Shown here one piece after another: positions 1 through 42,362 of a stretch of 42,362 nt of DNA. The translations under genes and the position numbers were made by a program. The notes beneath the pieces were generated by a model. It searched no databases, had not been told where the DNA came from, and saw only the letters and a program-made list of their open reading frames with translations. Each line of letters starts with the position of its first letter. The stretch's first letter is position 1. Origin of the DNA: a virus (Duplodnaviria > Caudoviricetes); IMG/VR virus record IMGVR_UViG_3300020398_000002, positions 1 through 42,362 of that record. One strand, written 5' to 3'.

Positions 1-77
1 GGAGTATTGCCTAAATCAATTCTAAGAGTATTTTGTTTCTCATCTGTAAAATAAGGTAAGTCCATAGGAGCTTCATA
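1..77. repeat. Terminal direct repeat (copy 1); circular assembly overlap
   Basis: GGAGTATTGCC...GGAGCTTCATA at 1-77 is identical to 42286-42362; 77 nt is a typical assembler k-mer. Confidence 0.95.
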
Positions 78-776
78 ATAACCTGAGTCACCATTAGCAA
101 ATGATTTTTCCGCTAACAGAGTCTCATTTACTATAACTCCAGTTCCTGCGGTTGATCCAACTGCTAATAAAGAAATTGCCATCTGTGGACTTAGCCCGAA
201 AGCACGAAGTAATGTATAGGGAGATTTGGCAATATTAAAAATTGTTTTCCATTTTTGGGATTCTGAATTTAGATACTCAATCTTTGCGAGGATCCAATTT
301 CTCCATATAACTATCTTCTTATAAGCATGAATTGGTAATCTAACAACTGCCATAGGAGTAGCTTTAATTTTCTTACCCCATGTTTTAAAACTATGTATAT
401 GGAGTAGAAATCCCATGAGAATTAATATGATTGATCCAACTAACGTAGGAATAAGATTGAGATTAAAGAAACCTACTATATCTTGAACTAGAACTGTATT
501 TACATTAAGCCAAGCTCCAGTCCAGAATATATTCTCTAATTTAAATGGCAGGATAGGAGTAATCCATTTTGTAGGATCAATATAACTAATAAATAAACCT
601 ACGCCACCAGTTATAATAAAGAGAGTAGTAAGAATGTTTTTAAAGATCATTCCAACTATCCTAAAAGGAAATGATATGTGAACTGTTGGAAGGGTGACCT
701 GTGGCATCCTTATATTAACTCTTGGCATAACAAAACACTTTTTAGCAACCTGCTTTACCTTGTTAACAAATCTCAT
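1..776 (-). CDS. N-terminal half of an origin-spanning ~457 aa membrane protein (continues at 42350-41688)
   Basis: ATG at 776; manual translation is open (MRFVNKVKQ...YYEAPMDLPYF) and in frame with the 41688..42350 ORF through the 77-nt overlap; contains 2-3 hydrophobic segments. Confidence 0.85.
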   Translation of the reverse strand, partial: MRFVNKVKQVAKKCFVMPRVNIRMPQVTLPTVHISFPFRIVGMIFKNILTTLFIITGGVGLFISYIDPTKWITPILPFKLENIFWTGAWLNVNTVLVQDIVGFFNLNLIPTLVGSIILILMGFLLHIHSFKTWGKKIKATPMAVVRLPIHAYKKIVIWRNWILAKIEYLNSESQKWKTIFNIAKSPYTLLRAFGLSPQMAISLLAVGSTAGTGVIVNETLLAEKSFANGDSGYYEAPMDLPYFTDEKQNTLRIDLGNT

Positions 777-781
777 GTTTA

Positions 782-1369
782 CTATTCTCCATAGTTACCA
801 TATTTTCTGGTATCACCATACCCTTCAGCACCTAAATTTTTAAGAGCATCATTAATGCCCATATGATCTGACATGATAGTTCGCATTTCATTTTCTGCAA
901 CAGCTATAATTCTTTCAGCCTCATCAAGTCTCCAATCCATATCCTTTATTTCTTGCTTTCGCTCACCCACAGATTCCTTTAAAAGTTGTATCTCAGTATA
1001 GATACCATCTAAGCTAATAGGTTGCTGTATGTTATTAAACTCACTATGGAAATGTGAATCCGAACTTACAATATCGTATTCAGGATGGAAGTGTTGCTGT
1101 TGATCGTGAAAGTGTTCTGGGGCTTGGGGGTTATCAGTAACCTGACGTATCTTCTCATTTATATCCCATAAACTAGATTCAAGGTTTTGAACATTTGTTT
1201 CTAACACAGCAATAGAAGTATCAGTCATAGACATTTGCATATCAGCAACCACATGATCCAGATTAGTGACCGTACTGTCTAGTTGAGCGACATACCAAAT
1301 GATTCCAAACGCTTGGGCAATTATGGCTATAACAATGCCTATGGATACCTTCATATTTTTAATATCCAC
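782..1369 (-). CDS. N-terminally membrane-anchored coiled-coil protein with HFH repeats
   Basis: 195 aa; hydrophobic VSIGIVIAIIAQAFGIIWYV, heptad-like region, three HFH motifs; first gene of the late arm. Confidence 0.7.
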   Translation of the reverse strand: MDIKNMKVSIGIVIAIIAQAFGIIWYVAQLDSTVTNLDHVVADMQMSMTDTSIAVLETNVQNLESSLWDINEKIRQVTDNPQAPEHFHDQQQHFHPEYDIVSSDSHFHSEFNNIQQPISLDGIYTEIQLLKESVGERKQEIKDMDWRLDEAERIIAVAENEMRTIMSDHMGINDALKNLGAEGYGDTRKYGNYGE

Positions 1370-1430
1370 TATATTCTCATACCTTGTTGCAATCTGAATT
1401 CATTCTGAAACTATTCTATCACGATACTTA

Positions 1431-1459
1431 TTGACTTAATTATATATAGTTAGTATCTT
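1431..1459 (+). promoter_or_regulatory. Possible sigma70-type early promoter in the divergent intergenic region
   Basis: TTGACT-17 nt-TATCTT upstream of the first + strand gene. Confidence 0.4.
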
Positions 1460-1585
1460 GTTGCATTCGGTTTATAGTATGTACTTTTTTGATGCTTCCC
1501 TTATATTAAAAAAAAAAATGCCAATAGAATCTATAATAGATTCATGCCGTGCAACAAATCGAAACAGAGAAAGGGAGAAAAGGAA

Positions 1586-2185
1586 ATGACAAAAGAAATC
1601 CAAACAGAAGTTGTAGAGAAGTTTTATATTAAGGATGGACAAGTCAATCCAACCATTGGATTAAAGGATTACGAAAGTATTCCAGACTTCTTAAAATCTA
1701 TGGTCGTTGCGAAAGTAACAATAGTTAATGGTAAAACAACTTTAACTAACCATGATGGGTCGATCATGAATAAGGATCAAGGAAATGTAGCAAGGAAACA
1801 TTTTAATTCCTTGGTTCAGTCTGAGTATGCAAAGAATAGAGACGATCAATTTATTCTTGACACGATAGAAAAGACAGACCTCTTGATTGAAATGGTTAAA
1901 GATAATCCCGATATGGTCAAGTTGATAAACGAAATATTTACAGCCTCAGGAAACAATGATCAACAGATACACACAATAAAATTAATGGGCGCAGTTCATA
2001 AAGAAAGTAAAAGGTTGGAACTTGCTACTAATAATTTAGACGATGAATGGGAACATAGGAACAATGAAAATTTCCCACTAGGCAAAGTCTTTGCAACAAA
2101 GAAAAAGTCTGGTAAAGCCTATAATCCTTATTCAGAAATTCAGGCAGAACTTGAAATTCAATTTCCAGAATTATATATAAAATAA
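1586..2185 (+). CDS. Hypothetical early protein
   Basis: ORF 1544..2185; start more likely ATG 1586 behind the GGGAGAAAAGGA SD. Confidence 0.75.
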   Translation: MTKEIQTEVVEKFYIKDGQVNPTIGLKDYESIPDFLKSMVVAKVTIVNGKTTLTNHDGSIMNKDQGNVARKHFNSLVQSEYAKNRDDQFILDTIEKTDLLIEMVKDNPDMVKLINEIFTASGNNDQQIHTIKLMGAVHKESKRLELATNNLDDEWEHRNNENFPLGKVFATKKKSGKAYNPYSEIQAELEIQFPELYIK

Positions 2186-2200
2186 TAATAAATAAATAAA

Positions 2201-2229
2201 AAAGTCCTGAGCATGACTTTAAACTGCTC
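2201..2229 (+). ncRNA. H-type pseudoknot motif, copy 1
   Basis: AAAGTC-CTGAGCAT-GACTTT-AAAC-TGCTC: stem 1 AAAGTC/GACTTT; loop GAGCA pairs with downstream TGCTC. Confidence 0.5.
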
Positions 2230-2258
2230 TCAGGAAAAAACTTGATTTTATTTCTAAA

Positions 2259-2301
2259 AATTTATTTTTTATTTTTTTTATTTTTATTTTTTTTTATTTT
2301 T
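2259..2301. repeat. Low-complexity (TnA) poly-T tract
   Basis: About 40 nt of T runs interrupted by single A; 100% AT. Confidence 0.8.
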
Positions 2302-2306
2302 AAAAA

Positions 2307-2347
2307 TTTTCCTCCAAGGAACCTAAATAAATATTCGTCAGCCGCAA
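2307..2347 (+). promoter_or_regulatory. Repeated early-region motif, copy 1
   Basis: TTTTCCT-CCA-AGGAACCTAAATAAATATTCGTCAGCCGCAA; similar to 4077-4119. Confidence 0.5.
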
Positions 2348-2443
2348 AATAATTATGAAAATTAGAAAATATATAAATCCTTATGAGCCCTTCCAAATAA
2401 AAAATATTAACTCGATGGGCGATATTTACAGATTATATATTCT

Positions 2444-2473
2444 TGATCCTGAGTACGATTACTTAAACTGCTC
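2444..2473 (+). ncRNA. H-type pseudoknot motif, copy 2
   Basis: TGATC-CTGAGTAC-GATTA-CTTAAAC-TGCTC; stem 1 differs from copy 1 but still pairs; stem 2 GAGTA/TGCTC with a G-U pair. Confidence 0.45.
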
Positions 2474-2509
2474 GTTTCAATTGACAATTAAAATTATAGG
2501 AACAAGAAA

Positions 2510-2626
2510 ATGTGCATAAATTGCAACATATCTTTAGAAGAAAATACACATTGTCCTTATTGTTTTGCTTGTAATTTTTGTGAAAATGTTTGTAGTAATC
2601 AGTATTGTGAAGAAGAAAATATCTAG
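2510..2626 (+). CDS. Small Cys-rich (Zn-binding) peptide, 38 aa
   Basis: MCINCNISLEENTHCPYCFACNFCENVCSNQYCEEENI; three CxxC motifs; below the ORF-track cutoff. Confidence 0.45.
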   Translation: MCINCNISLEENTHCPYCFACNFCENVCSNQYCEEENI

Positions 2627-2643
2627 GGAAAAAGGGAGAAAAA

Positions 2644-3651
2644 ATGTCACAAGAAAATATTAATAGTTTATGGAAGGAAGAGCAGGAATTTACACAATCT
2701 AGTATTACTAGAAGATTAAAAGAAGATTGTGATATTCCTAGTGATTTAGATATTGCAAAAGAAATCTCTAGTAAAACTTTTGGAAAAGAATTTACTTTTA
2801 AACATTTATTTGTTAATGGTGAAAGTTGGACATTTAATGGTTTAACTAAAGATGAAAGAGAAAAGATAAATAATTTAAGTAGAGCGCATAAGTTAGATTT
2901 ATTTTGTAAATTATTTGGACAAAAGAATTATGTTAGTGGTTTAGCCACAGATGAATTAGGTTTACCACATGAAAAAGAATTAACACATAAATTTTCTATT
3001 CCATTTGATAGTTCTATTTTTCTAGAATATAAAAATCAATTACAAATAAACGATCCAAATATACAAAATAAATTTGATACTCAAAGTAAATGGGATAATC
3101 CTCAAAGTTATTCTCAATATTATTCAAGAGCATATCTAGATGATATTGAAATAGTTTGGAATTTTATTTATCAGAAAAAAACTACTAGAGGATATCTTAA
3201 TCCTGATAAGCAACTTCTTTTAGGTTTGGTTCAATATTTAATTAATAGATTACAAAAATTAATAAATGATGATCAGGAATTTAATAGGAAGAATAAATTT
3301 AACTTTCTTCATCCAGAGTTTAAAGATAATTTATTTTATTTAACAATTGCAAAAGGTATTTTTAATACATTATTTCAACAACATCATACTTATTATAGAA
3401 AATTCCTTACTAAATCTCAGGTTGAAGATTTATTTTTTAAATATAAATGGACTGAAGTTAATACAGATTTAGGAATCTCAGAAATAAGTTGGTTGATTAA
3501 ACAATTAAATGATTCAACTAATAAGAAAATATTAAATCCAGATGAAATTCTCAGGCCATATAACAAATATAAAGAAGAAACAGAAAAGATAAATACAACA
3601 TTAAACGTAATAGAACTTGCAGTAAAGAAAGAATTTTTCAACGTTAAATAA
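2644..3651 (+). CDS. Hypothetical early protein
   Basis: 335 aa ORF with GGGAG SD; no motif recognised. Confidence 0.8.
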   Translation: MSQENINSLWKEEQEFTQSSITRRLKEDCDIPSDLDIAKEISSKTFGKEFTFKHLFVNGESWTFNGLTKDEREKINNLSRAHKLDLFCKLFGQKNYVSGLATDELGLPHEKELTHKFSIPFDSSIFLEYKNQLQINDPNIQNKFDTQSKWDNPQSYSQYYSRAYLDDIEIVWNFIYQKKTTRGYLNPDKQLLLGLVQYLINRLQKLINDDQEFNRKNKFNFLHPEFKDNLFYLTIAKGIFNTLFQQHHTYYRKFLTKSQVEDLFFKYKWTEVNTDLGISEISWLIKQLNDSTNKKILNPDEILRPYNKYKEETEKINTTLNVIELAVKKEFFNVK

Positions 3652-3674
3652 TTAATCAGAAGGGAAATAAAATA

Positions 3675-4004
3675 ATGACAAATCCACAGAAAAAAATAAA
3701 TCATAAAGATTCTTTAGAAGTTCAAACTAAAAATGCTATATATAACGTTATTAGTGACAAACTTAATCTAGCAGAAAAATTGCAAGAAATTAAAGATGAA
3801 ATAGCTGAATGCAGATCAAGTATTGAAACTTATAATAATAATTTAGAAGATCAAGAAAGTCTTCTTATTGAGTTAATCGATGAAATTAATTCAACTGATT
3901 CTCCGAGATTATTAATAAATGGAAAACTCATGGAAGTGAGAATTGATATTAAAGAAATAACTCTTGATGAATATGACGAATATATTGTGAAGAATAATCT
4001 GTAA
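3675..4004 (+). CDS. Hypothetical acidic coiled-coil protein
   Basis: 109 aa ORF, AGGGA SD. Confidence 0.75.
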   Translation: MTNPQKKINHKDSLEVQTKNAIYNVISDKLNLAEKLQEIKDEIAECRSSIETYNNNLEDQESLLIELIDEINSTDSPRLLINGKLMEVRIDIKEITLDEYDEYIVKNNL

Positions 4005-4039
4005 ATCTTTGAGATCATTAAATAAAAATGTTTAAAAAT

Positions 4040-4080
4040 AAAATCTTGAGGTTAAAAAATAAATTAATCTCAAGATTTTT
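4040..4080 (+). terminator. Intrinsic terminator-like hairpin
   Basis: AAAATCTTGAGGTTAA...TTAATCTCAAGATTTT inverted repeat ending in a T run. Confidence 0.6.
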
Positions 4081-4119
4081 CCTTAAACAGGAACTAAAAA
4101 ATAAATTCGTCAGGCGTAA
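4077..4119 (+). promoter_or_regulatory. Repeated early-region motif, copy 2
   Basis: TTTTCCT-TAAAC-AGGAACTAAAAAATAAATTCGTCAGGCGTAA; similar to 2307-2347. Confidence 0.5.
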
Positions 4120-4173
4120 TTTTTTAGTTATCTAGGAAAAAATATCTAGGATAATTCTCTAGGGAGAAATAAA

Positions 4174-5067
4174 ATGTCATATGAACCAAAAAACTTAGAA
4201 TTATGGAAAATGCCACCAGATTATTTTGGTGAACACTTTGAAGATCATTATGTGGTTTACTCTAGGACTCGTGATTCGGATTTACTTAATATTAGTAATT
4301 TTGAATTTATTCAGAATGAATTAGAAGAACTTCAAGAAAGTTTAGCTAATAAAAGAATTTGGCAATGTTACACAATTCAACATGCAAGCCATTGGGCTGT
4401 TGGTTGGGTAGAAATAATTTATGTTCATAAAAACTCAACAGAAATATTAATTAAAGCTGATGAAATCATAGGCAACTTGGATGATTATCCTGTATTAGAT
4501 GAAGAAGATTATTCTAATAGGCAAATAGAAGAATTTGAAAGTAATCTTGAAAGTGAAGTAAAAGATTTTATTTATGATCATCATGAAGAAATAGATTTTA
4601 GAAATTCTAATTATTTTATTGATGAAGCAATGGATGATCATACACAAGAATTATTAAGCGATATCTCTAGCTATATTTCAGAAGATTTAGGACATGGCGT
4701 TGGATATGACTCTGAGAATTATCCAGATGAAATAGATATTCTTTTAGCTTTTAAATTTATAGGAATATTTAGAAATCTATATGTTTTAGTTTTAGAAGCT
4801 GAGAAATCATGTAAATCTAGGGGACATAATTTATCTGATTGGACTGAAGTTCCATCAGATTATTTTTATAGAAAAGATAATCCAGAATTATTTAATACAG
4901 AAAATCTAGCATTAGTAGAAGATAAATATGAACAAGAGGGAATAGAAATTAAACAATCCTTTTCTCATTGTTTATCTTGTAATAAAGAAGTTCAAATAAT
5001 TATTAAGCCTATGCCAAATGAAATAGATATAAGCGGACAGGCTGTAGCTTTAGAGTGTGTAAGTTAA
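4174..5067 (+). CDS. Highly acidic early phage protein with C-terminal Cys/His domain
   Basis: 297 aa; HWAVGWVE and DYPVLDEED motifs; C-terminal SCKSRGH...CLSC...C. Confidence 0.8.
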   Translation: MSYEPKNLELWKMPPDYFGEHFEDHYVVYSRTRDSDLLNISNFEFIQNELEELQESLANKRIWQCYTIQHASHWAVGWVEIIYVHKNSTEILIKADEIIGNLDDYPVLDEEDYSNRQIEEFESNLESEVKDFIYDHHEEIDFRNSNYFIDEAMDDHTQELLSDISSYISEDLGHGVGYDSENYPDEIDILLAFKFIGIFRNLYVLVLEAEKSCKSRGHNLSDWTEVPSDYFYRKDNPELFNTENLALVEDKYEQEGIEIKQSFSHCLSCNKEVQIIIKPMPNEIDISGQAVALECVS

Positions 5068-5085
5068 TTTAAAAGGAGAAAAATA

Positions 5086-5325
5086 ATGTCACATTTTTAT
5101 GGTGTATTAAGAAATAGTGTTAATCAGGATAAAACTTTAAGGGGTTTTAAAACACATGGATTTGATGGAACTCTAGCATCTTGGAATGGTGCAATAGGTG
5201 TAAGAGTTTATCAAAATTCAGACGGCAAAGATTGTTTTAGGATTTGGCAAACATCTTGGCATGGCAATGGAATTAATGAAGAAATTGCATCTGGTGTAAT
5301 TGGAGAAAAAATTAATGGCGAATAA
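5086..5325 (+). CDS. Hypothetical phage early protein
   Basis: 79 aa, AGGAG SD, MSHFYG...ASWNGAI. Confidence 0.75.
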   Translation: MSHFYGVLRNSVNQDKTLRGFKTHGFDGTLASWNGAIGVRVYQNSDGKDCFRIWQTSWHGNGINEEIASGVIGEKINGE

Positions 5326-5500
5326 CTATAAATGTTCTAGTTGTAAAAAAGTATATGAAAAGAAATGTGTTGATTTAAAGTGTAAAGACTTTAAAGGATT
5401 AGATCCTAATAACATTAGATCAGAGCATTACCATTGCATTAATTGCAATAAAGGTGGTTCTCTTTTTCCTAATGAATTAATTGACTTTTTCTCAATCTAA
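5300..5500 (+). CDS. Small Zn-finger-like protein
   Basis: CSSC and CINC motifs; start may be ATG 5315. Confidence 0.6.
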   Translation: MEKKLMANNYKCSSCKKVYEKKCVDLKCKDFKGLDPNNIRSEHYHCINCNKGGSLFPNELIDFFSI

Positions 5501-5891
5501 GAAGGAAATCAAAATGAATAAAAATATTTTAAATCCAAACAATCATTATCATCTTTTTGCAGGTGATCGTGGTTATATTCCAATATATTCAGAAACTCAT
5601 AAAGAATTTTCTAGTGCTACAGAATCTTTAAAAGATTATGTGGAATTGGCAATAGATGAAATGGAAATAGATGAATCACATCCTCTAGCAAAATCTAAAT
5701 TTTGGATAGATCAGGGTTACGCATCTAATTCAATTCTAGGATGCCAAATAGATAAACAAATAAATGGTAATGGATATGATGAAGAAATCTTTGAGGTAGA
5801 GTTTAATAGAGAACTTGTTTCTATTGATTATGCTCAAGTTGAAAACTGTGTTGAGGATAATTGTTTAGAGGATGAATTCCTTCCTTTTTAA
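5481..5891 (+). CDS. Hypothetical acidic protein
   Basis: ORF; likely start MNKNIL at 5514 behind AAGGA. Confidence 0.7.
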   Translation: MTFSQSKKEIKMNKNILNPNNHYHLFAGDRGYIPIYSETHKEFSSATESLKDYVELAIDEMEIDESHPLAKSKFWIDQGYASNSILGCQIDKQINGNGYDEEIFEVEFNRELVSIDYAQVENCVEDNCLEDEFLPF

Positions 5892-6042
5892 ATAGATTAA
5901 TTGGACAAATTAGATAGTCATAGTTAAGGGTTTTAATTGACATTTTCCCATTTCCGCTTTGACTTCTCGCAAGATTTGCCATGTGGCTAAACGTGAAAGC
6001 CACACAATTATAAATCATTTAAATGGGGAAGGAATATAAAAA

Positions 6043-6477
6043 TTGGATAAACAGGTTTTAATACGAATTGGGAAAGAAGGTGCGGAACATAATTTTCATA
6101 ACATTGCTAATTATTTACCACCAATAATCTTAGTAGTTCATGATGAAAATGAAGATGATCAAATATCTTCTCATTCTATAGATGTTAGTAATGAAAAGAG
6201 TGCAAGAGAAAAAATTAGAAGTATTGTGATTTCAGCAAATGCAGAACGATATGTATTAATTGCGTCAGCCACAATTACTGAATTTATTCATAAAGCAAAA
6301 GAATTAAATAGTATTACAAGTTTAGCTTCAGAAGATTTCGATAATGTTTTAGTAGTTATTTATGTAGAAAATTCTAATGGTTATGAATCTCATATCTCTC
6401 AAGTTTCTAATCTAGGGGCTTGGTATAAAATTGATAACTTATTGTTTATGGATAACGTGATAGCAAGGAGTTGGTAA
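6043..6477 (+). CDS. Hypothetical protein
   Basis: 144 aa, TTG start after GGGGAAGGA. Confidence 0.7.
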   Translation: MDKQVLIRIGKEGAEHNFHNIANYLPPIILVVHDENEDDQISSHSIDVSNEKSAREKIRSIVISANAERYVLIASATITEFIHKAKELNSITSLASEDFDNVLVVIYVENSNGYESHISQVSNLGAWYKIDNLLFMDNVIARSW

Positions 6478-6701
6478 GAATGTCTCCAATAGACGGTCAA
6501 AAAGAATTATTGTTTGATTATATTTATGAACGTATGGATGATCAAGAGATTAGAGAAAGAGTTAGAGAATCAGTATTTAATGAATGGAATAAAGATAATA
6601 ATTTAGTAAAAGATTTATGGGAAACATTACAAGCTGATGATGAATTTAAAAGAGAAAGAATTTATTCAGAAATAGAAAATAGAAAAGAGGAGATTACATG
6701 A
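6471..6701 (+). CDS. Hypothetical protein
   Basis: 76 aa, coupled to neighbours. Confidence 0.65.
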   Translation: MVRMSPIDGQKELLFDYIYERMDDQEIRERVRESVFNEWNKDNNLVKDLWETLQADDEFKRERIYSEIENRKEEIT

Positions 6702-6988
6702 CACTAAATTCAAAAGAAGGTGGACTTAATGAAGTTCAAAAAGTTTTTCATTTAATAGAAGAAACTTTTGTGGGATGGGAAGAAACAATTAGACGTCAGA
6801 CATCAGATGCTAATGATGAGTTTGTAATAACTAGAGGAGATTTTGAACAAATAAATACAGCAATAAAAGCTCTTCCTCATGTTATGCAGATGCTACAAAT
6901 ATTAACAATGGAAGCACATCTAGGTAAAAAATTAGCTGAAGATATTCAAAAGTTAATAAATAAAGAATTAGAAGAGAGAAAGAAATAG
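6698..6988 (+). CDS. Hypothetical protein
   Basis: 96 aa, GAGGAG SD, ATGA overlap. Confidence 0.7.
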   Translation: MTLNSKEGGLNEVQKVFHLIEETFVGWEETIRRQTSDANDEFVITRGDFEQINTAIKALPHVMQMLQILTMEAHLGKKLAEDIQKLINKELEERKK

Positions 6989-7374
6989 TGAAGTATATAG
7001 CAATAAGTAAATTAGTATGTACTGCTATGACTAAGCCTAATAAGTATTCATATACATTATCTAGGATGTGCAAGATTAAGCATGTAAAAGATGTTAGGGA
7101 AGGCAGAGCATTATGTTGGTTACATCTTAAAAAGTTTGATAAAGAAATGTTTGAGATTAAGCGATTATTTAATCAGTTCTTTGAATTAATAATTGCACTA
7201 GAGCCAGAAAATTTTGATAGGACTGGACATGACACATGGGCAGATAAAAGTAATAGAAGGTGGAGAATAAATTCTAAGTGGAAAGACTTAGAGAATGAGG
7301 TAGGTAGAAAAGTATATCAAGAAGAAATTTGGAGTGAATATAACAAGAAAGAAGGAGTAATTAATGTCAGATAA
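6988..7374 (+). CDS. Hypothetical protein
   Basis: 128 aa, stop/start overlap. Confidence 0.65.
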   Translation: MKYIAISKLVCTAMTKPNKYSYTLSRMCKIKHVKDVREGRALCWLHLKKFDKEMFEIKRLFNQFFELIIALEPENFDRTGHDTWADKSNRRWRINSKWKDLENEVGRKVYQEEIWSEYNKKEGVINVR

Positions 7375-7753
7375 AAACTCGAGTTTTTATAATAATGAAT
7401 TTAGTAAAAAAGATTTAGATGAATCTCTAGGAGATGATGAAGTATATCTAGGCTTTAATGGTTCAAAGAAAAAACAAACTCAAGAAGAAATAGTTTTTGA
7501 TAGAGCAAGGTCTACAAGAGGAATGATTCTTATGGCTACAGCTTTACAGTTAACCATTGAAATTATGGAACAACTTCCATCTCCTTATCAGCCAATTTCA
7601 GATGTTGCAGACTATAAAAGTTTTAGAGAATACATTTGGGATTTACCAAATGAGTTCTTAATGACTACTGCTTATCCAGAAGGTTGGGATAAGAAGGTTA
7701 ATTTTCCAGAAACATTATTAACTCAAAATATTTATAGAGGAAAACAAGAATGA
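7364..7753 (+). CDS. Hypothetical protein
   Basis: 129 aa, AAGGAG SD. Confidence 0.7.
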   Translation: MSDKNSSFYNNEFSKKDLDESLGDDEVYLGFNGSKKKQTQEEIVFDRARSTRGMILMATALQLTIEIMEQLPSPYQPISDVADYKSFREYIWDLPNEFLMTTAYPEGWDKKVNFPETLLTQNIYRGKQE

Positions 7754-8277
7754 GTAAAGAGATTAAACATACGATAGATCATAGTCCTGAGAAGATAGGG
7801 ACTAGAGAAGATGGAACAGAATATAAATATATAAACATGCCTCCTGTAGTTTCAACTTTATTTAAGTTTGCTGAGGACTGTGTTAATAGAAGTAGTATTA
7901 AAGATCAAGAAGAAGGAAAGGATTTCATTATAGAAATGCTTAAGCAAGGAGAAAAACTTGCGAGTTGGATGGAAGAAGTAATTTGTAAGAACTGTAGAGA
8001 TGAAGATGATCCTTCTATTCATAATTGCATGGCTGATGAACACTTTTGTGTTTCTAATTGTGATGAAAGAGTTTCAACTTGTATATGTGAATGCAATACA
8101 GAAGAAATCCTACAGATTAAATTAGATAAGCATAGAAAAGAAATCCTACATATTAAAGAGGAAAGTGATATAGAAAGACTTAGCATTTGTTGTGGTGCTG
8201 AAGAACATTCAGATGCTGAAGGGTTCTGTTGTGCATGTAATGAAGCAACACATTTTGAGGAGATGCCTATAGATTAA
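7750..8277 (+). CDS. Cys-rich hypothetical protein
   Basis: 175 aa; CKNC, CICEC and SICCGA...FCCAC motifs. Confidence 0.7.
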   Translation: MSKEIKHTIDHSPEKIGTREDGTEYKYINMPPVVSTLFKFAEDCVNRSSIKDQEEGKDFIIEMLKQGEKLASWMEEVICKNCRDEDDPSIHNCMADEHFCVSNCDERVSTCICECNTEEILQIKLDKHRKEILHIKEESDIERLSICCGAEEHSDAEGFCCACNEATHFEEMPID

Positions 8278-8371
8278 TCACTACTCTACATAAAGTAATA
8301 GAGAGAGAGAAAAAAGAATTAAACTATTACGCTTAAATATTTGTATTAATTTAGAGAGAGAAGGAAAGTAA

Positions 8372-8707
8372 ATGGTTGCTATAAAAGATTTATTAAAGGA
8401 TAAGGATATTCCTTTTGGTGATGGAAAGATTGCTAAAGCAGGAACTCGACTCCATTCATTAATGGTTGGAGATATGGTTAGAGAGTTAGAGGCTAAGCAG
8501 GATGAAGAATGGGAAGAATATCAAAGGGATATTGCCTCTGCTATAAATACAATGACTGATTTAATTGCTGATGAAACTGTTGAGGCTGTAGTTCTAAAGA
8601 AAAAAGATGATGAATTTACAGTTGAACTTGTTGATAATGTGAGAAAAATAGTTATTAAGTCACGAGTTGGAAAACTAAAGACTCAAGATTCTGAAGAGGC
8701 AGAATAA
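8372..8707 (+). CDS. Hypothetical protein
   Basis: 111 aa, AAGGA SD. Confidence 0.75.
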   Translation: MVAIKDLLKDKDIPFGDGKIAKAGTRLHSLMVGDMVRELEAKQDEEWEEYQRDIASAINTMTDLIADETVEAVVLKKKDDEFTVELVDNVRKIVIKSRVGKLKTQDSEEAE

Positions 8708-8719
8708 TCACTTTACTGG

Positions 8720-8759
8720 AAAGAGGAGATTTATTAAAACATTTCTCCTCTTTTCTTTT
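8720..8759 (+). terminator. Intrinsic terminator ending the early block
   Basis: AAGAGGAGA...TCTCCTCTT stem followed by TTCTTTT. Confidence 0.7.
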
Positions 8760-8820
8760 ACAAAAAATCCATGAAGAAAAATTCATGAATTAATCGGCAT
8801 AAAAATTACTCTAGGAACGG

Positions 8821-8850
8821 TTGACAAGTGAAACCGCTATGAGATATAAT
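8821..8850 (+). promoter_or_regulatory. Sigma70-type promoter for the replication/recombination operon
   Basis: Perfect TTGACA (8821) - 18 nt - TATAAT (8845) just upstream of ruvB. Confidence 0.75.
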
Positions 8851-8870
8851 TCTAGTCCGATGGAGTCAGG

Positions 8871-9809
8871 ATGAAATTAAGCAGACCTATAACTTTAAAA
8901 GAATATATAGGACAAGAAAAAACTAAGAAATCTATTAAGGTTTCTTTACAAGCATCAAAGAAAAGAAACGATGCCTTCCCTCACGTACTTTTGCATGGAG
9001 GAAGTGGACTTGGAAAAACAACATTAGCGTACACAATAGCTAATGAATTTGGTTCTAAGTGCAGAACATTTCTAGCACCTACTATTAAATCTCCAGAAGT
9101 ATTAGAGGTTGCATTACTTAAATGTACTAAGGGAGATATGATTTTTATAGATGAAGTTCATGCTCTTCCAAAGAAAACTCAGGAGTCACTTTATACAGCA
9201 ATGGAAGATGGAGTAATTCATTATGATAATGGAGTAGTTGATTCTATTCAGTTAGAACCATTTACATGTATTACTGCTACTACTGATCTAGGAAAACTCA
9301 CTGCACCTTTTAGAGAAAGATTTGGATTTATTTTTCCACTTAGTCCTTATTCCTATAATGAGATTGAATCAATTATAAAAATTAATATAAAGAAGTTAGA
9401 TTTAAAAATTACTAATAAAGCATTAGATATGTTAGGTAAATGCTCTAGGAAAAATCCTAGAACTGCAAACAGATTAATCGAAAGATGTTATGACACAGCA
9501 ACAATTAAAGATACTAGAAGTATTAGTAAAGAGATTGTTGATGAGACTATGGATAATCTTCAAATAGATCATAACGGTCTTACTACTTATGACTTATTAA
9601 TCTTAGAAGCATTATGTATAAAGTTTGAAGGAAATCCAGTAGGACTTAAAAATTTATCTCTAGTGGTAAACATAGATCAGTCTGCAATAGAAACTATTTA
9701 TGAGCCGTGGCTTTTGGAATTAAATTTAATAGATCGGACTCCTAGAGGGAGAATGATTACTAAAAAAGGATTGGTGTACTTTGCAGAAAACGATTCGCAA
9801 AACTCATAA
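8871..9809 (+). CDS. ruvB: RuvB-like Holliday junction branch-migration AAA+ ATPase
   Basis: RPxTLxEYIGQ, Walker A GGSGLGKTT, Walker B IFIDEVH, LYTAMED, ATT...LTAPFRERFG, EPWLL...RTPRGR winged-helix C-terminus. Confidence 0.93.
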   Translation: MKLSRPITLKEYIGQEKTKKSIKVSLQASKKRNDAFPHVLLHGGSGLGKTTLAYTIANEFGSKCRTFLAPTIKSPEVLEVALLKCTKGDMIFIDEVHALPKKTQESLYTAMEDGVIHYDNGVVDSIQLEPFTCITATTDLGKLTAPFRERFGFIFPLSPYSYNEIESIIKINIKKLDLKITNKALDMLGKCSRKNPRTANRLIERCYDTATIKDTRSISKEIVDETMDNLQIDHNGLTTYDLLILEALCIKFEGNPVGLKNLSLVVNIDQSAIETIYEPWLLELNLIDRTPRGRMITKKGLVYFAENDSQNS

Positions 9810-10221
9810 GATGATTGCTATGGAATATCAATATGGAAAACACATTGATGATCTTATTCTTGAAACTCTAGCTAATTCTGAAGGTGAACAAAAAGAAGCA
9901 AGTAGAAAATTAAATATGTCTGAAGCTACTCTATGTAGATGGATACATGAACTTGATTTAACAAGAAATGTTTCTAAGATCAGAAAGAACTTTGGACTTC
10001 CACCTACAACTAGAGAACTAAGAATGGAAACTAAATCAGGAGAGGAGTTAATTTCCATTGCAGTTATTTCTCCATGTACAGAATGTGGAAAAAGATTTGA
10101 GGAATTAAAAATTCATAATGTCACAGGAGTGAATACAGGTAATGATGAACTCATTGCGGTAGTTAGAGATGAGATGAATATTAAACATTGGTTTAAACTT
10201 GATCCCTCACGAGAAGAATAA
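9781..10221 (+). CDS. HTH DNA-binding protein with CxxC
   Basis: QKEASRKLNMSEATLCRWI HTH; CTEC. Confidence 0.7.
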   Translation: MQKTIRKTHKMIAMEYQYGKHIDDLILETLANSEGEQKEASRKLNMSEATLCRWIHELDLTRNVSKIRKNFGLPPTTRELRMETKSGEELISIAVISPCTECGKRFEELKIHNVTGVNTGNDELIAVVRDEMNIKHWFKLDPSREE

Positions 10222-10273
10222 CGCTTGTATCTTTATATATAAAACATAGGTGGCAGATATTTAAATTCTTCCA

Positions 10274-10306
10274 TCTTGTATACAACATACAAGAAAGCAT
10301 TATAAT
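10274..10306 (+). promoter_or_regulatory. Dyad operator overlapping a putative promoter
   Basis: TCTTGTAT-ACAAC-ATACAAGA inverted repeat; TTGTAT-19 nt-TATAAT. Confidence 0.45.
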
Positions 10307-10322
10307 AAAAATAGAGAGAGTA

Positions 10323-10643
10323 ATGTCAACTTTTCCAATAGAAGATGAGTCTATTTTGACTCTACAAACAATTCAAGAAGAATTATTTAAGTTAAATGAT
10401 AGTAAAGATCAGATAACTGCAAGGATAAAAGAATTAACTGGAGAAGTTGATTCAATATTATTAACTCATTTTTATAATCTTGCTCAAGCATCAGATCGAT
10501 TAGACCTATCTCCACAATCTGTATTACGTAGTATTCGTTCTAAAAGATATAAAGGAGTGAATATTGGTAATAAGTGGTATGTAAATCGTGCAGTAATTAA
10601 TGATGAAGTAGAAATAAAAAGAAGATTAGAAAGGGGTGTGTAA
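10323..10643 (+). CDS. Excisionase-like (HTH_17-type) DNA-binding protein
   Basis: YNLAQASDRLDLSPQSVLRSIRSKRYKGVNIGNKWYV pattern. Confidence 0.7.
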   Translation: MSTFPIEDESILTLQTIQEELFKLNDSKDQITARIKELTGEVDSILLTHFYNLAQASDRLDLSPQSVLRSIRSKRYKGVNIGNKWYVNRAVINDEVEIKRRLERGV

Positions 10644-10646
10644 TAA

Positions 10647-11258
10647 ATGTCAATTGAAGGAATAGACTGGAATGCAAACATAGAAGATTTAGAGCAAGAT
10701 ACTGTTGAAGAATGGGAATTTAATTTAAGACATTCCAACGACAAAGGAGAAAGTGATATTCTTCAAGGTCGTATTGATCCTCAACTTGGAAGAATAGTAG
10801 ATGAACTTATTCAAGAATCTAAAGGTCGTGGTATTCCAATTAAAACAAGAAGTGACTTTGTTCGTCTTTCAGTATTTAGGACTGCTACTGATTTGCAAAA
10901 ACATCTTAATAGCGATAACGAGCATGTATCTCATTATCTACTTCATGAAAAACAAATAATGAGTGAAGCACAAAAATCTGCAATGTTAGAAAGAGTTTTA
11001 ACTTCTGTACAAATGCTTACAAAAGGTTTAGCAGTTCTTTCATCTAGTGGAAGAGAAGATTGGAATGAGGTTAATAAAAGAATTACTAACTTCCTTAAAC
11101 CTGCATTAGAAATCTATGCAAGCCAACCATTTCTAGGGAAATTATATATTACAGAATTGTTTTCATATTCAAGATTTTCAGAAATCCTTGAATCATTAAA
11201 GGCAAATAAAAAGATTAGTAAAATAATTAAGGAGGCACAAAAGATATATGAATCCTAA
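10647..11258 (+). CDS. Putative ribbon-helix-helix DNA-binding protein
   Basis: QGRIDPQLGRIVDELI...KTRSDFVRLSV resembles RHH (CopG/NikR-type). Confidence 0.55.
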   Translation: MSIEGIDWNANIEDLEQDTVEEWEFNLRHSNDKGESDILQGRIDPQLGRIVDELIQESKGRGIPIKTRSDFVRLSVFRTATDLQKHLNSDNEHVSHYLLHEKQIMSEAQKSAMLERVLTSVQMLTKGLAVLSSSGREDWNEVNKRITNFLKPALEIYASQPFLGKLYITELFSYSRFSEILESLKANKKISKIIKEAQKIYES

Positions 11259-12852
11259 AACTTATGGGATGCCTTATGACTTTATGAGAGAGGGTCAGCT
11301 TGAGGCAATTAAGTGGATAGAGGAAAAGGATTGGTTACTTGATAGAACATCTAAGAAGATTAAAGTTATTGAAGCACCAACTGGAACAGGTAAAACAGGA
11401 TTAGTTTTATATTTATCTGCTAAAAATCCATCATTAAGAGTTCTCGTACTTTGTGCTACTAAGCTAGAACAAGAACAATATGAAGCAAATGTAACAAATA
11501 AATATGTAGGATTTACTTCTGTTAAGGGACGTAATAATTTTCATTGTCACCTTGACAGTCCAATATCTACAACAGAATGCACACATAGCACTTGCTTTGA
11601 AACTCATGTTGATACAGCTAAGTGTTCTATTCAAGGTAAGAATAAATTTATATGTCCAATAAGAAGTGAGTGTGCTTACTTCCAACAGATTGATGATATT
11701 AAACAAAAGAAAGTTATTGTAACTAATTATGCTTATGGGTTAACCATGCTTAATTATAATCCTCAAGCATTAGGAAGTTTTGATCTTATTGTTAGTGATG
11801 AAGGTCATGTGCTAGATGAAATGCTAGAGCAATTCATTCAAGTTAAATTATGGGATCGACAAATGGATCGACTCTATGGTTTGTCTATTCCAGATTTTGG
11901 AACAGTAGCACAATGGCAAAGGTGGTGTGAAGAAAATTCTTATGCAATAGATAAACTTTATGATTCAACTCATGATCTTAATGCAAGTGAAATGAGTAAA
12001 GAAGAAATAAGTCTAGCTACAAGAGCAGAGACTATAAAGGAATCTTTTGAAAGCATAAAGAGTATGGATGTTAATTGGGTTGTAGAACGACTCAGAGATT
12101 CAGTTGAATTTAAACCAGTATGGGTTACTGAACGTAGTGATGATGTTCTATTCTCACATTCACCTAAACATATTGTTATGAGTGGAACTATTCCATCTGG
12201 TGAAGAGTTAACTAAAAAGGTTGGGATTAACTCTAAGGATTTTTCTTTCTATAGATTGCCTTATACGTTTCCACCAGAGAATCGTCAGATTATATTAAGA
12301 CCAACAGCATCTATGTCATCTAAGAATATTGATATGAATCTTCCTGTTATTAGAGAAAAGATAGATAAGATTATTGATAATAACTTAGATAAGAAAATAT
12401 TAATCCATACAGTTAATTACAAGATTGCAAGATACATTGAGCAAAGAAGTAGACATTCAGATTACTTGTTTACTCATGATAGTAAAAGCAGGACTAGAGT
12501 TCTTAATAACTTTAAAAAAGCTACAGCCCCTGCTGTTCTGATCTCACCATCTTTTGATAAAGCAGTTGATCTGCCTGATAAAGAATGTGAATTAATTATT
12601 GTTGCTAAACTACCTTTCCCTTACTTGGGATCAAAGGTAATGCAAAAAAGACTAAGAGAATCTAGGAGGTATTACGACCATGAGACATTAGCTACCTTAA
12701 TACAGATGGCAGGTAGAGGTGTAAGAAATGAGAATGATATTTGTCCCACCATCATTCTTGATTCTTCTGCACCATCATTTATTCAAAGGTGTGGGACAAC
12801 TGGATTAATTCCAGACGGCATCAAAGTAGCAATTCGTAGAGAAGGAGTTTAA
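11248..12852 (+). CDS. DinG/XPD-family SF2 helicase with probable Fe-S cluster
   Basis: Q-motif REGQ, EAPTGTGKT, KGRNNFHC plus Cys cluster, VTNYAY, DEGH, MSGT, KLPFP, QMAGRGVR. Confidence 0.88.
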   Translation: MNPKTYGMPYDFMREGQLEAIKWIEEKDWLLDRTSKKIKVIEAPTGTGKTGLVLYLSAKNPSLRVLVLCATKLEQEQYEANVTNKYVGFTSVKGRNNFHCHLDSPISTTECTHSTCFETHVDTAKCSIQGKNKFICPIRSECAYFQQIDDIKQKKVIVTNYAYGLTMLNYNPQALGSFDLIVSDEGHVLDEMLEQFIQVKLWDRQMDRLYGLSIPDFGTVAQWQRWCEENSYAIDKLYDSTHDLNASEMSKEEISLATRAETIKESFESIKSMDVNWVVERLRDSVEFKPVWVTERSDDVLFSHSPKHIVMSGTIPSGEELTKKVGINSKDFSFYRLPYTFPPENRQIILRPTASMSSKNIDMNLPVIREKIDKIIDNNLDKKILIHTVNYKIARYIEQRSRHSDYLFTHDSKSRTRVLNNFKKATAPAVLISPSFDKAVDLPDKECELIIVAKLPFPYLGSKVMQKRLRESRRYYDHETLATLIQMAGRGVRNENDICPTIILDSSAPSFIQRCGTTGLIPDGIKVAIRREGV

Positions 12853-13614
12853 ATGGCTACAGAACAAAATTTAAATTGGGGAAACCCAATAGAAGAGTTT
12901 CCTAGTGGTGAGTTCTTTGAGGGGGATTTCGATGGGACAATTACGTCCATAGTTTACGAAACCAATTATTCTAGGTTTCAAATTACGGTATCAGTTAACC
13001 CTGCGGAATATGAATACGAAACTAGGGGAATGGTATTTGATCCTGATACTCCAGTAGAAATACGTGGATATTATTCGATGGGTGGAACTTACGATGAAGA
13101 TGATCCCACTCTAAGCACTTGGCAAATATCTAATGATGGAAAGAGTGTAACAGGTGGTGGACTTCCTAGAAGAAATACAAGAGCAGTTAAATTAATTATG
13201 GCATTACGTGAACATAGTGGTGTTGAAATGGAAGGCTCTGATTTAGGTTCTTTAGAGGGTGCAACAGTCCATTGGAAAGAAATTAAAGAGGTTGTTTTTA
13301 ATCCCTCTACTCAAGAGAATGCAGATAGATTTTTTCGCTATCCTGTTTCTCCTGCATTAGGGGCGAGTGGAGATTCCTCTGCTATCACCAATCAAGCAGA
13401 TTTAGATGAGGCTTATAGCCTTATACAATCTATTCTTGTTAAGAATGGTGACGAGATGATGAGGACAAGAGAACTTCCAACTAAGGCTATAGAGTTTGCT
13501 GATGAATACTCTAGTGAAATTGTTAAGTTGGCTTGTGAGACTACAACTATTGAGTCTGCAATTAGATCAGGAAAGATAGTTAGAGTTGATGAGAGAAACA
13601 TAGCATTAGCCTAA
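12853..13614 (+). CDS. Acidic hypothetical protein, possibly SSB-like
   Basis: 253 aa; beta-rich N-terminus; lies between helicase and exonuclease (position-based inference). Confidence 0.55.
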   Translation: MATEQNLNWGNPIEEFPSGEFFEGDFDGTITSIVYETNYSRFQITVSVNPAEYEYETRGMVFDPDTPVEIRGYYSMGGTYDEDDPTLSTWQISNDGKSVTGGGLPRRNTRAVKLIMALREHSGVEMEGSDLGSLEGATVHWKEIKEVVFNPSTQENADRFFRYPVSPALGASGDSSAITNQADLDEAYSLIQSILVKNGDEMMRTRELPTKAIEFADEYSSEIVKLACETTTIESAIRSGKIVRVDERNIALA

Positions 13615-13616
13615 GA

Positions 13617-13730
13617 ATAATTGGGGAAATCTTTAAAGATTACGTGATTGCAAAAAAATAGAAATGTATCTCCCGATAGCAATTAAATGATTAAGCGACA
13701 ATAAGGTGAAAGTCCTGATCCCCAAGTTAT
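13617..13730 (+). ncRNA. Candidate structured intergenic RNA
   Basis: Closing stem ATAATTGGGGA/TCCCCAAGTTAT enclosing AATCTTTAAAGATT, GATTGC/GCAATT and AGG-TGAAAGT-CCT hairpins. Confidence 0.45.
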
Positions 13731-13740
13731 GGAGAGAGAG

Positions 13741-14376
13741 ATGAAAACAAATAGAGTAGAGGAACAAGAAAGAGACTGGAATAATACTTTAACTTCTTCT
13801 TATGAAAGTAATGATAGAACTGGAGTACATGTTTCAGACTTAACACTTTGTTTACGACAAACTGCGTTATCTAGACAACATTCTCCTGTTTGGGATGAGT
13901 CTACTCTTTATCGTTTTACGATGGGACGAGCAATGGAGAAGAATTTTTTTTCCTTGTTCGCTCCCACCATGACTCAAGAATTAGAAGTTATTAAAGATGG
14001 AATAGAAGGACATATAGACTTTGCTAGTGATCCTGTTGACTTTGAATGTAAATTAACGTGGAGTAGAGAACCAGAATCTTCAGATGCTTTATTTGAATCT
14101 AAGTTCTGGTGGTTGGAACAAGCCGGTGCTTACACACATATGCGTGGAAGAACCAAGATGAATTTTGTAATTTGTTTCCTTAATCCTGTTCCTAAAATAA
14201 GATGCTATCAAGTTGAATGGGAACAAAGTGAACTCGATGAACTCTGGAAAAGGTTCCTAGAGAACAAGGAGTATTTAGAGTTTAAAGAAATACAAGGACT
14301 ACTACCTAATAAAACTCCTTTGACATGGCTATGTAGAGGATGTGCATATAAGGAAGTTTGTGATGACTCTGGCTAG
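13741..14376 (+). CDS. Cas4-like PD-(D/E)XK exonuclease
   Basis: VSDLTLC, GHID, ECK, QAGAY and C-terminal CRGC...C (split four-Cys Fe-S motif); start after GGAGAGAGAG. Confidence 0.82.
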   Translation: MKTNRVEEQERDWNNTLTSSYESNDRTGVHVSDLTLCLRQTALSRQHSPVWDESTLYRFTMGRAMEKNFFSLFAPTMTQELEVIKDGIEGHIDFASDPVDFECKLTWSREPESSDALFESKFWWLEQAGAYTHMRGRTKMNFVICFLNPVPKIRCYQVEWEQSELDELWKRFLENKEYLEFKEIQGLLPNKTPLTWLCRGCAYKEVCDDSG

Positions 14377-14581
14377 ATTCCAATATGGATATTGCAGTAT
14401 GAGAACTTGTAAAAGACCAATAGGTTATGATCCCAAGTTAGCTGTATCAGTTAAGGGTAATCCTGTATGTCCTAAGTGTGTTGAGAATATTTTAAATAGA
14501 GGTAGGAAAAGTCTAGGCAAAATGCCATTTCCAATTCTACCTAATGCGTATACAAAAGAAAGTTTTGAGAGAAAGGAATAG
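14363..14581 (+). CDS. Small Zn-finger protein
   Basis: CSMRTC...VCPKC; ATG 14363 behind AAGGA. Confidence 0.65.
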   Translation: MTLARFQYGYCSMRTCKRPIGYDPKLAVSVKGNPVCPKCVENILNRGRKSLGKMPFPILPNAYTKESFERKE

Positions 14582-14583
14582 AT

Positions 14584-15345
14584 GTGAATAATTTTGAGAG
14601 TTTGGAAAGTTATTTAAATAATAGACGTAGATTTGTAATGAGTGTTTGGGCAGGAACAGGAATAGGTAAAAGTTACTTTGCACTTACAGCACCTAAACCA
14701 ATTTACTTTCTTAGCATGGAACCTGAAGGGCCATATTGGAGTTTACAAACTGCTTTAGATAATAAGATTATAAGTTCAGAAGATGTACATATTGATGAGA
14801 TTATCAGGAGTGCATTAGGTACAAAGGATGTTCCTCTTGTAAGAACTCTTGTTGATGAAGCAAAGATTTATAGATATATGAAAGACACTATTGAGAATGT
14901 TATTTCTCAAGGTAATGACAATGGAACTCTTGTTATAGATACAGGTACTACTTGGAATCATTTAGTGCAAGAAGTAGAGATGGAAGAGATTAGTAGAAAG
15001 AGAAGTCAACAGGGTAGAGATTTATTTCCCTTTGATTATAGATATGCTAATAAAGCAATGAAGAGTTCTATAGATGCAATTAGAAACTCTAATCTTAACT
15101 GTGTGATTACTCATCACTCCAGTAGTGTTTATAACTCTCAAGGTGCTAAGACTAATCGTATTGAATACTCAGGTAATAACCAATTACCTCAATGGGTAGA
15201 TTTACAAATTCAACTTAAATATTCTCCTGAGAGTAAAGAGAGATATGCAGTTGTAGATAAATGCAGAGTTGATATTGAGAAGATTGGAGAAGAGATAGAC
15301 AATCCATCTTTTGATTCTGTTATTAAGGCAGTAGGTGGTGCGTAA
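14584..15345 (+). CDS. P-loop ATPase, Sak4/AAA_24-like recombination protein
   Basis: Walker A AGTGIGKS, Walker B LVIDT, VITHH; next to the Cas4-like nuclease. Confidence 0.72.
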   Translation: MNNFESLESYLNNRRRFVMSVWAGTGIGKSYFALTAPKPIYFLSMEPEGPYWSLQTALDNKIISSEDVHIDEIIRSALGTKDVPLVRTLVDEAKIYRYMKDTIENVISQGNDNGTLVIDTGTTWNHLVQEVEMEEISRKRSQQGRDLFPFDYRYANKAMKSSIDAIRNSNLNCVITHHSSSVYNSQGAKTNRIEYSGNNQLPQWVDLQIQLKYSPESKERYAVVDKCRVDIEKIGEEIDNPSFDSVIKAVGGA

Positions 15346-15881
15346 TGTTTAATCTATATGTTCCATATAAAATATCTGAATTAACAGAAAATCGTATTGA
15401 GGAAATACATAAGCTACTTGAAAATAATCCTCATATGACTCTTAAAGAAATTGGAGATACATTAGGTGTTACTAGGGAAAGAGTTAGACAAATTATTCTA
15501 GTTAATAATTATAAGTTTGAACATCCAAATAGTTTATATAGAAACCATAGAAATATTAAAAGGATTATACGTTTAGGTAAACTACCTAAGATAAGAGAAT
15601 GCTCTGGATGTACTACTGCAATATCTACACAGAATAAAGGTGGAATGTGTCGTCCCTGTAGAAAAGAATCAAATCTAATTAAACTTATTTGTACTTATTG
15701 TGGAAACAAAGCAACCCTATCTTCACAAGCAAGTGCTATGAGAAGATCGCATATTAAGCGTAATAAAATTAAGAATCCAGACCTTGAGTTTTGTTCACTA
15801 GATTGTTCAAGTAAGTATGTTGGTAGACGTTTCGGAATAGGAAGCAATAGAAGAATATCAAAGGATTGGAATAAACTGTAA
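15345..15881 (+). CDS. Sigma70 region-4-like HTH protein with Zn fingers
   Basis: TLKEIGDTLGVTRERVRQI; CSGC, CRPC, CTYC, FCSLDC. Confidence 0.75.
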   Translation: MFNLYVPYKISELTENRIEEIHKLLENNPHMTLKEIGDTLGVTRERVRQIILVNNYKFEHPNSLYRNHRNIKRIIRLGKLPKIRECSGCTTAISTQNKGGMCRPCRKESNLIKLICTYCGNKATLSSQASAMRRSHIKRNKIKNPDLEFCSLDCSSKYVGRRFGIGSNRRISKDWNKL

Positions 15882-16585
15882 TGATAATCATTGATTCAAA
15901 TCAAGAGTCAATGACTCCAGAACTTAAACAATATATTGAAAAGGAAATTCCTGTTCTTGTTTCTCCACTCGACACAGGAGACATGATGTTTGTTGGAAAG
16001 ATGAATGGAGAATCTGTAAGGATTGGAATGGAGATAAAGAAAACTCCTTCTGATCTTATGGGTAGTTTAAGAGATGGAAGATTAATGACTCAACTCCCAC
16101 GATTAACAGAAGAGTTTGATATGCCTTATCTGTTGTTTGTTGGAGAGAACATTAAAGTAGATTTTAATGAAGGAAAGATACGAGAGAGATTCCATCAATC
16201 TTGGAAAACATCTTCATTCTCCTATCACTATCTTAACTCGATATTAACTCGATTTGAGGCTAGTGGTGGAAGGATTAGAACATTTGAGAATATGGAACAT
16301 CTTGCAGTATTTGTTTTTTCTACATTTAGATGGTGGACTAAAGAGGTTCATACAGAAGAAGTATTTTATAGGAAGAGACATAAGTTTTTAGATTGGAAGT
16401 TAATGAGTGATCCACTTATAGAAATATATGAACGCATGGGTATAGGAGTAAAACGTGCGACTGTGTTAGCAGAGAAGTATCCAACAATGATGGACTTAGT
16501 TCTAGCTGACGAGGAAGAACTAAATTCATTAAGTAATTTTGGTAAGAAAACAGTAAGTAAAATGATGAAATTCATTAAAGGATAA
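15881..16585 (+). CDS. ERCC4/XPF-family structure-specific nuclease with HhH
   Basis: IIIDSNQE, LDTGD, EIKKxxxDLMGSLRDGRL (ERKxxxD-like), two HhH motifs GIGVKRA and NFGKKT. Confidence 0.85.
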   Translation: MIIIDSNQESMTPELKQYIEKEIPVLVSPLDTGDMMFVGKMNGESVRIGMEIKKTPSDLMGSLRDGRLMTQLPRLTEEFDMPYLLFVGENIKVDFNEGKIRERFHQSWKTSSFSYHYLNSILTRFEASGGRIRTFENMEHLAVFVFSTFRWWTKEVHTEEVFYRKRHKFLDWKLMSDPLIEIYERMGIGVKRATVLAEKYPTMMDLVLADEEELNSLSNFGKKTVSKMMKFIKG

Positions 16586-16593
16586 AGAGAGAG

Positions 16594-17295
16594 ATGGTTA
16601 TAAAAGATAAAGAAAAGATTCAAGTGTGGAAAGAATATAAGGTTGGACTCCAGATTAATGGAGAGTTTGGTGGACAAATACCTAGAAGTAAAACAGAAAT
16701 AATAAACATGATTCAAGCTAATGCTCCTAAAACTAAACCAGAAGGAGCAATCCAAAGTTTAGATGAGTTAAGTCAGGAAGTGATTTCTCAGATAGATATT
16801 CAAGATGAAGAATCAGATGATTACATTCCGGGATGGTCTACATTTAAACGTAATGCAAAGAATGAAATTATGTATGAAGGAAGGTGCGTTAGAGGACACT
16901 TAAAGGATTGTGCATTACAAGTTGCAGATTTCTTTCCTGCTATTAAACAGTTCAGAGCAAAGGTTGTTAATGCTCTCTATGTTAAGGAGAGTATGTTTAA
17001 TGTCTATGACTCTTCACGTAATCCTATTGTAGAAGTGGGTGGAGTTGAGCAAAGGTTTATTCATGTTATGACAGCTAGGGGAGAACGTAATGCTATTAAG
17101 TTTTTAGATTATGTTCTTGATCCTTATATTGAATTTACTCTTATGTTAAAGAATGTAAATGCAAGACCACTACATACAATTACTTTAGAGCATATTGAAA
17201 CAATGTTGGCTTATGGTTCTACTCATGGTTTAGGTGCAGAACGCTCTCAAGGATGGGGTAGATATTCTGTTACAGGAATCACAGAAATAAATTAA
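16594..17295 (+). CDS. Stand-alone Cas7/RAMP-superfamily RNA-binding protein
   Basis: N-terminal beta strand plus Gly (YKVGLQINGEFGGQIP); YEGRCVRGHLKD like the RAMP (P)GSSxKGxxR helix; C-terminal G-rich loop YGSTHGLGAERSQGWGRYSV. Confidence 0.82.
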   Translation: MVIKDKEKIQVWKEYKVGLQINGEFGGQIPRSKTEIINMIQANAPKTKPEGAIQSLDELSQEVISQIDIQDEESDDYIPGWSTFKRNAKNEIMYEGRCVRGHLKDCALQVADFFPAIKQFRAKVVNALYVKESMFNVYDSSRNPIVEVGGVEQRFIHVMTARGERNAIKFLDYVLDPYIEFTLMLKNVNARPLHTITLEHIETMLAYGSTHGLGAERSQGWGRYSVTGITEIN

Positions 17296-17820
17296 ACCTG
17301 AGATTCGGTGTGAAGTTTACTGGTGTGAAATGAAGACAAGACACTATGTGAATCAAAATGAAATGTAGACAAGATGTTATTTTGAATGGAATGGGATGTA
17401 GACAAGATGTGATGTCTTTTATCTTGGCTTGGAGTGAAGTCGAGGGATATGTTGGAATGATATGTAAAAGATTACGAGAGATAAGATTAAGTCGATTGGC
17501 ATGGCCTGTAGTCAAGAACAGAGTTCTTGTGATGTGATTTGCTATGAAGACAAGACTTGCACTTGATGTGAAGTTTAATGGATACAAGAAGTTGAGTGTA
17601 TCGTTTTGTAATCAAGAAATGAGATGAGATGGAATGGAAAGTAGACAAGCAGTGAAGTTAATCGGGGTGGAGTGAAGACGAGTACCAAAGTGGCTTCATT
17701 TGTTTTGAAGACAAGGAGTCGAATGACTTGAAAGGGAATGTAGCGTAGACGAGTGGTGGAATGTGAATTCTATGTAATGAAGACAAGCAATGAAACGTAA
17801 TGGATTGAAATGTGATGATC
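17296..17820 (+). repeat. Non-coding pentamer-phased repeat array; putative guide-RNA array of the RAMP gene
   Basis: 14 anchors (consensus TGWAG-WCRAG) starting at 17331, 17364, 17397, 17435, 17469, 17507, 17545, 17579, 17607, 17640, 17673, 17706, 17744, 17778; internal (T/C)GNNN 5-nt periodicity. Confidence 0.85.
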
Positions 17821-17840
17821 AAAAAATTAAGGGGGAATAT

Positions 17841-18116
17841 GTGGCACAGTTAACTAAAGCAACAGGAGAGCAAGACTTTATCTATCCTAAGAATGGAAAG
17901 ACTTTTATATTAGATGAAATTCAAGGGTATGTTGGAGGAAACTTCCAACATGTTCCTTTAATGAATCCATTCTCAGAGTTCGATGTAATGCTTTGTGATG
18001 AAGATGGAATAGCAAATAAAAAACCAATTAATATGTATGCAACCATACTTGCACATCAACCAATCTTGGGAGATGTAATGACTTGTAGGTTACTAGAAGG
18101 AGAGTATGTTGAGTAG
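17841..18116 (+). CDS. DUF3846-like protein
   Basis: LDEIQGYVGG...CDEDG...PINMYAT...ILGDV; GTG 17841 behind AAGGGGGA (the track start at 17790 lies inside the array). Confidence 0.7.
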   Translation: MAQLTKATGEQDFIYPKNGKTFILDEIQGYVGGNFQHVPLMNPFSEFDVMLCDEDGIANKKPINMYATILAHQPILGDVMTCRLLEGEYVE

Positions 18117-18501
18117 CTTTAAACCATCTTGGGTTAAATCAGCAATAGGAATAGAGGATAAAAAAGAAGATAGAATAACTATTAAGAAGTTAATTAATGA
18201 GTCTCATGAAATAGCTAAGTCAAAAGGTTGGTGGGAAGAGGAAAGAGATATTCCTCATTGTCTAGCGTTAATTCATTCTGAAGTTTCAGAAGCATTAGAG
18301 GCATATAGAAAACATGGGTTAGTATCTTGGTATGAAGGTCATGACCTTAAACCAGAAGGTATAAGTTTTGAATTAGCAGATACAATTATAAGAATATGTG
18401 ATCTAGCAGGTCACTTGGGTATTGATTTGGAGAAAGCTATTAAAGAAAAGATTACTTATAATAAAGGAAGGTCGTATAGGCATGGTAGTAAAAGAGCATG
18501 A
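18106..18501 (+). CDS. MazG-like NTP pyrophosphohydrolase
   Basis: KGWW, LALIHSEVSEALEA, ELADTIIRICDL, KITYNKGRSYRHG. Confidence 0.85.
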   Translation: MLSSFKPSWVKSAIGIEDKKEDRITIKKLINESHEIAKSKGWWEEERDIPHCLALIHSEVSEALEAYRKHGLVSWYEGHDLKPEGISFELADTIIRICDLAGHLGIDLEKAIKEKITYNKGRSYRHGSKRA

Positions 18502-18937
18502 ATATATTAATAAATGCCCTAAGTGTACTTATGATTACATAGTCCTTGAAGACTTCCCTGTATGTATGTCATGTGGTTATGAGGAATATACTCAGCCTAT
18601 TTCAAGAAAAGTTGTTCCAAAAGCTGAATACTTAAAAGGCAATGTATTTCTAGTCTCATATGATGGAATGGGAAGAGCTTACAAAAAAATAAAAATCAAA
18701 GTCATTATAGGAAAAGAAGTAGATGCTCAGTTACGTAAAACAGGAATGCCACTTATAACTCCTACTTGTCCCATGTGTTCAGAAAAGAATATTAAGATGA
18801 AACTCAGACGTAGTAGAGGTAGAACTCCACAGATTCACACTAAGCATTTTAATAAAAAATTCTATCGCAACTATCACTGTAAAAATAGACACAGTCTTTG
18901 GTTAAGTGATGGAGAGTATGAGATGACATGGCATTAA
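18482..18937 (+). CDS. Zn-ribbon protein
   Basis: CPKC...CMSCG, CPMC, HCKNRH; ATG 18482 likely start. Confidence 0.65.
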   Translation: MVVKEHEYINKCPKCTYDYIVLEDFPVCMSCGYEEYTQPISRKVVPKAEYLKGNVFLVSYDGMGRAYKKIKIKVIIGKEVDAQLRKTGMPLITPTCPMCSEKNIKMKLRRSRGRTPQIHTKHFNKKFYRNYHCKNRHSLWLSDGEYEMTWH

Positions 18938-19194
18938 GAAGGAAGAGAGGTAAGAGTAATAAAAAACGTATTAGAGAAAAGTTTTATGTACGTAAGTTAC
19001 AGAATCGACATAAGACTTGTAAGAAGAGAGGTATATATAAAATTAAGGAAGAAGCTCAAGTGGTTGCAAATGAATACAATAAAAACTATTTGTTTGCAGA
19101 CATGAGAGTTTATTGGTGTGTTAGACATGAAGGTTTTCACACAGGTCATTGGAATAAATGGAATCAAAATAAAAAGGAAATAGAATGGAACTAA
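18928..19194 (+). CDS. Basic hypothetical protein with C/H Zn motif
   Basis: C...YWCVRHEGFH; GGAG SD. Confidence 0.65.
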   Translation: MALRRKRGKSNKKRIREKFYVRKLQNRHKTCKKRGIYKIKEEAQVVANEYNKNYLFADMRVYWCVRHEGFHTGHWNKWNQNKKEIEWN

Positions 19195-19508
19195 AAGATT
19201 TGATTGATAATGAAATACCTCAAGCACAAGGTATACAAGATTTACTTGAAGAAAGAGTTAAGATTAATGGATTTAAAAAGGAACTAGATAATAGAAGAAA
19301 AAGTATTGACTCTCAGTTGCGTAAATTTTGTGATAACAATGAAATAGATAAGCTATTAACAGATAACATTAAATTAACTATTGTATCTTCCTCTTCAGCA
19401 GGAAAGTGGGATAAGAATAAACTTGTAGTGATGTTATCAGCTATGCAATTAGAAGAAGTCTATAGTGAAGGTAAAAAATTTAAATACATAAAAGTAGAGG
19501 AACAGTAA
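19185..19508 (+). CDS. Hypothetical coiled-coil protein
   Basis: 107 aa, AAGGA SD. Confidence 0.7.
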   Translation: MELKDLIDNEIPQAQGIQDLLEERVKINGFKKELDNRRKSIDSQLRKFCDNNEIDKLLTDNIKLTIVSSSSAGKWDKNKLVVMLSAMQLEEVYSEGKKFKYIKVEEQ

Positions 19509-19805
19509 TTGATACAAAGTGATTATGTCCCTAAGATTATTAATGGTTACATAAATGGAATGAGGACAAAGGATATAGCTAAATATCTAGGCGTTGGACA
19601 AAGCACCGTACAGCGTTGGGTCAAGAAGTATAACGATAAGAAAGTTCTTGTTGAAGAGATTCCTGATCATCCTCATCATTATCTGATTGAAACTCCAAAT
19701 GGAAAAACAAGTCAAGGTATATGTAAGTATTGTTTACTTCAAAAAGACTTTAATAATGTAGGTCAAGCTAATATTGCTTGGTTAAGAAATAAAGACTTAA
19801 CTTAA
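19509..19805 (+). CDS. HTH protein with C-terminal His/Cys domain
   Basis: TKDIAKYLGVGQSTVQRWV; HHYLIE...CKYC; last + strand gene, overlapping the convergent stop. Confidence 0.7.
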   Translation: MIQSDYVPKIINGYINGMRTKDIAKYLGVGQSTVQRWVKKYNDKKVLVEEIPDHPHHYLIETPNGKTSQGICKYCLLQKDFNNVGQANIAWLRNKDLT

Positions 19806-20977
19806 ACTCCACCAGTCCATAATTGCAGTACACCTAGATCATAAGCTGAATATCCACTAGCACCAATGTTAGTTGTGGTAACTAATGGATCAGTATTTGT
19901 AGTTTCAATTGTGTAGTAGTAATACCAATCTGTTGTATTTCCTGTTTCATTAATCATATGATTTACAAAAATAGTTTCATCATGTTTATGAGCAATCACA
20001 GGTTTATAATCTATTTCTACTCCAATTAAACGAGCATCAGCATTTCCACTAGCGTTATGAATCATTGTATCTAGGGCATGACTTCCCTCACGAGTGATTG
20101 CAAAAACTACTGGATTTAATCCTCCTGAAACAGGAAAGTTAATAGAATCTACATTTAAATCATATGTAGAATTTGTATTATTTGTAGAACTAACAATTGA
20201 TGTAGAATTTGCAAATGCACCATTCAATCCTTTGTCATCTTCTAGGTTAAAAGATTGAAGATTCCAACGTACATCTAGGCCCGAAAGCGGTGGACTTATT
20301 TGACCTAAATAACCTGTAGTAAATCCACTATACCAATGAACCTTAAAAGTATTATCACTACCAATATTACTTGTATCATAATATGGAAGTCTAGCTGTAA
20401 AAAATGCAGTAGTATCTACAGCTTGTGGAAATGGAATATATTGTGAAACAAAATTCGTATGTCCATTATCTATTGCTCTAGCGTTTGCACCAGTCCATGA
20501 TCCAAGAGTTGTTCCTCCTGTATCACCATACATATCCTTTACCCCTACCCATGTTTGTCCACTAGAAACAGATTCATTAAATTTATGAATATGAGTTTTA
20601 ATAACAACTGGACTTCCACTTGCTTGTACCCTATATAACTTAACAGTTATATCATCTAGGGTTGCATGAACATCTGGAACATTAATCTGCAAATCAAACT
20701 GATACAAAGCATCATCAGTAGCTGTTCTTGAAATCTTTGCTCTTTCTGGTGGAGTACCTGTTGAGGTACTTACCCAAAGAGATGAAGTATCATGTGCTTC
20801 CTGTTCAAATTCAATTGTAGTTTCGACTCCATTTGTAATAGTTTTTACAGAGCTTGTGGTAGAATAAACTCTTGCAGAATCAACATTTGATGCCATAGCA
20901 TCTGTTCTAAGATTATTGTAATGAGTTGCAAGAACTGTATCCCCTGCATTTACATTTGAACTAACATACGTTGGCAT
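19802..20977 (-). CDS. Putative virion structural/receptor-binding protein
   Basis: 391 aa; Ser/Thr/Gly/Asn-rich beta protein, N-terminal VNAGDTVLATHYNNLR; end of late operon. Confidence 0.6.
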   Translation of the reverse strand: MPTYVSSNVNAGDTVLATHYNNLRTDAMASNVDSARVYSTTSSVKTITNGVETTIEFEQEAHDTSSLWVSTSTGTPPERAKISRTATDDALYQFDLQINVPDVHATLDDITVKLYRVQASGSPVVIKTHIHKFNESVSSGQTWVGVKDMYGDTGGTTLGSWTGANARAIDNGHTNFVSQYIPFPQAVDTTAFFTARLPYYDTSNIGSDNTFKVHWYSGFTTGYLGQISPPLSGLDVRWNLQSFNLEDDKGLNGAFANSTSIVSSTNNTNSTYDLNVDSINFPVSGGLNPVVFAITREGSHALDTMIHNASGNADARLIGVEIDYKPVIAHKHDETIFVNHMINETGNTTDWYYYYTIETTNTDPLVTTTNIGASGYSAYDLGVLQLWTGGV

Positions 20978-21286
20978 TTAAACCTCTCTTGTAATTACAG
21001 AAAATACTGATACATCTGGAATTAAAATATCATGCCATTCATCAATGTTTCCACTTTTCTCATGACATCTTATTTTTAAGTTAGAGTCACCATTATCAGT
21101 TAAGAGCATATGAAATTCTTTTGTAGAAAGAATTGTTTCTCCCTCAACATCAATATCTAGGCCACGATCAGGAGTAAAGAAAACTTCAATTTTCTTGGCT
21201 TGTGATACTTTCTCCAGAAAGGATTTCGGTGATATTGTTTGGATTGTGTCCATTTCTTTCTGCAAGTCTTTTCTCCAGTTGTGCAA
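20978..21286 (-). CDS. Hypothetical protein
   Basis: ORF abutting the downstream gene; true start probably internal (MDTIQ). Confidence 0.55.
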   Translation of the reverse strand: MHNWRKDLQKEMDTIQTISPKSFLEKVSQAKKIEVFFTPDRGLDIDVEGETILSTKEFHMLLTDNGDSNLKIRCHEKSGNIDEWHDILIPDVSVFSVITREV

Positions 21287-21410
21287 TCTGTTTATCTTTT
21301 AAAATATTTTGAAATTGAACCCCTGCTAAAGGATTCATTTCAAACAATCTATTTAGATCCTCTAATTCTATCTCGATATTAACAGATGGATCGTCATCCA
21401 GTATGCTCAT
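21186..21410 (-). CDS. Hypothetical protein
   Basis: 74 aa, AGGAGAG SD. Confidence 0.65.
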   Translation of the reverse strand: MSILDDDPSVNIEIELEDLNRLFEMNPLAGVQFQNILKDKQIAQLEKRLAERNGHNPNNITEILSGESITSQEN

Positions 21411-21553
21411 TTCTCTCTCCTAATTACTTTTATTAAACCCCAAGCATCAGTCATAACATCAGATAATTCCTCTCTACTCATTGACGTTTGACTCTCAGTT
21501 CCACGACAAGTTTTCATTAACCGCCACAATGCAATCAATATTCGTGGACTCAT
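21407..21553 (-). CDS. Small hypothetical protein, 48 aa
   Basis: MSPRILIALWRLMKTC...IRREK; ATGA overlap with the next gene; not in the ORF track. Confidence 0.55.
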   Translation of the reverse strand: MSPRILIALWRLMKTCRGTESQTSMSREELSDVMTDAWGLIKVIRREK

Positions 21554-21556
21554 GTT

Positions 21557-21787
21557 TCACCACCTAACACTAAAAACTATTCCTATGGATGAAGCTATTA
21601 TTATTCCTATTACAGCTAGAAGGAGATTCTTCACCCAACTCTGCCCTTCTTCTAACCTTATCAATCGTGATTCTATATGACTTAAATGATTATCTTTTAA
21701 TATACGAATTGTTTGTTCGATCTTATCTAGGCGTGACAATATATCAACTCTGTTGGTTGATGTTACCATTTCTCCTTCCTCAAACAC
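21557..21787 (-). CDS. Holin/XhlA-like coiled-coil plus C-terminal TM protein
   Basis: IKDNHLxHIE-type coiled coil followed by LLLAVIGIIIASSIGIVF. Confidence 0.6.
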   Translation of the reverse strand: MFEEGEMVTSTNRVDILSRLDKIEQTIRILKDNHLSHIESRLIRLEEGQSWVKNLLLAVIGIIIASSIGIVFSVRW

Positions 21788-21957
21788 TATTCACCCTCAA
21801 GTAATTTCATGCCAAGTGCTATGATCCCACCTGTACAACCTGTAGCAACTGCAATCATACTTCCATCTATATCCATTATTAATGCCATAACACTAATAGT
21901 TGATAAAGCAATAATTGCCATAAAAACTTGTGGTCGTATTTTTCCCATCCAACTCAT
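21787..21957 (-). CDS. Small two-TM holin-like protein, 56 aa
   Basis: MSWMGKIRPQVFMAIIALSTISVMALIMD...IAVATGCTGGIIALGMKLLEGE; GGGAGA SD; missing from the track. Confidence 0.65.
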   Translation of the reverse strand: MSWMGKIRPQVFMAIIALSTISVMALIMDIDGSMIAVATGCTGGIIALGMKLLEGE

Positions 21958-22010
21958 TGGATTTCTCCCTTACTTCTATTACTCTAGGCGAAAGTTACAT
22001 TATATTTTTA

Positions 22011-22457
22011 TTATAATTTACAAGCACAAACATCACAGGTTGTGCAAAGATGACCTTGTGTTCGTGCGCATATACAAGGTAGATCAGATGTGTGTACTCC
22101 ATCCCATGTACCTGTATCACTTTCTTCTTCGGGAACATTCATAAATGGAAATTGCTGTAATGAAGTCTGACCTTCAAATGCTCCTGTTTTATTATGAGCA
22201 TTGTAGTAAAGACCATCAATACTTATATTAGGACAAATCCTACATCCACAATGCCACATAATTTCATTACCACTTAACGCTACACCACTAGCATCACTTG
22301 TATAAAAACAATTACAATTACCATGTGTAAAGCAACTGCATCCTGTTGACGCATCCCCTGATGTACAATCACATCTACCTCCACCATCTACCCCATAGAT
22401 TGTTGCAACACGTTCAGTAAATGTAGTTCTTGGTGTCCAGTTATTAAAATTAACCAT
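22011..22457 (-). CDS. Cys-rich (CxC repeat) late protein
   Basis: 148 aa, about 15 Cys with six CxC motifs; GAGGA SD. Confidence 0.75.
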   Translation of the reverse strand: MVNFNNWTPRTTFTERVATIYGVDGGGRCDCTSGDASTGCSCFTHGNCNCFYTSDASGVALSGNEIMWHCGCRICPNISIDGLYYNAHNKTGAFEGQTSLQQFPFMNVPEEESDTGTWDGVHTSDLPCICARTQGHLCTTCDVCACKL

Positions 22458-22468
22458 TTCTATATCCT

Positions 22469-23785
22469 CTATGATTGTATAACTTCAAAATCTATTATTA
22501 CATCTAGGCTTTTAAAATCACTAGATGTAGCTCCGGGAGCGGCAACAGCAGCATTTAAGGACATTCCAGCCGTCATATAAAAGGGTTTATCTATGCAATC
22601 TGTTCCATTATCAGTTGGTACTATTCCACTTTTAAAAGGCGTAGTAGTTGTTGAAACTGGAGATGTGGCAGGAATAGTAAACAGGACATCTCCAGAACCA
22701 TCTGTAGGTGATGCAGGAAAGCCACTCAAAGAAAGACTTAAAGACATTCCAGTAGCTACTTCTGGATTACAAGCAACTATCTGATTAATTTTTACAACTT
22801 GATTAACTGTTGCAGAGGGAGGGGTAACTGTAAATAGTGTAGAAGGGTCAGCACCCTTTACAACAAATCCATATTGATTACTCCAGTTATCTCCACTACT
22901 GTTAACATTTACACCAGAAGTTCTAGCGTCTGTTCTAGAAGCTATAGCAGGTCTATATGCAAAAAAGCATTCTGAATGCCAAGAATAATTTGCATTCCAA
23001 ATATTATCCATTAAAATACCATCACCTGCTGTAAAATCACCTCTATCACCAGAATGCTGTCCCCCACGACCCGATACAAAAACGAAATCTCCGGGTAGCG
23101 TATCTAATCCGCTGAAAGAGTTAGCATCTGCGGTAAAGTTTGACCTAGGTGGTGTATAGGCATCTTGGTAATAACCACTATAATTTGAATTATCATGTTG
23201 CATATAATTCCCACCCCCTGTTTCCCTATAGCCAGTTTGTGATGGCTGTAAACGAAATGGATTTGCTTGTCCATTTGTATTGGCAATCTGAAAGCAACCT
23301 CCTGCACAATAGGTGTACCATCCATAACCACCTTCATAACCATGATACTCAATAGTTAAAGTACCTGCCCCTGCTGTAGGATTCATAAGATAATAACAAT
23401 CAAAGTTTTCCCCAAAATGACTCCATTGGGGAGAAGCGGCGTTGGCGGCATGATAATCCTCATTTGGGTGAGAAACAAAAGTTTCAGGTACATTTGTACT
23501 TGATGGAGTCCATCTAGGATAGTATTGAGCCGAAGAAGTTGGTGGAACTTCTATGCCACTTTTACTATTTGCACTAACAATAACTAACATGGAATCAGCT
23601 TGATCAGAATAAGAACTAACATCATTTACAGTCATGCTAACACTTCTATCATTATTGGATTGATTACTAGTAGTCCAATATGTTAATTCTGATTGTTGTG
23701 CTATAACAGGTTGTCCAGACGTAAGAGTCCACTTTAGTTTTCCTAATGTCATATCAGCCATAGTTGCGATATTTGGATTTGCCAT
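22469..23785 (-). CDS. Tail fibre/receptor-binding-like protein
   Basis: 438 aa; MANPNI N-terminus, Gly/Tyr/Ser-rich central insert; position in tail module. Confidence 0.6.
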   Translation of the reverse strand: MANPNIATMADMTLGKLKWTLTSGQPVIAQQSELTYWTTSNQSNNDRSVSMTVNDVSSYSDQADSMLVIVSANSKSGIEVPPTSSAQYYPRWTPSSTNVPETFVSHPNEDYHAANAASPQWSHFGENFDCYYLMNPTAGAGTLTIEYHGYEGGYGWYTYCAGGCFQIANTNGQANPFRLQPSQTGYRETGGGNYMQHDNSNYSGYYQDAYTPPRSNFTADANSFSGLDTLPGDFVFVSGRGGQHSGDRGDFTAGDGILMDNIWNANYSWHSECFFAYRPAIASRTDARTSGVNVNSSGDNWSNQYGFVVKGADPSTLFTVTPPSATVNQVVKINQIVACNPEVATGMSLSLSLSGFPASPTDGSGDVLFTIPATSPVSTTTTPFKSGIVPTDNGTDCIDKPFYMTAGMSLNAAVAAPGATSSDFKSLDVIIDFEVIQS

Positions 23786-23808
23786 AATTCTCTCCTAACT
23801 TTTATAAA

Positions 23809-24987
23809 CTAATGAGTGTGCGCCCCATAAAAACCATAAGCTGTGCTATAAAGTAACGCCAAAGCTAACGCTGTTCCTGCGCCACCTCCACCACCTGAAG
23901 ACGCCACCCAAGTTGCTACTCCATTTACATCAGAGGTTAACACTCGATCAACATCTGCATTGTTTGCAATACGTATAGTTTGAGTAGCACCAATATCTAA
24001 ATCATATGTTGGACTTGCTACTCCAATCCCTACCTTAGATTCAAAGTTGGAATCTCCACCAAATGTACTTGTTCCATCAAATCTTGATGCACCATCATCA
24101 ACAAATAATGCGTAGTTATTCGTACCTTCAGTTGGGGCATTCGCTATATAAAGCGTACTTGCATTAGTAACAGTTCCTGATGTAAGAGTAATATTAGGCT
24201 CATTCACAACTAAGGATGCAACCTGTGTATGGGTGTTACTTCCATTATTTATTGTGATGCCACCATCTGTTCCACCAACTTTTAAAAGCCTATGATCATT
24301 AGTTCCACCAGTTATGCTAGTTGTTCCACGTATGTACATTTGAGAGCTTTCTGTGGTTACTGTTCCAAGTGTAGGATTAACCACCATGTTCCCTGCTAAA
24401 GTTAATACATTAGCACCTATTGCCATTATCGTTGCATTCTGATCAAAAGATAAATTACCAGTAATTGTTTCATTACCAGTAACATTAACGGCTCCTATCA
24501 TCTCCATAGAGCCATCATCATTAATTCTAAATCTAGCTGTACTATCTATTGCCCATTGAATAGCATTAGTAGTATTCCATTGGAATGGAGCGGTTGCAGA
24601 GTCTGTTGCAGGTGCAGAGAGAGTAAGTACAGGATCATTCGTAGTAAGGTCTGCTGTTGCTGTAAGAATCGCTGTATCAGCAGATGATATTGAACAACTA
24701 AGTCCAGAAGGAAATCCAAGAGATGGAATTGAAACATCACCAGAACTACCATCTATAATAATTCTATTGTTTGTTCCTAGTGTAGTTCCTTGACTAAGCA
24801 CCCAATCATCATTGGTTGTACTATTGTCTATTCCACCAACATACTTAATTACGCTATCAACTAGATAGGTAATCTTTACATCATTACCACTAACAGCACT
24901 TAGATTGAAATTACCACCAGTAACGTCAAAGCTATTAGCGGATATCTGGTTAACATAAGTTGCGGAAGGAGATATTGATATACCCAT
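23809..24987 (-). CDS. Tail fibre protein
   Basis: Thr/Gly-rich beta repeats, KVGIGVASPTYDLDI, VLTSDVNGVATW, poly-G linker. Confidence 0.7.
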   Translation of the reverse strand: MGISISPSATYVNQISANSFDVTGGNFNLSAVSGNDVKITYLVDSVIKYVGGIDNSTTNDDWVLSQGTTLGTNNRIIIDGSSGDVSIPSLGFPSGLSCSISSADTAILTATADLTTNDPVLTLSAPATDSATAPFQWNTTNAIQWAIDSTARFRINDDGSMEMIGAVNVTGNETITGNLSFDQNATIMAIGANVLTLAGNMVVNPTLGTVTTESSQMYIRGTTSITGGTNDHRLLKVGGTDGGITINNGSNTHTQVASLVVNEPNITLTSGTVTNASTLYIANAPTEGTNNYALFVDDGASRFDGTSTFGGDSNFESKVGIGVASPTYDLDIGATQTIRIANNADVDRVLTSDVNGVATWVASSGGGGGAGTALALALLYSTAYGFYGAHTH

Positions 24988-24990
24988 AAA

Positions 24991-25890
24991 TTACCAACCC
25001 CTAACAGATAACGTGTTACTTGGCATTGTAATATTACCCGATGTTACATATGCAAAAATAGAAGTCATCTCTATCTCCTCTTCTGATAACCACCAACTCT
25101 GACCATCCTCTAGGACAAGATCAAAATTAGTAGGAGGAGTACCAGTTAATGCTTCATTAAATTTAAAATAAGCTCTACCGCCAGTATCATTATGAATGGT
25201 AACTATAGTGACAGGAGAAGCAAAAGCTAATTCAGAACTTGTATTTTGTGTAATATTGCCAGTTGTTGCAATACTTGCACCACTCTTAATAGCCAAACCA
25301 GACCTCCTTTCAAAAGTTATATACCAGTATATTACAAGATTTTCTGATGGAGCTTTTGTAACATCAATATTTACTCTAGCCCACATACCACTATCTATAG
25401 CTGTTCCAGTAAATAGACCTGCTTCTTTAAGGTCTATATTAGAAGAACTTGTTGTTATTTCATTAGTAGCAAATGAGACAATAAAACGAGCAGTCCATTG
25501 GCTAAACACAGAAGATGAATTTATGGCTTTCCCATAAGATGATCCTGTATAAACAGTAGGTGTTTGAAGTCCAGTATCAGACCCTGCAACTGTATCAGTA
25601 CCAGTTCCCACCATAATATAAGAAGGAGGAGTAACTGATGTTCCAGTCATAAAGGATGCTAAATTTGCTCTAGCTGAATCAACTACAGCATTTTGTTTAC
25701 CAAAAGGTAATACTCTTCTAATAAAATTAGGAATCCATTTAAGCCACCATTGAGAACCAATTCCTTCTCCACGCCTTTTTACCTTACCGTTCTCATCAGT
25801 AATCTCCCAATGAACATAACCTTTAACTGCAAATTGGTCTATGAAATTATTTCTTTCTTTCATCATGCGTAAAGTCCTGTGTATCCCCAT
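24991..25890 (-). CDS. Minor tail/baseplate protein
   Basis: N-VV...YIMVGTG...EAGLF...ARV pattern typical of tail-fibre attachment proteins. Confidence 0.65.
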   Translation of the reverse strand: MGIHRTLRMMKERNNFIDQFAVKGYVHWEITDENGKVKRRGEGIGSQWWLKWIPNFIRRVLPFGKQNAVVDSARANLASFMTGTSVTPPSYIMVGTGTDTVAGSDTGLQTPTVYTGSSYGKAINSSSVFSQWTARFIVSFATNEITTSSSNIDLKEAGLFTGTAIDSGMWARVNIDVTKAPSENLVIYWYITFERRSGLAIKSGASIATTGNITQNTSSELAFASPVTIVTIHNDTGGRAYFKFNEALTGTPPTNFDLVLEDGQSWWLSEEEIEMTSIFAYVTSGNITMPSNTLSVRGW

Positions 25891-26144
25891 CTAACTGAAA
25901 CATTAGCAGTTCCTGTAGCACATTCATCTGAAGTCCCACCTCCACCCCATATATATGTAAAGCCTGTTATGGCTCGCTGTCTTATTTTTACAGCATCAGC
26001 AAGCGTTAAATCTCTTCTTAAATGTTGTGAATTATTAATAGGCGAATTTGGATTAGCAGGGGTAGAGGTAAATGTTTCTGCATATAAGTTAGCTAATAGT
26101 GATGCTAATGAATTTGCATCATCAACATTATTTTGATTTGACAT
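25863..26144 (-). CDS. Hypothetical tail-region protein
   Basis: 93 aa, coupled to upstream gene. Confidence 0.6.
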   Translation of the reverse strand: MSNQNNVDDANSLASLLANLYAETFTSTPANPNSPINNSQHLRRDLTLADAVKIRQRAITGFTYIWGGGGTSDECATGTANVSVRWGYTGLYA

Positions 26145-27607
26145 TAAAGTCTCAAGCCTCTTGGAATATTTGCATATTGTATCTGTGTTTCAATAATATT
26201 ATCGTTTAAAGTTAGATCGTCAGCAGGTGTTAATATTCTTTTTGATACACTTATTACCCACATTGTTTCATCTATTTCTTCTCTATCCCAAACAAGATTA
26301 AACATTTGTCCTGCTTTCCAACCTTTTTGTAAAGTTGTAAATGATCCTCTTTTTAGTATCTTACTTTTTCTATCAAGTAAAACTTCTACTATCTCATCTA
26401 AAGCCTCAATTCCCTGTACAGCTATTTCGGATCCTTTTGAGAACACAAACTCATGAACACCATCACCACCTGTTGCCGCTGATATTTCAGCTATACGTTC
26501 TACATCTAGTGCTTCGTGTTCGTTATTTGTCTCATACTGATAACTAGTGCTAAATATATCTCCTACATTTATCTCGTCTGGACATAACCTAATATAAGAA
26601 TTATTGATTCCTTGTCTTCCTACATATAAGAAAGCATTTTCCCCTGCTGTACTAAAATCAGTAGCATCTCTAGCTATATCATCTAGGTTAAGATCAAATT
26701 CAGTAACCACACTACTACGATTTCTATACACATATGCAACATCTAATTCAGAAAATGGTCTTCGCTCTAGCTTATAAGTTATTCCTTCTGAAGCAGCTTT
26801 CGCATCACAAGCAGGAAATACTTCAATTTTAGTTTCATTACTTCTTATAATCGCATTCTTAATAATTGCCTTAGTACCTATACCATCTATAGATTCTTCA
26901 ACACTAAGATCATAGAAGTTTATAAAGTCTGTTTCTACATGAAGAGAATGGTTGCCGTTAACGATAGGTAAAAAGGTTGCCCATATTGAAGTTGATGGTC
27001 TAAAGTTAATCCGCTTATCAAAATCTATCCACCATACATGACCAGTTTTTTGAGCAAGACTACTTATAGCATCAGCAGGTGCTACTCTTTGAAATATCTG
27101 CCTTCTAATAGTTGGCCCGATTTGTATTGCATATACATTACCAACAAGAGCATCTACGTTATTATAAAAAGTATTATAAAAATAATCCCCTAAAGGATTA
27201 TCTGCTATTGCTGATTGTCGTAAATCATAAAGAATCTGTTCTATCATTCCATGTTCAGTTTTACTACCAGTAGATACCCTAGGAGTTGAAGCAGTATCAT
27301 AAACTTTATTTAAATATCTACGATTTAACATAAAAGTATAATCTGATGCAAGACAGTTATACTCAACCACTTGATTGGCTTCTCCCATTATTCTTTCCAT
27401 TTCAGTAATAATGCCACCAAATATTTTAATAGAATCATCTCTGATAATAATTTCATTCCCTACATTAGGAGAATCATCTGCATCTGTAGCTCTGATAATA
27501 AACTCACAGTTATCTCCTGTACTTTCCATGCTGTCTTGAATGTTGATACTTTGAAAATCAACATCATTACTACGGTCAACTGTTCGTATTTCTATTGTTA
27601 TTGCCAT
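26144..27607 (-). CDS. Tail hub/baseplate-like protein
   Basis: 487 aa directly after the tape measure; IFGGII, WWIDFDKRINF. Confidence 0.65.
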   Translation of the reverse strand: MAITIEIRTVDRSNDVDFQSINIQDSMESTGDNCEFIIRATDADDSPNVGNEIIIRDDSIKIFGGIITEMERIMGEANQVVEYNCLASDYTFMLNRRYLNKVYDTASTPRVSTGSKTEHGMIEQILYDLRQSAIADNPLGDYFYNTFYNNVDALVGNVYAIQIGPTIRRQIFQRVAPADAISSLAQKTGHVWWIDFDKRINFRPSTSIWATFLPIVNGNHSLHVETDFINFYDLSVEESIDGIGTKAIIKNAIIRSNETKIEVFPACDAKAASEGITYKLERRPFSELDVAYVYRNRSSVVTEFDLNLDDIARDATDFSTAGENAFLYVGRQGINNSYIRLCPDEINVGDIFSTSYQYETNNEHEALDVERIAEISAATGGDGVHEFVFSKGSEIAVQGIEALDEIVEVLLDRKSKILKRGSFTTLQKGWKAGQMFNLVWDREEIDETMWVISVSKRILTPADDLTLNDNIIETQIQYANIPRGLRL

Positions 27608-29589
27608 TACATACGACCGCCATAAGTGGAAACATTAATATTTGATGAAACTGCCTTTACTACTTTTGTGGCTAACTGATCATCACTCTTAACCACATTA
27701 TCATAAACATTTACTGTTATACCTCCATATCCATGTCTAAAGGGGCCTCCTTCTTGTTCTCCACTAAATCCTTCTCCTAGTGAAATGACATCTTGAAATC
27801 CAGTTAAGCTATCTAAGTAATTAGTTAATGTTGTGTCAGTTAAAGCATCTCGTATTGCTGTAGTTGCTTTTGCTACAGCATTAGCTTTTTCTTTAAGAGA
27901 ATCAAATGTTCTCTGTAGGTTAGTCATACCACCTGATTTAGCAGTCATGCTAGCCTGAGTAGCTAATATTGAAAGTTCTTTAACTGGATCATCTGAATCA
28001 AAGGCTGCTTTCATATTTTTTTGAAAGTTTATAAATGCTAATCCTACTGTAGAATTATCTTCCCCTAATGGCTTGACTATAGCAAAGGCTTCATTAAAGC
28101 TAGTTTCCATTCTTGCAATGGAGAATACTAGTTCGGGATTAACAGCCGCTACTTCATCTTTAATTAAATTTGCAATCCTAACAGCCTTTGAATTTTTTCT
28201 TACCCACGGGGTTTGAAGCACTTCTGTACCACCAGTTGCTAGAGCTAAGTCTATTGCTTTATCCATCTGGCCAACCCAAGCCTCTGGGTCAAATGTATCT
28301 AAGAAAGGATTCCAATCTACTCCTGCTTCTGTAGCTATATCTTTAAGTTGACCAAATGTTATATCACCTGCATTTCCAAAATCTTGAAGTATTTTTATTG
28401 CTGCTGCTCCCTGTTTAGCAAGTTCACCCATAGACATTTCTACACTACCTATAGATGGTATTCCTGTATCAGCAAAGCTAGTTACAGATTCTAAAGCGGC
28501 TTCAACAGATTTCTCAAAATCATCTGTTCTGGATTTAGTAACTAAGAATGAAGCAGCAGCAACTTTAAGTGCATCTGATGTAGGTTCAATACCCTGAGCC
28601 CTTAAAGCCATCTGTGCTTGTAATAAAGCCTTAACTACTTCTTCCTCATCCTTCGTTGCTAATCCTAATTTATCAACAACTCCTACTGCTCTTTGTCTTG
28701 CTAAGTCCATTGATTCCATTGAACGAGTAACTATAAAAAAGCTATTGCCAAGTAACTTCATTTCTTTACGTTCTTTTAAGATCTTCTTAATACCTTTAAA
28801 AGCTAAAGCTGCTGCTACTGATAATGCCGCAAAACTAAATGTTAATGGAATATTTGCAGAGAATTGTAAGAAGATTAATGAGAAAGCCAATCCCATAACA
28901 TCTCCATTTAACGCACTCATACCAAGCATTGCACCTTGAGCGGCGGCTCCTGAATTTCGTATGCTATCTTGCACCCCAATAGCGGCTCCCTTCATAAATA
29001 CCATACGATTATTTAATTGAGTAACTTGTGCTTCAACAGCTTTTAAACCTGCCTCCTGTTCTCTAAGTTGTGTTACTCTAGCTTTACCGAGAGCAGTTGA
29101 AACACCCTCTGTTTTTAATAGAGTCTCAATTGCCATTCTTAATTTATAAACTTGAGAAGTGTTTAAGCCAGACTGAACACCTAAATCTTGATGTCTCTTT
29201 GTTAGGATTACAGTTTCTTGACCAAGATTTTTTGCTTTATTTTGAAGATCACTATAAGAACCTCCAACCTCTTTCATAGAAGCTACTTGATTCTTTGCAG
29301 TTAGACCTGTCATTCCTGTTTCAGAAATAACATCTTGGTCAAAACCTTGCTGTTTCATTAACTGTTCTACTTGACGCTTTTCAGCAGGAGTAGCAGGGGA
29401 TGTCATATCTACCCCTCTTGCTGCTTTTGTACGCATATCAGGTCTTCCCTCTTTTGTAAGAGGTACTCCTGCCGCTGTTCCACGTACCTGTTTTAGCAAG
29501 CGTTGATATTCTTGCCCTGCTCTACGAAATGCTTTAACGGCATCTGTAGCATCACCAGTTAATATAAAACTACTTGTTGCTTGTGACAT
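27607..29589 (-). CDS. Tape measure protein
   Basis: 660 aa Ala-rich helical protein with central hydrophobic segments and C-terminal ITVNV...; position after chaperones. Confidence 0.75.
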   Translation of the reverse strand: MSQATSSFILTGDATDAVKAFRRAGQEYQRLLKQVRGTAAGVPLTKEGRPDMRTKAARGVDMTSPATPAEKRQVEQLMKQQGFDQDVISETGMTGLTAKNQVASMKEVGGSYSDLQNKAKNLGQETVILTKRHQDLGVQSGLNTSQVYKLRMAIETLLKTEGVSTALGKARVTQLREQEAGLKAVEAQVTQLNNRMVFMKGAAIGVQDSIRNSGAAAQGAMLGMSALNGDVMGLAFSLIFLQFSANIPLTFSFAALSVAAALAFKGIKKILKERKEMKLLGNSFFIVTRSMESMDLARQRAVGVVDKLGLATKDEEEVVKALLQAQMALRAQGIEPTSDALKVAAASFLVTKSRTDDFEKSVEAALESVTSFADTGIPSIGSVEMSMGELAKQGAAAIKILQDFGNAGDITFGQLKDIATEAGVDWNPFLDTFDPEAWVGQMDKAIDLALATGGTEVLQTPWVRKNSKAVRIANLIKDEVAAVNPELVFSIARMETSFNEAFAIVKPLGEDNSTVGLAFINFQKNMKAAFDSDDPVKELSILATQASMTAKSGGMTNLQRTFDSLKEKANAVAKATTAIRDALTDTTLTNYLDSLTGFQDVISLGEGFSGEQEGGPFRHGYGGITVNVYDNVVKSDDQLATKVVKAVSSNINVSTYGGRM

Positions 29590-29603
29590 TTATATATTCC
29601 CTA

Positions 29604-30509
29604 TTAAGACTTAAAGGTAAATTGACCACCAGTTGGTCTACCTGTTGTGGGATCAACACTTCCTCTAGGTAATCTATACACAACTACAGCATAGCCCCTA
29701 TTCCTATGACTGGTTTTTATTGGTTTAGAAACTTGCTGTTGACCATCTGACATGACCGAATCAATAGCATCTTGAATGATTTGTAAAGTTCTAGTTCCTG
29801 CGGTTTGGTAATTACTATCAAATAAATCATCTACGATAAAGTTAGGATTTGCTTTTGTCATACCAAATTTTGCAATATGCCTAATAACATTAAACATTTC
29901 TCTACCTTCTGGAATACCTTTACTTCTAGCCCATTCCATAAGGTTTGATCTAAATTCTCCTGTACCCCCTGCATCCATTGCACCCATTTGATTTGATCTA
30001 AGTTTTGCTCTACCCATACCTTCAGGACTATCTCTACGTTGACCACCTAAAATTTGGCTATTATAAAAAGCACTATGTCTAGGAGAAGCATCTTTAGTAT
30101 GATGAATATTACGAATATTTGGGTCTTGTTCAGCTATGCTTTCACCTGAACCTGCCGGTGAAGCTCCATGATCTAGATAATATATTTTTGAAAAAGGCGT
30201 TCCATCATTTGAAGAGGCTCCTCCATCGTCAGCCCAAAATATATTAATTTCCCCTCTAGGATCAATTTGAATATCCCAGTTAGCGTCATTGTTTATTGAG
30301 CCACCTAGTCGACCTGTAGCTTCAATAGGAAAGCCTTTTCCTTTTGATTGAGGTGAGCTATATCTATTATTTAGTTCTAATTGCATTCCCTCTCTAATCC
30401 TAATAGCAATTAAATTTAAATCAGACAATATCTGATCGTCAAAATTACTAATATAAGAATCAATTGAATCTATAAGATTAGTATTAAAAGGAATATTATT
30501 TACAGGCAT
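29604..30509 (-). CDS. Putative neck/tail-completion (HK97 gp10-like) protein
   Basis: ATGRLGGSI, YYLDHG, LMEWARSKGI...IAKFG motifs. Confidence 0.55.
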   Translation of the reverse strand: MPVNNIPFNTNLIDSIDSYISNFDDQILSDLNLIAIRIREGMQLELNNRYSSPQSKGKGFPIEATGRLGGSINNDANWDIQIDPRGEINIFWADDGGASSNDGTPFSKIYYLDHGASPAGSGESIAEQDPNIRNIHHTKDASPRHSAFYNSQILGGQRRDSPEGMGRAKLRSNQMGAMDAGGTGEFRSNLMEWARSKGIPEGREMFNVIRHIAKFGMTKANPNFIVDDLFDSNYQTAGTRTLQIIQDAIDSVMSDGQQQVSKPIKTSHRNRGYAVVVYRLPRGSVDPTTGRPTGGQFTFKS

Positions 30510-30742
30510 TATCTTCTTCTGCCTCTTCCTCTAGCTGTAGGAGTTGACCTATTCATTTTAGCCTTATGTCTTTGATCTTGAACTTTCGTTTGTGCATTCT
30601 TTCCTACTACCCATTCTTTCACCCTCATAATATCCCATACTGTTGCATTTGCTCGTACATCCCACGGTGTAGTTCCTAACTGTTCTGCCAGAGCAACATC
30701 CCACATTTCATGTGGAATTGGACTACCACCATTAGAAGTCAT
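30509..30742 (-). CDS. Tail assembly chaperone, downstream (T-like) part
   Basis: LAEQLGTTPWDV; lies in the -1 frame just after the upstream chaperone. Confidence 0.55.
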   Translation of the reverse strand: MTSNGGSPIPHEMWDVALAEQLGTTPWDVRANATVWDIMRVKEWVVGKNAQTKVQDQRHKAKMNRSTPTARGRGRRR

Positions 30743-30747
30743 AGATG

Positions 30748-31104
30748 CTATGAGGTTTCTCCTAAATCCGATGTATCAGGTAAATCATGTCCCATATCTT
30801 CAGTCATCTTAGTGATAATAAAATTTACAAATGTATTTGGTAACTTACCTACACTTTGCATATCCTGTGCAGGAACAGGCATAATTGGCCCACCTTCTTC
30901 TTCTGGTATATTCCATTCGATCACCATCTTCTCAAACATGTCTTCAACATATTCTGAATCAGGTCTAGTTAAATCCCTATCATCTCCAAATAAAATTTTT
31001 ACATCTGAATATTTCATTCCTTGTAATAGGCGTATGTCTACCCAATATTCTGGTGATCCTACCTCACTTAATGTTATACGTGTTTTTGATTTTGGTAATG
31101 GCAT
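30748..31104 (-). CDS. Tail assembly chaperone (G-like)
   Basis: MPLPKSK... start at 31104 behind GAGAGGA; IEWNI...LP motif; located between tail tube and TMP. Confidence 0.6.
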   Translation of the reverse strand: MPLPKSKTRITLSEVGSPEYWVDIRLLQGMKYSDVKILFGDDRDLTRPDSEYVEDMFEKMVIEWNIPEEEGGPIMPVPAQDMQSVGKLPNTFVNFIITKMTEDMGHDLPDTSDLGETS

Positions 31105-31447
31105 TGACCGATTCCTCTCTCGTTGTTGTAACCATAAAAGACCCATTTGATAAATACGATATTACCTTTAGACTTCCATGAACTCGTTTGATTTCAACTC
31201 TCTCAACTTCAAACCTCTCACTTTCTAAAGTAAAAGAGTATAAGATTTCTGATTTCTCTCTCTTGCTACATAGCCTTCTAACTTGATCTAATATATCTCC
31301 TTGCCAATAATATTGTTGACCTTCACGTTCTAATGGAGGAAGTAGACCTTCTCCTCTCCAGTATCCTAAAGTTCTTCTACTTAGAGAGAATCCTTCTCCC
31401 TCTAGTTCATCTATTACTTCATCTTGAGTAAACTGTAAGCCTTGCAC
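31064..31447 (-). CDS. MerR-type HTH protein
   Basis: LSRRTLGYWRGEGLLPP...YY winged HTH pattern. Confidence 0.7.
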   Translation of the reverse strand: MQGLQFTQDEVIDELEGEGFSLSRRTLGYWRGEGLLPPLEREGQQYYWQGDILDQVRRLCSKREKSEILYSFTLESERFEVERVEIKRVHGSLKVISYLSNGSFMVTTTREESVNAITKIKNTYNIK

Positions 31448-31467
31448 TACTACTGTAACCTTTGCTT

Positions 31468-31499
31468 AAAACAAGATAGTATTCGTCAATACTACCTTG
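31468..31499 (-). terminator. Hairpin after the tail tube gene
   Basis: CAAGGTAGTATT-GACG-AATACTATCTTG-TTTT on the - strand. Confidence 0.55.
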
Positions 31500-31513
31500 C
31501 GAGAGAGAGGAGA

Positions 31514-32731
31514 CTAATAAGTTGGGGGTGTTGTGGCATTAACCCCTGATTCTGTAAGCTGAACTTCTACAGGTGATTTATTTGTAGCAGTAGCAGTTGT
31601 ACCATCATAAGTATCACCACTTACAGGAAGAGCGGATGCAGTTGTTAATGCTCTAGCTGAAATTGAAATAGTTGAATAAGCACCACTTGTATCTAATTCT
31701 AATGGAGATTCAAATGGACTAGAAGCTGCCATTCCAATAATAACTGATCTTTCACTATTATCATCTTCAGTTCCCTGAGAAATAGCTACCTGAGTCTTCT
31801 TGCCTCCACCCATTTGTATGGCTTGGTTAGCACTTGAAAGAACACCACTTGAATTTCGATTACGTAAGAATGCAAGTTCTGTAGCATTAACTTCAGCAAC
31901 TGTACTCCAAGTTACTGCTAATGGGCCAAGATAAACATCACTATAGTCCTGAGTATTTCCAAGTGTATATATAGTAGATGCTTCTCTTGTCATTGTTAAT
32001 TCAAAAGATATCAATCGTGCATCATTTCCAGTAAGAGTTGTTCCCATAAGCGTGGGTTGATACTTAGCTGTGCCACTAGCACTATTAGCCCAACCTAAAG
32101 CAATATCATTGCTTAAAGTTTTTGTTTGGCGAATTGTAGTTTCAGCACTAACAACAGTAGCAGGTTGTCCAGTTAAACTAGCAGTTACTGTTACAGCACC
32201 TTCACCTGCATTTAATGACATACCCATATCAGTTACACGACAATCTAGCCATTGAGCATCGCCTTCACCACCAATAATATTTCTAGCTATCGAAAGATAT
32301 TCTTTTGTATTACCCAATCGAAAGTATGAATCCATTGTTGTTTTAGTAGCAGCAACTCTCTGATGCCTCATGGATGCTCTTTTTTCTGTTGTATCTGGTG
32401 TTTCTCCAGTTGCAGGTAAAGCCCCTCCTCCTGTACTAAGAAAATTTCTCAGAAGGATTCCAAACACACTTCCTGTTGCTAGGGTTGCAGGAGTGCTTGC
32501 TCCATACATCAATGGAAACTCAAGAGTAATTTCTGTAAAACCTACTCCTTGATAAGCACCGAAATCCATTGCGTCTGTACCACGCCTACCAGTATCGAGT
32601 ATTTGTTCAAAGTTTTCAGTAGCGGAAAATGAACCTACATCTGTAACTACAATATCGAATGCACTAGCAACAGAGCCTTTAGCACTTTGCCGTCCTATTC
32701 CAATGACTTCTTTTGCACTAACTATTGCCAT
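31514..32731 (-). CDS. Major tail tube protein
   Basis: 405 aa Thr/Ala/Ser-rich; position after head-tail genes; followed by a hairpin. Confidence 0.65.
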   Translation of the reverse strand: MAIVSAKEVIGIGRQSAKGSVASAFDIVVTDVGSFSATENFEQILDTGRRGTDAMDFGAYQGVGFTEITLEFPLMYGASTPATLATGSVFGILLRNFLSTGGGALPATGETPDTTEKRASMRHQRVAATKTTMDSYFRLGNTKEYLSIARNIIGGEGDAQWLDCRVTDMGMSLNAGEGAVTVTASLTGQPATVVSAETTIRQTKTLSNDIALGWANSASGTAKYQPTLMGTTLTGNDARLISFELTMTREASTIYTLGNTQDYSDVYLGPLAVTWSTVAEVNATELAFLRNRNSSGVLSSANQAIQMGGGKKTQVAISQGTEDDNSERSVIIGMAASSPFESPLELDTSGAYSTISISARALTTASALPVSGDTYDGTTATATNKSPVEVQLTESGVNATTPPTY

Positions 32732-32745
32732 TTCTTAAACCTCCG

Positions 32746-33279
32746 CTATCTTGTATAGGAGCGTCCACTCGTTTCAATTACTACTCTATGCACATTGAAT
32801 GTTGTTTGGCTTCTATACAAATATACTTCACCAAACTGTTCAAAACTAAAATTAGAAGTTACTCCATTAATAAACTCAATATTTGCATTACCTAGAATAT
32901 TCTTATTCTTTTCTAGAGTCCATACAAGTTCTTCAGTTTTATCTTGTATATATTGATATGAACGATTAAAGTCACCATGAAACGCCATTCCTGTGACCAT
33001 CATACCATGAACCATTTCATACTGATATTGATTTGAAATCGCATCTGTAGAAACTGCCATACGATTTCTACGCATAAACCAACCTTCATATTCTGGTTGG
33101 GCTAAATCTTTATGGACTGCAAGTTTATTTAAAAAATCTATATCAGTTGTTACAGGTTCAAGTTCTTCAGTAAAAACATTTTCACATTCAATAGAATCCA
33201 ATAGTTTTGATAAAGCATCTTCTAGGACAGGACGTATAAATATATTATTACTAGTATCAGAAGCATTTCCTGTAACCAT
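32746..33279 (-). CDS. Putative tail terminator protein
   Basis: 177 aa; synteny only. Confidence 0.5.
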   Translation of the reverse strand: MVTGNASDTSNNIFIRPVLEDALSKLLDSIECENVFTEELEPVTTDIDFLNKLAVHKDLAQPEYEGWFMRRNRMAVSTDAISNQYQYEMVHGMMVTGMAFHGDFNRSYQYIQDKTEELVWTLEKNKNILGNANIEFINGVTSNFSFEQFGEVYLYRSQTTFNVHRVVIETSGRSYTR

Positions 33280-33282
33280 TAA

Positions 33283-34005
33283 TTATGTTCCTGAGAAAGA
33301 ATGGAACATATAATTATCACCTGTTACATATCGCTGATCAAATTCTCTAGATGCACTAGCACCCACAATGTCAGCACCACCTAATTCACGAACATATTTT
33401 TCACGAAAATGATCTCCAACATTTCTAAATCCACTACTCTTATTATTCATAGAAATATAAGAAGCTCCGGCAGGTGGATCAATTGCTTTCTCTGCATGAA
33501 ATTGAAGGGTAGAGGCGAGTTCGGAAACAGCTAGAAACACTACTGCTTTTTCATGTTGACTAGGCAAGGTAGAGGTTGTTGAGTCAAGCGTGTGCCTAGT
33601 TGTATAAGTGATAAGCAATGTTGTACTAGCAGAAGGAGAGTGATTAGGAAAATAGAAGTATCTAGTAGACGCATCTCTATAATATTTCCAATCTCCATTA
33701 TCTTCAGACATAAACTGAGGATGCTCATCACTACCTATTCTAGAACTGGCATCATAGTCAATAGATAAGATAGTGGAGAAATCATTCTCCCAAGAAGCTA
33801 AGTTGGTTAAGGGGTAATACTTGCCACTATCTCCAACCTCACTCTCTACCACAATTTGGGGAAAGTCTCGTGAATATACAGTTATTGCCTGTGCAATAGC
33901 TTGATCAACGGCATTATCCCCAACTTCATTTTCACCTGTAAAAAAAGGAAATGTTCCAGTAATATTTCTCATCTCTGAACGTAAGGTTTCCAGAGTAGTA
34001 GCCAT
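33283..34005 (-). CDS. Putative head-tail adaptor
   Basis: MATTLETLRSEMR, AIAQAI, YTTRH...LPSQHEKAVVFLA; synteny. Confidence 0.6.
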   Translation of the reverse strand: MATTLETLRSEMRNITGTFPFFTGENEVGDNAVDQAIAQAITVYSRDFPQIVVESEVGDSGKYYPLTNLASWENDFSTILSIDYDASSRIGSDEHPQFMSEDNGDWKYYRDASTRYFYFPNHSPSASTTLLITYTTRHTLDSTTSTLPSQHEKAVVFLAVSELASTLQFHAEKAIDPPAGASYISMNNKSSGFRNVGDHFREKYVRELGGADIVGASASREFDQRYVTGDNYMFHSFSGT

Positions 34006-34006
34006 C

Positions 34007-34363
34007 TTATCCCTTTAGAACTATCTTTGCGGTTACTGTCATAGATGGTGAACTTGATCCACCAACTGTAGGATTTAATCTAATATATTTTCCCATTGAG
34101 TTAGTAATCTTTACAACAGGAGCATAGTAATCAACTGTAGGATCACTAATTTGAGTTACATCAGAATCTTTATGCCACTCACCATTATCATGTGAGGTTT
34201 CAACATCAAAGTCTATGGTTGGACTTGTTCCTGATTTAGCAGTTACCTTGATATAGATCGAGGCTTCGGTAAATCTCCCACACTCAACAGAAGAAGAGGA
34301 TGTGCCTGTAGCAGATATAACTTGATCGGAATATAGTGTTCTACTAACATCCTGTACTGCCAT
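34007..34363 (-). CDS. Small beta-rich virion protein
   Basis: VTAKSGTSPTIDFDVETSHD...W...KYIRL...GGSSSPS. Confidence 0.6.
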   Translation of the reverse strand: MAVQDVSRTLYSDQVISATGTSSSSVECGRFTEASIYIKVTAKSGTSPTIDFDVETSHDNGEWHKDSDVTQISDPTVDYYAPVVKITNSMGKYIRLNPTVGGSSSPSMTVTAKIVLKG

Positions 34364-34659
34364 TAGCCTATCTCCTGATAAAATACATCTACACCTTCTC
34401 CACTTGTATCAACATCAATCCATATATTTCTTAGATCAATTCCTGTGTGGTTTCCTGAATACATTGGAGCTTCAAAGGTTATTGTTTGATTAGCATCTAG
34501 GTCAGGATATGTGTTAGCAACATCTGCATCCCCAAGATAGATATCATTAGTGTTACCTTTCTTGGCTCTAAAAGTAACTGAGGAGACAAGTATAGTAGAA
34601 GTAGCAATTCGTTCTGCTGTCCCTGCTGTTGTTACATTCTTAACGAATGAATTAGCCAT
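34363..34659 (-). CDS. Small virion (decoration-like) protein
   Basis: VTTAGTAERI...AKKGNTNDIYLGD...DLRNIWID...GEGV. Confidence 0.6.
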   Translation of the reverse strand: MANSFVKNVTTAGTAERIATSTILVSSVTFRAKKGNTNDIYLGDADVANTYPDLDANQTITFEAPMYSGNHTGIDLRNIWIDVDTSGEGVDVFYQEIG

Positions 34660-34668
34660 TTCTATCTC

Positions 34669-34803
34669 CTATTTTTTAAGACTAAGGCAAGTAGTTGTTC
34701 TTACCTTTGCTAAGAGTTTAGCGTTCTTTTGAACTTTAGTACATTGAATACAAGTACATGCTTTGGGTTTTCGTGTTCTGCGAGGTTTATTTTCTGTAGC
34801 CAT
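34669..34803 (-). CDS. Small basic peptide, 44 aa
   Basis: MATENKPRRTRKPKACTCIQC...; AAGGA SD; not in the track. Confidence 0.45.
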   Translation of the reverse strand: MATENKPRRTRKPKACTCIQCTKVQKNAKLLAKVRTTTCLSLKK

Positions 34804-34814
34804 AATATATCCTT

Positions 34815-34856
34815 AAAAAAATAAGAGGAGAGGGAGAGATGAAACTCCCTCTCCCC
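34815..34856 (-). terminator. Intrinsic terminator after the capsid gene
   Basis: GGAGAGGGAG/CTCCCTCTCC 10-bp stem, then a T7 tract on the - strand. Confidence 0.75.
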
Positions 34857-34883
34857 TAGCTTACCATCGGGGGTTGCTAGCTA

Positions 34884-37124
34884 TTAAGCTACAACGTTCC
34901 CAAATAATCCTCTGTAGTCAGCTATTGTCGTAGCCCACTCATGCCTGATCTTAATGCTCTGAACATCATTGGTGAATGTATCACCTTGTGTCTCATCGTT
35001 CTGAACAAAGAGTTCTGGCTCTTGGTTTCCATTAAGGAATGCTACAGTTATTCCAGCAGCTTGACTTGGATCAGCAGCCAAGTACCAGTTATTTGCATCT
35101 GTCCAAGCATCAACAACAATCAGACCCATACCACTAAATCTTGTTACATCTTCATCATCATCGGTATTAGCGAGAATCTGAGTTATAACCTGACTAGAAG
35201 GCCCAACTATTCTAGAAGCAAGTCCTTCCAGTTCATTTGGTATCAAGAGCCATGCAGGTTTATTTGCGGCTCCAAGAACATCAGCCCCTGCACCAAACTT
35301 TGTCTGTGATCGCATTACTTGATTTGCAGACGAAAGAGTTGCATGAGTAAGAGCCGCTGTACCAATGTTTCCACCATGACCTGCCACAAACAGGTCTTGA
35401 CCTGCATATGTAGTTCCTGCACCTGCATTAGCAGTGAAGTGAGCAAACACACCATCATAAAGAGTTCGAGCGGCAGATCGAGCTAGTTCTTTTGGAACTT
35501 CAGCTATAGCACTAATATTGTCATTCAGTACCAATTCTCTTGTAATCTGGTATGCAATTCCACCACGCTTTTCCATCGTGATGGTTGTCTCTTCATCTGT
35601 AGGATCGGTTAGGTTAGCATAAGCCGCACCTTCGGCAACAACTGCCAGATTAGCAAATCCACCAACTTTGATGTCTCTGTATGCCTGATAGTCATTAACG
35701 CTGATAATCCTAGAAATTTTCTTCCAGTCATCATATTGCGTTATGTTGTCATAGTTTTTCAGAAGTGCTTTGTGCATTCTGTCAGCAGTAACTTCACCCC
35801 AATCTGAGGTATCAAAGGCTTCTGTATATATTCGTTTTACAGCCTCTTCACGCCAAGATGCGTATCCATTACCACCCTTATTCCAAGATTCCCAAACTTC
35901 TTCACGACCAATCTCTAGGGGGTTCTTTCCAGTCCAGTCACAATATGCTTCTGTAAAGGTTCGATAACCATTGATTCGCTCACCACTTGGGAGCTTGATA
36001 CTACGTGAAGTTTCAAAGCTAGCATCAATTCGAGCCAGTTTCTTGTCAGCCTCATCGGTAGCTACTTTACCGCTTTCTTTAGTAATATTTTCGACAGCTA
36101 CTTTGGATACAGATGCAAGATAATCTTTTTCATCTGCAATAGCTTTCTGAACTTGGTCAGCGTTAAAAGATGTTCCAGTAAAGTGAGTTCGTATTCGTTC
36201 CGCAGCTATTTCTGGCAAAGAAGCATTAGTAAGTGCTGAAGTGAGAAGAGTTGCGTTCAACTGTGTAAGTGCCTCAGACACTTTTTCAGCAGTCTTATCT
36301 TCTGCTACTGCTTCAACAGTTACTTCCTCTGCTACTTCCTCGTCCTTTGTAACAGACTCTTTAAATTCTGTTACAGCCTTTGAGGAGGCTTTTGCAAGAA
36401 GTTCCTGCAATCTATCTTCAGACATTTCCATTTCCTTATCCTCCTTCAGAGGGTCTACTTGAATAATTTCTTCCGACTCTGCAACGGCAAGAAATTTGCC
36501 CCCTGCCGCAGGTTCTCTCACTAAATCCACAGAATCGGCTCTTACCAATTGTAAAGCAGTTTCTGTTTTTGAGACTATATCATGTTGCCATCGTCCTTCA
36601 GCAACAATACTAAACCCTACTACTGAATGCAGTACACCTTCGTGATGAAGGTCTAATAGGGTATCTTTAAGTATTGGATCAGAAACATGGAATGTAGCAT
36701 CAAGTCCATCTGGAACTGCATCTACATTCTTAATGAATCCAACGATACTTCTAACTCCACGTTCATGTTGTGCATGATCAGGCCCATTTCCTGCATGAAC
36801 AGGAACACCTTCAAATACACCTTTATCTCTATGAAGTACATTTAAAGGATATGTTCTATTGTTCTTGGAAGTTCCTGCACTAATAATGCGAACACGCCAA
36901 TCACTTGAGGTTCCTTCTATAGGACTAGCTTCAAAGCTAAACATCCTTTTAGTAACCTGATTACTTTCAGTCATTTTTTTGGCTTCTTCTTCTTGTACAT
37001 CAGAATCCTTTAACCTAGCAGTACATACCGCATAAGCGGCAGCTTTTTTATCTTCCCCATCTTTAGGTTTAAAGTCAGGGTCATCTAGTAAAGTTTGTAC
37101 ACAGTCTTCAAGTTCTTTAGGCAA
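34884..37124 (-). CDS. Fused prohead protease-scaffold-major capsid protein
   Basis: GTSKNNRTYP, H, GFSIVAEG, SVDLVREPAAGG protease motifs; acidic helical linker; capsid motifs VAEGAAY, ITRELVLNDN, LLIP, FLNGNQEP, KIRHE...DYRG. Confidence 0.85.
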   Translation of the reverse strand: MPKELEDCVQTLLDDPDFKPKDGEDKKAAAYAVCTARLKDSDVQEEEAKKMTESNQVTKRMFSFEASPIEGTSSDWRVRIISAGTSKNNRTYPLNVLHRDKGVFEGVPVHAGNGPDHAQHERGVRSIVGFIKNVDAVPDGLDATFHVSDPILKDTLLDLHHEGVLHSVVGFSIVAEGRWQHDIVSKTETALQLVRADSVDLVREPAAGGKFLAVAESEEIIQVDPLKEDKEMEMSEDRLQELLAKASSKAVTEFKESVTKDEEVAEEVTVEAVAEDKTAEKVSEALTQLNATLLTSALTNASLPEIAAERIRTHFTGTSFNADQVQKAIADEKDYLASVSKVAVENITKESGKVATDEADKKLARIDASFETSRSIKLPSGERINGYRTFTEAYCDWTGKNPLEIGREEVWESWNKGGNGYASWREEAVKRIYTEAFDTSDWGEVTADRMHKALLKNYDNITQYDDWKKISRIISVNDYQAYRDIKVGGFANLAVVAEGAAYANLTDPTDEETTITMEKRGGIAYQITRELVLNDNISAIAEVPKELARSAARTLYDGVFAHFTANAGAGTTYAGQDLFVAGHGGNIGTAALTHATLSSANQVMRSQTKFGAGADVLGAANKPAWLLIPNELEGLASRIVGPSSQVITQILANTDDDEDVTRFSGMGLIVVDAWTDANNWYLAADPSQAAGITVAFLNGNQEPELFVQNDETQGDTFTNDVQSIKIRHEWATTIADYRGLFGNVVA

Positions 37125-37153
37125 AAGAAATAACTCCTACATAAACAATATCG

Positions 37154-37183
37154 ATTTTAAATTGAAATTAACGTACTTGTCAA
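37154..37183 (-). promoter_or_regulatory. Sigma70-type promoter upstream of the capsid gene
   Basis: TTGACA-18 nt-TAAAAT on the - strand; starts TTGACAAGT like the 8821 promoter. Confidence 0.6.
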
Positions 37184-37189
37184 TCATAA

Positions 37190-38749
37190 CTATATACTAT
37201 TTATTAAATTACGGTCTAGATATGAATAATATGTAAATCCATTTATATCTTCAGACTCAGATGTTATTTTAAATAATTCACTCAAATCTGCATCTATATC
37301 ATATAGACCACGTTTTTCTTTTGGCTCATCTAATCCTGCATCTATTCCACTTAAACCAAGATGTCTAGCAAATACTCTTCTAGCTTCTTCTGTATCCATA
37401 AATCCATTTGATACAGCATCTTTCAATGCTGTGCCAATACTTCTGATTGCAATTGCATTAGCTCTTTGATCTCTGAACGAAACCTCTGGCATACGTAGGT
37501 AAAATGAAGCAGACTCTATAGAAGCAAGAGTAGAATCATTCCTTCTCATATCTTGTCTTAATCTTCCATGAACAATTGCTTGATCTAGGACAAACCTAAA
37601 TATTCTAGACATAATATGAGCAATATACTTTTGTCTCATTTTAAGATGTCTATAAGCAGGTTCGGTCATTTCAGGAGCGGATGCCCTTGATGTTAAAGAT
37701 TCAGCAAACCAGATAGGTGGTAAACCTGCACCTGCAAGAACGTGGTTCTTTAATACGCTAGCAAGACTTGCACTATCCTCTAGCTTTAAGTCTGGAGTCT
37801 GGAAATTCATGCTCACGTTTTCATTGTGTGCAAATCTTTCTCCGGGCTTTAAAGCCTTTTGATTTCTTAACCATTCTTTAATCTGCTGTTCGTTTTTACC
37901 TTGAAGTGTGACATCTAGAACATACTTAGAACTTTCTATAGCTTTCTCTACAGAACTAAACAAAAACTGATCATGTGCATCTATCCAGTCCATATCTGGT
38001 AGAAGGTCTGACCAACCTCTATTAGCAGTCATAGGATTATTAATAGTGAAGAATAAACATGAGCCTGCAATTTGGACTTTGTATTTACGTCCTTCTACAG
38101 GCTCAATTAAATCACCTTTAGAAAAATCTCCGCCTTCTATAGTTCCACAGTTTAATCCAACCAATCTTCCATATTCTTTATGTCCAACAGGCATAGAAGA
38201 AACATCAATAATTTTATATGCTCTACGATAATCTTCTTTAGGCATCTTTCTAAGAATAACTAACTGTTGCTTCATGTTATTCTCAGGATTCTCAACAATA
38301 GTTTCTATAAGTGAAGTATCTATATTTCCAAGAGTGACATGACCATTGTTCTCATTAACATAAACTGGAACGCAAAGCTCTCCAGTTAATCCTAAGTCTC
38401 GAACTCTAGAAAACTGATTGATTGTCCAGTTATTCGTTGGGTCAGTCCAATGAGCATCTAATACTTCTTTTACATTACGATCTTCAGCAACGTATTTAAT
38501 CCCATCGCCAATTACGTATTCTGCTGTGAGATCAATAATACGTTTTGCGATAGGGTTACTCTTATAGAAGTAATGTGCATAGTCAGTAGATTGCTGTTGA
38601 GTTAATGATGGAAGGTTGCGTTCTTTACCAGAACTTCCAAGAGGTTTCCACAAATATGAGTCAGGGTCAGAGTCATTAGAATAAGATATTGCTTCTTCTT
38701 TGACTCCACCAGTTAATACTTGCCATGATTCTCTAACACGTTCAAACAT
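37190..38749 (-). CDS. Portal protein
   Basis: YKSNPIAKRIID...VIGDG, GEL, RGWSDL, AGAGLPPIW; between TerL and capsid. Confidence 0.85.
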   Translation of the reverse strand: MFERVRESWQVLTGGVKEEAISYSNDSDPDSYLWKPLGSSGKERNLPSLTQQQSTDYAHYFYKSNPIAKRIIDLTAEYVIGDGIKYVAEDRNVKEVLDAHWTDPTNNWTINQFSRVRDLGLTGELCVPVYVNENNGHVTLGNIDTSLIETIVENPENNMKQQLVILRKMPKEDYRRAYKIIDVSSMPVGHKEYGRLVGLNCGTIEGGDFSKGDLIEPVEGRKYKVQIAGSCLFFTINNPMTANRGWSDLLPDMDWIDAHDQFLFSSVEKAIESSKYVLDVTLQGKNEQQIKEWLRNQKALKPGERFAHNENVSMNFQTPDLKLEDSASLASVLKNHVLAGAGLPPIWFAESLTSRASAPEMTEPAYRHLKMRQKYIAHIMSRIFRFVLDQAIVHGRLRQDMRRNDSTLASIESASFYLRMPEVSFRDQRANAIAIRSIGTALKDAVSNGFMDTEEARRVFARHLGLSGIDAGLDEPKEKRGLYDIDADLSELFKITSESEDINGFTYYSYLDRNLINSI

Positions 38750-39633
38750 TATATTCTCAGCCCCCTATGGAAAAGACTGCTTCTTCCAGAAAGAGATAAC
38801 ACTCGATCTCTTGATGATTCCTCTTCATGATACAGTTCTTCTGGAGTTTCATCCAGTAATAAATCCAAACTACTTACAGAAGCGGCCTCAACACTTGAAG
38901 TTAGGTTATGAGTAGCAATCCATAACGCATCCAATATATCATCTCGTCCACCTCTAGGGAATGAAGAATATTCCTGTTGGAATTCCCTAAACCCTAGCTC
39001 TGAAGACATATTCATACTATCGCCTCTTCTTTCACCTTTAAATACAATACTTCCATTAGCTATAAAAGGAATAATCGCATCGTAGCGTTGTGCCTTAGAA
39101 CCTTTAGGTGTAACTGTTTCAATAGGCATAGAACCTCTAGGATCATTTCTAGTATTTTCAATTAAGTGTTGGGTTGTAGCTTGCTGTGGCCCATTTGTTT
39201 CTAGGATTACTCTTGATATATTTAATCCTCTGCTACGCCACTTTTGATATTGAGCATGTAAAAACTCAAGATGTTTAGGTGCAGAGATGTTAGCAAATGC
39301 AAAATCAAGAATATAAATTATTCCAGTATTTGGGTCTTTACCTGCTGTGCAATGTCCAAAGTAATCTGCATTACGTCTTTCACTTGTTGCAGGATCACCA
39401 CCTTGAACACCAGTTAAAGTATGAATAGGAGGGATAGTTACGTCATCATAAAAGTGTAACCAATCAACATCAAACTTTACTCCTTTCATTCCACTAGGAT
39501 CATTTTGATATTGAGCATTAAATAATGCAGGTGGCATTGATTTACGTTTTTTCTCTAGCCATTCAAGAGGACGTTGATCCTCCCATAAAACTGAACCATC
39601 TGGTTGAATAGCTTGGTACAATCTAACGCCCAT
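38749..39633 (-). CDS. terL: Terminase large subunit, C-terminal nuclease part
   Basis: LW...FNAQYQNDP, GGDPA, ETNGPQ, SKAQR, FPRGGRDDILDA (RNase H-like). Confidence 0.85.
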   Translation of the reverse strand: MGVRLYQAIQPDGSVLWEDQRPLEWLEKKRKSMPPALFNAQYQNDPSGMKGVKFDVDWLHFYDDVTIPPIHTLTGVQGGDPATSERRNADYFGHCTAGKDPNTGIIYILDFAFANISAPKHLEFLHAQYQKWRSRGLNISRVILETNGPQQATTQHLIENTRNDPRGSMPIETVTPKGSKAQRYDAIIPFIANGSIVFKGERRGDSMNMSSELGFREFQQEYSSFPRGGRDDILDALWIATHNLTSSVEAASVSSLDLLLDETPEELYHEEESSRDRVLSLSGRSSLFHRGLRI

Positions 39634-39754
39634 TGTCTATCTCATAAGGAATAGCATCTTCTTCTGCTTTCCAATACATATACGATCTAATCTTATGAAC
39701 TGCTATAACTGTTGTAGATATAGCAATAATAGAGAGTAGTGTTTTCCACTTCAT
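39623..39754 (-). CDS. 43-aa single-TM peptide between the two terL halves
   Basis: MKWKTLLSIIAISTTVIAVHKIRSYMYWKAEEDAIPYEIDNGR; ATGA overlap with the terL-N stop; overlaps the terL-C start. Confidence 0.5.
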   Translation of the reverse strand: MKWKTLLSIIAISTTVIAVHKIRSYMYWKAEEDAIPYEIDNGR

Positions 39755-40542
39755 GCTGTAGCCTCTATAATTTCTGGATATAAATCTGTATATAGTTTTT
39801 CGGTATCAAATATAGGAATTAATTCTGCATATAAATCATCATAATGAAATCTAGTTCCAAGAAATACTTGTTGTCCTGTAGGTAAGAGCATCGGATCAAA
39901 CGACATCCAGAATTTTGCAGAGACATTATGTCTGCTTGTTTCACTCTGGCTATTCTCAAAAGAAACCACATCATCATATACCTGTAATGTAGATCGACCA
40001 CCTTCAACGCTTGTTGTTATTCCAAATGCCGCAAATGTAGCATCACGCTGTATATTTCCAGATTCCCAAGCTGCTGTTTGATCACGCATCACTTCAAAGC
40101 GATCTGTTTTCCATGTGTAATCATTATTGTTCTCTGGATATAAATTTCCAAACATATCAATGTATCTTTGGTTAAACCTAATACAGCTTTCAATTTTTCC
40201 CATTCGTTCTATAGCTAGACTGATAACTGATGATATGACTTGAACCATCTCTAGGGGATTACGACCAACTTTCCATAAAGGAAAAGATTCAGCGGCTAAA
40301 GCAGTTTTACCATGATTTCTAGGGGCTAGTATGAGTAATGGATTTACATCACTATTATCAGGATTCTCATGACCTTCTTTTAATGTCTCCATTATTTCCC
40401 ATTGGAATTTAGGTAGCTTTTGATTAAAGATATATTCATGAAAATAAGCAGGATGATCATATGCACGTTCTTCAGCAAGGCTTCTTTCTTTCATTCCAGA
40501 TAAAAGAGATATACTTTCCATATCAGCAATTTTTCTAGGCAT
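39751..40542 (-). CDS. terL: Terminase large subunit, N-terminal ATPase part
   Basis: APRNHGKT Walker A, GGRSTLQVYDD Walker B, LGTRFHYDDLY coupling motif. Confidence 0.85.
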   Translation of the reverse strand: MPRKIADMESISLLSGMKERSLAEERAYDHPAYFHEYIFNQKLPKFQWEIMETLKEGHENPDNSDVNPLLILAPRNHGKTALAAESFPLWKVGRNPLEMVQVISSVISLAIERMGKIESCIRFNQRYIDMFGNLYPENNNDYTWKTDRFEVMRDQTAAWESGNIQRDATFAAFGITTSVEGGRSTLQVYDDVVSFENSQSETSRHNVSAKFWMSFDPMLLPTGQQVFLGTRFHYDDLYAELIPIFDTEKLYTDLYPEIIEATA

Positions 40543-41027
40543 TAGACTTCAAGCTCTACATAGCCATTCTTAGTCCACCTATACCAATCTCCTGTACAGC
40601 GACTAAAGGCTTTCTTTCCTTTGCAATTACAGTCTCCTTCTTCTTTAGCCCAAACTCCTTGCTCGTCTTTTTTCCCACCGAAATATGGCCTAGCATGTCC
40701 TTCATCTATAAGCATTTGATTAAAAGACAAGCCATCATTCAACTCTGTATTTAAATAACCAAGAATGCGTCCAAATTTTCCTTTACCCTCTTTAGTAGTT
40801 TCCAGAACTATATATCCTTTATTCTCTTTAACAAGTTCTTTCAATCTAGCTTTACTTTTATTACCTAGAATCTTTTCTCGCTTGTTAGAAGTTCTAGACT
40901 CTGGAGTATCTATACCCATAAGTCTAACCCTTTCACCTCTAATCCACATATGAAATCCAAGATCAACATCTACATCAACAGTATCTCCATCTATTACTCT
41001 TGTAACTTTGACTTTATATTGAAACAC
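40542..41027 (-). CDS. SNase-like (thermonuclease) protein
   Basis: RVIDGDTVDVDVDLGF, RVRLMGIDTPE, GKFGRILG, GHARPYFGG. Confidence 0.9.
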   Translation of the reverse strand: MFQYKVKVTRVIDGDTVDVDVDLGFHMWIRGERVRLMGIDTPESRTSNKREKILGNKSKARLKELVKENKGYIVLETTKEGKGKFGRILGYLNTELNDGLSFNQMLIDEGHARPYFGGKKDEQGVWAKEEGDCNCKGKKAFSRCTGDWYRWTKNGYVELEV

Positions 41028-41680
41028 TATAGTTCTCCTACTCGTTTAATAGCATCAATAGCTTGATCTCTTTGATTGTGTAACTTAAGACAATGAGGAC
41101 ATTCATTACGCAAGACTTGTCCAATAGCAAGTTGGATTTGATTCATATAATCTCTAACCCTTTGTCTCGTTATAGTAGAACCTGCAATCTGAAGGACTTC
41201 ATATTTACGTTTTATACTTGCAGTAATCTTATCTACAAGATTAACAAGGCTTTTAGTTTGAGCATCAATCATTTCAAAGTCAGTTCCAAACTCAAGTATA
41301 TCTAGGGTTTCTTCATCAACAACTTTTTCACCATACTTTTCTACAAGTATCTTTAGCATTGCTCTTAATAGAACTATCTCTCCATCTAAGTTATCTAGCT
41401 CACCTCTTTTTTCTTCATCTTGAAGATGATTCCTAAGACGTTCATTTCGTGCTATCCCAGAATAGATCACTCTTCCTTTATTAGGTAAAGCAATCTCCAT
41501 TCTTTCTTCAGAGTCATGATACTTACATGGGCCATATCCAACATGATCTGTTCCCCAACCTGCACTAAAGCGACATATACCACTTAACTTTTTTCCACGA
41601 CCACATATTGGATCACCTTCTTCTGAAAGTTGTGGATCACCATAATGTTCTTCTAGCTCCGAAAGTGTTTTATTAGCCAT
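41027..41680 (-). CDS. Putative terminase small subunit
   Basis: ICG...C...AGWGTDHVGYGPCKYH Zn-like motif plus helical LDGEIVLLRA; upstream of terL. Confidence 0.6.
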   Translation of the reverse strand: MANKTLSELEEHYGDPQLSEEGDPICGRGKKLSGICRFSAGWGTDHVGYGPCKYHDSEERMEIALPNKGRVIYSGIARNERLRNHLQDEEKRGELDNLDGEIVLLRAMLKILVEKYGEKVVDEETLDILEFGTDFEMIDAQTKSLVNLVDKITASIKRKYEVLQIAGSTITRQRVRDYMNQIQLAIGQVLRNECPHCLKLHNQRDQAIDAIKRVGEL

Positions 41681-41687
41681 AGTATCC

Positions 41688-42362
41688 TTATTGTGTAGCA
41701 GGTTCTGCTATTGTTACTTCTACGTTATCACTAATGGTCATGTTAGCTGCTGTGACGTTTGTTGCTATAACAAATTCTTTGGTAGCGAATCCATTTCCTT
41801 GTCCGATTTCATTCAATTCAATTCGCATAGTTCCAACATTCATCTTAGAAAGGACACACTCGCCCCCTTTAGTTAATAAATTGCTTAACTTCAATGTACC
41901 TACTTTACCGTTTACACCTGACGTTGGGGCTTGAATCCAGATACGGTCATATGTACCACCTGAAGTTACCATAGCATCTGCTTGATGATGTCCGCCGCCT
42001 ATGGCTCGCATCCTGCTTGTACCCGGAGAAGGTGCTATTGACTGTCCATCCGAGGCATTGCCTATAACTATGAGCGTATGGGCTTGTATGTCAGTTAAAG
42101 TGAGTTTCTTACACCTACTCTTCTCAAAGATCAATTCACCGACTTCAAGTCGAGTTCCTGAAAATGAAGGGCTAGATGTAGTTGGGTTCCCACTAATCTG
42201 AACAACATTTTGTTCTCCTGAAGGTAATGCTGATCCTGTAAATGCCGTACCCACGCTAACATTCTCTATAGTTATTTCTCGTACTGGAGTATTGCCTAAA
42301 TCAATTCTAAGAGTATTTTGTTTCTCATCTGTAAAATAAGGTAAGTCCATAGGAGCTTCATA
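41688..42362 (-). CDS. C-terminal beta-rich half of the origin-spanning membrane protein (starts at 776)
   Basis: In frame with 776..1 across the circular junction; beta-helix-like short repeats. Confidence 0.8.
   Translation of the reverse strand, partial: YEAPMDLPYFTDEKQNTLRIDLGNTPVREITIENVSVGTAFTGSALPSGEQNVVQISGNPTTSSPSFSGTRLEVGELIFEKSRCKKLTLTDIQAHTLIVIGNASDGQSIAPSPGTSRMRAIGGGHHQADAMVTSGGTYDRIWIQAPTSGVNGKVGTLKLSNLLTKGGECVLSKMNVGTMRIELNEIGQGNGFATKEFVIATNVTAANMTISDNVEVTIAEPATQ
42286..42362. repeat. Terminal direct repeat (copy 2)
   Basis: Identical to 1-77. Confidence 0.95.

Follow-up and report, generated by a model that had tools for sequence, protein, structure and literature searches.

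A Vipr-like RAMP gene and its adjoining array of TG-NNN pentamers in a phage genome record: identity and candidate reading register

What does a phage do with some 15 short repeat units (a terminal stretch included), phased in steps of five nucleotides and lying beside a gene of predicted RAMP fold? The window, by which we mean the whole stretch of 42,362 nt analysed here (IMG/VR record IMGVR_UViG_3300020398_000002), is a phage record of 42 kb that carries the genes for capsid, portal and terminase as well as RuvB, Sak4-like and ERCC4 genes. Our best explanation, to which we give an even chance, is a VIPR-type silencer whose guides are read at bases 3–4 after the UG, with one target base skipped per block. 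VIPR, in the passages of the preprints covered here, consists of a lone RAMP protein and guides built of GGY/NN pentamers, one protomer binding each repeat (10.64898/2026.04.26.720920; 10.64898/2026.04.26.720927; 10.64898/2026.10.15.759431); it reads the NN pair with a one-base skip and represses transcription (10.64898/2026.04.26.720920). Our search for literature on VIPR returned four preprints and nothing beyond them. From the letters of the window, the first-pass annotation had arrived at a gapped code in which one protomer binds every 5 nt. VIPR has been shown to work in this manner and the neighbouring gene is predicted to encode a RAMP, so the idea goes in the right direction; since the locus is VIPR-type, however, it is already in print.

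The layout of the array (Table 1) is largely as first described. Fourteen WCRAG anchors between 17336 and 17783 recur at 33, 33, 38, 34, 38, 38, 34, 28, 33, 33, 33, 38 and 34 nt, exactly the spacings given before, and the proposed period of five stands out from 2000 base shuffles (autocorrelation 0.469 at lag 5, z=9.3). Longer lags of 28, 33 and 38 also exceed base shuffles (z=4.0, 6.6 and 5.3, respectively), and the array is the strongest lag-5 stretch of the window (excess 0.18 versus a mean of −0.01, sd 0.03). Our recount of the 80 pentamers returned the numbers of the earlier hand count (T as the first base in 68, a pyrimidine in 76, TG as the first two bases in 52), figures that lean upward because three of the 14 units carry one extra base and the base dropped from each of these 34-nt units was placed to maximise YG. 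The parse of each unit into NNN, four to six pentamers and WCRAG was reproduced as well, except that the last pentamer is not variable: it belongs to a 10-nt handle, TGWAG-WCRAG, in which base 2 is G in 14/14 and base 4 is A in 13/14 of the window's units.

Table 1. Coordinates of the gene and of the array parts in the window
Feature	Position	Strand	Description
Vipr-like RAMP gene	16594..17295	+	ORF, 233 aa, directly upstream of the array
Array	17303..17787	+	14 units of 28–38 nt each: NNN, 3–5 variable TG-NNN pentamers, 10-nt handle; starts 7 nt past the end of the RAMP ORF
Unit ends	17340, 17373, 17406, 17444, 17478, 17516, 17554, 17588, 17616, 17649, 17682, 17715, 17753, 17787		
Gene-proximal unit	17303..17340	+	differs in other assemblies at 17305, 17306, 17325, 17328, 17329
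Terminal stretch	17788..17820	+	six pentamers, no handle; copy in L003 identical

The units are likely guide RNAs, and the terminal stretch is either a last guide or the end of the array. Between assemblies, variation within 17100–18000 is confined to the gene-proximal unit, where three of four sequencing runs differ and the fourth has no coverage. Tandem Repeats Finder did not list the array, Rfam had no match in the window, the array RNA folded no better than shuffles (z=−0.19) and promoter motifs near the locus were not in excess (5 found, 8.9 expected). A minus-strand ORF (17279–17587) and the 5′ part of the ORF at 17790–18116 overlap the array, and we took both for by-products. The latter ORF encodes a DUF3846 protein, its called ATG sits inside the array, and a GTG that follows a G-rich stretch, near 17841, would be the likelier start.

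Does the neighbouring gene fit such an array? Its product has no Pfam or PHROG match and a sequence search of the PDB returned nothing; its AlphaFold2 model (mean pLDDT 93.9) nevertheless predicts a RAMP/Cas7 fold. The best fold matches of the model are Csm3/Cas7 (Z 13.5, rmsd 4.5 over 165 residues; Foldseek E 1.5e-7), and the top matches are CRISPR RAMPs without exception; Vipr entries were absent from the matches in a library reaching up to April 2026. The model features an RRM core, a predicted thumb hairpin at about residues 150–175 and a C-terminal glycine-rich loop, the last being invariant in the family alignment. Direct likeness to Vipr of phage SUSP1 is weak, at 10.6 bits against the family profile, with glycine loop aligned onto glycine loop, and 7% probability in hhalign, and a wider family profile picks up a canonical YNNGG locus (L231, E 7e-5). 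That locus belongs to a genome (G143) with three copies of it (L231, L235, L237), and loci of YNNNG type in another genome (L229 and L236, G508) are followed, as judged by eye, by an HNH-like ORF. The family counts 1491 representatives at E up to 0.001, and the Atlas clusters nearest to it are 96–100% viral. Two matches in the genome collection, both Dehalococcoidia bins (40–42% identity), and a match in one of 401 Dehalococcoidia genomes give no more than a hint of the host; the sequencing runs containing the array stretch are marine.

Upstream of the RAMP gene lies a replication and recombination block (8871–16585, plus strand) with a RuvB-like ATPase, a DinG-like helicase, a Cas4-like nuclease, a Sak4-like ATPase and an ERCC4 nuclease, the gene of the last adjoining that of the RAMP protein. 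Among the window's ORFs in the 13.5–20.5 kb interval, only the RAMP ORF is widely shared (84 loci, the next best 7), the Cas4-like gene at 13729 being common to near-identical phages only. Across the clade we found neither a shared neighbour gene nor an accessory vap gene, many of the loci in both comparisons being short contigs, and a scan of 44 ORFs gave no match to cas1, cas2, cas5, cas6 or cas10. Elsewhere in the window, the terminase large subunit shows up as a pair of adjacent minus-strand ORFs (38749–39633 and 39751–40542) matching successive parts of the phrog_38 profile, and a T-rich tract (2246–2310) occupies the gap following the ORF at 1544–2185.

How general is the arrangement? 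We called arrays in 77 of 88 related loci, each on the strand of the gene and either upstream or downstream of it. This set leaves out L012 (identical to the window) and L001–L002 (repeated by L003–L004); some contigs occur in it twice, and three of the 11 array-less loci end inside the gene. Clade-wide, the unit plan is NNN+(TG-NNN)n followed by the 10-nt handle; part of the handle logo is set by the pattern used for the search. Unit length is 5n+3 in 573 of 645 unique units, most commonly 33, 38 or 28 nt, and in 2510 inner pentamers base 1 is T in 92% and base 2 is G in 97%, while bases 3–5 carry at most 0.06 bit. The scaffold is looser in the window's own lineage (TG in 30/60 inner pentamers, insertions uncorrected). 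Turnover is rapid: L003, whose protein is 98% identical to that of the window, has about 7 of 15 units in common with it and the rest replaced, so the variable positions do differ between related phages, a point that the first-pass annotation had put up for checking. Distant relatives of 23–30% identity adjoin arrays that keep the 5n+3 plan on other scaffolds, GG-NNN in L226 and G-N-NNN in L227 and L094. L094 (2474–3640) is from the cultured Microcystis phage Mae-JY09 (PP395641.1), where the relative, 23% identical, is annotated as hypothetical and the 5n+3, G-N-NNN array lies on the opposite strand; this phage is an easy test system. Some loci carry extra arrays of 13–31 units, 3–6 kb from the RAMP gene (L070, 1558–2575 and 4298–4741; L071; L073; L086, 5127–6045), and in L068 an array of 32 units lies about 900 nt downstream of that gene. 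Two complete phages with capsids 63–65% identical (G004, G005) have neither a RAMP gene nor a solo array, nor did the 30 loci of capsid relatives contain solo arrays.

Could the array be something other than a store of guides? It might be a repeat made by slippage, a protein-binding sponge or a DNA element that happens to lie beside an unrelated RAMP gene. Runs of one repeated pentamer occur inside several guides (L090, L048, L054), and one guide of L021 looks like a fusion of the 5′ part of an L020 guide with part of one from L018; such runs and chimaeras suggest slippage and recombination, the dinucleotide use is purine-rich rather than codon-like, and our searches found no targets. Set against this are the strict 5n+3 phasing, the fixed handle, the same-strand linkage in 77/88 loci, the unequal constraint on bases 3–5 and the matching arrays on other scaffolds beside relatives of 23–30% identity, so that we regard a non-guide array as very improbable. 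Recombination and slippage at the TG scaffold may be how new guides are made.

Which bases would a guide present to its target? Between homologous guides, changes affected base 3 in 3, base 4 in 15 and base 5 in 28 of 174 pentamers (3 v 28, p=5e-6; 3 v 15, p=0.008; 15 v 28, p=0.07), as counted along 41 spanning-tree edges among 45 near-identical guide pairs that are kin to one another and were picked by overall likeness. Similarly, bases 3–4 are in common over five blocks in 33 guide pairs, 20 of which differ at base 5, and bases 4–5 in 14 pairs, two of which differ at base 3; shuffled guides yield 0–2 such sharing pairs. Base 3 is the most stable of the variable guide bases and base 5 the least. 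With only 3/174 changes, base 3 does not behave as scaffold, contrary to GGY/NN or TGH/NN, and it likely pairs, because a base that only sat in a protein pocket should either conform to a consensus or drift, and base 3 does neither. In SUSP1-type arrays, by eye, the base after the read pair (G1) is the most often degenerate of the scaffold bases; as a control, SUSP1-type guides offer only three homologous pairs (three changes at N5, one at N4), too few to use.

The register suggested by the published motif differs from this. There, TG-N would be the scaffold (G1 turned to U, Y3 relaxed) and bases 4–5 would be read with a one-base skip, as in TGH/NN, a repeat listed among the non-canonical VIPR types (10.64898/2026.10.21.760802). 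It is the simplest mapping onto GGY/NN, NNNGG and NNNNG repeats are on record in the VIPR paper (10.64898/2026.04.26.720920), and an acidic residue at the W178 position accompanies the fixed G at base 2. If base 3 were not read, however, it would be expected to drift, and yet it is the most stable (3/174 versus 28/174 for base 5). In the passages covered, moreover, the repeat-motif method behind TGH/NN imposed three fixed and two free bases and involved no pairing test. TGH excludes G at base 3, which conflicts with the 29% G found at that base, so that the motif of the window's clade is TGN rather than TGH. The viral scan by this rule was also empty and the local loci showed no excess. We think it unlikely that bases 4–5 are the read pair.

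Alternatively, all three variable bases might pair and only the UG be bulged out, giving an unbroken target of 15–21 nt that tolerates mismatches at base 5. Here the window and L003 are informative: in five unit pairs without indels, picked by eye, base 2 changed in 7 of 25 pentamers and bases 3, 4 and 5 in one each (base 5 versus base 2, p=0.05), and bases 3–5 (3/75) and lead bases (0/15) were stable relative to bases 1–2 (10/50; p=0.006) and to the four-fold sites of the RAMP gene (11/82 changed). The stability of base 5 fits its being read, although 1/25 is not clearly below 11/82. As for the protein, SUSP1 W178 stacks on G2, and in four loci the residue aligned to it varies with base 2, being acidic (E or D) if that base is a fixed G and L if it is free, a pattern by which base 2 would occupy the G2 pocket and base 3 would take the place of Y3; the old Y3 pocket residues differ too, SUSP1 E71 and C173 aligning to the invariant R97 and H211 of the family. 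The M72-aligned residue of the Y3 pocket, however, also differs between these same loci (C v Q, by eye), so the protein comparison does not decide between the registers. Against pairing by all three bases, base 5 drifts in 16% of homologous pentamers, the joined triplets do not clearly avoid stop codons (0.79–1.06 of expectation), and unbroken targets were not found in excess (see below). On balance we consider this reading rather unlikely, and from the pattern of changes the array would read either bases 3–4 or all three of bases 3–5.

Targets could decide between these registers. The first-pass annotation had looked to gapped matches above chance, and these were absent from the related loci, the viral collection and the Dehalococcoidia genomes. 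Under 11 pairing rules no excess appeared, either for 120 guides, the first among 213 that had at least six triplets, or in a larger search with 236 of about 590 guides (those that had at least six triplets or that came from the window or L003, extra-base units left out). Under the 3–4 rule, these 236 guides had no match at E<0.01 in 0.76 Mb of related DNA, namely a deduplicated set of 92 loci that contained the window as well as relatives lacking VIPR, versus two for shuffles; the best single match in related loci (E 0.004) was also equalled by shuffles, and no guide matched the DNA of G004 or G005 as candidate competitors. By the same rule, one long guide had 95 matches of nine site types in the viral collection, 88 of them at one conserved site in one phage group; the lead bases also fit in one of the nine types, as chance allows. 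A match in L160 lies in a low-complexity stretch and was taken as chance. Among conserved window guides, two were searched as unbroken 18-mers in the viral collection, with no match for one and 5 scattered matches for the other, one searched with a one-base skip had none there, and one had a single match with one mismatch in the 401 Dehalococcoidia genomes, about as expected by chance. All of these searches require near-exact matches and have little power, because each guide offers only 8–14 read bases, and the real targets may be missing from the collections sampled.

Given the gene with its predicted fold, the array, its clade-wide spread and the exchange of units between close phages, all of which we observe, how might the system work? 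Under the preferred reading, each RAMP protomer would grip one five-base block and present bases 3–4 for pairing; one target base would be skipped per block, and base 5, beside the skipped base, would be read weakly or not at all. By analogy with VIPR, the array would be transcribed together with the RAMP gene, and cutting or priming at the 10-nt handle would give guides of about 30–40 nt with some 8–14 read bases. A filament would then assemble on the guide, bind double-stranded DNA and repress competing mobile elements, so that silencing of rival DNA is the likely role.

The VIPR code has to date been tested only in the GGY/NN type II; in the passages of the preprints covered here, read bases outside GGY-type guides were not tested, save for searches that applied this rule unchanged to guides of types III and V. 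Should the clade have moved its reading frame inside the pentamer, or read three bases, the code would be evolvable and published motif calls such as TGH/NN would mispredict targets. A one-protein system with guides of 30–40 nt would, if true, be among the smallest programmable DNA binders, and arrays composed of numerous short guides and a fixed handle bear on the origin of CRISPR arrays and on how new guides are made. With about 590 guides parsed, the reading rule is directly testable.

Where, then, does the locus stand among known systems? It very probably works like VIPR. As in VIPR type II of SUSP1, a stand-alone phage RAMP of about 200–230 aa, lacking a cas operon, adjoins a non-coding array of 5-nt period that is hypervariable between close phages. 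Still, the locus is not VIPR type II. That type has GGY/NN repeats, whereas the clade has a fixed TG and three variable bases (base 1 T in 92%, base 3 free); type II guides comprise 9–16 repeats and end in a structured 3′ tail of about 40 nt, as opposed to 4–6 blocks per unit in the window (4–11 in the clade) and a 10-nt handle with no structured tail; and type II has an accessory vap gene and the glycine loop DWR in SUSP1, where the clade has no shared accessory gene, the loop xER and up to 32 units per array.

The locus probably belongs to the broad VIPR family, as TG-NNN fits the NNNNG consensus, and it is possibly one of the VIPR types already figured in print. In the passages covered, NNNGG, YNNNG and NNNNG repeats are named along with staggered arrays overlapping by one base (10.64898/2026.04.26.720920). 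The 5n+3 spacing would follow if guides were 5n+4 nt long, because such guides would overlap by one base; we compared the staggered vrRNA arrays (Figs S17 and S18 of that preprint) by legends and methods, and the text covered reports no target rule for them. TGH/NN is likewise a TG-led pentamer beside a Vipr-like fold, and the motif assumes that bases 4–5 are read; the passages covered mention neither a handle nor a unit length and report no register test (10.64898/2026.10.21.760802).

Class 1 CRISPR Cas7/Csm3 shares with the locus the RAMP fold and a guide array split by a fixed handle. It has a cas operon and a direct-repeat/spacer array, both of which the window lacks, the array showing no 25–40-nt repeat and having its 5-nt period inside the variable part. 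Were all three bases read, the clade could be pictured as a living intermediate between the two-of-five gapped code of VIPR and the five-of-six code of CRISPR, combining CRISPR-like arrays of short guides with a single 233-aa protein, a placement that we offer only tentatively. The TIGR-Tas protein is a Nop-domain protein. TIGR-Tas arrays have an 18-nt period, in the passages covered (10.64898/2026.10.21.760802), unlike the period of 5 and the RAMP fold seen here. Relative to published VIPR, what is new in this clade is the short guides, the handle without a structured tail, the lack of a shared accessory gene and the evidence on the register.
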